Source of the DNA: an uncultured Gammaproteobacteria bacterium
Lineage (GTDB): Bacteria > Patescibacteriota > Microgenomatia > UBA8517
Length of the DNA stretch: 64,000 nucleotides
Assembly: GCA_965231135.1 (NCBI GenBank)
Contig: OZ246419.1
Coordinates: 385,488-449,487 of the forward strand
Reading direction: 5' to 3'
The position numbers and the translations under genes were made by a program. Positions 1-64,000 of this stretch are shown piece after piece. Numbering within the stretch: the first letter of the stretch is position 1; each line of letters begins with the position of its first letter. The notes under the pieces were generated by a model. The model worked only from the letters and a program-made list of their open reading frames with translations. It was not told the DNA's origin and searched no databases.

Positions 1-990
1 AGAAATCTGTATTTTTTAACAATTGGTTCTTCGATATTAATTTCAATTTGTATTTACTTTGTTTATTTATATAACACAAAGGTTGCTTTTTTAATTTCAT
101 TTTTATTTTTGGTTTTAAACATTTTTTATTTAAATAAAAACATAAGAAATGTGACAATGGATGGTGTATTGAGGAAAAATATATTGGATACGATTAAAAA
201 GGACTACCCGATTCTTCCTGAAAAAACAATTGTTTTTACGCAATCAGATAGTTCGTTTTATGGATTGCCTGAAAACACGAAAATTATGCCATTTCAATCA
301 GGTTTTGGACAAACTCTTTTAGTTTGGTATCAAGAAGAAGAAAATTTTCCGAAGGAGTTTTTTGAAAATAATTTTTTATGGAATATTGATTCAGAAGGTT
401 ATATGGAAAGTAACGGGAAAGGTTTTGGTTACTTTAGAAATTTTGGAGATATGATGAATTATATTAGTACAAGTAATCTTGATAAAAATAATGTAATTGC
501 TTTTGATTTTAATTCATCAAATGATGTCTTGACCGATATCACGCAGGAAATGAGAGGGAGAATAGAAGGTTTTGAGGCAAAGAAAAGAATTTTAAATCCA
601 AATCAAATAAAAATTTTTTCTTCGAGTAATAAAGATGGACTGAATAAAATACTTGATAGAAATGAAAAAACTTTTTGGGATTCAAAATTACCATATTCAA
701 ATTATCAATATTTACTTCTCTCTTTTAATAAGCCACATGCTGTTGCTCGTCTTACTATTGATTCGTATAATAACGTGAATCAGCTTAATGTTGGTTATAG
801 AATTGAAATCTCTAACGATAATAAAAATTGGCAAGAGGTTTTCGAAAATAGAAGCGATGGAAGCGAGAATGGTAAAGTGGATATTTATTTCAAGCCAATT
901 AGTGCAAAATATATTAAAATTGAACAAATAGGAAATGATAACTATACGGATTGGGTAATTAATGAATTGACTGTTTATGAGAAATATTAA
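1..990 (+). CDS. 5'-partial CDS; membrane-anchored protein with a C-terminal F5/8 type C (discoidin) domain
   Basis: Frame 1 is open from nt 1 with no stop before 109, so the gene begins upstream of the window. N-terminal hydrophobic helices (ILISICIYFVYLY, AFLISFLFLVLNIFYL). C-terminal ~120 aa match the discoidin pattern (TFWDSKLP...VGYRIEIS.D..NW..V.....G......YFKPISAKYIKIEQIGNDNYTDWVINELTVYE). Confidence 0.6.
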   Translation, partial: RNLYFLTIGSSILISICIYFVYLYNTKVAFLISFLFLVLNIFYLNKNIRNVTMDGVLRKNILDTIKKDYPILPEKTIVFTQSDSSFYGLPENTKIMPFQSGFGQTLLVWYQEEENFPKEFFENNFLWNIDSEGYMESNGKGFGYFRNFGDMMNYISTSNLDKNNVIAFDFNSSNDVLTDITQEMRGRIEGFEAKKRILNPNQIKIFSSSNKDGLNKILDRNEKTFWDSKLPYSNYQYLLLSFNKPHAVARLTIDSYNNVNQLNVGYRIEISNDNKNWQEVFENRSDGSENGKVDIYFKPISAKYIKIEQIGNDNYTDWVINELTVYEKY

Positions 991-3949
991 AAAAAATATT
1001 ATAGTTTTGTTTTTGATTGTTTTATCTTTAACTCCAGTGATTTGGTTTGTTGGGAGACCGGGAATCTTAGTTGATGGTGTTGATACTAATTTTCCATTAC
1101 AACCTGCCTTGTGGTTTGCGAGGCGTTTTTTTGCATGGACAAACATAACGAACGCAGGGTCCGATTTTTCAGCTGGAAGCGCCGGAACACTTTTCCATTT
1201 TTTGCAGTTTGTTCCGTTTAAACTAGGGTTTTCTTTACAAACAGTGGAACTTTTTAGTTTTATTTTTTGGTTTACATTAATTATCTTTTCTTCATGGTTT
1301 TTGGCGCGACTGGTATTTCCAAAAAAGAATATCCCGCAAATGATTTTTGTAATTTTATATTCATTTAATATTTATTTATTTAATAGTTGGGAAAATGTAA
1401 AAGTTTCTAATTTGTCTTTGATTTCCGCAATACCAATTGGTTTGTCAACTTTAATACTTCTCCGTCAAAAGAAAATTAAACGTGAAATTTCGTTTTTGCT
1501 ATTTCTTGTAACAGGAATTATTTTGATGGGAGCAGGAATTAACCCAGCATATATTATTTGTTTCTTTGTTGTCCTTGGTATATATGTATTTTCACAGATT
1601 ATTTTGGATTTTAAGAATAAGGATGAAGTGTTGCAAGATATTTTAAATTTTGTTTTATTTGGTTTTATTGTTGCCTTAGTAAATGCTTCTTGGATTTTGC
1701 CAACTGTTCATTTTATTTTTTCAAGCATTACTGCAAGCAATAGTATTGGTAGTATTGGGTTTTCGAATTGGGTAGATAGTCTTTCTCAAAATACAAGCTT
1801 GATTAATGTTTTTAGAATGATGGGAGCATGGGACTGGTATTCTTTTGATGGTATTACAAAAGCTCCGCTTTATATCCCGTATGCTACAAGATATTTTTTC
1901 AATCCGCTTTTTGTTGGTTTTAGTTTTTTTATTCCATCACTTTCTTTAATTGCTTTTATTTTTAGAAAAAGAATTAATAATGTTTTTTATATTTCGTTTG
2001 CTTTAATGCTTGTAATTGGTCTTTTTTTGACTGCAGGGACACATCCTCCTACGGGAGTTTTGTTTGCTTTTTTGGGAAATCATTTACCATTTTTTAGTTT
2101 GTTTAGAAGTCCTTGGTATATTTTTGCACCCCTTGTTGCTTTGCCTATAGCGGGATTGGTATCTGCATTATTTTTTAATTTAGGTGAGTTAATAAAGAAC
2201 AAACGAGTTGTTAATTCTTTTGGTTTATTTGTAATAATTGGTTTTTTAATTTATTCGTATCCACTAGTTTTAGGAAAAATTTTCAGACCAGATTTTAATG
2301 GAACTTTTTATCTTAAGTTTCCTGACTATGTATTTGAAGCAGAAACCTTTCTTAATAATAATCCTTCTAGGGGAAGAATTTTGAGTTATGCTGACGATAA
2401 TATTGAAAAATTTAGTTGGGGATATAGCGGAGTTGATTCAATTTTAAATCTTATGACAGATAGAGAAGTTGTAGACGCACCTTTGAATGACACTACATCT
2501 CCGATTTCACAAATAATTACACAAACGTATGAGTCTTTAAAAAGAAATGAAATAGATAAAGCCTCAAACCTAATGAATGTAATGAATATCGGTCAGATAT
2601 TTGTGAAAAATGATCAGGTGACATTGATGCCTAAAATTTCAAACCAAATTGCAAATAATTTAGAGCGTACGTTTGGACAATGGAATTTCTATAACTTTCC
2701 AAAAAACAATCCTACTCCAGAGATTTACTCTGCGGACTGTTGTAATTTGAGTTATCCATATAACGATAGTGCTTTAAATTTGGGAATTTTAAATAATAAA
2801 ATTTTAGTTAATCCGAAAGACAGTCTTTTTGCTCAGGAGGACTTTTCTAACTTTACCTCAACTACAATTCATACAAAAAACTTGCAACTTTCAAATTATC
2901 TTTTAAGTGTTAGTGGGCAAGGAAATTTCAAGGAGAATCTTGAATTTAGGGATTTAAGTAAAGCTGAATATGACTTTGACGTACCATCTGCCGGGATGTA
3001 TTCTCCAATTTTACAAAGATATGGTCTTGATTATTTTGGAGTTATAAGCGGAAATAAAATGACTGTTAATTTGGATGGAAAGAATGAAATTTGGACGGTT
3101 GCGAAGTCTGATGATTCGTATGTGTATTTTATGCCAATTGATATTTTGCAAGGTGGCCATAAAGCTACAATAAGTATTGATGTTAAAAATATGGTTAACT
3201 TACAAAATTTCAATTATGTAGGGAAGGCGGATTTTAACTTAGAAAATAATATTTTTACTATTTTTAATAAAAATAAAAATGATGCTATGGTAAATTTCCT
3301 GATTAATAATTTTGACCCTTATTCTTTTTATGTTATTAATGTGAGTTATCGGCAGATTTATGGAAATAAGGCGCAAGTTTTACTTTCTCAAAAGCAAAAC
3401 AATACGCCACTTAAAAATGGCGCTGAAGTTATGCCAGATTATCCAGATTGGCAAGATTATAGTTTTTATTATCAACCTATTGAGACCAATTCAACATTAA
3501 ATTTAAGTTTGGTGTCTCCACAAACGGAAGATGTTTTAGGAACAAAGGTGGAATATCAAAATCTTTCGGTGCAAAAAATATTTGCAAATGATTTATTTTT
3601 TGAATCTAGTGCCTCAATGTCGTTTTCTCAACCTATTGTGAAATTTAGTAAAAATTCACCTGTTTTTTATAGTGGTGAGGTTACAAATGTCAACGGTCCT
3701 TATGTAATTGTTTTCGGTGAAAATTATTCTCCAGATTGGCAAATAAATATTGAAGGAGAAAATAATGAAGTATTTCACTTTACTGCAAATTATTATGAAA
3801 ATGCGTGGTTTGTAAACAGCAAAAAGGGAAATTATAAATTTACGATTTACTATAAACCTCAAAGTCTTTTGAATATCGGTTACCTTATTGCAGGCGTATC
3901 AGCATTTTTCGTTTTCGCATATTTTATATATGAAAAGATTAAAAGATAG
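977..3949 (+). CDS. 990-aa polytopic membrane protein, GT-C-like (YfhO / alpha-(1->3)-arabinofuranosyltransferase AftD-like topology)
   Basis: Over 12 predicted TM helices in the first ~430 aa, a large soluble (probably extracytoplasmic) domain, and a single C-terminal TM anchor (IGYLIAGVSAFFVFAYFIY). Overlaps the upstream discoidin gene by 14 nt. Confidence 0.55.
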   Translation: MRNIKKNIIVLFLIVLSLTPVIWFVGRPGILVDGVDTNFPLQPALWFARRFFAWTNITNAGSDFSAGSAGTLFHFLQFVPFKLGFSLQTVELFSFIFWFTLIIFSSWFLARLVFPKKNIPQMIFVILYSFNIYLFNSWENVKVSNLSLISAIPIGLSTLILLRQKKIKREISFLLFLVTGIILMGAGINPAYIICFFVVLGIYVFSQIILDFKNKDEVLQDILNFVLFGFIVALVNASWILPTVHFIFSSITASNSIGSIGFSNWVDSLSQNTSLINVFRMMGAWDWYSFDGITKAPLYIPYATRYFFNPLFVGFSFFIPSLSLIAFIFRKRINNVFYISFALMLVIGLFLTAGTHPPTGVLFAFLGNHLPFFSLFRSPWYIFAPLVALPIAGLVSALFFNLGELIKNKRVVNSFGLFVIIGFLIYSYPLVLGKIFRPDFNGTFYLKFPDYVFEAETFLNNNPSRGRILSYADDNIEKFSWGYSGVDSILNLMTDREVVDAPLNDTTSPISQIITQTYESLKRNEIDKASNLMNVMNIGQIFVKNDQVTLMPKISNQIANNLERTFGQWNFYNFPKNNPTPEIYSADCCNLSYPYNDSALNLGILNNKILVNPKDSLFAQEDFSNFTSTTIHTKNLQLSNYLLSVSGQGNFKENLEFRDLSKAEYDFDVPSAGMYSPILQRYGLDYFGVISGNKMTVNLDGKNEIWTVAKSDDSYVYFMPIDILQGGHKATISIDVKNMVNLQNFNYVGKADFNLENNIFTIFNKNKNDAMVNFLINNFDPYSFYVINVSYRQIYGNKAQVLLSQKQNNTPLKNGAEVMPDYPDWQDYSFYYQPIETNSTLNLSLVSPQTEDVLGTKVEYQNLSVQKIFANDLFFESSASMSFSQPIVKFSKNSPVFYSGEVTNVNGPYVIVFGENYSPDWQINIEGENNEVFHFTANYYENAWFVNSKKGNYKFTIYYKPQSLLNIGYLIAGVSAFFVFAYFIYEKIKR

Positions 3950-4304
3950 GATTTCTATAATTTTTAAAGAGTGGATTAATAAAAACAATTATAGACTTGC
4001 TGTTTTTAATATTCTAATTGTTTCACTTTTTTTACTCCGTTCTGCTGGCTATTTCCAGCCTTATTTTCCAATTAGTGTTAATTTTATTGTAGTTGTCGGA
4101 CTAATTTTGTCTACTTTTTTGCTTGGTGTGAAAAGCGTGACTACTTTTTTAATAACTTTATTTTTTTGGATATTTGCTGCTCTTTTACAGATATTAAGAA
4201 TAGATGTTTGGGCCGAAAGAACGGGAATTTATGCGTATGAATCTTTAGTGTTTGGAGTACTTCTTTTTATTTTTGAAAGTGTTTACAGCAAATATAAAAA
4301 ATGA
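3888..4304 (+). CDS. small integral membrane protein (3-4 TM), hypothetical
   Basis: ORF with hydrophobic helices. The start is uncertain; an internal ATG at 3930 would reduce the overlap with the upstream gene. Confidence 0.35.
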   Translation: MQAYQHFSFSHILYMKRLKDRISIIFKEWINKNNYRLAVFNILIVSLFLLRSAGYFQPYFPISVNFIVVVGLILSTFLLGVKSVTTFLITLFFWIFAALLQILRIDVWAERTGIYAYESLVFGVLLFIFESVYSKYKK

Positions 4305-6170
4305 AGTAATTATTGTTGTAGTTGTAATCGCTAGACCAAAGATGAAAGATGTTGGTTTGTAAACAAAATTGACAAATTTTGTGTTCTTGTTTATTGATAC
4401 TTCTCGTGTTTTGCTTAAAGTTTCATTGATTTTTAAACTTCTATTGCCGTTTGCAAAAGCGTACCAATCTTGATTGTAAACTTCAGAAAGAATTAGGGAA
4501 TTGCTTTTGTAATTTGACGTGTTTACTTGGATAAAATTTGGAGTGTAAATGTTTATTGGATAATTAGAGCGGGGAAGATTGATTTTATTTTTATAAACTA
4601 AATATTGGCCAAATATTTTTATTAACTGCAGATTTTTGTCTGTTAAAAGATGGTTTGAAATGATATATTTTATATTGTATTGTGATAGTTCTGGTGAGTA
4701 AGGTTGCAAGTTTTCGTAATCGAAAATTTCAAACGGGGGAATTGATAAGGTGTATCGCATATTAAAGTAGCTTTGAGAGAGCTGTTCACTCTCGTCGTAA
4801 TAATTTATTTGTTGAAGTGTACCGTAGCCATCGGCGAGTTGTAGGTGATAGTTTGCGGCTTCTTTTTGGGATAAACATCTATTTAGACAAAACACACGAA
4901 ACATGCTTTTGTCACTGCTTAAAAATTCATAAAGTTCTCTCGGAGCCGCTGTGGTGTCTGTTTGAATTGGATGAATTATTTTTGTCCACGAAGTCAGAAG
5001 TGACTCGATAATTGCAAGGAAAATAATTATATAAATTAAGAATTTTATTTTTTTAAATTTTAGTAAAGATTGAATTCCCAGACCTGCTAAAAAAAGCGCT
5101 ATGAAAACTATTAAAAACCAGAAACGAGTCGAGACTCGAAAGAGTATGTACCAGTTTTCTCTAATTAGCAGATTGTATATTGGCGAGGCATTGTTTAAAG
5201 AAATTAAAATTATTATTAGGGATATTAGTCCAACTAAAGTTTTATTTTTAGTATTTAAATTCAGAAAGCCTACGAATGAAAGAAAACTAACAAAAAAACC
5301 TATGCCAATAATTTTTTCAGTATCCAAGTTTTGAATAAAGTTACCGCCGAATAATATTGGTGAAAATGCGGCTTTTATGAATTCGGCTTTAGAAAGCCAT
5401 TTAGGATATACATCGGGGTGAATTAATAATAAGTTTCTTGTGGTTTGGTTTTGCCACGAGAGCTGAGGTAATAGAGCAATTGCAACAAAGCCAAAGGAAA
5501 AGATACCGACCAGTGAGAAATAAATAATTTTTTTTACGATATTTTTTTTGCCTTGAGAAATAAGGAAAAGAAATAAAAATCCTGAAGAAATTACGGCAAT
5601 TATGAAAATGAGAAGGTGCGTGTAGAAAATTAGAGCTAAGAACACACTTAATAAAAAAATATTTTTAAAAGTTTGTTTTCTTGATAAAAGTATTGTAAAT
5701 AAAAAAACAAACGGTAACCAACTCCAAGAAGCTATTAGTCCGTAATGACCTGCTTCTATATAGCCTGAAAGTTTTGGAGAGAAGACGTATAAAATAGATA
5801 ATATAATTGAAATCTTTTTTGAAAACTTAAAGCCCAATAATGATAGTAAATACATTCCAATTCCTGAAAAGAAAATATGAATGAAGACGGAAACCATGAA
5901 ACCTGCGTCTATATTTCGAAAAAATAAAAAAATGATATTTGGTAAGTAAAAAATCGGTGCTTGGGGATCGGGAAGAAGTGGTGTTCCTGAAAAAAATAAA
6001 TTATTCCAAAAAGGTAGTTGGTGGTATTTTATTAAAGTTTCTTTAGTGAAATAAAACATTGGATAGAAAAAATTAGTAAGATCGTTACCTCGATTTAAGA
6101 GAAGGTTTGAGTTTAACAGAATCGGAATATAGAAAACGAGACTTGTGAGAAGTAAAATAAGAATAAACAT
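4245..6170 (-). CDS. 641-aa polytopic membrane protein, GT-C-like (YfhO-like)
   Basis: N-terminal multi-TM bundle, then a soluble domain, then a C-terminal TM (GLAITTTTIITSFFIFAV). Same architecture as 977..3949 and 8552..11143. Confidence 0.5.
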   Translation of the reverse strand: MFILILLLTSLVFYIPILLNSNLLLNRGNDLTNFFYPMFYFTKETLIKYHQLPFWNNLFFSGTPLLPDPQAPIFYLPNIIFLFFRNIDAGFMVSVFIHIFFSGIGMYLLSLLGFKFSKKISIILSILYVFSPKLSGYIEAGHYGLIASWSWLPFVFLFTILLSRKQTFKNIFLLSVFLALIFYTHLLIFIIAVISSGFLFLFLISQGKKNIVKKIIYFSLVGIFSFGFVAIALLPQLSWQNQTTRNLLLIHPDVYPKWLSKAEFIKAAFSPILFGGNFIQNLDTEKIIGIGFFVSFLSFVGFLNLNTKNKTLVGLISLIIILISLNNASPIYNLLIRENWYILFRVSTRFWFLIVFIALFLAGLGIQSLLKFKKIKFLIYIIIFLAIIESLLTSWTKIIHPIQTDTTAAPRELYEFLSSDKSMFRVFCLNRCLSQKEAANYHLQLADGYGTLQQINYYDESEQLSQSYFNMRYTLSIPPFEIFDYENLQPYSPELSQYNIKYIISNHLLTDKNLQLIKIFGQYLVYKNKINLPRSNYPINIYTPNFIQVNTSNYKSNSLILSEVYNQDWYAFANGNRSLKINETLSKTREVSINKNTKFVNFVYKPTSFIFGLAITTTTIITSFFIFAVNTFKNKKKYSKH

Positions 6171-7653
6171 GAAATTTAAAAATTTTCGAATCAGTTTATC
6201 ATTTTTAATTATTATTGTTACAGCATTTGTTCTTCGTGTTTTTACTTTAAATAAGTTAATGGTTTTTACTCCAGATGAAGAATATGTACTTTACATTACA
6301 AAAACATTGACTAGTAATTTTCATATTATTTGGATTGGAGTTAGCGCTCTTGGATTTGATTTTTATATGGGGCCTGGGTTGAATTACTTTTTGGTGCCTT
6401 TCATGTGGCTTTTTAACGGAAACCCTTTTGTTTGGGGATTGATTGCTTGTCTTTTTGGAGTTGCTGCCTGTGTTCTAATTTATTTTTTCGCTAATAAACT
6501 TTTCGGTAGGAAGACAGCAATTATTGCATCTATTCTTTATGCAGTTTCTGCTCTTGTTGTTTATTACGATCAGCAGCCGTATCCAACTGCAGTTCCTTTT
6601 TTGTCGATGGCTATGATTATTTCTATTTACAACACGCGTCATTCGAAGTACTGGTGGATTGTCTTTGCTTTTTTGTATGGAATTGTTTTTCATATTCATT
6701 TGTCAATGGTGTTGGTTGTTTTTGTAGCCATTTATTGGGGAATAACACATAAAAAAACTTGGAATATTAAGATTTTAGTTTTATCTTTCCTGACATTTTT
6801 GACAGTTATTTCACCGCTAATTGTTTTTAATTACTTTCATAATTGGAGTGACTTCACTGCTCCGATTAGAGTTTTTCAAGCGCTCGGAAAAAATAAAAAT
6901 CAAACAAACATGTTTATTAGAATTCAGACTTTGACAAAAGCAACAAGCAGACTTTTTTATCTTGCGCCTGGGAAAACTAATACTGATGAAATTTTATATC
7001 CTTGTAACACATTGCCTAATAATAATTCTACAAAAGCTTCCTGGATTATTATATGCATTGCTTTGATTTTACTAATAATTTATTTTTTGAAGAAAGATTT
7101 CTGGAAAAATGAAGCAAAGAGGCTAATTTTTGTTTTTAGTTTAGCTTATTTAATACCTTTTATTTTTCTGTCTTCTGTAGGTTCTGTTGAATATTATTTA
7201 CTTGGTTTTTTTCCGATCTTTTTCATTATTGTTGCCTATACAATTGCAAACTTAAATAGGTTATTTCGATACGTATTTTATTTTTTGATTTTGTGTTTCG
7301 TAATATTTAATGTTTTTACAATTTTTAGCGCAAGTGGAGAGTTCGGTCTGGCTACAAAAAGAAAAATGATAAGTGATGTTATGCAAATTGTTGGCAACTC
7401 GAGTTTTAGTTTGCAAGAGATGGGCGGGCCATGTCAAGGAACAGCTGGGTGGGGGTATTTGTTCACAATTTACGGGAGGGCTCCGGAAGATAATATTGCA
7501 GATAAGCAATTTTCTTGGCTTTTGCCTGTTGGAAATCTAGAGAATACAAAATATAAAGTTGTCATTAACGAGTCGAGATTTGCTATCGATGAAACAGGTT
7601 ACAAAAACATAATTAGAGAAGGTGGTTTTACTGCTTATATTTTCAAAAATTAA
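6145..7653 (+). CDS. GT-C membrane glycosyltransferase, ArnT/PMT (GT39/GT83)-like
   Basis: About 12 TM helices. The N-terminal region (FVLRVF....LMVFTPDEEYVLYITKTL) and an early periplasmic loop are typical of 4-amino-arabinose / dolichyl-phosphate-mannose transferase-like proteins. An alternative start ATG lies at 6169. Confidence 0.5.
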   Translation: MRSKIRINMKFKNFRISLSFLIIIVTAFVLRVFTLNKLMVFTPDEEYVLYITKTLTSNFHIIWIGVSALGFDFYMGPGLNYFLVPFMWLFNGNPFVWGLIACLFGVAACVLIYFFANKLFGRKTAIIASILYAVSALVVYYDQQPYPTAVPFLSMAMIISIYNTRHSKYWWIVFAFLYGIVFHIHLSMVLVVFVAIYWGITHKKTWNIKILVLSFLTFLTVISPLIVFNYFHNWSDFTAPIRVFQALGKNKNQTNMFIRIQTLTKATSRLFYLAPGKTNTDEILYPCNTLPNNNSTKASWIIICIALILLIIYFLKKDFWKNEAKRLIFVFSLAYLIPFIFLSSVGSVEYYLLGFFPIFFIIVAYTIANLNRLFRYVFYFLILCFVIFNVFTIFSASGEFGLATKRKMISDVMQIVGNSSFSLQEMGGPCQGTAGWGYLFTIYGRAPEDNIADKQFSWLLPVGNLENTKYKVVINESRFAIDETGYKNIIREGGFTAYIFKN

Positions 7654-8380
7654 ATTTTTGTTTAATAAAAAAATAGAATATATAAATTTGTATAACTATT
7701 GCCCAATTAATTGTTTGCCACCATCTACCAACGATTGCGGATTTTCTCGTACTCTTTGTATAACTTATGGGAATTTCGACGAACTTCAAATTTTGTGTAA
7801 CTACATGAAGCGTCAGTTCGGTATTAAATAGAGCTGTTCCGTTATTACTCCATTTTGAAATGTTTTTTTTAAGTGCCTCTTTCTTAAACAATTTATAGGT
7901 GCAGCCAACATCTGTCAGTGCAACGCTGTTGAATAATATTTCGATTGTCTTTGCTTCTAAAACATTGGCGAATTTTCTTATGATACCCATCCCCGTTCCG
8001 GAAAGAGAGCCGATTTGGCTAGTTCTGGTGCCAAGTACAACATCGAAATCTCGTGAGTAGACTAAAAATTTTTCTATGTCGCTTGCTTTCAGGGAACCAT
8101 CTGCTTCGCATATAACGATATAGTCACATGAAGCTTTTTTAATTGCAGTTTTATATGCGTAACCATATCCTTGTTTTTTTTCGTAATATATTTTTACGAT
8201 TCCTTTTTTGAAAGGTGTCGATTTTGTAATTTCTTTGTAGGTGCCTTTTTCTGCATTATTGTCTATTACTATTATTTCATCTACAAAGTTAGTTTTATAA
8301 AAATTATCGAGTACTGATTTAATTGTTTTTTTCTCTCTGTATGTTGCGATTGCAACTGACACAGTTTTACCCTCGTACAT
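7643..8380 (-). CDS. glycosyltransferase family 2, polyprenyl-phosphate sugar synthase (DPM1/ArnC-like)
   Basis: The N-terminus VSVAIATYREKKTI...IVIDNNAEKGT and a DXD-like motif CEADGS match the short GT2 'dolichol-P-mannose synthase-like' fold. Its 3' end overlaps the 3' end of 6145..7653 by 11 nt (convergent). Confidence 0.7.
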   Translation of the reverse strand: MYEGKTVSVAIATYREKKTIKSVLDNFYKTNFVDEIIVIDNNAEKGTYKEITKSTPFKKGIVKIYYEKKQGYGYAYKTAIKKASCDYIVICEADGSLKASDIEKFLVYSRDFDVVLGTRTSQIGSLSGTGMGIIRKFANVLEAKTIEILFNSVALTDVGCTYKLFKKEALKKNISKWSNNGTALFNTELTLHVVTQNLKFVEIPISYTKSTRKSAIVGRWWQTINWAIVIQIYIFYFFIKQKFNF

Positions 8381-8551
8381 TTGCTGTAATTCTAGTATAA
8401 TTTTTGCAATATATGAAGTTGTATTTATTTTTTGTAGTAGGATTTTTGTTCATTTCTCTACTTCTCTTTTTAAATCACCCTGGAGTTGCAATTAGAATTG
8501 TAAATTGGATTTTTTATTTACTGATAATTGCAATTTTATTTAAATTATTTT

Positions 8552-11143
8552 ATGTGGAAAAAAATTAGTTTTATTATTTTATTAATTGGCTTAGGAACTG
8601 TTTTTCATAAGTTTTTTTTGAATGGCCATCTTGTTTTTGGTGATGCCCCTTACTTTTATAACGAAGGATTTAAAGAGCTTCTTTACTTTCCGAGTGCTTG
8701 GACTTCAAGGGGTAATGCGTTAGGAAATGTGAATTTGTTTTTATGGATTTATCCTTTAATGTTTATTTATGGAGCTCTTGGTCATTTTTTACATTTTTCA
8801 AATGATGTAATACTTCGTGTTTTGTTTTATTTTCCATCTTTATTGTTTGGAGGATTGGGGATTTATCTTTTAGTCAGAAAATATTTTAAATTTTCTAATT
8901 TAGTTTGTTTTTACACTATTTTGTTTTATTTAATTAATACATATTTTTTACTTTTGATTGATGGTGGTCAAGTCGGAGTGGTTTTGGCATATGGACTTTT
9001 CCCGTTAGTACTTTTTTTAATTTTAAGTAGTAGTTTTTTGGTAGGTCTTGTTGCAGCTTTTATTTTGACAATTGTTGATTTTAGGATTGCCGCGATAGTC
9101 TTTCTGACAGCGTTGCTGCTTCAAGAGAAAAAACTTGCAAAGATTGGAAAATTGATTTTAATGGCTCTTTGTTTACTCGGACTCTCAATGTACTGGATAA
9201 TTCCAGCTTTGAGATTGTCTGCTGAAGTTAGTACGGATGTTGCATCGCTTCAAACGACTTCTTTTCTTAATACTTTATTTTTAACTTCTTCCAATTGGCC
9301 TACAAATCAATTTGGGCAAACAATTCCCGTTTATTTTTATTTTGTAATTATACCGATTCTTGTTTTTTTGCCGGTTTTTTTAATAAAAAACAAAAAGATA
9401 ATTTTTCTTACTTTGTGTTTGATGGTTTTTGCTTTTCTTGCAAAAGGAGAGACTCCACCATTTAGTTTTTTTTATAGTTTTTTTGTAAATAATAAGTTTG
9501 GAAGTGTTTTTCGTGATTCTACAAAATTTTTTATTCCACTTCTGTTATTTGGATCCATTTTAATTGGTGTAGCTATCGAAGAGATATCTAGAAGAGTTAA
9601 TAAATATTCGTTTCTTGTAAAAGCTTTGGGTTTCATAATTATTTTATTTTTGGTATGGCAGGTTGTAGTAGGGAAAATGAATGGTAGTTTGGGAAGAAAC
9701 ATAGATATTGGCGATTATGAAAAAATTTATAACACATTAGTTGCTCAAAATGATTTTTTTAGGGATGCTTGGTTTAATGAAATTTCACCGTTTTCGTTTT
9801 CGAATAACAATAATCAGGCTTTGTCTGCCTCTGATCTAGTGAACTTTAGACCATTTGCATCTATGAATAATGGTACTGGTGATAAATTTAATTTTATTAA
9901 TAATCCGCTTTATCTCGATTTTTTTAGGCTTTTTGGAATTAAATATTTGGTTTTCAATGGCAATCCTAGATCTCGAAATTTAAGTGAAACAGAACAACAA
10001 GATTGGGATAGATTAAATAATTTGATTGCCGCCGATAAACGCTTAAAGAAATTAGATATTGGGACAAACATACCTGTTTACGAGAATGGTTCTACTCTTC
10101 CAAATAAGTTTTTGGTTAATCAAAGTTTTGTAGTAATTGGCGGGGATGATATTTATCAGAAACTTAGTTTAATTGATAAGGATTTTTCTGTTTCTAATGA
10201 AGGTTTCTTATTCCCTGAAGATGGTAAATTTGCAGTGAGCAGCTTAGAGAATGTCGCATCAAGTGCTGCTGTTATTATATTTAACAACAAGACAGTTGAA
10301 GATTTAAAAATGAGTTTCCTTTCAGATGATTTTATTCCGTCATCATCTTCTTATTATTCAACCTGGGCAATAAGAAAGGCTAGCGATTACTTAATGTGGA
10401 AATATGAATTTTTAGAAAACAATATTGACACCCATGAGTTTGACTATAATTTAGGTGTTGCATTTTCAACAGTAAAAAATGAAAAACTGAATTTTAGTCT
10501 TAAAGTACCTGCTGATGGAAGTTATTATTTGGCGATTAGGACGATGTCGGGAGTAGATTCTTCAGATTTGAAATTAACTTTTAACCACGATGAGGAACTG
10601 GTACATAGAAAAGAAAGTGGTGATTTCGAATGGCAAGAATATGGACCGATTCCACTTCGTACTGGGAGTTATTCACTGAATTTGCAAAATGAAGGCGGGT
10701 TTCAAGCAGTTAATACGATAGCCTTAATTTCCCAAGCTGAAATGGATAATGCAAGCAATTTAAGCGATAAATTATTGGGCAATTTCCAAAACTATAATAT
10801 TGATAAAAGCAAAGATGTTTCCAGTTTGCAAAAAATATTAAATTTGGAGAAATCACAAAATTACAGTGGGGAGATTACTAAACCAGGTTGGATAATTTTT
10901 ACTGATACATTTAATAATAATTGGTATTTACAAAATGGTAACGATGAACAAAGTGTACCAATGTATTCTGCTGTCAATGGTTTTTATGTTGATCAGAATT
11001 TTAAAGATTTTAAAATAACTTTTAGAGGTGATGAATATTTAAGATGGGGAATTTATTTTTCGATTTTAACTTTACTTTTAATTATTATAGTTTATTTGTT
11101 TATAATTTATATGCATGAGAGAAAAAATACTCGCGATAACTAG
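8552..11143 (+). CDS. about 864-aa polytopic membrane protein, GT-C-like (YfhO-like)
   Basis: N-terminal multi-TM domain, large soluble domain, C-terminal TM (GIYFSILTLLLIIIVYLFIIY). The track starts it at TTG 8528; the ATG at 8552 (MWKKISF) is preferred. Confidence 0.55.
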   Translation: MWKKISFIILLIGLGTVFHKFFLNGHLVFGDAPYFYNEGFKELLYFPSAWTSRGNALGNVNLFLWIYPLMFIYGALGHFLHFSNDVILRVLFYFPSLLFGGLGIYLLVRKYFKFSNLVCFYTILFYLINTYFLLLIDGGQVGVVLAYGLFPLVLFLILSSSFLVGLVAAFILTIVDFRIAAIVFLTALLLQEKKLAKIGKLILMALCLLGLSMYWIIPALRLSAEVSTDVASLQTTSFLNTLFLTSSNWPTNQFGQTIPVYFYFVIIPILVFLPVFLIKNKKIIFLTLCLMVFAFLAKGETPPFSFFYSFFVNNKFGSVFRDSTKFFIPLLLFGSILIGVAIEEISRRVNKYSFLVKALGFIIILFLVWQVVVGKMNGSLGRNIDIGDYEKIYNTLVAQNDFFRDAWFNEISPFSFSNNNNQALSASDLVNFRPFASMNNGTGDKFNFINNPLYLDFFRLFGIKYLVFNGNPRSRNLSETEQQDWDRLNNLIAADKRLKKLDIGTNIPVYENGSTLPNKFLVNQSFVVIGGDDIYQKLSLIDKDFSVSNEGFLFPEDGKFAVSSLENVASSAAVIIFNNKTVEDLKMSFLSDDFIPSSSSYYSTWAIRKASDYLMWKYEFLENNIDTHEFDYNLGVAFSTVKNEKLNFSLKVPADGSYYLAIRTMSGVDSSDLKLTFNHDEELVHRKESGDFEWQEYGPIPLRTGSYSLNLQNEGGFQAVNTIALISQAEMDNASNLSDKLLGNFQNYNIDKSKDVSSLQKILNLEKSQNYSGEITKPGWIIFTDTFNNNWYLQNGNDEQSVPMYSAVNGFYVDQNFKDFKITFRGDEYLRWGIYFSILTLLLIIIVYLFIIYMHERKNTRDN

Positions 11144-12383
11144 ATCGGCAACTTTTCGTCATACAGGAATTGTTACGACAGCAACTGTAATAAATGGAAT
11201 TTTGGGTTTTGTATTTTTTTGGTGGGTAGCTCGCGTTTTTGACGCGAAAACATTGGGTGAATTTAGCGTTGCTGTAACTGCTTCTGGACTTGTTACTGAT
11301 ATTGCAGTAGTGGGTACGGAAACTGGAACTGTAAATTTTGTAGGAAAATATATAAAAAAAGAAAAGGAAAAGGCTTTAAGATTTTTAAAGTTGGCGTTTG
11401 AGACAAAAATTGTTGTTTGTGTATTAGTAGTTGTTATTGGCTGGTTCTTGGTTCCTTTTTTTGCAATTTATTTTTTTAAAAACAGTTCGTTAATTTTACC
11501 TCTTAGACTGTCACTTTTTATTTCAGTAGGACTTTTATTATTCGGGTTTGCAACTAGCAGTTTGCAGGCGATTCAGAAATTTAATATCTGGGGTTTAGTT
11601 AACATCTCCTCTAATTTTACAAGACTCGTTTTTATGGCTATATTGTTAGCTACCGGTAGCTTTGCATTACAGTCGGGTTTAATTATTCAAACAGTTGCTC
11701 CGATAATATTTTTTATATCTTCGCTTTTGTTTTTGCCCAGGTTTTTGGGAGTTAAAAATGAAAATAAAGTTTTGCAAGAATTTTTCCATTATAATAAATG
11801 GGTTGCGTTATTTACTATTCTTGCTGCGGTAGCAAGTAGACTAGATATTTTTTTTGTTACTAGAATTTTAGGGCTTACTGCTGTTGGTATTTATTCAGTT
11901 GCAGTCACTTTATCTAGTATTATTCCTCAGCTTGTGGGTGCAATAGGAACAGTTGTTGCTCCAAAACTTGCAGGGCAAAACAATAAAACACAAGCGATTG
12001 AATATCTTAAAAAATTGCAGGTTTTTGTTGGTGTACTTTCTTTGTTGGGAATAGTTTCAGGGATTTTTGTTGGATATTTTTTTATAAGACATTTCTATAA
12101 ACCAGAATATTTTGCAAGTTTTGTTCCCTTTATAGTTTTACTTGTTGCTCAAGTAGTTTTCCTTTTTTCTATTCCAGTGCACATGACCACAATTTATTAT
12201 TTTTCATATCCAAAACTTTTTGTAACAATAAGTCTTGTGAATGTAATTGTTGTTACCATTTTTTGTTTAGTTTTAATACCAATTTTTGGTATAGCTGGAG
12301 CAGCGTTAGCTATCTTATTTGGGAGTATTTCCAATTTTATTATTCCTGCATTTTGGGTTTTTGGAAAATTTAAAAATGATTAG
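11115..12383 (+). CDS. oligosaccharide flippase (MOP superfamily, Wzx-like polysaccharide biosynthesis protein)
   Basis: 422 aa with about 12-14 TM helices and a polysaccharide-biosynthesis-protein-like N-terminus. Overlaps the upstream gene by 29 nt. Confidence 0.55.
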   Translation: MREKILAITRSATFRHTGIVTTATVINGILGFVFFWWVARVFDAKTLGEFSVAVTASGLVTDIAVVGTETGTVNFVGKYIKKEKEKALRFLKLAFETKIVVCVLVVVIGWFLVPFFAIYFFKNSSLILPLRLSLFISVGLLLFGFATSSLQAIQKFNIWGLVNISSNFTRLVFMAILLATGSFALQSGLIIQTVAPIIFFISSLLFLPRFLGVKNENKVLQEFFHYNKWVALFTILAAVASRLDIFFVTRILGLTAVGIYSVAVTLSSIIPQLVGAIGTVVAPKLAGQNNKTQAIEYLKKLQVFVGVLSLLGIVSGIFVGYFFIRHFYKPEYFASFVPFIVLLVAQVVFLFSIPVHMTTIYYFSYPKLFVTISLVNVIVVTIFCLVLIPIFGIAGAALAILFGSISNFIIPAFWVFGKFKND

Positions 12384-13179
12384 TATAAATACATTGGTTA
12401 AAAATGAAGAAAATTTTTTATGGTATAGTGTTGGTTCTGTTGTAAATTACGTTGATGAAATTTTGCTTTGGGACACAGGGAGTACCGATCAAACGCTAAA
12501 AATTATTGAGGAAATTATAAAAAGATATCCTCATAAAATTCATTTTAAGCAGATTGGTAGAGTGGACCCGGAAGAATATAGTGGTGTGCGTCAACAAATG
12601 CTAGACAACAGTATTGGAGATTGGGTTTTTATATTAGATGGGGATGAGGTTTGGTGGGATGAGAATATTAAAAAGATAAGCAGTTTTATTAATAGTAATA
12701 AAGTTTATGAGTCTGTGGTTGTAAAAACTTACAATTTGATTGGTGACATGTTTCATTTTCAGGAAGAGAATGCTGGAATGTATCGGTTTGGAAAAAGACG
12801 AGGGCATTTTGCACTTCGATTTATGAATAAAAATATTCCAGGACTGCACGTTGGAGATGTTTATGGTAAAGAAGGCTTTTTTGATGGTGATGGTTTACCG
12901 ATACAAAATCGTGATGAGTCTAAAATAATGTTTTTTGATTTAGCGTACGTTCACGCTACACATCTTACAAGATCAACTAAAGATTTTGAAGTAATGCAGC
13001 GAGATAAAAAAAAGAAATATGAAAGAGGAATAGAATTTGCGGGGGATTTTTATTTTCCAGAGGTTTTTTTTAGAGAAAAACCTGAAATAGTTCCAAATAA
13101 TTGGGAAAATACTCAATTGGGTTTCAAAGTAAAAGCGTATCTACAGACACCGCTTAAAAAAATTAAAAGACGAATATGA
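12376..13179 (+). CDS. glycosyltransferase family 2-like
   Basis: ISINTLVKNEENFL...DTGSTDQT...FILDGDEVW motifs of a GT-A fold. The start overlaps the flippase stop (ATGATTAG). Confidence 0.6.
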   Translation: MISINTLVKNEENFLWYSVGSVVNYVDEILLWDTGSTDQTLKIIEEIIKRYPHKIHFKQIGRVDPEEYSGVRQQMLDNSIGDWVFILDGDEVWWDENIKKISSFINSNKVYESVVVKTYNLIGDMFHFQEENAGMYRFGKRRGHFALRFMNKNIPGLHVGDVYGKEGFFDGDGLPIQNRDESKIMFFDLAYVHATHLTRSTKDFEVMQRDKKKKYERGIEFAGDFYFPEVFFREKPEIVPNNWENTQLGFKVKAYLQTPLKKIKRRI

Positions 13180-13877
13180 GTAATTACAAAAAATATCATC
13201 GCGATAAGACTTATGAAGAAAATGAAAGTCATTTTAAAAATATTTTCAAAACAAGGTTTGAGATAGCTAAAAAATATATAAAGAATGGAAAGGTTCTTGA
13301 TATTGGTGCATCAACTGGAGCAATGCTTGATCTCTTTAGAGAAGATGGATTTGAAACTTGGGGAGTAGAACCATCTGAAAGCAATAAAATTGCAAAGAAA
13401 AAGGGACATAAAATAATAAATGAATATTTTGAAAAAACAAATTTGCCTAAAAATTATTTTGATTTAGTGATTATGAATCATACCTTAGAACATGTTAAAG
13501 ATGCTGAAAAAGTAGTGGCGAAGATTTATAAGATTTTAAAACCTCGAGGGATTTTGTTGGTTGATGTTCCTAATGCGGGAGGGATTGCCTCAAAAATATT
13601 GCAAGATAAATGGCCATATAAACTACCAAAAGAGCATGTTAGCCAGTTTACAAAGAGGAGTTTACAAAAGCTATTTAAAAAAAATAATTTTGAAGTTATT
13701 CATTTTGAAAGCAGATCGGGAATTTTCGAGTTTAGTGATCCTTTTAAAGAAATTTGGGAAGCATTGACACAAAAAAAAAGAAGATTTTTTACAGATATCA
13801 TAAATATCCCCTACGATATCTTCGTAACTTTTTTTGATGAGGGCGATAGTATGACAGTGGTGGGAAGGAAAAATTAA
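13176..13877 (+). CDS. class I SAM-dependent methyltransferase
   Basis: Motif I VLDIGASTGAM, motif II DLVIMNHTLEHV, motif III LKPRGILLVDVP. ATGA overlap with the upstream gene. Confidence 0.7.
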   Translation: MSNYKKYHRDKTYEENESHFKNIFKTRFEIAKKYIKNGKVLDIGASTGAMLDLFREDGFETWGVEPSESNKIAKKKGHKIINEYFEKTNLPKNYFDLVIMNHTLEHVKDAEKVVAKIYKILKPRGILLVDVPNAGGIASKILQDKWPYKLPKEHVSQFTKRSLQKLFKKNNFEVIHFESRSGIFEFSDPFKEIWEALTQKKRRFFTDIINIPYDIFVTFFDEGDSMTVVGRKN

Positions 13878-15226
13878 TGAAGAAAGTTTGCTTTTATTTA
13901 CTTTTAATTTTAGGGCTGCATTTGATTATTCTTAATTTATTGCAATTTACTGCTTGGCCTGAAATGATCAGTTTTCCTTATTTTCTTAATCATGGGTTTA
14001 TAAATTATTCAGACATGGTGCATGCTTACCCGCCACTTTTAGTGGTATTACTTTCGGTTGTTTATAAAATATTTGGTTATAAATTGATTGCTTTGGAGAT
14101 TTTTGGTTGGATTGGGTTTTTGGTTAATGATTTTCTAATATTTTTGATTTTAAAGAAATTAACCAAGAAAGAATATTTAGCAGTTTGCGGAGTTTTGGTC
14201 TATGTATTTTTACAGCCAATATTAGAAGGGAATATGGTTTGGCCAGATTTATTTATGAGCCCGTTTTTGCTGGGGGGATTTTTGTTATTTTTAAACAAAA
14301 GATTTTTTTTGACGGGATTAATTTTAGTGTTAGCAGTTTTAACAAAACAGACTGGAATTTTTTATTTAGGAATTGTCGGCTTTTGTTTATTGTTTAAAAA
14401 AGATGTGAAAAATATTTTTAAATATATATTTGGAATCACGATTATAATTTTACCGTTTTTATTTTCTTTAATAATGCAAACCTCTCTAAAAGATTTTATA
14501 AATTGGACGATAATTTACCCAAGTAAATATTGGACAAAGTTTCCCGGATATGTCCAACTTTTGCCGACAGCGCGAGAAGGTATTTTATTATTTATTTTAA
14601 TTATCTCGATTTTGTTAATACTGACAAAATCTTTTAAACAAGTGAAACGAAAAAAAGAATTTTATTTACTTTCCTCATTTTTTCTTGCAGGAATAATTGG
14701 GTTTTATCCCAGGTTTTCCTTTTTTCATTTACAACCGGCAATTGCTTTTTTTGTTATTTTAATTATTTATTTGTCTTCAAAAATTAATTTTAATTATTAT
14801 CTATTATTTTTAATTCCTATTTTGGTTTTGATTATTAATATTAGAAGTTTGCAATTTAGAGGGAGCAGATTTTGGAGTAGTGATGAAATATTGGCTAAAA
14901 CGGTACAAAGAGATTCTCTGCAAAATAAGCCAATTTATTTATTAGGGTTAAATAGCGATATTTATGCTTTTTCAGATAGATTTCCAAATAAGCCCTGGCT
15001 TGATAATTTCGGGTGGTATTTAGAAATTCCAGGAGTTCAGGAAAGTGTTATTAAAAGCTTTAACACAAATAAACCGTCTGCGATTTTTTGGGCAGCGCCT
15101 CAAAATGGAAATTGGTATGATATAGGGACATATCAGCCAAAAATGATTACTGATTGGATAAAAGAGAATTATGTTTACACCAAAAATATTTCTGAAGGAG
15201 TTCAAGAATGGAAACTAAAAAAATAA
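13877..15226 (+). CDS. 449-aa polytopic membrane protein, probable GT-C-like glycosyltransferase
   Basis: More than 10 TM helices and a C-terminal soluble domain. Sits in an operon with GTs. Confidence 0.4.
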   Translation: MKKVCFYLLLILGLHLIILNLLQFTAWPEMISFPYFLNHGFINYSDMVHAYPPLLVVLLSVVYKIFGYKLIALEIFGWIGFLVNDFLIFLILKKLTKKEYLAVCGVLVYVFLQPILEGNMVWPDLFMSPFLLGGFLLFLNKRFFLTGLILVLAVLTKQTGIFYLGIVGFCLLFKKDVKNIFKYIFGITIIILPFLFSLIMQTSLKDFINWTIIYPSKYWTKFPGYVQLLPTAREGILLFILIISILLILTKSFKQVKRKKEFYLLSSFFLAGIIGFYPRFSFFHLQPAIAFFVILIIYLSSKINFNYYLLFLIPILVLIINIRSLQFRGSRFWSSDEILAKTVQRDSLQNKPIYLLGLNSDIYAFSDRFPNKPWLDNFGWYLEIPGVQESVIKSFNTNKPSAIFWAAPQNGNWYDIGTYQPKMITDWIKENYVYTKNISEGVQEWKLKK

Positions 15227-16254
15227 AAGTTGCTTTTCTAAGTTTTTATAGTGGGAAAGTTTATCGTGGAGTTGAAACTTATGTGCATGAATTAGCAAAT
15301 AGATTAATTGATTTGGATGTTGATGTAACCGTTTATCAGAATGGAGATAAATTGCCAAATTCGAAATATAAAGTAAATTCTTCAAAACTTAAAATTAATT
15401 GGAAAATACCGTTTAAAAATTTTTATTGGAATATTTTGTTAGGGAAACATGTGATAAGAGTTTTAAGAAATATAGATGCAGATATTATTGTTGCAACAAA
15501 CGGCAGTACTCAAACTCTATTGGTTAAATTGTGGTGCTTAATAAACAATAAAAAAATTATTATACCTGGGCAGTCAGGTCCAGGTGGTGATGACAAGTTT
15601 AACTTAATTTGTTTTCCTAATTGTTTTATTGCACTTACAAACTGGCAGAAAGGTTGGGCAAAAAAAATTAATCCTTTTGTAAAAACTGAAGTGATTCCAA
15701 ACGGAGTTGATTTAAAAAAGTTTAATAAAAATATTAAACCAATCCAAATTAATTTACCAAAACCAATTGTTTTAAATGTTGGAGCTTTAGTTGAAGAAAA
15801 AAGACAAGATTTAATTATAAAAGCTGTATCAAAAACAAATGCATCACTTTTAATTGTAGGGAAAGGAAATAAGGAAGAAGAACTGCGGAAGTTGGGCGAT
15901 AAACTGCTTCCGGGAAGGTTTAAAATTGTAAGTTTTAGTCATGAAAAAATGCCAGAAGTTTATACTTCATGCGATTTATTTACATATCCAACAGTTTCTT
16001 GGGAATCTTTTGGTATTGTTATGGTTGAAGCAATGGCAAGCGGATTACCAGTTGTAGCTAATAATGATCCGATTAGACGAGAAATTGTTGGTAATGCTGG
16101 TTATTTTGTTGACCCAATTAATACGGAAGAATATGCGAAAGTTTTAGATCAGGGACTAAAAACAAAGTGGGGAAGCGCTCCAAGAAAACAAGCTGAAAAA
16201 TTTAGTTGGGATGAGATTGCCAAGAAATATAAAGATATAATTGAAGAATTATGA
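15208..16254 (+). CDS. glycosyltransferase family 4 (GT-B, group 1)
   Basis: C-terminal EX7E-type motif SWESFGIVMVEAMASGLPVV. Confidence 0.75.
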   Translation: METKKIKVAFLSFYSGKVYRGVETYVHELANRLIDLDVDVTVYQNGDKLPNSKYKVNSSKLKINWKIPFKNFYWNILLGKHVIRVLRNIDADIIVATNGSTQTLLVKLWCLINNKKIIIPGQSGPGGDDKFNLICFPNCFIALTNWQKGWAKKINPFVKTEVIPNGVDLKKFNKNIKPIQINLPKPIVLNVGALVEEKRQDLIIKAVSKTNASLLIVGKGNKEEELRKLGDKLLPGRFKIVSFSHEKMPEVYTSCDLFTYPTVSWESFGIVMVEAMASGLPVVANNDPIRREIVGNAGYFVDPINTEEYAKVLDQGLKTKWGSAPRKQAEKFSWDEIAKKYKDIIEEL

Positions 16255-17180
16255 GAGTAAGTGTAATTATTCCAGTTTACAACGAAGAAAAAGTAATTTT
16301 AGAATGCTTAAAGTCTTTAGATAAACAATTTGAAAAAGATTTTGAAGTAATTTTAGTTGACGATGGCAGCACTGATGATACATTAAAAATTATTTCTGAG
16401 TTTAAGTCTAAAAAATATAAAATTATCGTTTTGAAACAAAATCATGAAGGTCCGGCTATAGCTCGTAATCTTGGAGCAAAATATTCAAAAGGAAAGATTT
16501 TAGTTTTTGTTGATAGTGACATGACTTTCTCAGAAAACTTTTTAGGAGAACTTGTTGGCCCAATTAGGGAAGGAAAAACAAATGGAACTTTTAGTAAATT
16601 AGAATATGTCAAAAATAAAAATAATATTTGGGCAAAATGTTGGGGAATAAATCAAGGTTGGTTAGAAGGAATGAGGCATCCGAGAGATTATCCAGATCAG
16701 CAGAAAGTATTTCGGGCGATTTTAAAAAGCGAGTTTGAAAAAGTTAATGGATTTTCAAAAGGAGGGTATACCGATGATTACACTTTGAGCGATAAACTTG
16801 GTTATCAAGCAATAGCTGCAAAGGCAGTTTTTTATCATGAGAACCCTGATAATTTAAAAGAAGTTTTTGAGCAAGCAAAATGGTCCGCAAAAAGAAAATA
16901 TAAGATGGGATTTATTGGAGAATTAATTGCAACATTGCGATCGTTTATATTGATTTCAATAATTGCTGGACTTCTAAAATGGTTTGATATTTTAGGTCTT
17001 TTTCTTATTTTTAAAAAAAATGAAATTGATGAACCAAAATATTCTTTTAAGAATTATTTTTACGATTTATTGAATAGATTTGTTTTAGCTATTGGATTTT
17101 TGGTTTTTAAAATAGTGTATGATTTTGGAATTTTTGTGGGAATTTTGGAGATGATGTTTACAGGAAAGACTGCAAAATGA
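16251..17180 (+). CDS. glycosyltransferase family 2 with C-terminal TM segments
   Basis: N-terminus VSVIIPVYNEEKVILECL, DDGSTDDT and VDSD motifs. ATGA overlap with the upstream gene. Confidence 0.75.
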   Translation: MRVSVIIPVYNEEKVILECLKSLDKQFEKDFEVILVDDGSTDDTLKIISEFKSKKYKIIVLKQNHEGPAIARNLGAKYSKGKILVFVDSDMTFSENFLGELVGPIREGKTNGTFSKLEYVKNKNNIWAKCWGINQGWLEGMRHPRDYPDQQKVFRAILKSEFEKVNGFSKGGYTDDYTLSDKLGYQAIAAKAVFYHENPDNLKEVFEQAKWSAKRKYKMGFIGELIATLRSFILISIIAGLLKWFDILGLFLIFKKNEIDEPKYSFKNYFYDLLNRFVLAIGFLVFKIVYDFGIFVGILEMMFTGKTAK

Positions 17181-18520
17181 TAATTTTTATTTTACTTCTA
17201 GGACTTGGTTTAAGATTAATTTCTTTAAATCAATCTTTGTGGCTTGATGAAGCAACTTCTGTTTCCACTATTCATATGAGTTTATCCCAATTTTTTGGGA
17301 AATTTATTGTGGGAGATTTTCATCCGCCACTTTATTACTTAACTTTACGTGTATGGTCGATATTTTTTGGAACAACTGAAATTGGATTAAGAAGTTTATC
17401 TATTTTATTTGGAGTTTTAACGATTTATTTTGTTTATTTAATTGGAAAAGAATTGATTAACAAAGAGACGGGGATTGTTGGGTCTATTTTTGTAGCTACT
17501 TCAGGATTATCTATTTATTATTCGCAAGAAGCAAGAATGTATGCAATGAGTACATTTCTCGTAACATTTGCAATGTTTTCATTTGTGAAAATTTTAAAAA
17601 CAGACAGGGTAGAGTATTGGATGAGTTTTGCGATAACTTTAGGATTAGTTGGAGCAACTGATTATCTCCCACTTTTAATTTTACCTGTATTTTTCGTAAT
17701 TGGAATTTTAGGAAAGAAAAATATTAATTGGTTTAAGAAATTGATTACGTCGCACATTATATTGGGAGTTTTAGCCGCATTATGGTTACCGATATTTTTG
17801 AAACAATTACATTCGGGACTTTCAGTTGCAAACGGTTCCCCTGCCTGGGTAAATGTTTTAGGAACTTTTTCGGTAAAAAATATTTTATTGATACCTGTCA
17901 AATTTGGAATAGGGAGAATAAGTTTTGATAATAAGTTTGTTTATGCTGCCGTTGTTTTAACTGCCATTGCTATATTTGCTTATCTTTTTTATAAAGCAAG
18001 AAGGGACACTTTGATTTGGATGTGGTTAATTTTGCCAACAACAATGGCCCTTTTGATTAGTATTAAAATTCCAGTATTAAATTATTTCAGATTTTTGTTT
18101 GTATTGCCCGCTTTTTATTTAATTGCTGCAACTGGAGCAAACGCTTTGAAAAATAAATTTAGAGTAATTTTAGTTGTGTTGGTTTTGGCACTTAATTTAA
18201 CGACAAGTTTTATTTATTTGAGTAATGTGAAATTTCAAAGAGAGGACTGGAGAGATTTTGCAAAATTTGTAGGTAATAGTCCGGTCCTTTTTGCAGCAAA
18301 TTCGCAGAAAGAATCATTTTTGTACTATGATGCACATGCGAATATTATTAATTTGAAGCAAGCAAAAGATTATAAAGAAGTTTTTTTGATACGTTATTCT
18401 CAAGAAATTGTTGATCCAGCAGATTCTACTAGGGAAAATTTGGAGAATTTAGGATATCATAAGCTACAGGAATATGATTTTAATGGTGTGGTAGTTTGGA
18501 AATATGCGAGATCTAATTAA
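17177..18520 (+). CDS. GT-C membrane glycosyltransferase, ArnT/PMT (GT39)-like
   Basis: Start LWLDEATSV, then HPPLYYL, and a multi-TM body typical of dolichyl-phosphate-mannose-protein mannosyltransferase-like proteins. ATGA overlap. Confidence 0.55.
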   Translation: MIIFILLLGLGLRLISLNQSLWLDEATSVSTIHMSLSQFFGKFIVGDFHPPLYYLTLRVWSIFFGTTEIGLRSLSILFGVLTIYFVYLIGKELINKETGIVGSIFVATSGLSIYYSQEARMYAMSTFLVTFAMFSFVKILKTDRVEYWMSFAITLGLVGATDYLPLLILPVFFVIGILGKKNINWFKKLITSHIILGVLAALWLPIFLKQLHSGLSVANGSPAWVNVLGTFSVKNILLIPVKFGIGRISFDNKFVYAAVVLTAIAIFAYLFYKARRDTLIWMWLILPTTMALLISIKIPVLNYFRFLFVLPAFYLIAATGANALKNKFRVILVVLVLALNLTTSFIYLSNVKFQREDWRDFAKFVGNSPVLFAANSQKESFLYYDAHANIINLKQAKDYKEVFLIRYSQEIVDPADSTRENLENLGYHKLQEYDFNGVVVWKYARSN

Positions 18521-19127
18521 GAAATACCAAGATATATTTTTTTATTTACAGCTAACTAATAATCTTACTTATTGTAAAAGTGTTTTGGATGTGGGCTGTG
18601 GAAATGATTCGCCGATTAAAAATGTTAAGAAGACATTTAAGTCTGAAGGAGTCGATGTTTTTGCACCTGCAATTGCCGAAAGTAAACGCAAGAAGATTCA
18701 TGATTCATATAAAAAGGCTGACCTTAATAATCTTGGCAAATACTATAAAGACAATAGTTTTGATGCAACCGTGGCACTTGATGTTGTTGAACATTTTACC
18801 AAGAAAAAAGCTTTAAAACTGATTGCTTCCATGGAAAAAATAGCAGCAAAAAAAATAATTATTTTGACACCAAATGGATTTGTAAAACAAGGTGAGTATG
18901 GTGACAATCCATATCAAAGACATTTCAGTGGCTGGACTAAAGAAGAATTTGAACGAATGGGCTATAAAGTGTATGGACTGCGTGGCCCAAAATGCATTCG
19001 TGGAGAATATGCGACGATAAAATATAAGCCTTGGATTTTATGGGGATTAATTGTGTTTTTGACAGAGCCCCTGTTTTATTTCTGGCCGCAGGCAAGCTTT
19101 GATCTATTTGCTGTAAAGGAGAAATAA
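18504..19127 (+). CDS. class I SAM-dependent methyltransferase
   Basis: VLDVGCGNDSP (motif I), ALDVVEHF, KIIILTPNG. Confidence 0.65.
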   Translation: MRDLIKKYQDIFFYLQLTNNLTYCKSVLDVGCGNDSPIKNVKKTFKSEGVDVFAPAIAESKRKKIHDSYKKADLNNLGKYYKDNSFDATVALDVVEHFTKKKALKLIASMEKIAAKKIIILTPNGFVKQGEYGDNPYQRHFSGWTKEEFERMGYKVYGLRGPKCIRGEYATIKYKPWILWGLIVFLTEPLFYFWPQASFDLFAVKEK

Positions 19128-20191
19128 TGCGTATTGGAATTGATATTTCACAAATAATTTATGGAACTGGAGTCTCCTATTACACACGAGAACTCCTTGT
19201 GAATCTTTATAAAATTGACAAAGAAGATCAGTTCATAACCTTTGGAGGGACACTGCGCAGGAAAGAAGAACTTAAACAGTGGACTTCAAATGTTTTGTCG
19301 CTCTCCCCGACCCTGGCTGATTTACTTTGGAATAGATTACATGTTATTGATCCGCAAAAACTTGTTGGAAACTTTGACATACTTCACAGCTCTGATTGGA
19401 CTCAACCTCCAACAAAAGCTTTGAAAGTAACTACAGTACATGATCTGGTGGCTATAAAATTTCCAAATGAAACTCCAAGAAAAATTATCGATGTTCACAA
19501 AAGAAGGCTTTATTGGGTTTTAAAAGAGGTTGATAGAATTATTGTTCCTACCAATCAAACTAAAATAGATTTGATGGAAATAGGGGCAAATGCAGAAAAA
19601 ATAAAAGTAATTTATGAGGGAGTTGGTGAAAACTTTATACGAAGGAGTGAAAAAGAGATTGAATCCGTGAAAATAAAATATCAAATTCATGAGGATTATA
19701 TTTTGACTGTAGGAGTAGGCAAAAGAAAAAATAGTACTAGGTTGATTGAAGCGTTTGAAAAAACTAAAAATAAACACAAATTGGTAATTGTTGGAGGGGG
19801 TAAAAAAATGGATATTGATAATCGAGGAATTATTCATACCGGATATTTGAGCGAGGATGATCTTATCTGTCTTTATAGCGGGGCCAAGGCCCTGGTTTAC
19901 CCTTCGTTATATGAAGGTTTTGGACTGCCGATTTTACAAGCTATGGCATGTGGAGTTCCTGTTGTTACATCAGATATTGGAGCAATGAAAGAAATTGCTG
20001 GAACCAGCGCCATTTTGGTGGATCCGCTGGATATTAATTCTATAAGAGACGGGATTGAAAAAGCCGTAGTTAATCAAAAAACCTTAAGTAAAAAAGGTTA
20101 TAAGCGAGTTAAAGATTTTAGCTGGGAAAAGTGTGCAAAAGAGACTTTAGAGGTTTACCGAGGTATAATATCTCATGATTATCGGCATTGA
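19127..20191 (+). CDS. glycosyltransferase family 4
   Basis: YPSLYEGFGLPILQAMACGVPVVTSD motif. Confidence 0.75.
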   Translation: MRIGIDISQIIYGTGVSYYTRELLVNLYKIDKEDQFITFGGTLRRKEELKQWTSNVLSLSPTLADLLWNRLHVIDPQKLVGNFDILHSSDWTQPPTKALKVTTVHDLVAIKFPNETPRKIIDVHKRRLYWVLKEVDRIIVPTNQTKIDLMEIGANAEKIKVIYEGVGENFIRRSEKEIESVKIKYQIHEDYILTVGVGKRKNSTRLIEAFEKTKNKHKLVIVGGGKKMDIDNRGIIHTGYLSEDDLICLYSGAKALVYPSLYEGFGLPILQAMACGVPVVTSDIGAMKEIAGTSAILVDPLDINSIRDGIEKAVVNQKTLSKKGYKRVKDFSWEKCAKETLEVYRGIISHDYRH

Positions 20192-21293
20192 CGGGAACGA
20201 AGCAAACATAAAAAATCGGGTTGGAGTCAATAAATATGCCTATGAAGTGATTAAAGGTATATACAATTTACTTCCTAAGAATGAAGATCTTATAGTTGTT
20301 GTATATTTGAAAGATAGACCGTTTAGCGATATGCCGAAAGAGAGCAAGAACTTTAAATATAAAGTTTTGTCATCTAGAAAAATGTGGATTTTAACTCGAT
20401 TAACTCCATATTTGCTCAAGAATTCCGATAGACTTGATGTTTTTTTCTCACCAAATCATTATTTACCGCCTTTAATTCCAATCCCAAGCGTTTGTTCAGT
20501 TATGGACCTTGGTTTCTTCGAATTTTCGGCACAATTTACTAAATATGATTTTTGGCAGTTGAAGTACTGGACTGCCATTTCAGTAAATAGATCAAAATAT
20601 GTACTGACTATATCAGAAGCTAGCAAAAAAGATATTATAAAGTATTATAAAAAACCAAGTGAAGGTATTGTGGTTACTTATCCTGGAGTTGATGATTTGA
20701 CAAAAACTCAGATAAGTGATGCAAAAATTGCCAATATTAAAGGCAAATATTCTATAGTTAATGATTATATTTTGTATTTAGGAACTCTTAAACCATCAAA
20801 AAATATAGAAAGCCTGATAACGGCATTTTCTGAAATAAAAAATGATAATTTACAACTTGTTATTGCAGGCAAAAAAGGATGGCTTTATGAAAGTATATTT
20901 TCTTTGGTAAAAAACTTGAATTTGGAGAGAAAAGTAGTGTTTACAGACTTTATTGATGAAAAAGATAAGTTTGCTTTAATTAAAGGTGCAAAAATGTTTG
21001 TGTTACCTTCTTTTTGGGAGGGATTTGGTCTTGATATTTTGACTGCTTTCTCTCTTAATGTGCCGGTTGTAGCAAGCAATGTCGGAAGCTTGCCTGAGGT
21101 TGTTGGGAATGCTGGGTTTTTGATTAATCCAAACAATATTAATTCTATAGCAAATGGTATGGAAAAAGTTCTAAAGATGACTAAAAAAGAATATAATAAT
21201 TTGATAGAGAAGGAAAAAGTGCAGCTTGGTAAATTTTCATGGATAAATATGAGCAAAAAAACAATTGAAGTTTTGAGAAAGGCGGCTAACTAA
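20175..21293 (+). CDS. glycosyltransferase family 4
   Basis: LPSFWEGFGLDILTAFSLNVPVVASN motif. Confidence 0.75.
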   Translation: MIIGIDGNEANIKNRVGVNKYAYEVIKGIYNLLPKNEDLIVVVYLKDRPFSDMPKESKNFKYKVLSSRKMWILTRLTPYLLKNSDRLDVFFSPNHYLPPLIPIPSVCSVMDLGFFEFSAQFTKYDFWQLKYWTAISVNRSKYVLTISEASKKDIIKYYKKPSEGIVVTYPGVDDLTKTQISDAKIANIKGKYSIVNDYILYLGTLKPSKNIESLITAFSEIKNDNLQLVIAGKKGWLYESIFSLVKNLNLERKVVFTDFIDEKDKFALIKGAKMFVLPSFWEGFGLDILTAFSLNVPVVASNVGSLPEVVGNAGFLINPNNINSIANGMEKVLKMTKKEYNNLIEKEKVQLGKFSWINMSKKTIEVLRKAAN

Positions 21294-21297
21294 TAAA

Positions 21298-21894
21298 ATG
21301 TTTCAAGATAAAGATGGAAACAAATTGTCTTCAAATGAGGCTATGAAAAAAATAATTAATAGAGTGAAAAATTATTTTTGGGATTTTGAGTTAATGATTC
21401 TAAGGTGGACAGGACATATACCAATTCATATAGTTCGCAATTTTATCTACCAGATTTTTGGTGTAGAGATTGGAGCCGGATCTAAAATTCATATGCATGC
21501 CAAGTTTTTTGATCAACGAGGAATCAAAATTGGCGTAGATACTATTATTGGAGACGGGGCTTTTATGGATGGGAGAGCTGGACTTATTATTGGAAGTCAT
21601 GTTGACGTTGCAAGTGAAGTAATGTTTTATACATCAGAACATGATTTGGAGAGTGAAACTTTTAAAGCTCGTGAAGAATCTGTGAAAATTGGAGATTATG
21701 TTTTCATAGGGCCAAGAGCAATAATTTTGCCAGGAGTAACTGTAGGAAAAGGGGCTGTTGTTGCAGCTGGGGCTGTTGTAACTAGAGATATTCCAGATTT
21801 TGCAATTGTCGGAGGAATTCCAGCAAAGATTATCGGAGAACGAAAAACACACGATCTTCATTATAAACTTGGAAGGGCAAGACTTTTTCAATGA
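21298..21894 (+). CDS. hexapeptide-repeat (LbH) O-acetyltransferase (WcaF / maltose-galactoside acetyltransferase-like)
   Basis: Repeated [LIV]G..... hexapeptides (IGDYVFIGPRAIILPGVTVGKGAVVAAGAVV). Confidence 0.75.
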   Translation: MFQDKDGNKLSSNEAMKKIINRVKNYFWDFELMILRWTGHIPIHIVRNFIYQIFGVEIGAGSKIHMHAKFFDQRGIKIGVDTIIGDGAFMDGRAGLIIGSHVDVASEVMFYTSEHDLESETFKAREESVKIGDYVFIGPRAIILPGVTVGKGAVVAAGAVVTRDIPDFAIVGGIPAKIIGERKTHDLHYKLGRARLFQ

Positions 21895-22403
21895 GAATTA
21901 CCTTAAAGAAAGTTTTGTATGCATTATTAATTGTTTTTGGGTTATTGTTTTTTGCATATTTGCTTTTACCAACTCCTTTTAAAGATTTTCCAACTCCTCC
22001 GCCAGGATCGGTTCAATCAATGGAAGATGCTGATGTAGAGACACCTTTGAGGCGCGCTTATTTTACAAATTATACACGGGAGGAAGTAATTGCTCACTAC
22101 AAAAATCAATTTAAATATAGACCTTTTACTTTGGAATTAAATTATCCTCCTGAGGATGCACAAACACTTATTCGAGACCAAACGAGAAGTTATTATCTTG
22201 AAGAATTGGCACATCCTTTTCGGGAATCTGTTTATATAAACGGTTTTATTGCAACAAAACCACAGGATGATATTTGGTATAAGGGTGTGCATTATCAGGA
22301 AAAAATTACTATTAAATATGTGCCAACAAGTATTGCTTTAAGAATTGTTTTTGGAGGTCTCACACTTTTGCTTATGGCTTGGATGATTCATGAATATGCC
22401 TGA
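21891..22403 (+). CDS. hypothetical membrane protein (N- and C-terminal TM)
   Basis: ORF in an operon. Hydrophobic segments at both ends. Confidence 0.4.
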   Translation: MRITLKKVLYALLIVFGLLFFAYLLLPTPFKDFPTPPPGSVQSMEDADVETPLRRAYFTNYTREEVIAHYKNQFKYRPFTLELNYPPEDAQTLIRDQTRSYYLEELAHPFRESVYINGFIATKPQDDIWYKGVHYQEKITIKYVPTSIALRIVFGGLTLLLMAWMIHEYA

Positions 22404-23283
22404 TCTATCTACGAAGACGAAGTATTCCGCAGACAAATTTGATTTGTCTATTATTATTGTAAATTTTCATACTGAAGAATTAACGTTAGATTGTATTGAT
22501 TCTGTTATTAAGAATACCAGGGGAATTAAATACGAAATTATTTTGGTTGATAGTGAGACAACTGGAAAAATAAAGATTTCAAAAAATTTTAAACTAATTA
22601 AAAGCAAAACTAATTTAGGGTTTACTGGAGGAAATAATTTGGGAATGAAAGACGCTAAAGGGAAATATATATTGCTTCTTAATTCAGATACCCTAATTCA
22701 TGATAATGTCTTGGGAGAAATGGTTTTGTGGATGAACGGAAATCCAAAAATTGGAATTTCAACATGTGCTTTGAAAAACAAAAACGGAAGTTTGCAAACA
22801 ACTGGTGGATATTTTCCAACTTTACTTAGAGTTTTTTCCTGGATGATAATACAGGATTTACCTTTTGTTGATAATTTTATAAAACCATTTCATCCAAAAA
22901 TAAATTTTTATAATGGAGAAAAGGAACTTGATTGGGTAACTGGTGCATTTTTACTTACTAGAAAGGAAATTGTTGATGAAGTTGGTTCTTTAGATGAAAA
23001 ATATTTTATGTATGTTGAGGATGTGGATTTTTGTTATCGAGTGAAACAAAAAGGCTTCCAAATTATCTATAATCCAAAATGGTCAATAACTCATTTTGGG
23101 GGAGCAAGCAGTGTAAAAGCATTTCCTCTTATTTCTGAAATGAAAAATATTAAAAAGTTTTATGAAAAATTTTACCCAAGCTGGCAACAACTGCCTCTTA
23201 AAATTTTGCTAAAATTAGGATGCCTTTGGAGATTATTTTTAATAAGCCCAAAAATATATGCAAAAGCTTTTATTGAAATTTAA
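22390..23283 (+). CDS. glycosyltransferase family 2
   Basis: LSIIIVNFHTEELTLDCIDSV, LVDSETTG, LLNSDT. Confidence 0.75.
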   Translation: MNMPDLSTKTKYSADKFDLSIIIVNFHTEELTLDCIDSVIKNTRGIKYEIILVDSETTGKIKISKNFKLIKSKTNLGFTGGNNLGMKDAKGKYILLLNSDTLIHDNVLGEMVLWMNGNPKIGISTCALKNKNGSLQTTGGYFPTLLRVFSWMIIQDLPFVDNFIKPFHPKINFYNGEKELDWVTGAFLLTRKEIVDEVGSLDEKYFMYVEDVDFCYRVKQKGFQIIYNPKWSITHFGGASSVKAFPLISEMKNIKKFYEKFYPSWQQLPLKILLKLGCLWRLFLISPKIYAKAFIEI

Positions 23284-24598
23284 AATTGATACATTGTTAA
23301 AATACGGGATCGCTGCAATTTTGATTGCAGTCCCGCTTTATCCAAAATTTCCTTTTATAAATGTCCCTGGAATTTATGTTTCAATTCGCATTGAAGACTT
23401 CCTGATTTTAGTTGTTACTGTGCTTTGGTTTTTAAAAACCTTACCCAATCTTTTTTCTTTATACAAAAATCCAGTTGTAAGAGCAATTATTTTATTTTTG
23501 GCTACAGGATTTTTGGCAACACTTCTTGGCGTTGTATTTTTAAACACCGCAACTGCTTTGGTTGGATTTTTAGAATGGGCGAGAAGAGTTGAATACTTGC
23601 TTGGCTTTTTTATTGCATTTACAACTTTAAAATCAATAAAAGATTTGGAATTTTATATGAAATGTATTGGAATAGTTTTGGCAATTGTTTTTGTTGTTGG
23701 CCTTGCTCAAAAATATTTTAATTTCCCAGTTATTACTACACAAAACAGTGAATATTCAAAAGGAATTGCTTTAAGATATGTTCCTGGTACACAACTTGTT
23801 TCAACTTTTGCAGGGCACTATGACTTGGCAAGTTATATTTTAATTACAAGCCCGATACTTCTTGGAATATTTTTTGTAGTTAAGAAAAATTGGCAGAAGA
23901 TAATTGTGTTTTTGCTTATTGCAACTTCTTTTTGGCTCATGATAAATGCGGCAAGCAGAATTACAGCTGTTGCTTATGTACTTGCGATGTCGATCACTTT
24001 AGTGGTGCTTCGAAAAACTAAATATATATTAATAATAGTTGTTGCGACAATTGTTTTTGCATTTGCCACAAGCAATTTGTTTGATAGGTATTTAAATATT
24101 TTTAACGCAATAAAAGATAGACTTAGTGATTTAATAATTAGACCTGTTTATGCACAAGGAGAAGTTTTAAGCGCGCAAGCGCCAGTACAGGACTTATCAA
24201 CCTCTATAAGGCTAAATGTTGAATGGCCTCGTGCTATTCGAGCTTTTTTGAAAGATCCGCTTTTGGGAACAGGATATGCATCTGCAACTCTTGCAACTGA
24301 TAATGATTATTTGCGTGCGCTTGCGGAAACAGGAGCACTTGGGGCAATAACTTTTTTTGTTGTTTTTTTTAGAATTACAAAAGATTTAATTATGAAATCC
24401 TGGCCAAAGGGAATTCTAAGCAAAAAGCAAATCAACTTCCGAACTGCATATTTGGCTGGAGTAATTGGTATAATTCCTGCAGTTTTACTAAACGCAGTTT
24501 TTATTGATATTTTTGAAGCGAGTAAATTTGCGATTCCGTTTTGGTTTTTGATTGGATTTGCGATGGCAATTTTATACAATGCGAAAAACTTTGAATAA
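23258..24598 (+). CDS. O-antigen ligase / polymerase family membrane protein (Wzy/WaaL-like)
   Basis: About 10 TM helices with a late periplasmic loop and a following ETGALGAITFFVVFF segment, as in O-antigen ligase family proteins. Confidence 0.5.
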   Translation: MQKLLLKFKIDTLLKYGIAAILIAVPLYPKFPFINVPGIYVSIRIEDFLILVVTVLWFLKTLPNLFSLYKNPVVRAIILFLATGFLATLLGVVFLNTATALVGFLEWARRVEYLLGFFIAFTTLKSIKDLEFYMKCIGIVLAIVFVVGLAQKYFNFPVITTQNSEYSKGIALRYVPGTQLVSTFAGHYDLASYILITSPILLGIFFVVKKNWQKIIVFLLIATSFWLMINAASRITAVAYVLAMSITLVVLRKTKYILIIVVATIVFAFATSNLFDRYLNIFNAIKDRLSDLIIRPVYAQGEVLSAQAPVQDLSTSIRLNVEWPRAIRAFLKDPLLGTGYASATLATDNDYLRALAETGALGAITFFVVFFRITKDLIMKSWPKGILSKKQINFRTAYLAGVIGIIPAVLLNAVFIDIFEASKFAIPFWFLIGFAMAILYNAKNFE

Positions 24599-26054
24599 AT
24601 TATTAAAAATTGGCGATTCGAGAATAATTGAAGTAGCGTGTTTACTTCTTATTCTTATTGGAGCATTTGGAGTAAGACTTTATAAAATAGACAATCCTCT
24701 TGATGATTGGCACTCATGGAGACAAGCTGACACGGTTTCTGTTTCTCAGGTTTATGTAGATCAGGGGATAAATTTATTAAAACCCAGATATTATGATATT
24801 TCATCGACACAAACAGGTTATTTTAATCCACAAGGATTAAGGTTTGTAGAATTTCCAATTTATAACTTAATAAATGTTGTTTTATTTGAAACACTGCATC
24901 ACTTTTCTTTGGAAGTTTGGGCGAGACTTATTTCCGTAGTTAGCGCGGTTGGATCCAGTTTTTTTATTTATTTAATCGGAAAAAGATTTTTGGGAAAACT
25001 GGGAGGACTTGCATCGGCATTTTTTTATGCATTTATTCCATATAATATTTATTTCACTCGCGTAATTTTGCCCGAGCCGATGGCGGTTTTTGTAACACTT
25101 GCTTCACTCTGGTTTTTCATGATCTTCTTAGATCACAAGAAAAATTATTTATTTTTCTTATTGTTGTCTGCGATATTTTTAGCAATTGGAATGCTTTTGA
25201 AACCGTTTGTTGCATTTTACTTTCCGGTTTATTTGTATTTATTAATTAAAAAACATGGACTGAAAGTTTTTTGGACAAATGTTTGGATTTATATTTATCT
25301 GGCATTAGCGTTAGTTCCATTTTTTCTTTGGAGAGCCTGGATGGATAGCGGTACCAATTTTATAGGAATTCCCTTTTTCGTCTGGCTATTAAACGGAAAT
25401 GGAATTCGTTTTAGACCTGCATGGTTCCGGTGGATTTTTGGAACAAGATTAGGAGATTTAATTTTGGGAGTTTGGGGATTGCCGCTTTTCGCCTTCGGCG
25501 TCCTGAAGCGCAAAAATTTGCCAATAATTTTGATGGCGACTGGAATGCTTCTTTATGTTGCTGTTGTAGCCGATGGGAATGTGCAGCATGATTATTACCA
25601 AACGCAAACTATTCCAGCAATTTGTTTGATGCTTGCTTCAGGAATTGTGTTTTTGTTTGAACAGAAATTTAACAAATTAGTTGTTGCTGGATTTGTTGGA
25701 TTTTGTACTTTGATGATGCTAGGGATGGGATGGTTTGGAATTTCTGGAGATTATCAAATTAACCATTATGAAATTATTGTTGCAGGGATGGAAGCAAATA
25801 AAATTTTGCCCAAAAATGCAAAAGTAATTGCTCCATATAACGGAGACACGACTTTTCTTTATCAGACAAAAAGATTTGGTTGGCCAGTAGTTGACGATGA
25901 TATTAAAAATATGATTAAAGACGGGGCAGACTATTATATAAGCGTAAATTACGATAATGATACAAATAATTTGTTGAAGCAATATAAAGCAATTGAGCAA
26001 AATCCAACTTTTGTGATTATTGATTTACATCAACTAATACAGAGAAATAAATAA
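24552..26054 (+). CDS. GT-C membrane glycosyltransferase, ArnT/PMT (GT39)-like
   Basis: A 500-aa multi-TM protein. Early loop motif DDWHSWRQADT. The start is uncertain (24552 or 24579). Confidence 0.5.
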   Translation: MDLRWQFYTMRKTLNKLLKIGDSRIIEVACLLLILIGAFGVRLYKIDNPLDDWHSWRQADTVSVSQVYVDQGINLLKPRYYDISSTQTGYFNPQGLRFVEFPIYNLINVVLFETLHHFSLEVWARLISVVSAVGSSFFIYLIGKRFLGKLGGLASAFFYAFIPYNIYFTRVILPEPMAVFVTLASLWFFMIFLDHKKNYLFFLLLSAIFLAIGMLLKPFVAFYFPVYLYLLIKKHGLKVFWTNVWIYIYLALALVPFFLWRAWMDSGTNFIGIPFFVWLLNGNGIRFRPAWFRWIFGTRLGDLILGVWGLPLFAFGVLKRKNLPIILMATGMLLYVAVVADGNVQHDYYQTQTIPAICLMLASGIVFLFEQKFNKLVVAGFVGFCTLMMLGMGWFGISGDYQINHYEIIVAGMEANKILPKNAKVIAPYNGDTTFLYQTKRFGWPVVDDDIKNMIKDGADYYISVNYDNDTNNLLKQYKAIEQNPTFVIIDLHQLIQRNK

Positions 26055-26064
26055 TTGTTATTTT

Positions 26065-26592
26065 TTACTTCTGAAGTTTCTTTATACGTTCTTGTTGATC
26101 TAAAACACGTACTGCTGCTAATCTATGTTCTACTTCTAATCCTTTTAATTTCGACTCATACATAAATAACGCAATATAGTGTGCTTCAAGCGGTATTTCT
26201 GATAACATTTGTTCCATTTGGTTTATGGACTCGGACATTGTAGTTATTTCATTTGCTGGTTTTTGATTAATAATTGCATAATCTCTATTTGCCTTTGCCT
26301 TTTGTAAACTTTCTAAAGATTGATATGTGTGTATACCAAGCATAATTTTACGTTCTCTTTCTGCTTTTTCTTGATCGTTTTTGTTTGAGTAAGAGTTTAA
26401 TAACTCCTCGTGATATTGTAGAGGATAACTTAATACAGCAGCCAGTGCTTCATCAAAGTCGCGACCTGATGGTTCGATTGGTCTTGTTCGATGATTTTTT
26501 TGTGCAGCAGCTAAATCATCGGGATAAGAAGCTTTTTCATCTTGAAGTCTCCATAAATGTTCTGCATGTCTTCGGAGGTATTCTTGTGCCAT
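26065..26592 (-). CDS. hypothetical protein, possibly DinB/YfiT-like helical metal-binding protein
   Basis: Largely helical and His-rich (HAEHLW, GIHTY, EAHYIALFMYE). It is the only non-glycan gene in this stretch and lies on the opposite strand, convergent with the upstream gene. Confidence 0.3.
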   Translation of the reverse strand: MAQEYLRRHAEHLWRLQDEKASYPDDLAAAQKNHRTRPIEPSGRDFDEALAAVLSYPLQYHEELLNSYSNKNDQEKAERERKIMLGIHTYQSLESLQKAKANRDYAIINQKPANEITTMSESINQMEQMLSEIPLEAHYIALFMYESKLKGLEVEHRLAAVRVLDQQERIKKLQK

Positions 26593-26645
26593 ATTTCATA
26601 TTATAAGACACTTTTTGTAATTGTCAATTTGATATACTTAAGTTA

Positions 26646-27836
26646 ATGAAGATATTAATGCTAGTGCCGTTTTTGCCCAATACTGAAACTTCAGGTGGGC
26701 AGACGAGATGGTATAACATTGTAAAATTTTTAAGTGAAAAACATGAGATTACTTTATTTTCTTTAATAAAAGATGAAAGTGAGCGCAAATATATTCCTGA
26801 ACTTCTTAAGTATTGTAAAAAAGTGGAAGTATTTTCTCGCCCAAAATCTCCTTGGACTTTTCGCAATTTATTTTTAAGTATTTTTTCTCCATTTCCGCTT
26901 CTTTTAATTCGTAATTTCTCATTTGCTGAAAGATCAGCTGTTGCAAAAGAACTTCAAGATGGAAATTATGATTTGATTCATGCTGAAGCTTTTTATGTTA
27001 TGCCGCATATTCCTAAAACTTCAACTCCTTCAATTCAAGTTGAGCAAACAATTTGGCATAAAGTATACGAGCATCATGTAAAAACGGAAGTAAACTCACT
27101 ACTCAGGCCGTTTTTTATGATTGATGTTTACAAGTTAAAATTTTGGGAAATATATTTTTGGAAAAAGGCTACGAAACTTTTAACAGTTTCGCCTGATGAT
27201 AAAATAATTATGGAAAAATTAATTCCTGGAACAATAGTTGATGTCATTCCAAACGGAGTTGATGCAAAATATTACTCAGACAAAAAAGTGGAGAAAAAAA
27301 TTCCTCAAAGAGTGATGTACGGCGTTACTAACTTTGAATGGTTGCAAAACCGTGAAGCTGCTGAGACATTAATAAATAATGTCTGGCCAAAAATACATGA
27401 AAAATATGATAATGCGAAACTTTGGATTGTTGGGAGATTGATTCCCAAGTCAATTTCTGAAAATAGTGACATTGAAGTTACGGAATCAATTCCTGATGCA
27501 AGGGACGCTTATTTATCTGCGAGCATTATGGTTGCTCCAATTCGGGGAAGCGGGGGAACACGACTTAAAATATTAGAGGCAATGGCTGCCGGGTTGCCGG
27601 TTGTATCAACAAGTATTGGAGTGGCAGGGCTTAACTTAATAAATAATAAACATGCGATAATAGTTGATAGCAACGAAGGACTTGCAAAAGAAGCGGTAAG
27701 ATTACTTAACGATAAAAATTTAAGAAATAAAATTGGAAAAGCTGGACAAGAATTTGTACGCAAAAATTATGACTGGAAATCTATAGTAAAATTACATGAG
27801 CCAATCTATGCAGAAATTGTCAATCGTCATTCTTAA
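26646..27836 (+). CDS. glycosyltransferase family 4
   Basis: GSGGTRLKILEAMAAGLPVVST motif. Confidence 0.75.
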   Translation: MKILMLVPFLPNTETSGGQTRWYNIVKFLSEKHEITLFSLIKDESERKYIPELLKYCKKVEVFSRPKSPWTFRNLFLSIFSPFPLLLIRNFSFAERSAVAKELQDGNYDLIHAEAFYVMPHIPKTSTPSIQVEQTIWHKVYEHHVKTEVNSLLRPFFMIDVYKLKFWEIYFWKKATKLLTVSPDDKIIMEKLIPGTIVDVIPNGVDAKYYSDKKVEKKIPQRVMYGVTNFEWLQNREAAETLINNVWPKIHEKYDNAKLWIVGRLIPKSISENSDIEVTESIPDARDAYLSASIMVAPIRGSGGTRLKILEAMAAGLPVVSTSIGVAGLNLINNKHAIIVDSNEGLAKEAVRLLNDKNLRNKIGKAGQEFVRKNYDWKSIVKLHEPIYAEIVNRHS

Positions 27837-28656
27837 TTTTAATACAAAAGAATTAACTCAAAAGTGTGTTGATTCTATTATCGGAAACACTAAGGGAATT
27901 AGTTATGAAATTGTTGTTGTAGATAATGGTAGTGATGAAAAAATTCCTAAATCCAAAAATTACAAATTGATTGAAAGCAATATTAATTTGGGATTTGCTG
28001 GAGGAAATAACCTTGCAAGGAATTATGTGAAAGGTGAATATGTTTTGTTTTTAAATTCTGACACAGAAGTTTACAAAGATAGCATAAGTGAGTGTTTAAA
28101 ATATTTTGAATTACATGACGAAATTGGAGCGCTTACCTGTAAAACTGTTTTACCAAACGGAAAACCTGACCGTGATGCAAGGAGAAGTTTCCCGACGCCA
28201 TTTGTTGCACTTACACATTTCAGTGGTTTAGACAAAGTTTTTCCAAAATCTAAAATCTTTGCAAAATACTGGTATGGATATAAATCTCCTGATGAAATTC
28301 AGGAAGTTGATGCAATTCAAGGAGCATTCTTTTTAGTAAAAAAAGAAACTTTGGACAAAGTTGATTGGTTTAGCGAGGAATATTTTTTAGATGGAGAGGA
28401 TATTGATTTAAGTTTTAAAATTAAATCTTTAGGGAAAGAAATAATTTATTATCCAAAAGTTTCAATACTTCATATTAAAAAAGCTTCTAAGAAAAAAAGA
28501 TCTTTAAAATCAAAAATGGCTGGCGTAAATTCTATGGAGATTTTTTATAAAAAGTTTTTATGGCAAAGATATGATTTAATTTTAAATTTAATTGTAGTTT
28601 TTGCTATTTATTTACTCAAAACTTTGAGATTTGGAAAAGCAATAATTGGAAGATGA
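27796..28656 (+). CDS. glycosyltransferase family 2
   Basis: LSIVILNFNTKELTQKCVDSI, VVDNGSDE, LNSDT. The likely start is at the MQKLSIV methionine. Confidence 0.75.
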   Translation: MSQSMQKLSIVILNFNTKELTQKCVDSIIGNTKGISYEIVVVDNGSDEKIPKSKNYKLIESNINLGFAGGNNLARNYVKGEYVLFLNSDTEVYKDSISECLKYFELHDEIGALTCKTVLPNGKPDRDARRSFPTPFVALTHFSGLDKVFPKSKIFAKYWYGYKSPDEIQEVDAIQGAFFLVKKETLDKVDWFSEEYFLDGEDIDLSFKIKSLGKEIIYYPKVSILHIKKASKKKRSLKSKMAGVNSMEIFYKKFLWQRYDLILNLIVVFAIYLLKTLRFGKAIIGR

Positions 28657-29794
28657 TATGAGAATTCTAATAGATGCTAGATTTTACGGACTTGAAAATG
28701 CAGGACTTGGAAGATATACAATTAATTTATTAGAGCAGTTACAAAGATTAGACAAAACAAATCAATACATTATTTTACTTCGAAAAAAATATTTTGATAA
28801 TTTAAATTTTAATAAAAATTTTGAAAAAGTAATTGTAGATATTCCCCATTATTCATTAAAAGAACACTTGGAATTATCAAAAATTATTGAAAAACAAAAT
28901 CCGGATTTGGTCCATTTTTTGCATTTTAATGCGCCACTTAATTTTAATGGGAAATTTATTGTGACGATTCATGATATGACTATGCATTCTCAAAAAACTA
29001 ATGCCAGTAATTTATCCTTGCCAAAATATTTTGTAAAACATTTTATTTATAAAAAAGTTTTTAATCATGCAATTAAATCCTCTGAAAAAATAATTGTCCC
29101 AAGTGAGTTTGTAAAAGATGAATTAATTAAGAATTTTAAAATTGAGAAAACGAAAGTGAAAGTTATTTATGAAGGTATTTCACAATTAAGCTCACACAAA
29201 AATTTTGAAAATCTTCGGATCTCGACTTCGTCGCCAGATTTATCAAAATTTTCTTCCGTTCGCTTAGATAAACTTTATTTTTTATATGTTGGGAATGTGT
29301 ATCCTCACAAAAATTTGGAAATTGCGATAAAAGCTTTTGCCAATATGAAAATTAATTTTATTATTGTTACAAAGAAAAATAATTTCAGGGTAAGACTTGA
29401 AAAATTAGTGGATAAATTAAATGCTCAAAAATATATTTTATTTTTAGAGAATATGACAGATGAAAATTTAAAAGAATTGTATGAAAAATCTGTTGGATTT
29501 ATTTACCCAAGTTTGTCAGAAGGGTTCGGACTTCAAGGGCTAGAAGCGATGAACGTTGGAACTATTTTGCTATGTTCGTCGATTCCTGTTTTTAGAGAAA
29601 TTTACGGAAATCATGCAGTTTATTTTGATCCTGTTGATCAGAAATCAATCGAGAATGCAATAGAGCAAACAATGAAATTAACAAAACAAAACGCAGAAAA
29701 AATGATAAGAGAAAACAAAAAGTTTATAACGAGATATTCCTGGGAAAAGATGGCAAAGGAAACTTTGGAAGTTTACGAACAGTATGATAATTAA
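28646..29794 (+). CDS. glycosyltransferase family 4
   Basis: YPSLSEGFGLQGLEAMNVGTILLCSS motif. Confidence 0.7.
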   Translation: MEDDMRILIDARFYGLENAGLGRYTINLLEQLQRLDKTNQYIILLRKKYFDNLNFNKNFEKVIVDIPHYSLKEHLELSKIIEKQNPDLVHFLHFNAPLNFNGKFIVTIHDMTMHSQKTNASNLSLPKYFVKHFIYKKVFNHAIKSSEKIIVPSEFVKDELIKNFKIEKTKVKVIYEGISQLSSHKNFENLRISTSSPDLSKFSSVRLDKLYFLYVGNVYPHKNLEIAIKAFANMKINFIIVTKKNNFRVRLEKLVDKLNAQKYILFLENMTDENLKELYEKSVGFIYPSLSEGFGLQGLEAMNVGTILLCSSIPVFREIYGNHAVYFDPVDQKSIENAIEQTMKLTKQNAEKMIRENKKFITRYSWEKMAKETLEVYEQYDN

Positions 29795-30294
29795 ATGTAG
29801 GTTAATTTTAAATTTGGAACGCTACTTGGTATAAAAATGTTTGCTGCTTTTTGTGCCAGGAATTTTTCTAAAGGAAGTGTTCCGTATAAAAGTGACGAAT
29901 CATCGGCATTTGGTACTGCAATTGAAGTTTGCATGTAATCTGCAAATCTTTGCTGAATTATTTTTTTTCGAGAGGGATCGATTACAATAGTTGGAATTTC
30001 ATTTAGATCAATATCACAAAGAGTAACATGATAGCTGAATCCTCTTGGACACTCTCTGCAAAAAGATTTTTTAAACTCGGCTTTGTTATAAAGTCTAAAA
30101 TTTCCAGATCCGCTAATTAATACTAATATATAGCTTGGTAATTGTAGATCTGGATTTTTTATAAAATTTAAAATGTTTTGTTCGCACGACATAGGAATAT
30201 TATAGTATAGTATGGCTTCTAGATGAAAATTGCTGTTGTTTATGATCGAGTAAATAAATTTGGAGGAGCGGAGAGAGTTTTGCTTGCTCTTCAT
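29791..30294 (-). CDS. hypothetical protein
   Basis: 167-aa ORF on the minus strand. Its 5' end overlaps the start of the downstream GT4 gene; an internal start at about 30192 is possible. No recognisable motif. Confidence 0.3.
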   Translation of the reverse strand: MKSKQNSLRSSKFIYSIINNSNFHLEAILYYNIPMSCEQNILNFIKNPDLQLPSYILVLISGSGNFRLYNKAEFKKSFCRECPRGFSYHVTLCDIDLNEIPTIVIDPSRKKIIQQRFADYMQTSIAVPNADDSSLLYGTLPLEKFLAQKAANIFIPSSVPNLKLTYI

Positions 30295-31275
30295 GAAATT
30301 TTTCCAAAAGCACCTCTTTATACGTCGCTATATTCGCCTGATGGCGCTAAATGGGCGGAAATTTTTCCTGAAATTAAAACTAGTTTTTTAAATAAAATAA
30401 AATTTTTAAGAGACAAACACGAGTTTCTTGCACCGATTATGCCATTTGTTTTTGAAAGATTTGATTTTAGCGAATATGATTTAGTAATTTCAGTTACAAG
30501 TGAATTTGCAAAGAATGTTACGGCAAAAAAACATATTTGTTATTGTTTGACGCCGACTCGATATTTATGGAGCCATTATGAAGAGTATTTTGGAAATCAA
30601 ACTGTTCGTGAATTATTAAAACCTTTAATTTTATTTTTAAAAGATAAGGACTTGGAAGCTGCAAAAAAGCCGAAAGAAATAATTGCAATTTCAACTGAGG
30701 TACAAAAAAGAATTAAGAAATATTATAAAAGAGAAGCAAGAATTATTTTTCCGCCTGTAAATATTTATAAATATAATTATAAAAGTAAAAGTGAATATTA
30801 TCTTGTAGTAAGTAGATTGGTGAAATATAAGAAAGTGGATTTGGTTATTGAAGCATTTAATGAAATTAATAAACCTTTAATAATAATTGGAGTTGGACAC
30901 GAAGAAAAAAGATTAAAAAAACTTGCAAAGAAAAATATTTTTTTTGCAGGGCAAGTTGATGATAAGGAACTTGCAAAATATTATAAAAATGCAAAAGGAT
31001 TTATTTTTCCACAGGAGGAGGATTTTGGAATTACAGCAGTTGAAGCGCAAAGTTTTGGTGTTCCAATTATTGCATATAAAAAAGGAGGAAGTTTGGATAC
31101 TGTAAATAATAAAACTGGAATTTTTTTTGAAAAACAAACTAAAGAAGAATTAATAGAAGCTGTAAGAAAATTTGAAAAGAAGAAATTTAACAAGAGAGTT
31201 ATCCAAAGGAATTCTAAAAGATTTTCTAAAAAAAGATTTAAACAAGAGTTTTTGCAATTTGTGAAAGCCGTGTGA
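30223..31275 (+). CDS. glycosyltransferase family 4
   Basis: FPQEEDFGITAVEAQSFGVPIIAYKKGG motif. Confidence 0.75.
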   Translation: MKIAVVYDRVNKFGGAERVLLALHEIFPKAPLYTSLYSPDGAKWAEIFPEIKTSFLNKIKFLRDKHEFLAPIMPFVFERFDFSEYDLVISVTSEFAKNVTAKKHICYCLTPTRYLWSHYEEYFGNQTVRELLKPLILFLKDKDLEAAKKPKEIIAISTEVQKRIKKYYKREARIIFPPVNIYKYNYKSKSEYYLVVSRLVKYKKVDLVIEAFNEINKPLIIIGVGHEEKRLKKLAKKNIFFAGQVDDKELAKYYKNAKGFIFPQEEDFGITAVEAQSFGVPIIAYKKGGSLDTVNNKTGIFFEKQTKEELIEAVRKFEKKKFNKRVIQRNSKRFSKKRFKQEFLQFVKAV

Positions 31276-31286
31276 TATCTTAAGTT

Positions 31287-32369
31287 ATGAAGGTTGTTAT
31301 TTTTTGTGGAGGCTATGGAACACGAATGTGGCCTGTTTCACGTAAAACTTCTCCAAAACAATTTTTTCCTTTAATTGGCGGAAAATCTTTTTATCAGATA
31401 ACAGTTGAACGATTTAAAAAAAGATTTAAAGCAGAAGATATTTTTGTTTCTACTGAGAGATCGTATGTTGATTTCGCTCGGGAGCAAGCTCCTGAAATCC
31501 CATTGGAAAATATTATTGGTGAGCCGGAAAGAAGGGATAATTTGGGAGCGATTGGGCTTGCGACCGCAATTATTCATAAAAAATTTCCCAATGAGGTTGT
31601 ATTTTTATCCTGGTGTGATCACGTAATTACAAAGGAAGATTTGTTTTTGGATGCAGTTATAGCTGCTGGAGAATATGCAACTGAAACTGGGAAACCTGTA
31701 TCGATCGATCAAGAACCGACTTTTCCAAGTACAAATAACGGATGGGTGAAATATGGAGCGACAATTGATGAATATAAAAAATATAGAATTGCAGAAATTG
31801 AAAAACATATTGAAAAACCAGATCTTGCTACAGCTAAGAAATTTTTTACCGGCAAAAATTATTTAATTCATACTGGATATGAAGTTTGGAGAACTGATAC
31901 ATTACTTGGTTATTACGAAAAGTATCAACCTGAAGTATATAAGGGTTTAATGAAAATAGTTGATAGTATGGATACAAAAATGTGGGAGACGGAGCTTTAC
32001 AGGGAATATCATAAATTTGAAAAAGTCTCGATTGATTACGGACTTTTTGAAAAAATACCAAGCAATCAAAGAGTCACAATTCCACTTGATTTTGGATGGC
32101 TCGACTCTGGAACATGGCAACTTTTTTATGAATCGTTTAGATCTGTCGAGAAACCAAATGTTATTGAAGGAGCCGATACAGAATTTATAGATTCAAACGA
32201 TAATTTAATAATTGGGAAGCCTGGAAAAGAAATTGCAGTAATTGGCTTATCAAATGTTGCAGTTATTGATACTGATGATGGGCTTTTGGTTGCCGACCTT
32301 AGCGCAACGCCTAAAGTTAAAGAATTGTTTACAAAACTGGAAAAAGAAAAACCTCAATACGTGGAATAA
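31287..32369 (+). CDS. sugar-1-phosphate nucleotidyltransferase (mannose-1-phosphate guanylyltransferase-like)
   Basis: N-terminus MKVVIFCGGYGTRMWP (the G-x-G-T-R signature of NDP-sugar pyrophosphorylases). Confidence 0.8.
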   Translation: MKVVIFCGGYGTRMWPVSRKTSPKQFFPLIGGKSFYQITVERFKKRFKAEDIFVSTERSYVDFAREQAPEIPLENIIGEPERRDNLGAIGLATAIIHKKFPNEVVFLSWCDHVITKEDLFLDAVIAAGEYATETGKPVSIDQEPTFPSTNNGWVKYGATIDEYKKYRIAEIEKHIEKPDLATAKKFFTGKNYLIHTGYEVWRTDTLLGYYEKYQPEVYKGLMKIVDSMDTKMWETELYREYHKFEKVSIDYGLFEKIPSNQRVTIPLDFGWLDSGTWQLFYESFRSVEKPNVIEGADTEFIDSNDNLIIGKPGKEIAVIGLSNVAVIDTDDGLLVADLSATPKVKELFTKLEKEKPQYVE

Positions 32370-32375
32370 ATTTAA

Positions 32376-33011
32376 ATGTATTATTTTTTTAAGCGAACAA
32401 TTGATATTTTCCTCTCAGTAATTTTGCTAGTTCTTTTTTCTCCAGTCATTTTGGTTACAGCAATTGCTATAAAATTAACATCTCCTGGACCAGTTTTTGC
32501 AGATACACCAAAAAGAGTTGGAAAGAACGAAAAACTATTTTATCCTTATAAATTTAGATCAATGATTATGAATGCTCATAATTTATTAAAGACGGACCCA
32601 AAATTTAAAGAATTATATGAGGAATATAAAAAAAGTAGTTATAAACTTCATAATGATCCAAGATGGACTCCGATTGGCGGATTTATACGTAAACATTCTG
32701 TTGATGAAATTCCACAATTAATAAATGTATTAAAAGGAGAAATGAGTATTGTTGGGCCAAGACCTTATTATCCTGAGGAGCTTAAGGAGCAGTTTGAGAA
32801 GTATCCCGAGGAAAAAAAGTATTTACCGGATGTTTTATCAGTAAAACCCGGGATAACTGGATATTGGCAAATAAATGGAAGGAGTGCTGTGAACTTTGAT
32901 AAAAGGATTGCAATGGATGCATATTATGCAGAAAAAAAATCAATTATGCTTGATATACAGATTTTATTGAAAACTCCTTGGGCTATGATTTCTGGGAAAG
33001 GTGCTTCGTGA
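32376..33011 (+). CDS. phosphoglycosyl (sugar) transferase, small monotopic PglC/WbaP C-terminal-domain type (bacterial sugar transferase family)
   Basis: One N-terminal membrane helix, then KFRSM, DEIPQLINVLKGEMSIVGPRP and PGITGYWQ motifs characteristic of priming polyprenyl-phosphate hexose-1-P transferases. Confidence 0.85.
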   Translation: MYYFFKRTIDIFLSVILLVLFSPVILVTAIAIKLTSPGPVFADTPKRVGKNEKLFYPYKFRSMIMNAHNLLKTDPKFKELYEEYKKSSYKLHNDPRWTPIGGFIRKHSVDEIPQLINVLKGEMSIVGPRPYYPEELKEQFEKYPEEKKYLPDVLSVKPGITGYWQINGRSAVNFDKRIAMDAYYAEKKSIMLDIQILLKTPWAMISGKGAS

Positions 33012-33046
33012 TACAATTAATTTGTATTTATAAGCAAAGCTTGTAA

Positions 33047-35095
33047 TTGATTACAATTATGGACGAAAAAAAAATAGATATTCCAGAAATAAAATTGCCA
33101 GAAACTCCAGATACAGGTTTCAGTGAAGTTTCAGCTGCCGTACCTCAGAATATAAAAAACGAGCAGGGTTTTGTGGAGATTCCAAATTTGAAATTTAAAA
33201 ATAACAAAAAAAAGAAAATAATCATTAGAGTTGCTGCTGTTGTTTTGGCAATTTTTGTTTTTTTGATTCTTGCAACGCTGATTCCAGGAATTACAGTTTA
33301 TAAAAAAGCTAAAGTTTTGGTTGCTGATTCACAAACCATGAAAGCAGATTTCTCAAAGCAGGATATAAATTTGGTGCAGACAGATGTTGGAAAATTTAAA
33401 ACTGACTTAACTTCGTTTCAATCTTCATATAACTTATTGTCCTGGATGAAGTTTATGCCATTTTTGAGCGGATATTGGAATGATGGAAACCATGCAATAA
33501 ACGGGGCGCAGCATGCTATTAATGCTGGAGAAATTGGAATTGAAACTGCAAAGCCTTATGCAGATATTATTGGTTTTGCTCCAGGGGGAACAAAAGCGAC
33601 AAATGCTGAAGAAAACGCAAACGACAGGATACAATTTTTAGTTAGCACGATAAAAGATATTTTGCCAAAAGTTGACCAGGTTTCAAAAGAGGCAGATGCA
33701 GCAAAGAGCGAATTTGATCAAATAGATCCAAATCGTTATCCAACTGCTTTTGCTGGAAAACCTATTCGGGAAGATTTAACAAAAGGAATTGATTTAATTG
33801 ATGAAGCTGCAGGGCTTGTTGCCAATAGCAAACCATTATTGCAATCAGCTCCTTATATGATGGGAATTGATTCACCGCGAACTTATTTAGTTTTATTCCA
33901 AAACGATAAAGAGCTTCGACCAACTGGCGGATTTATAACTGGATATTCAATCATGACAGTTGATAAAGGAAAAGTAAGCAATGTTACAAGTAATGATATT
34001 TATAATTTGGATAATATATATACACCAACTATTAAAGCGCCACAACCAATCATTCAATTTATAAAAGGTCCTTATGTAATAAATCCAAATCTTCGTCTTC
34101 GTGATATGAATTTTGATCCTGATTTTAAAGATTCGATGACGACTTTTGTCGCTGAAGCGCAAAAAGCCGGAATTCCGAAAATCGATGGGGTGATTGCTGT
34201 TGATACACAAGTTTTGGTTAACATCTTGAATGTTATTGGGACTGTTGGAGTTCCTGGATATGGGAATTTTGGCACACAGATTAATCCTAAATGTAATTGC
34301 CCTGATGTTGTTTATCAACTTGAAGATTTTGCCGATGTCGAAGGAAGCGTTGTCTGGGACCAAAACGATCCGACAAAAATTATTTATGCTCCAGCCAACT
34401 ATTATAATCGAAAAGCAATTATTGGGCCGTTGATGAATTCTGTTCTTAAAAATTCGCTGGGGCAGCCAAAAGAAAAAATCCCCGCACTTTTCCAGGCGGC
34501 ATGGAATTCTCTGACGCAAAAAGATGTTTTGTTTTATATGCTTGATGCAAATGCACAACAAGGCGTTGAATCGTTTAATATTGCAGGACGCGTTAGTGAT
34601 ACTCCTGCCAATGATGATTACCTTTTTGTGGATGATGCAAATTTAGGAGGACGTAAATCTAATTTGTATGTCACAAATGAAGTTGAGAGCGATGCTTCAA
34701 TTGGGCTTGATGGCAGCATTACAAAAACTGTAACTTTGACTTATAAAAATTCTCAAGGCTATGATGGATGGCTCAATAGCGTTTTACCTTCATGGCTTCG
34801 TATTTATGTACCAAAAGGAAGTACATTAATTTCGATTGATGGTCTTGATAATAAACAGGCGCCATATGAAGATTTGGGAAAAACCGTTTTTGCCGGAAGC
34901 TATTCATTAAGGCCGCTTGGAGTTGTAACTATTACAGTAAAATACAAACTACCATTTAAAGCTGCAAATGGGCAATATAATTTGTTTGTACAAAAGCAGT
35001 CCGGTGTCGAGTCTATAATGGAAACTGTAAAAGTCGGGAGACAAGAACAAGATACTTTCTTGAAATCTGACCAGGAGTTTAAATTTAAGATATAA
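33047..35095 (+). CDS. membrane-anchored exported protein, DUF4012-like
   Basis: 682 aa. A single N-terminal TM (VAAVVLAIFVFLILATL) is followed by a large extracytoplasmic domain. Its position directly after the priming transferase recalls DUF4012 proteins; the family assignment is from memory and not verified. Confidence 0.4.
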   Translation: MITIMDEKKIDIPEIKLPETPDTGFSEVSAAVPQNIKNEQGFVEIPNLKFKNNKKKKIIIRVAAVVLAIFVFLILATLIPGITVYKKAKVLVADSQTMKADFSKQDINLVQTDVGKFKTDLTSFQSSYNLLSWMKFMPFLSGYWNDGNHAINGAQHAINAGEIGIETAKPYADIIGFAPGGTKATNAEENANDRIQFLVSTIKDILPKVDQVSKEADAAKSEFDQIDPNRYPTAFAGKPIREDLTKGIDLIDEAAGLVANSKPLLQSAPYMMGIDSPRTYLVLFQNDKELRPTGGFITGYSIMTVDKGKVSNVTSNDIYNLDNIYTPTIKAPQPIIQFIKGPYVINPNLRLRDMNFDPDFKDSMTTFVAEAQKAGIPKIDGVIAVDTQVLVNILNVIGTVGVPGYGNFGTQINPKCNCPDVVYQLEDFADVEGSVVWDQNDPTKIIYAPANYYNRKAIIGPLMNSVLKNSLGQPKEKIPALFQAAWNSLTQKDVLFYMLDANAQQGVESFNIAGRVSDTPANDDYLFVDDANLGGRKSNLYVTNEVESDASIGLDGSITKTVTLTYKNSQGYDGWLNSVLPSWLRIYVPKGSTLISIDGLDNKQAPYEDLGKTVFAGSYSLRPLGVVTITVKYKLPFKAANGQYNLFVQKQSGVESIMETVKVGRQEQDTFLKSDQEFKFKI

Positions 35096-35105
35096 TGATT
35101 CTTGT

Positions 35106-36278
35106 ATGGAAAGTGCTGTATCTGTTGAAACAGTAGCGACTAATGCGTCTTCTCAAGTTGAAAAATTATTAAAGACAGAGGCTGATTTTTTAGGAACAAA
35201 GCCTATGGGTTTTGATGCTAGAAGATACGGTGAATTAAACGCTAGATTAGAAAGCGCACAGTTACAGAGAAATCAAACTTATCAAGCTGATTTACTAGAT
35301 AGAAAAAACAACCCGAATCGTTTAAAAGCTAGTCTAGGTAATACACAATATTCAAAACGACTTAGTTCTCTTGATAAAGAAGTGAAGGATTTAGATAGAG
35401 AGATTAATGAGGAAGAACTAAAACGGAGCGACTCTGAAGATTTGGCTATTGCTGTTTCTAGAGTACATGGTGTAGTTAAAAATACTTTTGGTATAGAACT
35501 CTCTTCAAAACTGGCCCCAGGTGATTCTTTTTTGGAAATGGCTGGACGCGAACCAGTTCAAAGAGAGGAAGATAAAGGTGAAAAAGTTTCGCACGAAGTT
35601 TGGTTTCATACAACTAGGCATTTGGGTCATATAATTGAAACAGGTGGTCTTGCAACTCAGTCGTGGATGGAAAGACATGACCCTGAATATTTTAGTTTGC
35701 ACCAGGAAAATTCATCAAAAAACAACTTTAAAGGTATTGATTATGATAAATGGAGTCCTATGCAAGAAGAAGATAAAGATAGGATATTTTTCTCAGTTGA
35801 TACACATTTTGATGGTATGGATTATGGAAATAATATTATTGCATACGCGCCTGAAGATATCTTGGCTGACAATAATTTATATTTTTATGAAGGAAAATTT
35901 GGGAAATTTCCATACGAACGAGTAGTTTCAGATGTTTGTGATACTGAAAATGATTCTGTTCCACCTAATGGAGATAGCGATCTTCTTCTTCCTTTAGGTA
36001 ACGCTTATATTGGCGTGCCTAAAAGTGATTATCAAAAAACATGTATTCAACTTTTGAAAAACGGTTACTCAGAGGGATGGATAAGAGAGCATACTTTATC
36101 GTACAGAGGTAATATATATGAGCATAAAGGTCAGATAGTGGCTGCAAATGAGATTAAAAGAAGGATTAATAATAAAAGATTGGAAGAAGGGAATAAAAGG
36201 TTTACAGCAGTTGGTAATCCAAATGCTAAGACGCCAGAATTTCCAAACATTCGTCAGCTTGTTACAATAGCTTCATGA
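35106..36278 (+). CDS. hypothetical protein (polar, no TM)
   Basis: 390-aa ORF whose amino-acid and nucleotide composition is visibly less AT/Ile/Lys/Asn-biased than its neighbours. No recognised motif. Confidence 0.45.
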   Translation: MESAVSVETVATNASSQVEKLLKTEADFLGTKPMGFDARRYGELNARLESAQLQRNQTYQADLLDRKNNPNRLKASLGNTQYSKRLSSLDKEVKDLDREINEEELKRSDSEDLAIAVSRVHGVVKNTFGIELSSKLAPGDSFLEMAGREPVQREEDKGEKVSHEVWFHTTRHLGHIIETGGLATQSWMERHDPEYFSLHQENSSKNNFKGIDYDKWSPMQEEDKDRIFFSVDTHFDGMDYGNNIIAYAPEDILADNNLYFYEGKFGKFPYERVVSDVCDTENDSVPPNGDSDLLLPLGNAYIGVPKSDYQKTCIQLLKNGYSEGWIREHTLSYRGNIYEHKGQIVAANEIKRRINNKRLEEGNKRFTAVGNPNAKTPEFPNIRQLVTIAS

Positions 36279-36829
36279 ATTACAAGACATATTCTTCGGA
36301 AGGGTTTGTGATAGGAAGACGCAGCTTCAAAGAGGCGGATAGAATTTTAACTTTATTTACGAAGACTCAAGGGAAAATTGTGGTTATTGCAAAAGGATCG
36401 CGGAAACTAACAAGCAGAAAGCGCGGCGGAATTGAGATATTTAATAAAATAAAATTTTCTGCAATTGAAAGTAAAAACTCATTTGATATTTTAAGCGAAA
36501 TTGAAATTTTGGAAAGTTTTGAAAATATTAGAAAAGATTTAAAAAAATTAACTGTTGCTTATTATTTTTGTGAAGTAATTAGTAAAACAACACAGGAAGC
36601 TGAAAAACATTTTGAGATTTACGAAATTTTAAATAAATATTTTCAAGAATTGGAATTTTCTAAAAATTTAAAACAATTAAGATTAAATTTTGTAAAAGAA
36701 ATATTAATTAATTTAGGATTTTGGGCGTTTGATAAACCAATGGATAATCCTGATGCAGTTTTGGAAAATGTTACGGAGAGGCAAATAAACTCCTCTAAGA
36801 TTGGCAAAAGAATGCTCCGACCGGATTAA
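36275..36829 (+). CDS. recO: DNA repair protein RecO (short form)
   Basis: N-terminal OB-fold signature EGFVIGRRSFKEADRILTLFTKTQGKIVVIAKGSRK. At 184 aa it is shorter than canonical RecO (about 240 aa). Confidence 0.6.
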   Translation: MNYKTYSSEGFVIGRRSFKEADRILTLFTKTQGKIVVIAKGSRKLTSRKRGGIEIFNKIKFSAIESKNSFDILSEIEILESFENIRKDLKKLTVAYYFCEVISKTTQEAEKHFEIYEILNKYFQELEFSKNLKQLRLNFVKEILINLGFWAFDKPMDNPDAVLENVTERQINSSKIGKRMLRPD

Positions 36830-37559
36830 ACTCTGTTAAATCAAAATTTCTTGTGATAAAGACAGACGCAGAACCTCCATCTAAATTGATAATATCTGCA
36901 AAATTAATATTTTCTTTTTGTTCAAATTGATTTAATAAACTTGGAACATCGTTTAAAAACGGACCTGAAAATTCTGAATCCTTGTCATAAATAACTAAAA
37001 AATATAAATTATTGTTGCCGTCAACAGCTGCCAAAACTCTTCGAGAATTTTTATCATTTGTAATTTGTAAGCTGTCGTAAGAATTATTTTCTTTAATTAT
37101 TGGACCTGTTTGGACTGCAATTTGTAAATGGTCTTGTGGTAAATTTTGGGTAATTCTTGGAGTTGCGAAATCATTAACTGACAAAACACCATTTAATAAA
37201 TTGTTATTTTCATAATCTGAAATTGTATTTCCATTTGTAATAATTAATCCAAGAGGTTGATTGTTTGTACCATAAAACGGACCGTTTGCTAAAAACATAC
37301 AACTATTTTGATCTATTACATCTTTGGAAGAAAGCTTTTGAGAAAAATTGGGAATTAATTTTAAATTATTTATGTTTATTATTTGGTACCAGGAAAAAGT
37401 GTAATTATTTATTTCTGCAGAATTATTTTGAGCAACTGGAGTAGGGGATGGAATTTGAGCATTTGATTTTTGCGGATTAGTATTTTTGTTTTTAAGTATT
37501 AAAATACCAAAGATAACTAAAGGGATAAAAATTAAAATGGCAATTAAAAGTTTTCGCAT
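36795..37559 (-). CDS. secreted phosphodiester glycosidase family (DUF2233-like) protein
   Basis: N-terminal signal anchor. Motifs ANGPFY, RRVLAAVDGNNNLYFLVI and INLDGGSAS resemble the NAGPA/phosphodiester glycosidase family. Confidence 0.5.
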   Translation of the reverse strand: MRKLLIAILIFIPLVIFGILILKNKNTNPQKSNAQIPSPTPVAQNNSAEINNYTFSWYQIININNLKLIPNFSQKLSSKDVIDQNSCMFLANGPFYGTNNQPLGLIITNGNTISDYENNNLLNGVLSVNDFATPRITQNLPQDHLQIAVQTGPIIKENNSYDSLQITNDKNSRRVLAAVDGNNNLYFLVIYDKDSEFSGPFLNDVPSLLNQFEQKENINFADIINLDGGSASVFITRNFDLTEFNPVGAFFCQS

Positions 37560-38265
37560 ACAAGATATTATAGTTCACAATTGCAATTTTTTAAACTTTA
37601 ATCTATCCGAAAGTTCGGTTGATTTAATAATCACTTCCCCTCCTTACAATATTGGAATAGATTATGGAATTTATAACGATAACAAAACTTATAAAGAATA
37701 TCTTGAATTTACAAAAAAGTGGTTAGGAAAAAGTTTTGACATTTTAAAAAGTAACGGACGAATTTGCATTAATGTGCCAATTGACACAGGAAAGAACGGA
37801 AAAAGAAGTTTGGCCGCTGACTTAACAATTCTTGCAAAAAGAACTGGTTTTAAATATAAAGGAACAATTGTTTGGGATCATTCGACTTCGCTCATGACTA
37901 GTAGCAAACAAAAAAAGTTTTATGCAATGGCGTTTTCTAAAAATATAGAGTTAATTTTGATTTTTTACAAAGATGAATGGATTTCTGTAAAAAAAGAATT
38001 TAGAGATTATGTAAATGAAATTTGGAAATTTAGCGGCGAAAATCCAAAAAGAGTAAACCACCCTGCAGCTTTTCCAGTTGAGATTCCAAGAAGACTAATA
38101 AAAATGTTTAGCGAAACAAATGATATTGTTTTAGATCCGTTTTTGGGAAGCGGGACGACGCTTATGGCGTGTAAACAATTATTAAGAAAAGGAATTGGAA
38201 TAGAAATTGACGAGAAATATTTTGAAGGTTCAAAAACAAGAATTAGTGACCAAAATAAACACTAA
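37537..38265 (+). CDS. site-specific DNA methyltransferase (beta-class N6-adenine/N4-cytosine, ParB-less), apparently orphan
   Basis: Motif IV SPPY (VDLIITSPPYNIG) precedes AdoMet motif I (VLDPFLGSGTT) near the C-terminus, which is the beta-class order. No adjacent endonuclease candidate. The start at 37537 overlaps the divergent upstream gene by 23 nt. Confidence 0.75.
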   Translation: MAIKSFRIQDIIVHNCNFLNFNLSESSVDLIITSPPYNIGIDYGIYNDNKTYKEYLEFTKKWLGKSFDILKSNGRICINVPIDTGKNGKRSLAADLTILAKRTGFKYKGTIVWDHSTSLMTSSKQKKFYAMAFSKNIELILIFYKDEWISVKKEFRDYVNEIWKFSGENPKRVNHPAAFPVEIPRRLIKMFSETNDIVLDPFLGSGTTLMACKQLLRKGIGIEIDEKYFEGSKTRISDQNKH

Positions 38266-38449
38266 GAATAACTCCAAGAATTAAAAAGACTGCAGAAGTG
38301 AAAATTGCTGTTTGCAAAGCTTGCTTTCTTGCTGCGCTTTTACTTGCAAAATGATGCTGATATTCATCAAGAGAAACTACATAAGCGATAAACCCAGCAA
38401 ACGGGCTAAAAGTTATTGTGATTGCGATAACAAGAGCTGAAAGGTTCAT
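38243..38449 (-). CDS. small 2-TM membrane protein, hypothetical
   Basis: 68-aa ORF with two hydrophobic helices between the DNA methyltransferase and hsdM. Confidence 0.3.
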   Translation of the reverse strand: MNLSALVIAITITFSPFAGFIAYVVSLDEYQHHFASKSAARKQALQTAIFTSAVFLILGVILSVYFGH

Positions 38450-38495
38450 AAATCATTGTAACACTGTGAAGTTGGAGAAGTGATAAAATAAGCTC

Positions 38496-40073
38496 ATGCT
38501 TGTTGAGGATAAAAGAAATTTAGAGAAACAACTTTGGGCAGTTGCCAATGTTCTTCGAGGAAAAATGAATGCGGATGAATATAAAAATTATATTCTAGGC
38601 TTTATTTTTTACAAATACCTTTCTGAAAAACTTGAACGCTTTATAAACGATAAACTTCTTTCTAGAGAGAACTATAAATTTTCTGGAATTGGGGGAAACA
38701 CCCAAAAAGATAGGGATGTTTTAAAAGCAGTAGAACATGCCTGTGTAGAGCAGCTAGGATACTTTTTGAGACCCAGAGAACTGTTTTTGTATTTAGTCAA
38801 AAAAGGCAACCGGGAAATTAAAGGACAGGAAAACTTCATACTTGAAGATCTTAAAAGTGTTTTAAACACAATTGAACAAACATCAATGGGAACAGCGAGT
38901 GAAGATGATTTTAAAGGTTTGTTTGATGATGTAGATTTAACTTCTTCAAAACTTGGGAAAACTGAGACTAAGAAAAATGAGGTAATTGTTGAAGTCTTAA
39001 CATTGCTTTCTGGAATTGATTTTAAATTGGAAGATACCAAAAGCGATCTTTTGGGAGATGCTTATGAATATTTGATTGGAGAGTTTGCGGCAGGTGCTGG
39101 TAAAAAGGGAGGGGAATTTTATACACCTGCTCAAGTTTCAAGATTATTGTCGAAAATTGTTACTGAAGGAAAACAAAGAATTAAATCGGTTTATGATCCG
39201 ACATGTGGTTCAGGGTCGCTTCTTCTTCGCGTTGGGGATTTTGCACAAATTGTTGATTATTACGGACAGGAATTAAACCCTACAACTTACAATTTGGCAC
39301 GTATGAATATGATCCTTCATGGAGTTCGTTTTGACCATTTTAGTATTAGGCATGGCGATACGCTAACTGATGACATGCATCAAGATTTACAAGCTGAAGC
39401 AGTTGTTGCTAATCCTCCATTTTCAGCAGATTGGGAGAGTAATAAAAATCCTTTGCTTGAACAGGATGAGCGGTTTTCTCAGTACGGAAGATTAGCTCCA
39501 AAGGGATATGCGGATTATGCGTTTGTGACCCATATGATTTATCATTTGGCAGATAACGGCGTAATGGCAGTAGTTCTTCCCCATGGAGCACTCTTTAGGG
39601 GAGGAGCAGAAGGCCAAATACGAAAGCACATAATTGAAAGACAAAATTATCTGGATGCAGTGATAGGGCTTCCGGCAAATCTTTTTTATGGCACTTCAAT
39701 TCCAGCTTGTATCCTAATTTTCAAAAAATGCAGAAAAGAAGATCAAGATATTTTATTTATTGACGCCTCGAAAGAGTTTGAAAAAGGAAAAAATCAAAAT
39801 AAATTAACAGATGAAAATATCGAGAAGATTTTTGAGACTTATAGAAATAGAAAAGAATTAAAAAGATATTCTCACAGAGCAAGTTTGAATGAAATAAAAG
39901 AAAATGAATATAACCTAAATATTCCAAGATATGTAGATACCTTTGAGCCAGAACCGGAAATTGATATAGAAAAAGTTGCAAAAGAAATTAAGACTTTGGA
40001 AATAGATGAAGTGAAACTTCAAGGAAAAATAGCAGAATTTTGCAAAGAATTAAAAATAGAAATCCCTTTTTGA
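38496..40073 (+). CDS. hsdM: Type I restriction-modification system, DNA methyltransferase subunit M
   Basis: N-terminal HsdM_N-like helical domain (LWAVANVLRGKMNADEYKNYILGFIFYKYLSE). AdoMet motif YDPTCGSGSLL. Catalytic NPPF (VVANPPFS). Confidence 0.9.
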   Translation: MLVEDKRNLEKQLWAVANVLRGKMNADEYKNYILGFIFYKYLSEKLERFINDKLLSRENYKFSGIGGNTQKDRDVLKAVEHACVEQLGYFLRPRELFLYLVKKGNREIKGQENFILEDLKSVLNTIEQTSMGTASEDDFKGLFDDVDLTSSKLGKTETKKNEVIVEVLTLLSGIDFKLEDTKSDLLGDAYEYLIGEFAAGAGKKGGEFYTPAQVSRLLSKIVTEGKQRIKSVYDPTCGSGSLLLRVGDFAQIVDYYGQELNPTTYNLARMNMILHGVRFDHFSIRHGDTLTDDMHQDLQAEAVVANPPFSADWESNKNPLLEQDERFSQYGRLAPKGYADYAFVTHMIYHLADNGVMAVVLPHGALFRGGAEGQIRKHIIERQNYLDAVIGLPANLFYGTSIPACILIFKKCRKEDQDILFIDASKEFEKGKNQNKLTDENIEKIFETYRNRKELKRYSHRASLNEIKENEYNLNIPRYVDTFEPEPEIDIEKVAKEIKTLEIDEVKLQGKIAEFCKELKIEIPF

Positions 40074-40074
40074 T

Positions 40075-40917
40075 ATGAAGCGAAACACCAAACTTGCGAT
40101 GTCAGTCCATGAGAGTAATATAAATGTTGCTAAAGTAGGAGCTGAAGATTATATCTGTTTAACAGATATGGCTCGTAGTGCTGGTGCGGATAGAGCACTT
40201 CACAGTTGGCTAAGATCAAAAAACACAATAGATTTCTTGGGGTTTTGGGAGAAGATAAATAACCCTGATTTTAAAATACACGAATTCGTGTATTTTAAAA
40301 ATAATGCAGGTTCGAATAGCTTTAATCCATCAGTTGCTGATTGGATATTGAAGACAGGTGCAAAAGGTATTTTTTCTAAAAAAGGACGGTATGGTGGAAC
40401 ATACGCACACAAAGATATCGCTTTTGAGTTTGGAAGTTGGCTGAGTCCTGAGTTTAAGTTGTTGATAATTACAGAATTTCAAAGGTTGAAGGAGCGTGAG
40501 CAGAAATTTGCACGATGGGATGCACATAGATATTTGAGTAGAGTCAACTACAAGTTGCACACTGATTCTATTAAAAATGTGCTGCTACCATTTCTCCAAT
40601 TAGCTAAATCAGACGAAACATTTGTATATATAGATGAGGCAGATCTTTTGAACAAAATTGTATTTGGTCAAACTGCTTCAGAATGGAGAGCCAAAAATAA
40701 GAAATTGACAAAATCAGGACGAAATCAACGAGATTATGCATCCTCTCAGGAATTAGTTATACTTGCAAACCTGGAAAATTTGAATGCACATTTTATAAAT
40801 GAAAAGAAAACGCAAAAGGAGAGGGTGACACTTTTGATAGACTCGGCAGAAAGGCAATTACGAACTTTTATTAAAGAAGACGAAGAAGAGCAAAAACTTT
40901 TAGAAGCAAAGAAATAA
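40075..40917 (+). CDS. KilA-N domain-containing protein embedded in the Type I R-M operon
   Basis: N-terminal region (VAKVGAEDYICLTDMARSAG....SWLRSKNTIDFLGFWE) matches the KilA-N DNA-binding domain. The C-terminal half is helical. It starts 2 nt after the hsdM stop. Confidence 0.55.
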   Translation: MKRNTKLAMSVHESNINVAKVGAEDYICLTDMARSAGADRALHSWLRSKNTIDFLGFWEKINNPDFKIHEFVYFKNNAGSNSFNPSVADWILKTGAKGIFSKKGRYGGTYAHKDIAFEFGSWLSPEFKLLIITEFQRLKEREQKFARWDAHRYLSRVNYKLHTDSIKNVLLPFLQLAKSDETFVYIDEADLLNKIVFGQTASEWRAKNKKLTKSGRNQRDYASSQELVILANLENLNAHFINEKKTQKERVTLLIDSAERQLRTFIKEDEEEQKLLEAKK

Positions 40918-40919
40918 AC

Positions 40920-42143
40920 ATGATGATTAAAATTCCCAAACTCAGATTTCCTGAATTTAGTGGGGAGTGGGAAGAAAAAAAAATGGGGGATGTAGTGTGG
41001 CGAATTAAGACAGGAGTAAGTGTCAATTCTGAAGAAAGATTAAAGTTAACTAGCGAGTTGGGTATTTTAAAAACAAGTGCAGTTTTTAAAAGAAAATTTA
41101 AGCCTTATGAGCATAAAACTATTTTGTTGAGTGAGAATAAGAGAGCAAAAATTAATCCTAAAAAGGGAACTGTAATTGTTAGTAGGATGAACACCCCCGG
41201 TTTAGTAGGTGAAAGTGCCTATGTTTATGAAGACCATGACGATTTATATCTTCCTGATCGACTTTGGCTAGTTGAGTTTAATAAATATAGCAATGGTGAA
41301 TTTATAAGCTTTCTGATTTCAGAAGGTAAAATTAGAAGTAAGTTATCGACTATTGCTACAGGCACGAGTAATAGTATGAAAAATATTTCGCAACCTGGGT
41401 TTTTGGCAATTCGTATTTCTTTACCAAATTCAGATGAACAACAGAAAATTGCCTTATTTTTAACTTCTGTAGATTCTTGGATTGAAAGCCTTAAAAAACA
41501 ACAGGAGGAATTAGAAAAATACAAAAAAGGCATGATGCAAAAGATTTTTAGTCAAAAAATAAGATATAAAGATGATAATGGTAAAAATTTTCCTAAATGG
41601 GAAGAAAATAAATTAGGAGATTTGTTTGACGAATGCAACGACAGAAAAGAAAATCAAAGTTTTGAAATGTTATCTATTTCGCAAAGTAAGGGCATTGTTA
41701 AGCAAGATACAACAATTAAGAAAGATAGTTCTAGTTTAGACAAATCCAAGTATAAAATAGTTCGAGTTGGAGACATAGCATATAACACCATGCGTATGTG
41801 GCAAGGTGCGTCTGCTGTTTCTAGTTTTGATGGCATAGTGAGTCCTGCATATACAGTTGTTAGACCTAAAAAAGGCAATGTTATTTTTTTTGGATATCTT
41901 TTTAAATATCCTCGAATAGTGTTTAATTTTTATAGATATTCTCAAGGGCTTACATCAGATACTTGGAACCTTAAATTTAAGCATTTTTCTGAAATAATTG
42001 TGACAATACCTGCGAGTACTAAAGAGCAAGAAAAAATTGCCAATTTCTTGACTTCAATTGATAATCTTCTACAATCCAAGCAACAGCAAATTTCTATGGC
42101 AGAAAATTGGAAAAAAGGCTTAATGCAAAGGATGTTTGTATAA
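40920..42143 (+). CDS. hsdS: Type I restriction-modification system, specificity subunit S (two target-recognition domains)
   Basis: Conserved N-terminal LRFPEFSGEWEE, a central repeat LPNSDEQQKIALFLTSVDSWIESLKKQQEELEKYKKGMMQKIF and a C-terminal repeat STKEQEKIANFLTSIDNLLQSKQQQISMAENWKKGLMQRMF. Confidence 0.85.
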   Translation: MMIKIPKLRFPEFSGEWEEKKMGDVVWRIKTGVSVNSEERLKLTSELGILKTSAVFKRKFKPYEHKTILLSENKRAKINPKKGTVIVSRMNTPGLVGESAYVYEDHDDLYLPDRLWLVEFNKYSNGEFISFLISEGKIRSKLSTIATGTSNSMKNISQPGFLAIRISLPNSDEQQKIALFLTSVDSWIESLKKQQEELEKYKKGMMQKIFSQKIRYKDDNGKNFPKWEENKLGDLFDECNDRKENQSFEMLSISQSKGIVKQDTTIKKDSSSLDKSKYKIVRVGDIAYNTMRMWQGASAVSSFDGIVSPAYTVVRPKKGNVIFFGYLFKYPRIVFNFYRYSQGLTSDTWNLKFKHFSEIIVTIPASTKEQEKIANFLTSIDNLLQSKQQQISMAENWKKGLMQRMFV

Positions 42144-42145
42144 AT

Positions 42146-42820
42146 ATGGCTAAATCAAAATTTTATCCTCCAAAATTTAACGAAGGTCAATTTCATTGTC
42201 CTCACTGCGGTGTTTATGCAAAACAATTTTGGGCGCATATAAGGGCAACGAATCTACATTTTTCCGATTTTGTTATCAGAAACAATACTCCTTTTGATGA
42301 AGCACTTTCTGTAGAGTGGAGAATTTCTAGATGTGAACATTGCGGAAATTATATGTTTTGGTTGAATCAAGACATCGTTTATCCAGATAAAATTTCAGTA
42401 GACGATCCGAATGATGATTTAAATCCAGATATAAAAAGAGACTATAAAGAAGCAGCGGAGATACTTCATAAATCTCCTAGGGGCTCGGCTGCACTTCTGC
42501 GACTGTCATTACAAAAATTATTAAAACAACTTGGTGAAGAAGGAAATAATATTAATGAAGATATAAAGAAATTAATCGCTAACGGACTTAATCCTACGAT
42601 TCAGAAAGCACTTGATTATGTAAGGATAACAGGAAACAACGCAGTTCACCCTGGACAAATTGATCTTTCTGATAATAAAGATATAGCGTTAAAACTTTTT
42701 GAGGTTATTAACTTTATCGCTGAAAAGACGATTAGTGAACCAAAAGAAGTTAACAGATTGTTCGACAGTCTCCCTGAAGATGAAAAAGAAAAAATTAAAA
42801 AGAGAGACAATCAAAACTAA
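42146..42820 (+). CDS. DUF4145-like protein with N-terminal double CxxC zinc ribbon, embedded between hsdS and hsdR
   Basis: CPHCG...CEHCG zinc-ribbon spacing. The helical C-terminal region (AAEILHKSPRGSAALLRLSLQKLLKQLG...ALDYVRITGNNAVH) resembles DUF4145, which is often seen in Type I R-M loci. It starts 2 nt after the hsdS stop and ends 1 nt before the hsdR start. Confidence 0.45.
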   Translation: MAKSKFYPPKFNEGQFHCPHCGVYAKQFWAHIRATNLHFSDFVIRNNTPFDEALSVEWRISRCEHCGNYMFWLNQDIVYPDKISVDDPNDDLNPDIKRDYKEAAEILHKSPRGSAALLRLSLQKLLKQLGEEGNNINEDIKKLIANGLNPTIQKALDYVRITGNNAVHPGQIDLSDNKDIALKLFEVINFIAEKTISEPKEVNRLFDSLPEDEKEKIKKRDNQN

Positions 42821-42821
42821 C

Positions 42822-45614
42822 ATGACCACACAATCTGAAGCACAACTAGAACTGGAACTTATACAACAGCTTAATAAGCTGGGGTTTGAGAGTGTTACAA
42901 TTCCTGACTCCACCGCTTTAATAACAAATCTTAAACTTCAACTTGAAAAGTTTAATGAAACTAAACTTACTGACAGGGAATTTGAGAAAATTCTTAATCA
43001 TCTTATGCATGGTGATAGATTTGATAAAGGTAAAACTTTGCGTGATAGATTTTTATTGCACCGAGATGATGAGACAACTTTTTATATTCGCTTTTTTAAT
43101 ATGGATCAGTGGTGCCGTAATGTTTATCAAGTTGCTCATCAGATAACGCAAATGGGGAATTATAAAAATAGATATGATGTAACGCTTCTTGTGAATGGAC
43201 TTCCACTTGTTCAAATAGAATTAAAGAGGCGAGGCGTTGAAATGAAAGAAGCCTTTAATCAGATAAATCGCTATCAGAGAAATACTTTTACTGGAACTTT
43301 GTTTGAATATATTCAAATATTTGTAATTAGTAATGGCGTAAATACGAAATATTTTGCTAATAATCCAAGGCAATTTTTTGAACAAACTTTCTTTTGGACA
43401 GATGAGAAGAACAGGAAAATTACAAAGTTAAACGAATTTGCTGATGTATTTTTAGAAAAATGTAACCTTTCAGAAATGATTGCTGAATATATTGTTTTAG
43501 CCGAAGCCAAAGATAGGACAATGATGATTTTGCGGCCCTATCAGTATTATGCAGTGAAGGCTATCCAAAAACGAGTTCGTGAAGGAAATAAAAATGGATA
43601 TATCTGGCATACAACTGGATCAGGAAAGACTTTAACTTCTTTTAAAACTAGCCAAATACTTTCTAGAATTCCTGAAGTTAAAAAAATACTTTTTGTAGTT
43701 GATAGAAAAGATTTAGATATTCAGACAACTAAAGAATTTAACTCTTTTTCCAAAGATTCTGTGGACGGGACAGAAAATACTAAAAATTTAGTTAAGCAGC
43801 TGAAAGATAAAAATAGAAAATTAATTGTTACAACAATTCAAAAACTGGATGTTGCTATAAGGCGCGAAAAATATTTGGACCAGTTTGCTTATTTGCAAGA
43901 CGAAAAAGTGATAATTATTTTTGATGAATGTCACAGAAGTCAGTTTGGTCTGACAAATGCGCGAATTAGAAATTTTTTCCATAACGCCCAGATGTTTGGG
44001 TTTACAGGCACTCCGATTTTTGCAGAAAACAACATTGGTGGGGTAACCACTGCAGATGTGTTTGGAGAATGCTTGCATAAATATGTTATTACTCATGCAA
44101 TTGAAGATAAAAATGTTTTAGGATTTGCTGTTGAGTATGTTGGTAAATATAAACAAAAGTTTCCAGATACTGTATATATGGATAATTTTGTTGATCCTAC
44201 GGTTTCAGGAATTGATACTAAAGAGGTTTTAGAAAGTGATGATAGGGTTTCGAAAATTACGGATTATATTTTGAGTGATTGGAAAAAGAAAACAAAGAAT
44301 GGAAAATTTAATGCTTTTTTTGCGGTTTCTAACATTGAAGTTTTGAAAAAATATTATAAGCATCTAAAGACCCGAAAACCTGAAGATTTTAAGCTTGCAA
44401 CAATTTTTACATATCAGGCAAATGAAGAAGAATCAACAGATATGCTTGATGTTGATGTTTTTGCAGAAGGGGCTGTAAATGAACAGTCCCGGGAATTTTT
44501 AGAAAAATGTATTAAAGACTATAACGAAGTTTTTGGAACAAATTTTTCTACTGATAAGTTTTATAATTATTACAAAGATTTACAAAAAAGAATTAAAGAT
44601 AAAGAGGTAGATTTAGTGTTGGTTGTAAACATGTTTTTAACTGGATTTGATAGTGCAAGGCTTAATACTTTATATGTTGATAAAAACCTTCGTTATCATG
44701 GACTTATTCAAGCATACTCAAGAACAAATAGACTTTTGAATGCTGATAAACCTCATGGAAATATTGTAACATTTCGGAATTTAAAAGAAGCTACTGACCA
44801 AGCACTTGCTTTGTTTGGCGATGAGAACGCAAGGGAAATTGTATTCAAAAAACCATATGAAGAACAAAAGATAGAGTTTGAAATCAAACTACAAGAACTT
44901 AGAGAAAAGACTCCAACAGTAGAATCAGTAGATAATTTGCAGGGAGATGAAGAAAAAGCTTCTTTTGTTAAAACATTTCGTGATTTGCTTAGAATAAAAT
45001 CGTCCTTGGAAACCTTTGCCGAATTTTCTTTTGACAATCTTGGAATAACAGAACAGGAATTTTATGATTATCAAAGTAAATATTTAGATATTTATGAAAA
45101 AAGGAAAAACCAAACTGAAGAAGAATCGGTTCTTGATCAAATTGATTTTGAAATTGAGTTAACAGTGCGTGATATTATTGATTTTGATTATATTATTAAA
45201 CTTATTGCGGGACTTAAAGATATTACTTCCAAAGCTCTTCGTGAGAAGAAAACCGAAGAGATACTCAAACTATTTGATCATAGCGTAAAGCTTCGAAGCA
45301 AAAAGGAGCTAATAAGAAAGTTTATTGAGGAGAATTTACCTAAGGTTGTTGATTCTGGCAAGGCAGAAGACGCATTTGAAAACTTTTGGAATAGTGAGCG
45401 ATCAAAACAACTTAAAGAAATTGCAATAAAGGAAAACATCCAAGAAGAAAAATTTGAAAAATTAATTAGTGAATATTTATATACTCAAAAACTGCCAAGC
45501 GGCCAAGATATTGTTGATTCATTGCCTCAAACACCGCATATTCTAGAAAGACAAGGGATTATCGACAGAATCAAAACAGCAATAGAAAAAATTGTAGAAA
45601 TATTTGAGTGGTGA
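42822..45614 (+). CDS. hsdR: Type I restriction-modification system, restriction subunit R
   Basis: N-terminal PD-(D/E)XK nuclease core (YDVTLLVNGLPLVQIELKRRG). SF2 helicase motif I HTTGSGKTLTS, motif II DECHRSQ, and motif III/VI regions. About 930 aa. Confidence 0.9.
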   Translation: MTTQSEAQLELELIQQLNKLGFESVTIPDSTALITNLKLQLEKFNETKLTDREFEKILNHLMHGDRFDKGKTLRDRFLLHRDDETTFYIRFFNMDQWCRNVYQVAHQITQMGNYKNRYDVTLLVNGLPLVQIELKRRGVEMKEAFNQINRYQRNTFTGTLFEYIQIFVISNGVNTKYFANNPRQFFEQTFFWTDEKNRKITKLNEFADVFLEKCNLSEMIAEYIVLAEAKDRTMMILRPYQYYAVKAIQKRVREGNKNGYIWHTTGSGKTLTSFKTSQILSRIPEVKKILFVVDRKDLDIQTTKEFNSFSKDSVDGTENTKNLVKQLKDKNRKLIVTTIQKLDVAIRREKYLDQFAYLQDEKVIIIFDECHRSQFGLTNARIRNFFHNAQMFGFTGTPIFAENNIGGVTTADVFGECLHKYVITHAIEDKNVLGFAVEYVGKYKQKFPDTVYMDNFVDPTVSGIDTKEVLESDDRVSKITDYILSDWKKKTKNGKFNAFFAVSNIEVLKKYYKHLKTRKPEDFKLATIFTYQANEEESTDMLDVDVFAEGAVNEQSREFLEKCIKDYNEVFGTNFSTDKFYNYYKDLQKRIKDKEVDLVLVVNMFLTGFDSARLNTLYVDKNLRYHGLIQAYSRTNRLLNADKPHGNIVTFRNLKEATDQALALFGDENAREIVFKKPYEEQKIEFEIKLQELREKTPTVESVDNLQGDEEKASFVKTFRDLLRIKSSLETFAEFSFDNLGITEQEFYDYQSKYLDIYEKRKNQTEEESVLDQIDFEIELTVRDIIDFDYIIKLIAGLKDITSKALREKKTEEILKLFDHSVKLRSKKELIRKFIEENLPKVVDSGKAEDAFENFWNSERSKQLKEIAIKENIQEEKFEKLISEYLYTQKLPSGQDIVDSLPQTPHILERQGIIDRIKTAIEKIVEIFEW

Positions 45615-45616
45615 AA

Positions 45617-46318
45617 ATGAATATAAAAACCATTGGAGAGTTTGGTGAGAAATATGTGGGAGAATTTTTGGTGGCTGATATTGGCAGGAGAGATGAAATA
45701 AAAAGTGATTGGTATGAGGGGTTGAAGTTTTTCTTTTCTAAGTCGTTTTATAGAGGAAGGAAGGATGAAATTTCTGAAAATTTTCAGAAACGTGCGATGG
45801 AAGTTGTAGAGAATTTTGACTTAAAAAATAATATTAAAAGATTTAAATCGAGTGAATTTGAGGAGCTTTTGGTTGCAAATAAAGTTAATAATAGGGTTGA
45901 TAGAAGAATGATTTGTCAGACAATAGAAATGATCAGACACAACAACGGAAGAAATATTGTTTTATATTCTATTGAACAAATTCATGATGGAAATATTTCT
46001 GGTGTTTATCAAGAATTATGTAATATTTACGGGGTTGCTGATAAGATTGCAACATTTTTTCTTCGAGATTTGGCTTTGGTTTTTGAATTAGAAAATGAAA
46101 TAAAAAAGCAAGATTTTATTTACTTTCAGCCAATTGATACATGGGTAAAGCAAGTTAGTGATAAACTTGGAGTTACTGAACCGAGAGATGACAGAGAAGT
46201 GACTAAAAGCAAAATAATAAATAAATGTTTAATTGAACACACATCTCCTCTTTTGTTTAATGCTGGAGCTTGGTATGTAGGTAAACATTCATTCGATATT
46301 CTTTTAAATTATGTCTGA
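45617..46318 (+). CDS. HhH-GPD superfamily-like DNA glycosylase (predicted)
   Basis: Helix-hairpin-helix-like segment LCNIYGVADKIATFFLRDLA, with a Lys where Nth-type bifunctional enzymes have their catalytic Lys. A downstream FQPIDTWVKQV resembles the PVDTHV Asp-containing loop of EndoIII/Ogg/AlkA-family enzymes. No Fe-S Cys cluster. Starts 2 nt after the hsdR stop. Confidence 0.4.
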   Translation: MNIKTIGEFGEKYVGEFLVADIGRRDEIKSDWYEGLKFFFSKSFYRGRKDEISENFQKRAMEVVENFDLKNNIKRFKSSEFEELLVANKVNNRVDRRMICQTIEMIRHNNGRNIVLYSIEQIHDGNISGVYQELCNIYGVADKIATFFLRDLALVFELENEIKKQDFIYFQPIDTWVKQVSDKLGVTEPRDDREVTKSKIINKCLIEHTSPLLFNAGAWYVGKHSFDILLNYV

Positions 46319-47069
46319 TTATTACAAACCAAACAGGAAAAGAAATATTTATGATCCGGAATCTCGCGAGCCTTTTCGGCTTAGCCGCTCTAAAATTGAT
46401 CTTTTTATAAATTGCCCGAGGTGTTTTTATTTGGATCGGCGACTTGGGGTTTCTCAACCTCCATCTTATCCGTTTTCTTTAAATAGTGCTGTTGATAAGC
46501 TTCTTAAAAAAGAATTTGATATTCACCGAAATGCAAAAACGCAGCATCCTTTAATGAAAGCGTATGGAATTGATGCAATTCCTCTAGCACACGAGAAAAT
46601 TGATGAATGGAGAGATTCATTAAGAAGAGGAGTAACTGCGCCAATAGATGGGACAAATGTGATTATTACTGGAGGAGTTGATGATGTGTGGGTAAACCTA
46701 GCTGGCGAGTTTATTATTGTTGACTACAAATCTACTTCAAAGGAGACGGAAGTTAATTTGGATGCTGATTGGCAGATAGCTTATAAAAGGCAAATGGAAG
46801 TTTATCAGTGGCTATTTCGTAAAAATGGATTTAAAGTTTCTGACACTGGATATTTTGTTTATTGTAACGGCAACACAGATAGAAAAGCATTTGATGCAAA
46901 GCTTGAATTTGATATCAAATTAATTGCCTATAAAGGGGATACTTCATGGATTGCAGAAACAATAATGAATGCAATCAATTGTTTGAAGTCTGATGAACTT
47001 CCAGAGTGTGGAGAGGCTTGTGATTATTGTGCTTATAGAAAAGCTGTGAAAGAATATGAGAAAGCTTAA
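46311..47069 (+). CDS. PD-(D/E)XK nuclease, Cas4/RecB-like with a four-Cys (Fe-S) cluster
   Basis: N-terminal Cys (INCPRCFY). Motif II GGVDDVWV, motif III IIVDYKS (D-x-K), QxxxY motif RQMEVYQW, and three C-terminal Cys (CGEACDYC). Overlaps the upstream gene by 8 nt. Confidence 0.6.
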   Translation: MSDYYKPNRKRNIYDPESREPFRLSRSKIDLFINCPRCFYLDRRLGVSQPPSYPFSLNSAVDKLLKKEFDIHRNAKTQHPLMKAYGIDAIPLAHEKIDEWRDSLRRGVTAPIDGTNVIITGGVDDVWVNLAGEFIIVDYKSTSKETEVNLDADWQIAYKRQMEVYQWLFRKNGFKVSDTGYFVYCNGNTDRKAFDAKLEFDIKLIAYKGDTSWIAETIMNAINCLKSDELPECGEACDYCAYRKAVKEYEKA

Positions 47070-47725
47070 CCTGTTTGTTCTGGATTTTTAACTTCTGGAA
47101 CTGGAGTTGCAAAGATATTATCAATTGAAGTATTTGGAATAATTAGATTTTTGCGATCGCAATTGACTGGTGGCTCTGTCCATAGTAATTTTCTCCAGTC
47201 TTTCTTTTTTGATGCAGCATCTTGCGCACTAAAATATTTATTACTTGCATCTTGAAGATTTTTTGCCGGAATTGTTGGATCAGTATTATTTTGACTATTT
47301 GGGTTTTCGAAGAGATTTTGAATGTACTCTGCGTCATCTCTTTGAGCTTTATACATATTGTATTGGAGAGTTGCTAAATCTTTGATATATTTTGGCTGAA
47401 ATATTTGGAATGCCCAGTTATTTATATATTTTGAATCTTTGTCTAACCAGTTATTTTCGAGGGGAATATATTTTTGAATACCTGAAATATAGTTATTGAA
47501 ATCTTGCATTGCTTCATCTTTTGAGCCATTATTGTTCATAACTTGCCACATCTGAAGATAAGAATTTTTATAAGCGATTAAGGCTGGATTTACATTATTA
47601 CATCTATCGTCGAAAATTTTTCCGTTTTCATCTGCTTGGGACTGGAGAATTCTTGAATATATAAATGTAGCTAACAGTAATATCAAGAAAGTCACACCGG
47701 TAATTTTTAGGATTTTCTTTTTCAT
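47066..47725 (-). CDS. secreted or membrane-anchored hypothetical protein
   Basis: N-terminal signal/TM (ITGVTFLILLLATFIYS), polar and Asn/Gln-rich. Convergent with the Cas4-like gene, overlapping it by 4 nt. Confidence 0.4.
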   Translation of the reverse strand: MKKKILKITGVTFLILLLATFIYSRILQSQADENGKIFDDRCNNVNPALIAYKNSYLQMWQVMNNNGSKDEAMQDFNNYISGIQKYIPLENNWLDKDSKYINNWAFQIFQPKYIKDLATLQYNMYKAQRDDAEYIQNLFENPNSQNNTDPTIPAKNLQDASNKYFSAQDAASKKKDWRKLLWTEPPVNCDRKNLIIPNTSIDNIFATPVPEVKNPEQTG

Positions 47726-47753
47726 CTTTATTTAGTAGAGTATAATTGGTTTT

Positions 47754-49007
47754 ATGAAAAAAATAAAAGTTTCTATTCAAGACGAAAACACTTTGGTGCT
47801 ATTGGAGGATGCTCAAAAAGGTGATTTGGTTGATCTTAAATCAATACATGAAACAGATATTGATAAATCTTCAATCGATAACCTAATTAAATCAATCAAA
47901 ACGGATGAGTTTGATACGCAATTAGAAGTTGCGAAACGTAGTATAGAAAAAGAGAAAAGACTTGAAGCTGAAATTAAAGAAAAGGAAGCACTTGCAAAAA
48001 GAGACCAGGAAATTGCAGCTCTGAACATAAGAATTCAGACAGCAGATATTGAGAAAAAACTTGCTGTTACAGAAGCAACAAAAAAAATTGAGAAAGAACG
48101 AAATGATTTAGTTAATGAAGTAAGAAATAAAGAGATAGAAAAACAATTACTTGAGAAGTCTCTAACCGAGAAATTTTCTGCCGAACTTAAGACTAAAGAT
48201 GATGTTATCAAGATGAAAGATGATGAGATTGCTCTTCGTAAAGATATGAAACTTAGATTGTCAACAAAAATGGTAGGCGAAACATTAGAGCAACATTGTG
48301 AGGTGGAATTTAACAAACTTCGAGCTACTGCTTTTCCAAAGGCCTATTTTGAAAAAGATAATGATTCTAGAAGTGGGAGTAAGGGAGACTACATTTATAG
48401 AGATGTGGATGAATCTGGTACTGAAATAATTTCAATTATGTTTGAGATGAAAAACGAAGGAGACGAGACGGCTACAAAACATAAGAACGAGGATTTTTTA
48501 CAAGAACTTGATAAAGATCGATTAGAAAAAAAATGTGAGTATGCTGTTTTGGTTACGTTATTGGAAATTGATAATGATTTATATAACTCCGGTATTGTTG
48601 ATGTTTCGCATAAATACCCCAAAATGTATGTAGTCCGTCCTCAGTTTTTTATTCCTATAATAACAGTGCTTCATAATGCTGCTATGAATTCACTTAAATA
48701 TAAGACAGAGCTTGCATTGGTGAGAAGTCAAAATATTGATATTACAAATTTTGAGAATGATATAAATAAATTTAAGGAAGGGTTTGCAGGTAATTTTGAT
48801 CTTGCTAGCCGTAAATTTAAAACAGCTATAGATGAAATTGATAAAACGATGGATCATTTACAGAAAACGAAAGAGGCTTTATTGTCATCTGTGAATAATC
48901 TTAGGCTTGCAAATAGTAAAGCACAGGATTTAACTATCAAGAAATTAACGCGTGGTAATCCTACAATGACAGCAAAATTTGAAGAAATAAATCAGAAAAT
49001 CAGTTGA
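47754..49007 (+). CDS. coiled-coil protein with C-terminal RmuC/DUF2130-like predicted PD-(D/E)XK domain
   Basis: Residues about 60-170 are Lys/Glu-rich heptad-like coiled coil. Downstream, [28 protein letters not shown] has a D...hhhExK arrangement, followed by [16 protein letters not shown]...YAVLV...GIVDVS, reminiscent of DUF2130/RmuC proteins. Assignment is from memory. Confidence 0.4.
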
Positions 49008-49110
49008 TCATACTCATGGAATGTATGGAGATTTGCAGGGAATAATTGGAAAATCTCTTCCTGAAATTGAAACACTTGCAATTGACACTGGAGAGAACTA
49101 GGATTTAGTT

Positions 49111-49509
49111 ATGAAAGGATACAAAGCAAATATTGAAGAGCTGGTTTCTAAAAATGAATATTTTAGACAAGTTCTTTATACTTCAAAACATTCGCAGTTA
49201 GTTTTGATGACATTAAAACCTTCTGAAGAAATTGGTATGGAAATCCATCCTGATAATGACCAGTTTTTCCGTTTTGAAAGCGGACAGGGAAAGGTAATTA
49301 TTGATGGAAATGAGTATGATGTAAATGGAGGGGATGTTGTTATTGTTCCGGCCGGAGCAAATCATAATGTGATCAATGTGTCATCTGGAGAATATTTAAA
49401 AATGTACACCATTTATTCTCCAGCTCATCACAGAGATGGAGTTATACATAAAACAAAAGAAGAAGCAGAGGCAGATGACGAAAAATTTGATGGCAAAACG
49501 ACAGAATAA
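49111..49509 (+). CDS. cupin domain protein
   Basis: Cupin motif 2 G(x)5PxG(x)2H(x)3N is present as GDVVIVPAGANHNV. Motif 1 is partial (GMEIHPDND...E). Confidence 0.6.
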   Translation: MKGYKANIEELVSKNEYFRQVLYTSKHSQLVLMTLKPSEEIGMEIHPDNDQFFRFESGQGKVIIDGNEYDVNGGDVVIVPAGANHNVINVSSGEYLKMYTIYSPAHHRDGVIHKTKEEAEADDEKFDGKTTE

Positions 49510-49992
49510 ATGAAAATAAACGGTAGTTTTAAATGGAATAACAAAGATATAAATTTTACTTACAAAGATATTGATTCATTTAGCGATATTCCACTTGAAA
49601 AAATAAGACAATGTTATGGAGTTTGTTTTTATCAGAATAAAATTGTACTTGGTGTTTATAAAGATCACTGGAGTTTGATTGGAGGCACTAGGGAAAAGGG
49701 AGAAAAGCCAGAGGAGACACTGAGAAGGGAAATTTTAGAAGAATCAAATATGGAATTAATTAATTATTTGCCTATTGGTTTTCAGTATATTCCAGGCGAT
49801 GGTTCTAATGACTTTTATCAGCTAAGATATATATGTAAGGTAAAACCTTATGGTGACTTTGTTAAAGATCCGGGTGGAAACGTTACTGGTATAGAAATTA
49901 TAAATTCTGAGGATTTCTTGAATTATGTAAAGTGGGGAAAGGTAGGAGAAAGAATTTTGGAGAGAGCTATTGAATTAAAAGATAAAATATAA
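49510..49992 (+). CDS. NUDIX hydrolase
   Basis: Nudix box GGTREKGEKPEETLRREILEESNM fits Gx5Ex7REUxEExGU, with the terminal G replaced by N. The start codon directly abuts the cupin stop. Confidence 0.7.
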   Translation: MKINGSFKWNNKDINFTYKDIDSFSDIPLEKIRQCYGVCFYQNKIVLGVYKDHWSLIGGTREKGEKPEETLRREILEESNMELINYLPIGFQYIPGDGSNDFYQLRYICKVKPYGDFVKDPGGNVTGIEIINSEDFLNYVKWGKVGERILERAIELKDKI

Positions 49993-50226
49993 ATGGTAAA
50001 AAAGAAAAAAGATTTATGGTTTAGGGCAAAATATTATGGTTATGGATGGTTTCCTATTACCTGGCAGGGATGGGTTGTTGTTATAACTGCAGCTGCCGCA
50101 ATTTTTTTGATTGCTGTAAAGGGAAGAGGACTAGATATTGCAATTGGTGTGCCAATAATTGCCTTTATTTTAATTTGTATTTGCCGAGCGAAAGGCGAAC
50201 CGGCAAGATGGCGATGGGGGAAATAA
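49993..50226 (+). CDS. small 2-TM membrane protein
   Basis: 77 aa with two hydrophobic helices. The start codon directly abuts the NUDIX stop. Confidence 0.4.
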   Translation: MVKKKKDLWFRAKYYGYGWFPITWQGWVVVITAAAAIFLIAVKGRGLDIAIGVPIIAFILICICRAKGEPARWRWGK

Positions 50227-50270
50227 GTGAACTTCAAAATATAATTGTACTATAGGTATATAATATAAGC

Positions 50271-50609
50271 ATGACAGAAATAAGTAATCCTTGTATTGAA
50301 AGTGGCTGCCAAGCCGCATGCTGCCATGATATGTGGTTTCAAAATATCCCCTTGCAAAAACTACCAAATCTTAAGAAATTTTTTGGAGAAATGACTCAAA
50401 TTGAATATTGGGATCTTGGTGCTGAATCAAAACGAGGTGTTTTTTATTGTATTTCTGGAGATAAAATATTAATGCATATAAATAAAATGTGTCCAAAAAA
50501 TAAAGGTCTTTATTGCCTGGGAAAAAACGATCCAGACAGACCGCAAGCTTGTGACAATATGGCTTTTGCTTCAAATGAATGTAGTCATATTCGAAATACT
50601 CGAAACTAG
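50271..50609 (+). CDS. cysteine-rich small protein (possible metal-binding), hypothetical
   Basis: CIESGCQAACCHD cluster plus additional Cys (CISGD, MCPKNKGLYC, ACDN, ECSH). A TATAAT-like box sits about 10 nt upstream. Confidence 0.4.
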   Translation: MTEISNPCIESGCQAACCHDMWFQNIPLQKLPNLKKFFGEMTQIEYWDLGAESKRGVFYCISGDKILMHINKMCPKNKGLYCLGKNDPDRPQACDNMAFASNECSHIRNTRN

Positions 50610-50631
50610 TGATATATTATAATTTACTAAT

Positions 50632-51465
50632 ATGCCTGATAAATATAAAGCAGTTTGGGTTTCTCATTCTTCAATAGCTGATTTTTTAAAATGCCCGAGA
50701 CTTTATTATCTTCGTAATGTTTATAAAGATAAAAAAACTGGACATAAAATCACAATTATGACTCCTCCTCTTGCTTTGGGGCAATCTGTGCATGAAGTAA
50801 TTGAATCTCTATCTTTTTTACCAGTTGAAGAGAGATTTAATGCAAAAATTTTTGAAAAATACGATGAAGCTTGGAAAAAAGTATCCGGGAAACTTGGAGG
50901 CTTTAGGGATTTAGAAAAAGAAAAAGAATATAAAGAAAGAGGAAGAGCAATGCTTCAAGTGATTATTGATAATCCAGGACCGCTTTCTCATAAGGCAATT
51001 AAAATACGAGCAGACGGAGGGCTTCCGTATTACTTTCTATCAGAAGAAGAAAATATTATTTTGTGCGGCAAAATTGACTGGATTGAATATTTAGAAGAAA
51101 CGGACGCTATAAATATTTTAGATTTTAAAACGGGAAAAAACGAAGAAGACGAAGATTCGCTGCAACTTCCAATTTATTATTTACTTGCAAAAAATTTACA
51201 AAAAAGAAAAGTTGAAAAAATAAGCTATTGGTATTTGGATCATCAAAATCCAAAAGATATTGTGGAAATGGAAATTCCAAATGAAATTGATGCAAAAACC
51301 AGAGTTTATGAAGTTGCAAAAAGAATAAAACTTGCAAGACAAATTGAGCTTTTCAAATGCCCAAAGGGAGGATGTTTTGCCTGCCGAGATTTAGAGAGAG
51401 TTTATAACGGTGAGGGAGAAAAAGTGGGCGAGAGCGAATATCGACAGGATATTTATATTTTGTAA
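50632..51465 (+). CDS. PD-(D/E)XK nuclease, Cas4/RecB-like with four-Cys cluster (second paralog)
   Basis: N-terminal Cys (FLKCPRLYY). Motif II GKIDWIEY, motif III ILDFKTGK, QxxxY LQLPIYYLL, and C-terminal CPKGGCFAC. Confidence 0.6.
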   Translation: MPDKYKAVWVSHSSIADFLKCPRLYYLRNVYKDKKTGHKITIMTPPLALGQSVHEVIESLSFLPVEERFNAKIFEKYDEAWKKVSGKLGGFRDLEKEKEYKERGRAMLQVIIDNPGPLSHKAIKIRADGGLPYYFLSEEENIILCGKIDWIEYLEETDAINILDFKTGKNEEDEDSLQLPIYYLLAKNLQKRKVEKISYWYLDHQNPKDIVEMEIPNEIDAKTRVYEVAKRIKLARQIELFKCPKGGCFACRDLERVYNGEGEKVGESEYRQDIYIL

Positions 51466-52524
51466 TCAAAGATTTTGATTTATATAATTTTTAACCTGTG
51501 TAAAATCCTGATTGCCTGCCTTTGGAACTAAAATAAATTCTCCGTCACTACTTGTACTATTTTGTAAAACATTATCACTTGTTAATTGAATTTGATTGAT
51601 TTTGTATAATCCTGGATCTCCGAAAACTTCACTTAAACTTTTAATTGTCCCAAGATCTAAATCAGTTTTGACCATACTAAATAAAGTACTTACTGTGTTA
51701 TCTAATTTGTTTAACGAGCGAAGCGATATGAGCTTTTGCATAATACCTTGAAGCTCTGCAAATTGCCTTAAACTTCTTGCAAAATCAGAATCTCCGTGGC
51801 GGCTTCTGGCAATTTTTAAAGCAGTTGCACCATCTATATTATATTTTTGACCTTGCTGATACTGGAGATGTTCATAGCGGCAGGTAAATTGTTTTTCTAA
51901 ATCAAATCCGCTTTGGCCATATTTATTTTTTAGATCAAAAATCTGTGCGTCAGTAAAACCGCAGGTGTTATTTTCTTGGCCTATTATTGGGTAATATGGA
52001 TCATCAAGAGTGTTTGGCATGATAATTGTAATTCCTCCTAAATTATCGACTAATTTTGAATACTCGTCAAAATCTATTGCAACATAATAATTGATTGGTA
52101 AACCTGTGACATTTGTGGTTGCAGCGCCGACATTGGCAAATCCAGAAATTGCTCCAACAGAATTTATTTTTTGATTTCCTGGAACCCAAAGATCACGGGG
52201 AATTGAAATTAGATCGGCATTTTTGGTATTTGTGTTTACATGGAGAACGATAATACTATCTGTAAGATCTGTCCCTTCATGATTCCCTCCTCCATAACCT
52301 AAAAGAAGTGCATTATAAATTCCTTTTTCAGGATTATTTTGGTTAATTGGAGCTGGAGTAGCTTTGGCAAAGGAATTTACAGTAGAAGGATGATTGTAAG
52401 CAGAGCTTGTCACGATTACGTGATAAACCGCAAAGCCAGTTGCTGAAATCAAGATTCCTGATAAAAAAGAACAAATTAAAATAATTGCCAGAAACCATTT
52501 TTTGTTTAAATATTTTTGTAACAT
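51466..52524 (-). CDS. LCP family protein (LytR-CpsA-Psr glycopolymer transferase)
   Basis: N-terminal TM, then LLGYGGGNHEGTDLTDSIIVLHVN...ISIPRDLWV, which are LCP-domain signatures. Confidence 0.8.
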   Translation of the reverse strand: MLQKYLNKKWFLAIILICSFLSGILISATGFAVYHVIVTSSAYNHPSTVNSFAKATPAPINQNNPEKGIYNALLLGYGGGNHEGTDLTDSIIVLHVNTNTKNADLISIPRDLWVPGNQKINSVGAISGFANVGAATTNVTGLPINYYVAIDFDEYSKLVDNLGGITIIMPNTLDDPYYPIIGQENNTCGFTDAQIFDLKNKYGQSGFDLEKQFTCRYEHLQYQQGQKYNIDGATALKIARSRHGDSDFARSLRQFAELQGIMQKLISLRSLNKLDNTVSTLFSMVKTDLDLGTIKSLSEVFGDPGLYKINQIQLTSDNVLQNSTSSDGEFILVPKAGNQDFTQVKNYINQNL

Positions 52525-52548
52525 TTATTATTTATGTTAGCATGAATT

Positions 52549-52935
52549 ATGGATTTGGGTTGGTATAGCTCGTTAAATAAACCTTTGTTTACTCCTCCAG
52601 TTTCTGCTTTTGGACCAGTTTGGACTATTTTATATATATTTATTGCAATCTCCGGTTTTTTAATTTGGAAGAAAAGGAAAAAAATAAAAAGCCACTCGCC
52701 CTTTAGATATTATTTTTTACAAATTATTTTAAATTTGATTTGGTCGCCAGTATTTTTTGGACTGCACCAGATTGGCTTAGCATTTTTAATAATTGTTGCC
52801 ATGTGGATTCTTGTTTACAAAAATATTGTTGAATTTCAAAAGATTGATAAAACTGCGGCAATTCTTCTCTATCCATATTTGGGATGGATAACTATTGCAG
52901 GGCTTCTTAATTTGTCAGTTATGCTTCTAAACTAA
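52549..52935 (+). CDS. tspO: TspO/MBR family tryptophan-rich sensory protein
   Basis: WYSSLNKPLFTPPVSAFGPVWTILY start and 5 TM helices typical of TspO. Confidence 0.7.
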   Translation: MDLGWYSSLNKPLFTPPVSAFGPVWTILYIFIAISGFLIWKKRKKIKSHSPFRYYFLQIILNLIWSPVFFGLHQIGLAFLIIVAMWILVYKNIVEFQKIDKTAAILLYPYLGWITIAGLLNLSVMLLN

Positions 52936-52959
52936 CTTGATTTAAGTTATACTAGGCGT

Positions 52960-54267
52960 ATGGTAAGCCTTGATGAAATTGTAGCTTTATGTAAGCGACG
53001 CGGATTTATTTTTCCTGGAAGCGAAATTTATGGAGGACTTGGAGGGACTTGGGATTACGGACCAACAGGATCACTTCTTAAGAAAAATTTGAAAGATCTT
53101 TGGTGGAAAGAAATGGTGCAGCTTCGTGACGATGTTGTGGGAGTGGATGCTGCAATTATGATGAATCCAAAAGCCTGGGAAGCATCAGGACATGTTGAAG
53201 CCTTTACTGATCCATTAGTTGAATGCAAAATTTGCCATATGAGATTTAGGGCTGATAAGCCTGAAGAAATTGCAGCGCATGAAAAGACTCATAAAGGGAA
53301 AAAAGTCGAATGGACAGCCCCAATGAAATTTAATTTATTGGTTGAGGCGAAACTTGGAGTTGTGGAGGATGCTAAGCAGACTATATATCTTCGAGGGGAG
53401 ATTACAAACGGAGTACATGTTAATTTTAGGAATGTGGTGGATTCAACTCGTGTAAAAATTCCTTTTGGAATTGCACAAATTGGAAAAGCATTTAGAAATG
53501 AAATAACTCCCGGAAATTTTACTTTTAGATCCCGTGAATTTGAACAGATGGAAGTGCAATTTTATATTCATCCCTCTGAAAAAGAAGGTAAGACATGGTT
53601 TGAATATTGGAAACAAAACAGAATGGATTGGTATTTAAGCTTAGGAATGAAAAAAGAGAACTTGAGATTTCGCGATCATGAAGATGATGAACGCGCTCAC
53701 TATGCAAGAATGGCAACTGATATTGAATACAATTCTCCTTGGGGTTGGAGCGAATTTATGGGAATTCATCATCGCGGAGACTGGGATTTATCGCGCCATC
53801 AGAAGTTTTCTGGAAAAAGTATGGAATATTTTGACCAAGCTAAAAATGAAAAATATATTCCTTGGGATATTGAAACTTCTGCTGGAGTTGATCGATCCAT
53901 TTTGTTTTTATTAATCGATTCATATGTAAAAGATGATGAGCGAGTGTATTTAAAATTAAATCCAAAGCTTGCTCCTTATAAAGCTGCAATATTTCCTCTT
54001 CTTTCTAATAAGGAAGAGCTAATTAAAAAAGCAAAAGGAATTTATGAAAAATTGAAACCACTTTATATGGTTGCTTGGGATGATAGGGGGAACATTGGAA
54101 AGCGTTATGCAAGCCAGGATGAAATTGGAACACCATTTTGCATAACTGTGGATTTCCAAACTCTTGAAGACGAGGCTGTAACAGTACGAGATCGAGATAC
54201 TGCGAAACAGGAAAGGATTAAAATTGATAAGCTTCAGGAATTTTTAGAAGAGAAAATAAACTCTTGA
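52960..54267 (+). CDS. glyQS: glycine--tRNA ligase (class II, dimeric alpha2 type)
   Basis: N-terminus LCKRRGFIFPGSEIYGGLGGTWDYGPTG, class II motifs FRNEITPGNFTFRSREFEQMEVQFY and GVDRSILF, and a C-terminal anticodon-binding domain. Confidence 0.95.
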   Translation: MVSLDEIVALCKRRGFIFPGSEIYGGLGGTWDYGPTGSLLKKNLKDLWWKEMVQLRDDVVGVDAAIMMNPKAWEASGHVEAFTDPLVECKICHMRFRADKPEEIAAHEKTHKGKKVEWTAPMKFNLLVEAKLGVVEDAKQTIYLRGEITNGVHVNFRNVVDSTRVKIPFGIAQIGKAFRNEITPGNFTFRSREFEQMEVQFYIHPSEKEGKTWFEYWKQNRMDWYLSLGMKKENLRFRDHEDDERAHYARMATDIEYNSPWGWSEFMGIHHRGDWDLSRHQKFSGKSMEYFDQAKNEKYIPWDIETSAGVDRSILFLLIDSYVKDDERVYLKLNPKLAPYKAAIFPLLSNKEELIKKAKGIYEKLKPLYMVAWDDRGNIGKRYASQDEIGTPFCITVDFQTLEDEAVTVRDRDTAKQERIKIDKLQEFLEEKINS

Positions 54268-54294
54268 CACTTCATAAATAAAACTGGCATCATT

Positions 54295-54618
54295 GTGAGG
54301 GTTTTGATGAGAACAGAAGCAAACACTTCAATAAAAAGATATCTAATTTCTACTGATGGAGAAGAATATTTTGCAGATGAGTATATTTGGATGTTTGGTC
54401 CTGAATGCAGTGATGGATATTTTGTTCCTACTGAGGTGATAAGAATGCCTTATTTGAAAGTTTTAGGTTTTATTGTTGGTAGAAATACAACTTGTGAAAA
54501 TTGTATTTTTGATCGGAAATCATTTGATGGTTATCTAAATCTAGACGAGAATGAAATCAAGGTTTTTTGGGAGGGATTCAATATGGGACAAGTTGAAAAC
54601 TTGACAGGGATAAAATAA
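54295..54618 (+). CDS. hypothetical protein
   Basis: 107-aa ORF between glyQS and the next gene. No motif recognised. Confidence 0.35.
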   Translation: MRVLMRTEANTSIKRYLISTDGEEYFADEYIWMFGPECSDGYFVPTEVIRMPYLKVLGFIVGRNTTCENCIFDRKSFDGYLNLDENEIKVFWEGFNMGQVENLTGIK

Positions 54619-54636
54619 AACTGGCAATATATATTT

Positions 54637-55305
54637 ATGAATTATAAAAAGTACTGGCCGTTTGTTGCTGTAATTGTTTTTGCAATAGTTGTTGTCGGCG
54701 GTATCTTTGCATTTAAGAAATTAACTGCACCTATTGATAACGGTAGTACTTCAGTTGATGAAAGTGTTCCTGACCTTCCACAAAGCCAGTGGCCAATTGT
54801 TGAGCTTATTCCAAGCAGCGATGGCCATTATGTTTCTTTAAATGTAACTGGAATTAATGTTCCGACTGCAACTTCTATGGATTATATTTTGGAATATAAG
54901 GCAAATAACGGAGTGGGGCAAACCACGCAAGGAGTTCCTGGGACAATACAGCTTAATGGCCAAACTGGAGTTAGCCGCGATAGTATTTTGCTTGGAAGTG
55001 AATCTTCAGGACATATCAGATTTGATAGTGGGGTTGAAACAGGTCAGCTTACTTTAAGATTTCGGGATGGAAACGGAAAACTTCTGGGGAAAGTTGTTAG
55101 CGATTGGCATTTGCAAACAAATACAACTGATTTAAGCAGTGTTGATGGTAGTTTTAAATATACATTGAGCAAAGCTGCAACGGGAGTTTGGTTTATAACG
55201 ATTAAACCATTTGGGACACCAAGCTCTCCAAATCTTGTGGTTAATCAAAATGGATATGCAATTTATTCTTCAGATGGCAAGCCTCATGCAGGAAGCTCGA
55301 ATTAA
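54637..55305 (+). CDS. membrane-anchored hypothetical protein (N-terminal TM, beta-rich extracytoplasmic domain)
   Basis: N-terminal WPFVAVIVFAIVVVGGIFAF helix, followed by a Gly/Ser/Thr-rich domain. Confidence 0.45.
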   Translation: MNYKKYWPFVAVIVFAIVVVGGIFAFKKLTAPIDNGSTSVDESVPDLPQSQWPIVELIPSSDGHYVSLNVTGINVPTATSMDYILEYKANNGVGQTTQGVPGTIQLNGQTGVSRDSILLGSESSGHIRFDSGVETGQLTLRFRDGNGKLLGKVVSDWHLQTNTTDLSSVDGSFKYTLSKAATGVWFITIKPFGTPSSPNLVVNQNGYAIYSSDGKPHAGSSN

Positions 55306-55540
55306 TGCTCGTTTTCGTCTTCTGACCTGTTATCTTCAATTAATTGTTGTGTGATTGCTTTTAAGTTATTTTGTTTAAATTTATTCAACTCGTTTGGAAA
55401 AAATACTCCTTCTTCGATAGTTAAACGACGGTTTTTTTGTAATAATGACGCAATTTTGTAGTGTTCGTTTGTTTTGCGATTATTTTCTGTTGTCATATTT
55501 AGATTATAGCATGTTCTATTTTGTTCGGTGAATATTCCTG

Positions 55541-55592
55541 TTGACATTGCGTGAAAAAAACTTCAGAATGGATAAAAGTGGTGAGAAGTGTC
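55541..55592 (+). promoter_or_regulatory. candidate mraZ promoter (TTGACA-17-CAGAAT) with three direct AAGTG-like repeats at 10-bp spacing (putative MraZ operator)
   Basis: TTGACA at 55541-55546. CAGAAT at 55564-55569. gAATGg at 55566-70, AAGTGg at 55576-80 and AAGTGt at 55586-90, about 30 nt upstream of the mraZ ATG. Confidence 0.4.
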
Positions 55593-55621
55593 ACCAATAA
55601 GCCTGCCCAGACTTATAGAAA

Positions 55622-56059
55622 ATGATAATTGGGTCGTACGAAAGCAGTTTGGGCGATAAAAGGCGAACGGCAGTTCCTAGAAAATTTCTAGGAGAGCTTG
55701 GGGAAGAATTTATTGTAGCTAAATGGTATGAGAATTGTCTGGTTTTAGTTAGTAATGAATTTTGGAATAAAGTAATTGATCGATTAACTGGCGGAACAAA
55801 AGTTTTAGAGCTTGGGGTAAGAGATATAGATAGATTTATTATCGGAAGTGCGTTTCAGGTTACGCCAGATGAGCAGGGAAGAATAATTATTCCAGAAATT
55901 TTGGCACAATATGCACATTTAGAAAGAGATTTAATATTTGTAGGGCTTGGAGATAGAGTCGAGATCTGGAATAAAAATGATTGGGATTTGAAAAGTGTTG
56001 AAGTAGCAAAAACTACAAAGGAATTTATTGAAAGTTTGTCAGAGAGGAATAAAAAATGA
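55622..56059 (+). CDS. mraZ: transcriptional regulator MraZ
   Basis: Tandem SpoVT/AbrB-like halves (GDKRRTAVPRKF and DEQGRIIIPEIL). First gene of the dcw cluster. Confidence 0.85.
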   Translation: MIIGSYESSLGDKRRTAVPRKFLGELGEEFIVAKWYENCLVLVSNEFWNKVIDRLTGGTKVLELGVRDIDRFIIGSAFQVTPDEQGRIIIPEILAQYAHLERDLIFVGLGDRVEIWNKNDWDLKSVEVAKTTKEFIESLSERNKK

Positions 56060-56877
56060 CAGTTTTACACGAGCCAGTACTTTTGAAAGAGGTGATTGAA
56101 GAATTGCACATTAAAAATCAAGGAAAGTATATTGACGCAACAGAAGGAGCGGGAGGTTATACAAAAGCAATTGTCGATGCCGGAGGAGAAGTTTTGGGAA
56201 TTGATGCAGATGATTCAATGCTTGAAATTGCAAAACAGAATGTTGATAGCGAGAAAGCAAAATTGGTTAACGGAAATTTTAGAAATATTAAAGAGATTGC
56301 AACTCGTTATGACTTTTACCCAGCTGATGGAATTGTTTTTGATCTGGGGATAAGCAATGTACATTTTGCAGATGAAAAAAGAGGCTTTTCGTTTAAAAAT
56401 CCTGATGCGATTTTGGATATGAGACTAAATTCAGAAACGCAAGGAGTTATGGCGAAAGATTTATTAAATGGTTTGAGAGAAGATCAGCTTGAAGAATTAT
56501 TTGGACGAAGCTTGGCTTTGAGAATTATTAATTTTAGAAAGCAGAAATTATTTGAAAAAGTTGGTGATCTTTTAAGTTTATTTCCGGAGAAAAAGTTTGC
56601 GGATAAAACACATCCAGCGACTAAAGCATTTTTAATGTTACGTATTGCAGTCAATAGCGAACTTGAGAATTTAAAGGAAACCTTGCCGCAGGCAATTGAA
56701 ATTTTAAAGCCTGGGGGAAGACTTGTTGTTGTTAGTTTTAATTCGTCGGAAGACGAAATTGTGAAGCATTATTTACAAAGCAAAAGTTTTGTATTGCCGA
56801 GTGATGAGGAAATAAAAAGAAATCCAAAATCACGAAGCGCAATTTTGAGAAGTTATGTCAAAAAAAATAACTCGTAA
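56056..56877 (+). CDS. rsmH: 16S rRNA (cytosine1402-N4)-methyltransferase RsmH (MraW)
   Basis: HEPVLLKEVIEEL start and YIDATEGAGGYTKA AdoMet motif. ATGA overlap with mraZ. Confidence 0.8.
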   Translation: MTVLHEPVLLKEVIEELHIKNQGKYIDATEGAGGYTKAIVDAGGEVLGIDADDSMLEIAKQNVDSEKAKLVNGNFRNIKEIATRYDFYPADGIVFDLGISNVHFADEKRGFSFKNPDAILDMRLNSETQGVMAKDLLNGLREDQLEELFGRSLALRIINFRKQKLFEKVGDLLSLFPEKKFADKTHPATKAFLMLRIAVNSELENLKETLPQAIEILKPGGRLVVVSFNSSEDEIVKHYLQSKSFVLPSDEEIKRNPKSRSAILRSYVKKNNS

Positions 56878-57130
56878 TATTATTATTTTAGTTTTAATTG
56901 TACTTTTTGTTGGTACTATTTTTGCAGCTGTTGAAGCATCAGCTGCAGGAAATAAACTTGTTGCTCTTGAAAATAAATATGATGAACTTACTCAGGAAAA
57001 CCAGGAAATGCAAGATAAACTTGTAGGCAGCACTTCTTTGACAAGTATTGCAAAAGAAGCAAGCAGCTCGGGAATGATATCGCCTGAAGCATATGTTTAT
57101 ATAACAAATTCAGGAATAGCTTTAAGATGA
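56855..57130 (+). CDS. ftsL: cell division protein FtsL-like (septum formation initiator)
   Basis: 91 aa: N-terminal TM (IIILVLIVLFVGTIFAAV) followed by a coiled coil. Position between rsmH and ftsI. Confidence 0.6.
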   Translation: MSKKITRNIIILVLIVLFVGTIFAAVEASAAGNKLVALENKYDELTQENQEMQDKLVGSTSLTSIAKEASSSGMISPEAYVYITNSGIALR

Positions 57131-58806
57131 GGACAAAGCTTCGAATATTTGGTTTTTTATTTGTAATTCTTGTTTGCGGGCTTATTGCCAGACTTTTTTT
57201 CTGGCAGGTAATTGATGCAAGTAATTTAGCACAGCAAGGACAACTTCAGTATCAGCGCTCTGATTCACTTACTGCGACGCGGGGAAGTATTTATGCAACA
57301 GACGGAAGTTACTTGACTACGGATGAAATGGATTGGGATCTTTATGTCACAAAGCCGGATTTGACAGAAAATTCAATTACAATTGCTTCACAAATTGCTC
57401 CAATTATAAATGCTGATATAAATGATATAAGGAATAAAATTGATAGCGGAACAGCTTGGATATCATTACAGCATAGAGTGACAAATGATCAAAAGAAAAA
57501 TATTGAAGCGCTTGATATTGCCGGAGTTGGTTTTGATCCAGAGCCTTCAAGAACATATCCGGAAAGCTCATCGTCAGCGCATATTTTGGGATTTGTTGGA
57601 AAAGATGTCAACGGAAACGATAAAGGGTATTTTGGACTTGAAGGTTATTATGATTTAACTCTTGCTGGAAAGCCAGGATTATTGGATCGAGAATCAGATG
57701 CAAATGGAACTCCAATTGTTTTTGGAAACTCAAGCCAAGTTGATCCGACACACGGAATTGACTTAGTTACAAATATTGATAAAACTGTGCAGTTTGCAAT
57801 AGAAAAGGAACTTGCAAACGGACTTGTCCAATACGGATCGAAAGCTGGCTCTGTAATTATGATGGATCCAAACACTGGAGCGATACTTGGCATGGCATCA
57901 AGCCCGAGTTTTGATCCAGGACAATATTGGAACTATACAAATGAAGACTTTAAAGATGCTGCGATTTCAAATACTTTTGAACCCGGTTCTATTTTCAAGC
58001 CGATTGTGATGGCTTCTGCTCTTGATGCAGGAGTTGTTCAGCCAGATACAGAGTGTGATATTTGCGCAAATATTATAAATGTTGATGGATATCCGATTGA
58101 TACTTGGGATAGTGTGCATCATCCAAATTCTTCAATGACAGATGTGATTGTAAATTCAGACAATATTGGAATGACTTTTGTAGGGCAGAAATTGGGCCAG
58201 GATAAACTTTATGATTATCTTGCTAAATTTGGATTTGGAAAAATAACCGGAATTGATTTGCAGGGAGAAGTTGCATTGCCGCTTCGAACTAAAGATACTT
58301 GGAGCGATATTGACACAGCAACTACGACGTTTGGCCAAGGAATTGCTGTTACTCCAATCCAAATACTTCGAGCAATTGGAATTATTGCAAATGGAGGACA
58401 AATGGTGAAGCCTGAAGTGGTTAAGGAAATTAAAAATGGCACATGGAGCAGTGAAATTAAATCACAAATTGGGCCAAGGGTTATTTCGCAAAATGCAGCA
58501 GGCGAGATTACAGATATGATGGTACATGCAGTTACTGACGGAGAAGCAAAATGGGCCGCTCCAGCTGGGTTTTCAATTGCAGGAAAAACTGGGACTGCAC
58601 AGATTCCTGTTTCCGGGCACTATGATCCTACAAAAACAATTGCAAGCTTTGTTGGTTTTGCTCCTGCAAAAAATCCAAAATTTGTAATGCTTGTGACGCT
58701 TCAAAGCCCGACTTCAAGCGAATGGGGAAGCGAAACTGCAGCTCCGCTTTGGTTTCATATTGCTGAAGATTTATTTCCTTATTTTGGAATAAGCCCAAAT
58801 AATTAA
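57127..58806 (+). CDS. ftsI: peptidoglycan D,D-transpeptidase FtsI (class B penicillin-binding protein)
   Basis: N-terminal TM. SxxK (STFEPGSIFKP), SxN (NSDNIG) and KTG (AGKTGTAQ) motifs. Confidence 0.9.
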   Translation: MRTKLRIFGFLFVILVCGLIARLFFWQVIDASNLAQQGQLQYQRSDSLTATRGSIYATDGSYLTTDEMDWDLYVTKPDLTENSITIASQIAPIINADINDIRNKIDSGTAWISLQHRVTNDQKKNIEALDIAGVGFDPEPSRTYPESSSSAHILGFVGKDVNGNDKGYFGLEGYYDLTLAGKPGLLDRESDANGTPIVFGNSSQVDPTHGIDLVTNIDKTVQFAIEKELANGLVQYGSKAGSVIMMDPNTGAILGMASSPSFDPGQYWNYTNEDFKDAAISNTFEPGSIFKPIVMASALDAGVVQPDTECDICANIINVDGYPIDTWDSVHHPNSSMTDVIVNSDNIGMTFVGQKLGQDKLYDYLAKFGFGKITGIDLQGEVALPLRTKDTWSDIDTATTTFGQGIAVTPIQILRAIGIIANGGQMVKPEVVKEIKNGTWSSEIKSQIGPRVISQNAAGEITDMMVHAVTDGEAKWAAPAGFSIAGKTGTAQIPVSGHYDPTKTIASFVGFAPAKNPKFVMLVTLQSPTSSEWGSETAAPLWFHIAEDLFPYFGISPNN

Positions 58807-59543
58807 TAGCTTAAGTCTAGTTTAAATATTTTATTTATCAACTGAAATATTTTTCTATGTATTTTAATTACAAATCTCTTTAACAAATTGTATTTTAAAT
58901 TAGAAATTTCTTCTTCGTATATTTCAGAATATAAAATTTTCTTTTTGTAGAAATCTGCCCATGCTTTATCTCCATAAGAGAAGTGCCAGTATTCTCTTGG
59001 ATTGGGTGCAAAATTTTCATTTAACATAAGTTTTCTTATTAGCATTCTTTGTTTGTGAGATTCCCTACTTATTTTTTTGGAAAATGGATTAGCCTCTTCA
59101 TAAAATTTTTGGAAAGGATTAGATAAATTTATTTCTCTGTTAGTTTTTATATTGAATAGTCCAATATCGACTGCTCCTCCTGTTGAATGTGGAGGAATTC
59201 CCTCTTTTGGATCAAAAACTAATTTACGAGTATTTTTGTAATTTTTAAATTGTTTTAATCTATAGTTCCAAATTTTTTCTTGGGTTTTTCTTGACCTGTA
59301 ACCTCCGTTAATTTGAAGTTTTAGATTTTTTGGTAATTTGAATGATACTTTTGCTAGCTTTTTTGAAACTTCATCTCTAATTAATATCGGATATTGTGTT
59401 TCAATTCTTTTTTTAATTGGTAATTCTACTAATTTTTGATTGTATTTTTTCACACTTACAAGGTAATCGCTCATGAAATATTTTATCATTTTGTGTAAAT
59501 TTGCCTCGTTATTGTAAAATAGATTATACTTTTCACAGAACAT
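58803..59543 (-). CDS. M15 family metallopeptidase (VanX / D-alanyl-D-alanine dipeptidase-like)
   Basis: GIPPHSTGGAVDIGL matches the VanX-family zinc-binding S-x-H-x-x-G-x-A-x-D signature. The start is uncertain (the ATG at 59543 overlaps the mraY start; internal Met codons 54 and 69 nt downstream are alternatives). Confidence 0.6.
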   Translation of the reverse strand: MFCEKYNLFYNNEANLHKMIKYFMSDYLVSVKKYNQKLVELPIKKRIETQYPILIRDEVSKKLAKVSFKLPKNLKLQINGGYRSRKTQEKIWNYRLKQFKNYKNTRKLVFDPKEGIPPHSTGGAVDIGLFNIKTNREINLSNPFQKFYEEANPFSKKISRESHKQRMLIRKLMLNENFAPNPREYWHFSYGDKAWADFYKKKILYSEIYEEEISNLKYNLLKRFVIKIHRKIFQLINKIFKLDLSY

Positions 59544-60594
59544 GAATTTACCAAATCTTTTGCCACTTTCACTTGGTTTTTTGATCTTTTCATTTTTAAT
59601 TAACGCGGTTTTAATTGTTCCTTTTATTGATCTTCTTTATAAACTTAAATTTCAAAGACAAGTTGAGGGAGGGAAAAATAGCAAATCTCTTTTTGATAAA
59701 TTGCATGATAAAAAAGCTGGGACACCGACTGGAGGAGGAGTTTTGCTTGTTGTTACAGTTGTTATTATGTTTGCAATATTATTTCCTATCATGTCTTCGC
59801 TTGGAGTTTATATAACCACTGCACATAATTTATTAAATGAACTTTTTGTGATCTTTTTTACTTTTATTTCTTTTGGAATTTTGGGGCTTTTGGATGATTA
59901 TGTAAAAATTTTTAAGAAAGGAAAGGAAGGGCAACTTGGTTATGTCTTTGGTTTAAGTAAAAAAACTAAGTTTGCCATTCAGTTTGTGTTGGCTGGTGTT
60001 GTTTCTTTTTGGCTTTATCATTTCTTGGGAATACAGTTTGTGCATATACCACTTCTTTCTCATGTAATTAATCTGGGAATTTTTTACATACCATTTGCAA
60101 TGTTTGTTATTGTCTTTTTTACAAATGCATTTAATTTTACAGATGGACTTGATGGGCTTGCATCTGGACTTCTCGCTATTTATCTTTTTGCATTTATTGT
60201 TATTGCGGCAGCAAATCTGGATACTCCGCTTTCTATTTTTATTGCTCTCTGGATTGGTGCTGTGATGGCATTTTTATATTTTAACGTAAACCCTGCACGT
60301 ATTTGGCTTGGGGATACTGGTGCTCTTTCTTTTGGTGCAATGATTGCTGTGATCGGACTTTTGACAGGAAATGTCGCGTCGCTTTTTATAATTGGGGGAA
60401 TATTTGTAATAGAAGCTTTTTCTTCGCTAATACAAATTTTAGGCTGGAAAATTTTAAAAAGGAGAATTTTTCCAATTGCTCCAATCCATCATGCATTTTT
60501 GGCGATTGGCTGGGAGGAACCGAAAATTGTTATGCGTGCCTGGCTTGCCGGAATAATGCTAGCGATTTTAGGTCTTTGGCTTGCTAGAATCTAA
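59542..60594 (+). CDS. mraY: phospho-N-acetylmuramoyl-pentapeptide transferase MraY
   Basis: NAFNFTDGLDGLA plus DTGALSFG and HHAF motifs. 10 TM. Confidence 0.95.
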   Translation: MNLPNLLPLSLGFLIFSFLINAVLIVPFIDLLYKLKFQRQVEGGKNSKSLFDKLHDKKAGTPTGGGVLLVVTVVIMFAILFPIMSSLGVYITTAHNLLNELFVIFFTFISFGILGLLDDYVKIFKKGKEGQLGYVFGLSKKTKFAIQFVLAGVVSFWLYHFLGIQFVHIPLLSHVINLGIFYIPFAMFVIVFFTNAFNFTDGLDGLASGLLAIYLFAFIVIAAANLDTPLSIFIALWIGAVMAFLYFNVNPARIWLGDTGALSFGAMIAVIGLLTGNVASLFIIGGIFVIEAFSSLIQILGWKILKRRIFPIAPIHHAFLAIGWEEPKIVMRAWLAGIMLAILGLWLARI

Positions 60595-60597
60595 TCT

Positions 60598-61671
60598 GTG
60601 ACAAAAAATAATGGACGGACTCTTCTTGTTTTAACTATTGTCTTAACCTTTTTGGGGCTTTTTGCTGTTGCTGATGCGTCTGCTCCTCAAGCGCTCGCTT
60701 ATTTTCATGACAGTTTTTATTATTTAAAGGAACAAATTGTGTGGGCAATTCTAGGTTTTGCTGCAATGTTTGCTGCAATGATTATTGATTACTCTGTTTG
60801 GAAAAAATTTGCATCAATTTTCTTTGCAATCAATGTGGTTTTACTTTTGGTTGTTTTAATTCCTGGAATTGGAAGTCGTGTTTTGGGAGCGAGAAGATGG
60901 ATAAGTATTGGAAGTTTTACACTTCAGCCATCAGAGCTTATTAAGGTAAGTATTATTTTTTATATTGCAAAGCTTGCTGATTTGAAAAAACCATTTTTAA
61001 ATTTAATCTTACCTATTGCGCTTGTGGCAGGATTAATTATGTTTGAGCCAGATCTTGGAACTACAATTGTTGTAATAACGATTGGATTGACACAACTTTT
61101 TGTGGCAGGAGTTTCTTTAATTCCTTTTGCGGCAACTGGAATAGTTGGGGGATTAATTGGGTTTTTACTTACAATTACATCAAGTTATAGAAGGGCAAGA
61201 TTGGAAACTTTTTTGAATGCTTCAAGCGACCCGCTTAATCCAAGCAACTATCATATTCGCCAAGTTTTGATTGCTCTTGGGTCCGGAGGCTTTTTTGGAG
61301 TGGGGCTTGGGCAAGGTAAACAAAAATATTTATTTTTACCAGAATCGGCAACGGATAGTGTCTTTGCAAATATTGCAGAGGAATTAGGATTTTTGGGAGC
61401 GATTGTTGTTATTGGACTACTTTGTTTTTTTATTTATAAATGCATGCAAATTGCAACGCATGCGCCCGATAATTTTTCAACAATTGTTGCGACAGGAATT
61501 ATTGCCTGGTTTTGCGCTCAGATATTTTTAAATCTGGCATCGATGGTTGCACTTATTCCTTTAACTGGAGTACCGCTTCCGTTCTTTTCTTATGGCGGAA
61601 GCAGCTTAACTGTAATACTATTTAGCGTTGGGGTATTATTAAATATTAGCAAGCATGCAAAAGAAGAATGA
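60598..61671 (+). CDS. ftsW: SEDS family peptidoglycan glycosyltransferase FtsW
   Basis: PSELIKVSII and TDSVFANIAEELG motifs. 10 TM. GTG start 3 nt after the mraY stop. Confidence 0.9.
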   Translation: MTKNNGRTLLVLTIVLTFLGLFAVADASAPQALAYFHDSFYYLKEQIVWAILGFAAMFAAMIIDYSVWKKFASIFFAINVVLLLVVLIPGIGSRVLGARRWISIGSFTLQPSELIKVSIIFYIAKLADLKKPFLNLILPIALVAGLIMFEPDLGTTIVVITIGLTQLFVAGVSLIPFAATGIVGGLIGFLLTITSSYRRARLETFLNASSDPLNPSNYHIRQVLIALGSGGFFGVGLGQGKQKYLFLPESATDSVFANIAEELGFLGAIVVIGLLCFFIYKCMQIATHAPDNFSTIVATGIIAWFCAQIFLNLASMVALIPLTGVPLPFFSYGGSSLTVILFSVGVLLNISKHAKEE

Positions 61672-62770
61672 TATTTTAATTACAGGAGGCCATGCAGCAA
61701 CAACTGCAATTCCTGTGATTGAAAAGTTACAAAAAGAATATTCTGGATATAATTTATTTTGGGTTGGGCCAAAAAGCGCTGTTGAAGGAAAATTTGTACC
61801 AACTCTTGCTTCAGAAGTAATGCCAAAACTTGGAGTAAAATTTATTCCAATAACTACAGGAAGATTACAGCGAAAATTTACAATTTGGACTATTCCATCG
61901 CTACTTAAAATTCCAATCGGAATTTTGCAATCATTTAAAATTTTGTTTGATATAAAACCAAAAATAATTTTATCTTTTGGAGGATATGCAAGTGTGCCAG
62001 TTTGTTTTGCAGGATTTGTTTTAGGAATTCCTGTTTTCGTACACGAACAGACAGTTGCAGTTGGTTTGGCAAATAAAATCTCTTCAAGCTTTGCAAAGAA
62101 AATTTTTATCGCGCGAGAAGAGAGTAAGCAGAGCTTGCACGACTGCCTCGGTAAGAAAATTTTTTTGGTTGGGAATCCTATCTCTAGTGAAATTTTAAAA
62201 ATACCAGCAAAAACTAAAATTTCTAAGTCTCCAACTCTTTATATTACTGGAGGAAGCAGCGGAGCACAAAGAATTAATAATGCAGTTAGCGAAATTTTAT
62301 ACGAACTGCTTAAAAATTATAAAGTAATACACCAAACTGGAAAATTAGATTATCAGAAATTTGAAAATCTAAAGAATGAATTTCCAACGGATCTAAAGAA
62401 AAATTATGAAGTTTATGCTTTTTTAGATCCGAAAAATGTTTCGAATATTTTTGAAAAGTCAGATTTGATAATTTCAAGAGCTGGAGCAAATACAATTTCT
62501 GAAATTGCGATTACTGGAAGACCTGCGATTATTATTCCAATTCCCTGGACTTCTTATAATGAACAATTTAAAAATGCGCAAATGCTTGAGAAATCCGGAC
62601 AGGCAATTGTTTTGGAAGAAAAATATTTAACTGGGCAAAATTTACTTAATAAAATTAATTTGGTAATAAAAAATTGGAAGAGTATGGCAAATAAAAAGAG
62701 CGAAATTGCAGAGCTTGATAAAAAGGCTGCAGGGAAAATTGTTCAAGAGATAGAGGAATACCTCAAGTGA
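61655..62770 (+). CDS. murG: undecaprenyldiphospho-muramoylpentapeptide beta-N-acetylglucosaminyltransferase MurG
   Basis: N-terminus ILITGGHAATTAIPV (G-loop variant) and C-terminus ITGGSSGAQRINNAV ... ISRAGANTISE of GT28. Confidence 0.85.
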   Translation: MQKKNDILITGGHAATTAIPVIEKLQKEYSGYNLFWVGPKSAVEGKFVPTLASEVMPKLGVKFIPITTGRLQRKFTIWTIPSLLKIPIGILQSFKILFDIKPKIILSFGGYASVPVCFAGFVLGIPVFVHEQTVAVGLANKISSSFAKKIFIAREESKQSLHDCLGKKIFLVGNPISSEILKIPAKTKISKSPTLYITGGSSGAQRINNAVSEILYELLKNYKVIHQTGKLDYQKFENLKNEFPTDLKKNYEVYAFLDPKNVSNIFEKSDLIISRAGANTISEIAITGRPAIIIPIPWTSYNEQFKNAQMLEKSGQAIVLEEKYLTGQNLLNKINLVIKNWKSMANKKSEIAELDKKAAGKIVQEIEEYLK

Positions 62771-63426
62771 AGAAGACAATTAGATTAATTATTTTTTTAG
62801 TTTTTATTTTTTTAATTTTGTTTTTACTTCTGAAGTTTATTAAGATTCAAAAAATAATTTGCACATCTCAATATGGAAATTGTGATACAACTCTTGAAAC
62901 TTCAATAAATAATTTGCAAAACAAAAATGAAAATTTTATACAAACTTATTTTGATTTAAAAAATATTTTAAAGAATTCAAAAAGTATTCTAGATTACAGA
63001 ATTGATTTAGTTTTGCTATTTGATTTTAAAGTAAATGTAATATCGCGAACTGCAATTGTTGCATTTAGTTTAAAGGATGGAAATTATGGACTTATTGATA
63101 GGAACGGAGTTTTAATTTCAGAAGTTCGTGATACAAATTTGCCAAAAATAATTAGTTATTATAATCCAACTTCAGATCAGCTTGATTTTATTGCGAATTT
63201 GGTTTCGCGAATTTATACTTTGTATACACCAACGCAAACAAAAGTTATGTCTGATGGAATTTATTTTGAGAATTTAAAGGGCAAGACGGTTATTTTTCCA
63301 ATGGATGGAGATCAGGATGAATTAATTGGTTCTTTAAATATTATTTTTTCACGATTGCCAAGTATAAAAGAAGCTTCTACAATTAGTCAGATTGACTTAA
63401 GGTATAAAAATCCTGTATTAAGATAG
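62767..63426 (+). CDS. ftsQ: cell division protein FtsQ/DivIB-like (N-terminal TM plus POTRA-like domain)
   Basis: Single N-terminal TM, in the murG-ftsA position. A short 219-aa form. Confidence 0.55.
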   Translation: MKKTIRLIIFLVFIFLILFLLLKFIKIQKIICTSQYGNCDTTLETSINNLQNKNENFIQTYFDLKNILKNSKSILDYRIDLVLLFDFKVNVISRTAIVAFSLKDGNYGLIDRNGVLISEVRDTNLPKIISYYNPTSDQLDFIANLVSRIYTLYTPTQTKVMSDGIYFENLKGKTVIFPMDGDQDELIGSLNIIFSRLPSIKEASTISQIDLRYKNPVLR

Positions 63427-63430
63427 ACAC

Positions 63431-64000
63431 ATGAAGAAAAATAGAATTATTGCTGGAATAGATATTGGCTCTTCCAAAATTACTGTTCTTATTGCTCAAG
63501 TCGCAACTGACAATGTAACTTTTGAAAATTCTATTCATATTGTTGGAGTTGCTACCAGTCCGTCAAGAGGAATAAAGAAGGGACAAATTGTTGATATTGA
63601 TGATGCAGTCGAAGCGACAATCTCAGCTGTTGAAGCTGCTGAGCGAATGGCTGGGTATAACTTGAATAGTACATGGGTAACTGTTGGGGGAGCACATATT
63701 TCTTCACAAAATTCGACTGGGGTTGTCGCAGTATCTGATCCAAACGGAGAAGTTTCTGCTGAAGATGTTGCACGCGTTATTGAAGCAGCGCGCGCTGTGA
63801 GTATGCCAGCATCTCGCGAAATAATTCATGTAATTCCGAGAGATTTTATTGTTGACGGCGAAGGCGGAGTAAAAGATCCAGTTGGGATGGCTGGAGTAAG
63901 GCTTGAAGTGGAAACACATCTTGTTACAGTTTCATCTCCAGCGCTTAAAAATTTAACTAAAACGGTCAATGAAGTCGGAGTAAATATTGATGGAGTTGTT
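63431..64000 (+). CDS. ftsA: cell division protein FtsA (3'-partial, runs off the window)
   Basis: IIAGIDIGSSKITVLIAQV actin-fold phosphate-1 motif. The frame is open to the window end and is not in the ORF track because there is no stop. Confidence 0.85.
   Translation, partial: MKKNRIIAGIDIGSSKITVLIAQVATDNVTFENSIHIVGVATSPSRGIKKGQIVDIDDAVEATISAVEAAERMAGYNLNSTWVTVGGAHISSQNSTGVVAVSDPNGEVSAEDVARVIEAARAVSMPASREIIHVIPRDFIVDGEGGVKDPVGMAGVRLEVETHLVTVSSPALKNLTKTVNEVGVNIDGVV

Follow-up and report, generated by a model that had tools for sequence, protein, structure and literature searches.

A DUF2130 family protein with a predicted PD-(D/E)XK nuclease core at the edge of a restriction-modification block in a Patescibacteria genome

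The window analyzed here is a 64,000-nucleotide stretch of contig OZ246419.1 (positions 385,488 to 449,487 of the forward strand; GenBank assembly GCA_965231135.1, GTDB lineage Patescibacteriota; Microgenomatia; UBA8517). It includes a Type I restriction-modification (R-M) operon on the + strand (38496..45614), which consists of the genes for HsdM (38496-40073), a KilA-N protein (40075-40917), HsdS (40920-42143), a DUF4145 protein (42107-42820), and HsdR (42699-45614). The operon is followed by the gene for a first Cas4-like nuclease (46311..47069, + strand; PDDEXK_1, E 7.6e-14), its start overlapping with the genes that come before it in the R-M operon; the assignment of a 236-aa ORF between HsdR and this nuclease to HhH-type glycosylases was rejected, being unsupported by Pfam and by PDB search. 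The DUF2130 gene (47754..49007, + strand), the subject of this analysis, lies at the 3' edge of the block of Type I R-M and Cas4-like nuclease genes. It is not operonic with the R-M genes given that a 219-aa ORF with an N-terminal hydrophobic segment intervenes on the opposite strand (47066..47725, - strand), for which no family match was found in Pfam, NCBIfam, PADLOC, or PHROGs, and no homolog in the related loci. Further downstream, the + strand carries a cupin gene (Cupin_2, 49111-49509) and a NUDIX gene (49510-49992), both recognized by Pfam and not considered part of the feature, and then the gene for a second Cas4-like nuclease (50632-51465; PDDEXK_1, E 5.5e-20). The Pfam matches of these neighbors bear out the placement given by the sequence-only reading, namely, between two Cas4-like nucleases and beside a cupin/NUDIX pair. 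Both PDDEXK_1 nucleases score below the cutoff of the TIGR00372 Cas4 equivalog (37 and 32 bits vs 65), so that “Cas4-like” is a fair description and “Cas4” is not. A search for island boundary repeats at 37-52.6 kb produced short, AT-rich matches at the chance level only. The top-scoring promoter-like site of the region, TTTTCA-16-TATAAT (47719..47746, + strand; 10 of 12 matches), ends 7 nt before the DUF2130 ATG and may weakly hint at a leaderless or near-leaderless mRNA; such sites are no more numerous in this AT-rich region than in shuffled sequences (29 vs 26.7).

The gene, an ATG-started ORF in the ORF list of the window (417 aa plus stop), codes for a protein of about 47 kDa that is soluble and belongs, over its full length, to the DUF2130/COG4487 family. 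The window protein scores 294 bits with the Pfam profile PF09903 (cutoff, 26.7 bits; E 1.1e-87), which puts the assignment far above chance, and residues 144-400 cover profile positions 4-254 of 255, that is, the whole domain; the DUF2130 identity proposed from the sequence is thereby corroborated over the full length of the domain. An NCBI entry from a Patescibacteria group bacterium, annotated as a DUF2130 domain-containing protein, is 100% identical to the window protein, and thousands of homologs are 62-81% identical to it. The residues that are characteristic of the entire family (GE.LEQHC, GDY, FEMKNE, CEYAVLV, RPQFF, and NPTM) are all present, and these motifs show full invariance or a conservation of at least 90% among 54 close homologs and 132 representatives (42-58% identity). 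The motifs on which the sequence-only reading relied were located as well, with GDYIYRD at residues 211-217, a 12-residue stretch at 224-235, a 16-residue stretch at 241-256, and YAVLV at 263-267. DUF2130/PF09903/COG4487 is listed in row 109 of the 2012 survey of PD-(D/E)XK proteins (PMC3424549), and the NCBI twin is labeled DUF2130, so that the core cannot be called cryptic. Both the family and its nuclease fold are already cataloged, and the object itself is ordinary. The window protein shares the architecture and the catalytic residues of DUF2130, a member of the Pfam PD-(D/E)XK clan, but lacks the N-terminal CPxC knuckle that is present in about 84-90% of the family members, and its helical arm falls toward the short end of the family range.

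The N-terminal part of the protein (residues 1-35; 47754..47858, + strand) is predicted by AlphaFold2 (AF2) to form a small beta domain, with strands 6-10 and 13-16 modeled at low pLDDT. A CxxC motif is found within the first 60 residues of 126 of the 150 family representatives (consensus MxEIKCPxCG); the N-terminus of the window protein, represented by its 19-residue start, contains no cysteine. In the CPxC-bearing homologs, the knuckle might make up a metal site jointly with C182 and C261. An 11-residue stretch takes the place of the CxxC segment in the window protein and its CPR relatives, and the Cys-less beta-hairpin N-terminus is common to the window protein and other CPR homologs. This domain is followed by a long charged arm (residues 38-170; 47865..48263, + strand), modeled by AF2 as a single continuous helix with pLDDT of 75-91 in the middle; overall, AF2 models over half of the protein as helical arm. 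Lysine and glutamate account for 35% of residues 45-165 and charged residues for 49%, with no proline or glycine, and the arm lengths among homologs differ in steps of 22 residues. The C-terminal region (residues 296-417; 48639..49004, + strand) is also helical, with helices 296-326, 331-399, and 403-416 in the full-length AF2 model and a single helix (137-235) in the model of the domain alone, and includes a strongly conserved 21-residue stretch and many invariant columns. The hydrophobic periodicity differs between the two helical regions: the best period of the C-terminal helix (residues 300-400) is 3.5 residues (p about 0.005-0.012), whereas the heptad (3.5-residue) signal in the N-terminal arm is not significant (p about 0.12). 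Hence, the Lys/Glu heptad coiled coil of about 110 residues that was read from the sequence stands as a long charged helix, and a “heptad coiled coil” is shown for the C-terminal part only.

Between the helical regions lies the PD-(D/E)XK-type core (residues 172-295; 48267..48638, + strand), as delineated by AF2, conservation, and Foldseek. In the full-length model, the core consists of helix 178-192, strands 198-201, 213-218, and 224-233, helix 245-258, and strand 263-268, and the same alpha-beta-beta-beta-alpha-beta order is seen in the independent domain-only model, at a core pLDDT of about 60-80 and a moderate overall model confidence of about 70. The putative catalytic residues map to the expected elements of this fold: E176 and E179, both conserved, are located on or just before helix 178-192, D212 directly precedes strand 213-218, and strand 224-233 carries E231 and K233 at its end. 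D212, E231, and K233 are invariant among the 54 close homologs; among the 132 representatives, conservation is complete for D212 and at least 90% for E231 and K233. R295-P296-Q297 is conserved in addition to E176/E179, D212, and E231-x-K233. The best matches in a Foldseek search of the PDB, all weak, were restriction-endonuclease folds, BstEII (E 0.023) and YaeQ (0.038), with EcoT38I, SgrAI, MspJI, Card1, Can2, and MUS81 among the other top matches; PDB sequence searches, whether started from the one protein or from the family profile, returned coiled-coil noise only. Taken together, the conservation pattern and the predicted fold indicate that the window protein carries a PD-(D/E)XK core with the complete conserved catalytic set E179/D212/E231-x-K233, in agreement with the PD-(D/E)XK-like core proposed by the sequence-only reading; of the profile similarity and the endonuclease-like core by which that reading proposed to be judged, the former was found for DUF2130 and the latter was predicted. 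Some PD-(D/E)XK proteins are non-nucleases or RNases and, with the weak fold matches and helical arm making up more than half of the protein, this could suggest a core that has lost catalysis or has RNA as its substrate, in a protein that would serve mainly as a coiled-coil scaffold or sensor. We consider such a role very improbable because the whole family keeps the E...D...ExK set with little or no variation, a pattern that marks an active site as retained.

The genomic surroundings within the window could be taken to suggest that DUF2130, the cupin-NUDIX pair, and the two Cas4-like nucleases make up a single nucleic-acid-targeting system, as the sequence-only reading had it. All these genes are on the + strand, the gap between DUF2130 and the cupin gene is only 103 nt long and contains no terminator-like hairpin, and the NUDIX protein shows a weak match to the PADLOC candidate PDC-S07 (E 7.9e-06 over 33 residues). 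The comparison with 163 other DUF2130 loci makes a joint system of this kind hardly credible: none of these loci contains the cupin gene, the NUDIX gene, the 77-aa and 112-aa ORFs, or the second nuclease next to DUF2130. In addition, other, independent assemblies of this organism are interrupted between DUF2130 and the cupin gene. Thus, neither the cupin-NUDIX neighborhood nor the link to the second nuclease is conserved; a functional tie between DUF2130 and the cupin-NUDIX genes appears unlikely. The first Cas4-like nuclease is found near DUF2130 in only two of the 163 loci. One of these, L056, comes from a second CPR genome in which HsdR, DUF2130, and the first nuclease again occur together, in the order HsdS-HsdR-DUF2130-PDDEXK_1, with a 66%-identical ortholog of the nuclease overlapping the 3' end of DUF2130; in the other, L063, a 42%-identical homolog is located nearby.

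Other defense genes do recur next to DUF2130, although in a minority of the loci. A defense gene on the same strand is immediately adjacent in 23 of the 163 loci (about 14%), and the gaps between DUF2130 and NTPase-type defense genes on the same strand range from 2 to 136 nt. Old adjoins DUF2130 with a gap of 2 nt in four loci (L060, L064, L066, and L074) and on the Citrobacter plasmid NZ_CP056645; HsdR is located directly upstream, 18-21 nt away on the same strand, in three (L010, L056, and L106); Type II R-M genes are 6-24 nt away or overlap; and Hhe/PDC-S37 adjoins DUF2130 at 13-119 nt in nine loci, in both gene orders, and the Hhe helicases of different lineages share no more than 23-40% identity. 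Two plasmids, p275D and the phage-resistance plasmid pNP40, carry DUF2130 at a distance of 47 nt upstream of the Ppl-like ATPase TrlF, with R-M genes nearby on both plasmids (LlaJI on pNP40) and Abi genes on pNP40; the DUF2130 pair of pNP40 is not among the seven new systems described in the lactococcal plasmidome paper. The ORFs adjacent to DUF2130 matched 159 PADLOC families, compared with 44 for distal control ORFs, and models of the OLD/GajA/AriA type were each matched by 4-6 neighbors, compared with one ORF for each control family, a semi-quantitative comparison inasmuch as the totals are per family rather than per ORF. The window protein itself matched none of the PADLOC-DB 2.0 families, the candidate “PDC” families included, and its pNP40 homolog produced only a coiled-coil-level match to LmuB (E 1e-5), with 0 stretches passing. 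With a panel of seven defense families, 33 of the 163 loci were positive in the flanks and about 80% had none; many contexts are plainly those of housekeeping genes, and the most common neighbor family occurs in at most 12 loci. The involvement in defense proposed by the sequence-only reading is therefore retained in part, on account of the Old, Hhe, HsdR, Type II R-M, and Ppl-like neighbors in other genomes, with most loci lacking a recognized defense neighbor: the neighborhoods hint at a defense role without proving one.

The family is widely distributed and partly mobile. DUF2130 proteins are 60-78% identical across Patescibacteria, Bacteroidota, Pseudomonadota, Firmicutes, and Verrucomicrobia, and 70 plasmids, 51 of which are conjugative or mobilizable, encode a DUF2130 protein. 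A phage origin of the gene was considered and rejected: DUF2130 was found in none of 50,697 phage genomes, matched no PHROG, and was detected in only 15 of 2.9 million IMG/VR contigs (predicted viral or prophage). The plasmid copies, the adjoining IS elements on Bradyrhizobium and Lactococcus plasmids, the highly variable contexts, and the 15 predicted viral or prophage contigs would all be compatible with DUF2130 being cargo of mobile elements that serves plasmids or ICEs, for example through plasmid maintenance, through entry exclusion, or in the competition among elements, with defense islands merely being hot-spots of integration. However, same-strand gaps of 2-24 nt to Old, HsdR, and Type II R-M recur in unrelated lineages in excess of chance, most DUF2130 copies are on chromosomes and have no mobility genes around them, and phages are essentially devoid of the gene, which makes mobile-element cargo an improbable explanation.

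Based on the conserved active site, the predicted fold, and the gene neighborhoods, we propose, with a confidence somewhat short of even, that DUF2130 is an Mg-dependent DNA nuclease that accompanies defense islands. Under this proposal, DUF2130 would be a divalent-metal-dependent DNA endonuclease that oligomerizes via its helical arms and, because no recognizable specificity domain is present, probably recognizes DNA structure or DNA ends rather than a specific sequence. Its role in defense islands would be that of a portable nuclease, accessory or second to others, degrading or processing foreign DNA in parallel with, or downstream of, the defense NTPase machines. A broader form of the proposal, which we put forward more tentatively, is that DUF2130 might be a very widespread, defense-associated nuclease module. 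It would join with several mechanistically different NTPase-driven machines (Old, Hhe, Type I and Type II R-M, and Ppl-like ATPases) as their common second-stage effector, destroying the DNA that they have engaged, or else would be a single-gene defense system; the DUF2130-TrlF pair of pNP40 would then offer a case open to direct testing. The literature on DUF2130/COG4487/PF09903, MG148, and TrlF yielded catalog mentions only, without functional data, and no report of nuclease activity or a defense phenotype of DUF2130. The very high conservation across phyla is atypical of fast-evolving defense genes and goes against the defense reading.

A serious, though less likely, rival is a role in repair or recombination, whereby DUF2130 would work in the manner of RmuC, for example by processing DNA ends, hairpins, or branched intermediates, rather than killing invaders. 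The near-RecA-level conservation across phyla, the retention of the gene in very small genomes (CPR and Mesomycoplasma), and the architecture of helical arms around a PD-(D/E)XK core, reminiscent of RmuC, are all in line with such a role, as are the housekeeping neighbors in most loci (YbeY, MurB, and UDG in L002; CTP synthase and Fpg in L086) and the presence of LigD and a second DNA ligase near DUF2130 on a Bradyrhizobium plasmid; the proximity to defense genes would then reflect repair of self-inflicted damage caused by the nuclease systems or a mere clustering of accessory genes. Nevertheless, the distribution of DUF2130 is patchy and includes plasmids, the gene is tightly coupled on the same strand to at least five defense modules, no family-level similarity between DUF2130 and RmuC is detectable, and no repair gene is a conserved partner, with no neighbor family represented in more than 12 of the 163 loci.

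The interest of this family, with its thousands of members and unusual conservation over many phyla, lies in its function. The hypothesis of a portable partner nuclease is testable in cultivable hosts, namely, with pNP40 in Lactococcus, the Old-DUF2130 pair of the Citrobacter plasmid, and the Hhe-DUF2130 pairs of Bacteroidota. If correct, it would add a common component to the defense repertoire and provide a role for a long-standing domain of unknown function.

Among the known proteins, RmuC (PF02646; E. coli YigN) belongs to the same superfamily as DUF2130 (PMC3424549) and has a similar plan, in which a PD-(D/E)XK core is flanked by helical or coiled-coil stretches; the GE..L helix, the D-x-I-x-R strand, and the (D/E)xK strand of the two can be matched by eye. 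The RmuC match suggested by the sequence-only reading was nonetheless not recovered. DUF2130 is the sole Pfam match of the window protein at E <= 0.01, with no match to PF02646, and hhalign comparisons of DUF2130 with RmuC were negative in four set-ups with both profiles shallow and the 14-sequence RmuC alignment built from plasmid matches (DUF2130 profile A1 against E. coli RmuC, 0.2%; DUF2130 profile A5 against E. coli RmuC, 0.1%; A5 against the 14-sequence alignment, 2.4%; domains only, 0.1%). Membership in RmuC was accordingly rejected, with the probability not exceeding 2.4% for full-length and domain-cropped comparisons, although a remote homology may escape profiles this shallow. The same D-strand pairing came back across the hhalign runs, in none of them significantly. 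Most of the 14 RmuC sequences have a hydrophobic, membrane-anchor-like N-terminus, in contrast to the polar N-terminus of the window protein. Hachiman offers another parallel: HamA of the HamAB nuclease-helicase complex is a PD-(D/E)XK-type effector that adjoins an NTPase/helicase gene, as DUF2130 does in some loci. Unlike HamA, DUF2130 has no fixed partner, its physical interaction with the neighbors is putative, and these neighbors, in a departure from the HamA scheme, bear nuclease domains of their own (MTES_1575, TOPRIM, HsdR).

The best functional analogy for DUF2130 appears to be ShdA, the Shield protein of Pseudomonas, which combines a membrane anchor with an RmuC-type PD-(D/E)XK nuclease domain, is a DNase in vitro, and is alone sufficient for phage defense (PMC10270631). 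The biochemical role of RmuC proteins, which the sequence-only reading had called unknown, is thus at least in part known, given that the RmuC-domain ShdA degrades DNA in vitro and blocks phage (PMC10270631). ShdA also contains a long coiled coil and, in Pseudomonas, is frequently located within Type I R-M loci (PMC11090510). Both proteins have a PD-(D/E)XK-type nuclease behind an alpha-helical or coiled-coil region; the difference is that ShdA is membrane-anchored and has an RmuC domain. Attempts to clone soluble truncations of ShdA failed, apparently on account of their toxicity (PMC10270631), whereas DUF2130 is naturally soluble, so that the control of DUF2130 must differ from that of ShdA.

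The gene at positions 47754–49007 (plus strand, ATG start) encodes, as the sequence-only reading had it, a 417-aa protein, and this protein belongs to the DUF2130 family: its match to the Pfam profile (PF09903; E = 1.1e-87, 294 bits, cutoff 26.7) covers the full profile, and the motifs quoted in that reading were located at residues 211–217, 224–235, 241–256, and 263–267. Searches of the protein against the NCBIfam, PADLOC, and PHROG profiles gave no match. An identical sequence, on an 810-kb contig, is already present at NCBI under a DUF2130 annotation, and the family is very large: the window protein matches over 8,000 clusters built at 90% identity (top matches at 62–81% identity) and 674 cluster representatives at 50% identity (E ≤ 1e-30). 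DUF2130 (PF09903, COG4487) was catalogued as a PD-(D/E)XK family of unknown function by Steczkiewicz et al. 2012 (PMC3424549); the nuclease core, which had been called cryptic, is therefore established knowledge, and the gene as a sequence feature is already known. Thus, the proposed family and fold are correct yet not new, and two further parts of the original interpretation, the RmuC identity and the link to a cupin-NUDIX operon, were not borne out. Its worth is the testable lead that it gives on the function of a large, uncharacterised family.

The N-terminal arm of the protein is a long charged helix: residues 45–165 comprise 35% Lys+Glu and 49% charged residues, with no Pro or Gly, and a single helix spanning residues 38–170 was predicted by AlphaFold2. 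The description as a heptad coiled coil holds only in part. The 3.5-residue hydrophobic periodicity is significant in the C-terminal helix 300–400 (p ~0.005–0.012) but not in the N-terminal arm (p ~0.12), so that only the C-terminal part is shown to have this character. Most members of the family carry a CPxC knuckle at the N-terminus, which is Cys-less in the window protein and its CPR relatives. Among the DUF2130 homologs P0001–P0270, the distance from this knuckle to the LSTKM motif, along the N-terminal arm, ranges from 123 to 377 residues and changes in 22-residue steps (149, 171, 193, 215; 175, 197; 179, 201), with the insertions at a single site; the pattern is compatible with tandem repeats of a 22-mer as well as with an antiparallel helical hairpin that lengthens symmetrically.

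Conservation was scored in 54 close homologs and 132 diverse representatives (42–58% identity). The conserved residues, all intact in the window protein, include E176 and E179 in the GETLEQHC helix, D212 (GDY), E231-x-K233 (FEMK), and R295-P296-Q297. Two AlphaFold2 models, full-length (pLDDT 71.6) and domain-only (69.7), give an identical order of core elements (helix 178–192, strands 198–201, 213–218, and 224–233, helix 245–258, and strand 263–268), a predicted fold compatible with the family assignment; in these models, D212 and E231/K233 are placed at the positions of the PD-(D/E)XK catalytic residues. Two cysteines of the core, C182 and C261 (nt 48297–48299 and 48534–48536), are shared by ≥90% of the family and, together with the CPxC knuckle, could form a four-Cys metal site in most members; the window protein retains C182 and C261 without the CPxC.

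In the window, the island is bordered by housekeeping genes, with glycosyltransferases, DUF4012, and RecO before it and LCP, TspO, and GlyRS after it. An orphan N6_N4 methyltransferase (~37486–38265) lies just upstream of a Type I restriction-modification (R-M) operon (38496–45614, plus strand) with the gene order HsdM, KilA-N (40075–40917, plus strand), HsdS, DUF4145 (42107–42820, plus strand), HsdR. Next comes a 236-aa ORF (45608–46318, plus strand) with no family match, whose first 7 nt lie within the end of HsdR and whose last 8 nt lie within the start of the gene for the first PDDEXK_1 nuclease (46311–47069); a helix-hairpin-helix (HhH) in this ORF, suggested by GVADKIATFFLRDL, was unsupported by Pfam and PDB searches. 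Between this nuclease and DUF2130 lies an opposite-strand ORF of 219 aa. After a 103-nt gap, DUF2130 is followed by the cupin (49111–49509) and NUDIX (49510–49992) genes, two small ORFs, one of them coding for a 112-aa Cys-rich protein (11 Cys; 50271–50609, plus strand) with no family match, and the second PDDEXK_1 nuclease (50632–51465). These Pfam assignments agree with the neighbours named from sequence; the two nucleases, described as Cas4-like, match PDDEXK_1, but both fall under the Cas4 equivalog cutoff. A promoter-like site ends 7 nt 5′ of the DUF2130 ATG, such sites occurring at chance frequency in the region. In Logan assemblies of this organism, made from three sequencing runs (L001, L187, L188), the sequence ends just after HsdM (40073/40075) and 73 nt beyond DUF2130, to resume at the cupin gene (junction 49007–49111), which suggests strain-level variability at these junctions; no flanking repeats were found there.

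The surroundings of DUF2130 were compared across 163 independent loci, of which 83 came from species-representative genomes and 80 from metagenomes. Homologs of the cupin, NUDIX, 77-aa ORF, 112-aa ORF, and second nuclease were found near DUF2130 in none of them, contrary to the proposed link, and those of the first nuclease in two. One Yanofskybacteria locus (L056) has the order HsdS, HsdR, DUF2130, PDDEXK_1, the last 66% identical to the first nuclease of the window, and two other loci (L010, L106) have this HsdR (83–90% identical) directly upstream of DUF2130; hence the HsdR-DUF2130-first nuclease trio is found again in CPR-type genomes, unlike the cupin-NUDIX block. In L056, DUF2130 fills the slot between HsdR and the nuclease that is held by the 236-aa ORF in the window. 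Genes for a 520-aa protein without a family, a Macro-domain protein, and a DUF7638/DUF7639 protein follow this trio on the same strand (L056:7599–10210) and may be further island cargo.

No neighbour family exceeds 12 of the 163 loci, so DUF2130 has no obligate partner, and the recurrent neighbours, GmrSD among them, are almost all defence genes. The arrangement is operonic, and several partners are NTPases. On the same strand, DUF2130 follows an Old-family nuclease (AAA_15 and TOPRIM domains) after 2 nt in four proteobacterial loci and a Citrobacter plasmid, HsdR after 18–21 nt in three loci, and a Type II R-M pair (EcoRI-type methylase and GmrSD_N-HNH enzyme) after 6–24 nt or with overlap in four. 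In nine loci, a Hhe-like giant (DUF4011/SF1-helicase/REase_MTES_1575/DUF3320; PADLOC PDC-S37 1254 bits, Hhe E = 4.5e-175) lies 13–119 nt away, also on the same strand, after DUF2130 in L024 (7959–15047), L025, L033, L115, and L125 and before it in L062, L086, L114, and L179. Helicases of this kind from different lineages share only 23–40% identity, in favour of an association that is either repeated or ancient.

A directly adjacent same-strand defence gene was detected in 23 of the 163 loci, and at least one gene from a seven-family defence panel in the flanks of 33. The same trend emerged from an unbiased comparison, in which the flanking ORFs matched 159 PADLOC families (E ≤ 1e-10) versus 44 for ORFs four to five genes away. 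The suggested defence connection thus gains support, but from these recurrent neighbours rather than from the cupin-NUDIX genes.

The conserved Old-DUF2130 cassette (Old ~626 aa; ~6076–9368 in L060, L064, L066, and L074, L186:5704–8996) is shared by Beta- and Gammaproteobacteria and the Citrobacter freundii plasmid; on the plasmid, its neighbours are a Snf2/HKD helicase-DUF4391 pair on one side and a Type III R-M system on the other. We found no description of this pairing in the literature searched. In three Bacteroidota loci (L024, L115, L125), a 272-aa Ion_trans ion-channel gene is immediately upstream of DUF2130, and in a Saccharibacteria genome (L083:7124–7804, minus strand), a YfbU-family gene divergently adjoins it; the lactococcal anti-phage system Kamadhenu is a YfbU-fold protein (PMC11381338).

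DUF2130 was not found in 50,697 phage genomes and is present in only 15 of the 2.9 million IMG/VR contigs. Of the 70 plasmids that carry it, 51 are conjugative or mobilizable; the 70 include the classic phage-resistance plasmid pNP40 of Lactococcus lactis. In pNP40 (L184:7686–11556, NC_010901.1 11074–14944) and p275D (L185), DUF2130 is followed, after 47 nt, by a co-directional gene for an 846-aa TrlF-family AAA-like ATPase with a partial match to Ppl, a PADLOC defence protein. In pNP40, the pair has LlaJI R-M genes on one side and an Abi gene on the other, and in p275D it adjoins a different R-M system. The lactococcal plasmidome study did not characterise this pair, which provides a ready experimental system. 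On Bradyrhizobium plasmids (Bradyrhizobium elkanii pBel61, L089:4599–7993), a LigD NHEJ ligase is encoded ~1 kb away from DUF2130 and a second DNA ligase nearby, among IS elements.

We tentatively read DUF2130 as a defence gene: the protein would be a metal-dependent DNA nuclease, oligomerising via its helices, that works within defence islands either as an accessory or on its own and, given that it has no recognisable sequence-specificity domain, probably recognises DNA structure or ends. The main alternative, an RmuC-like role in repair or recombination, is a serious one, though somewhat less likely. It is favoured by the two ligases of the Bradyrhizobium plasmids, and against defence speak the ~80% of loci without a recognised defence neighbour, conservation exceptionally high for a defence gene, and the absence of DUF2130 from defence catalogues; the operonic pairing with defence genes argues for the defence role.

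Of the label "RmuC/DUF2130-like", only the second half stands. The Pfam RmuC profile did not match the protein, and hhalign comparisons of DUF2130 with Escherichia coli RmuC and with a 14-sequence RmuC alignment built from plasmid matches were negative, both full-length and domain-cropped, so an RmuC identity was rejected. The resemblance is at the level of superfamily and architecture, and RmuC proteins have a hydrophobic N-terminal anchor, whereas the DUF2130 protein does not. The best functional analogy is the Shield protein ShdA, which is anchored in the membrane, carries an RmuC-type nuclease domain, degrades DNA in vitro, and alone suffices for phage defence (PMC10270631); a second paper adds a long coiled coil and places ShdA frequently within Type I R-M loci of Pseudomonas (PMC11090510).
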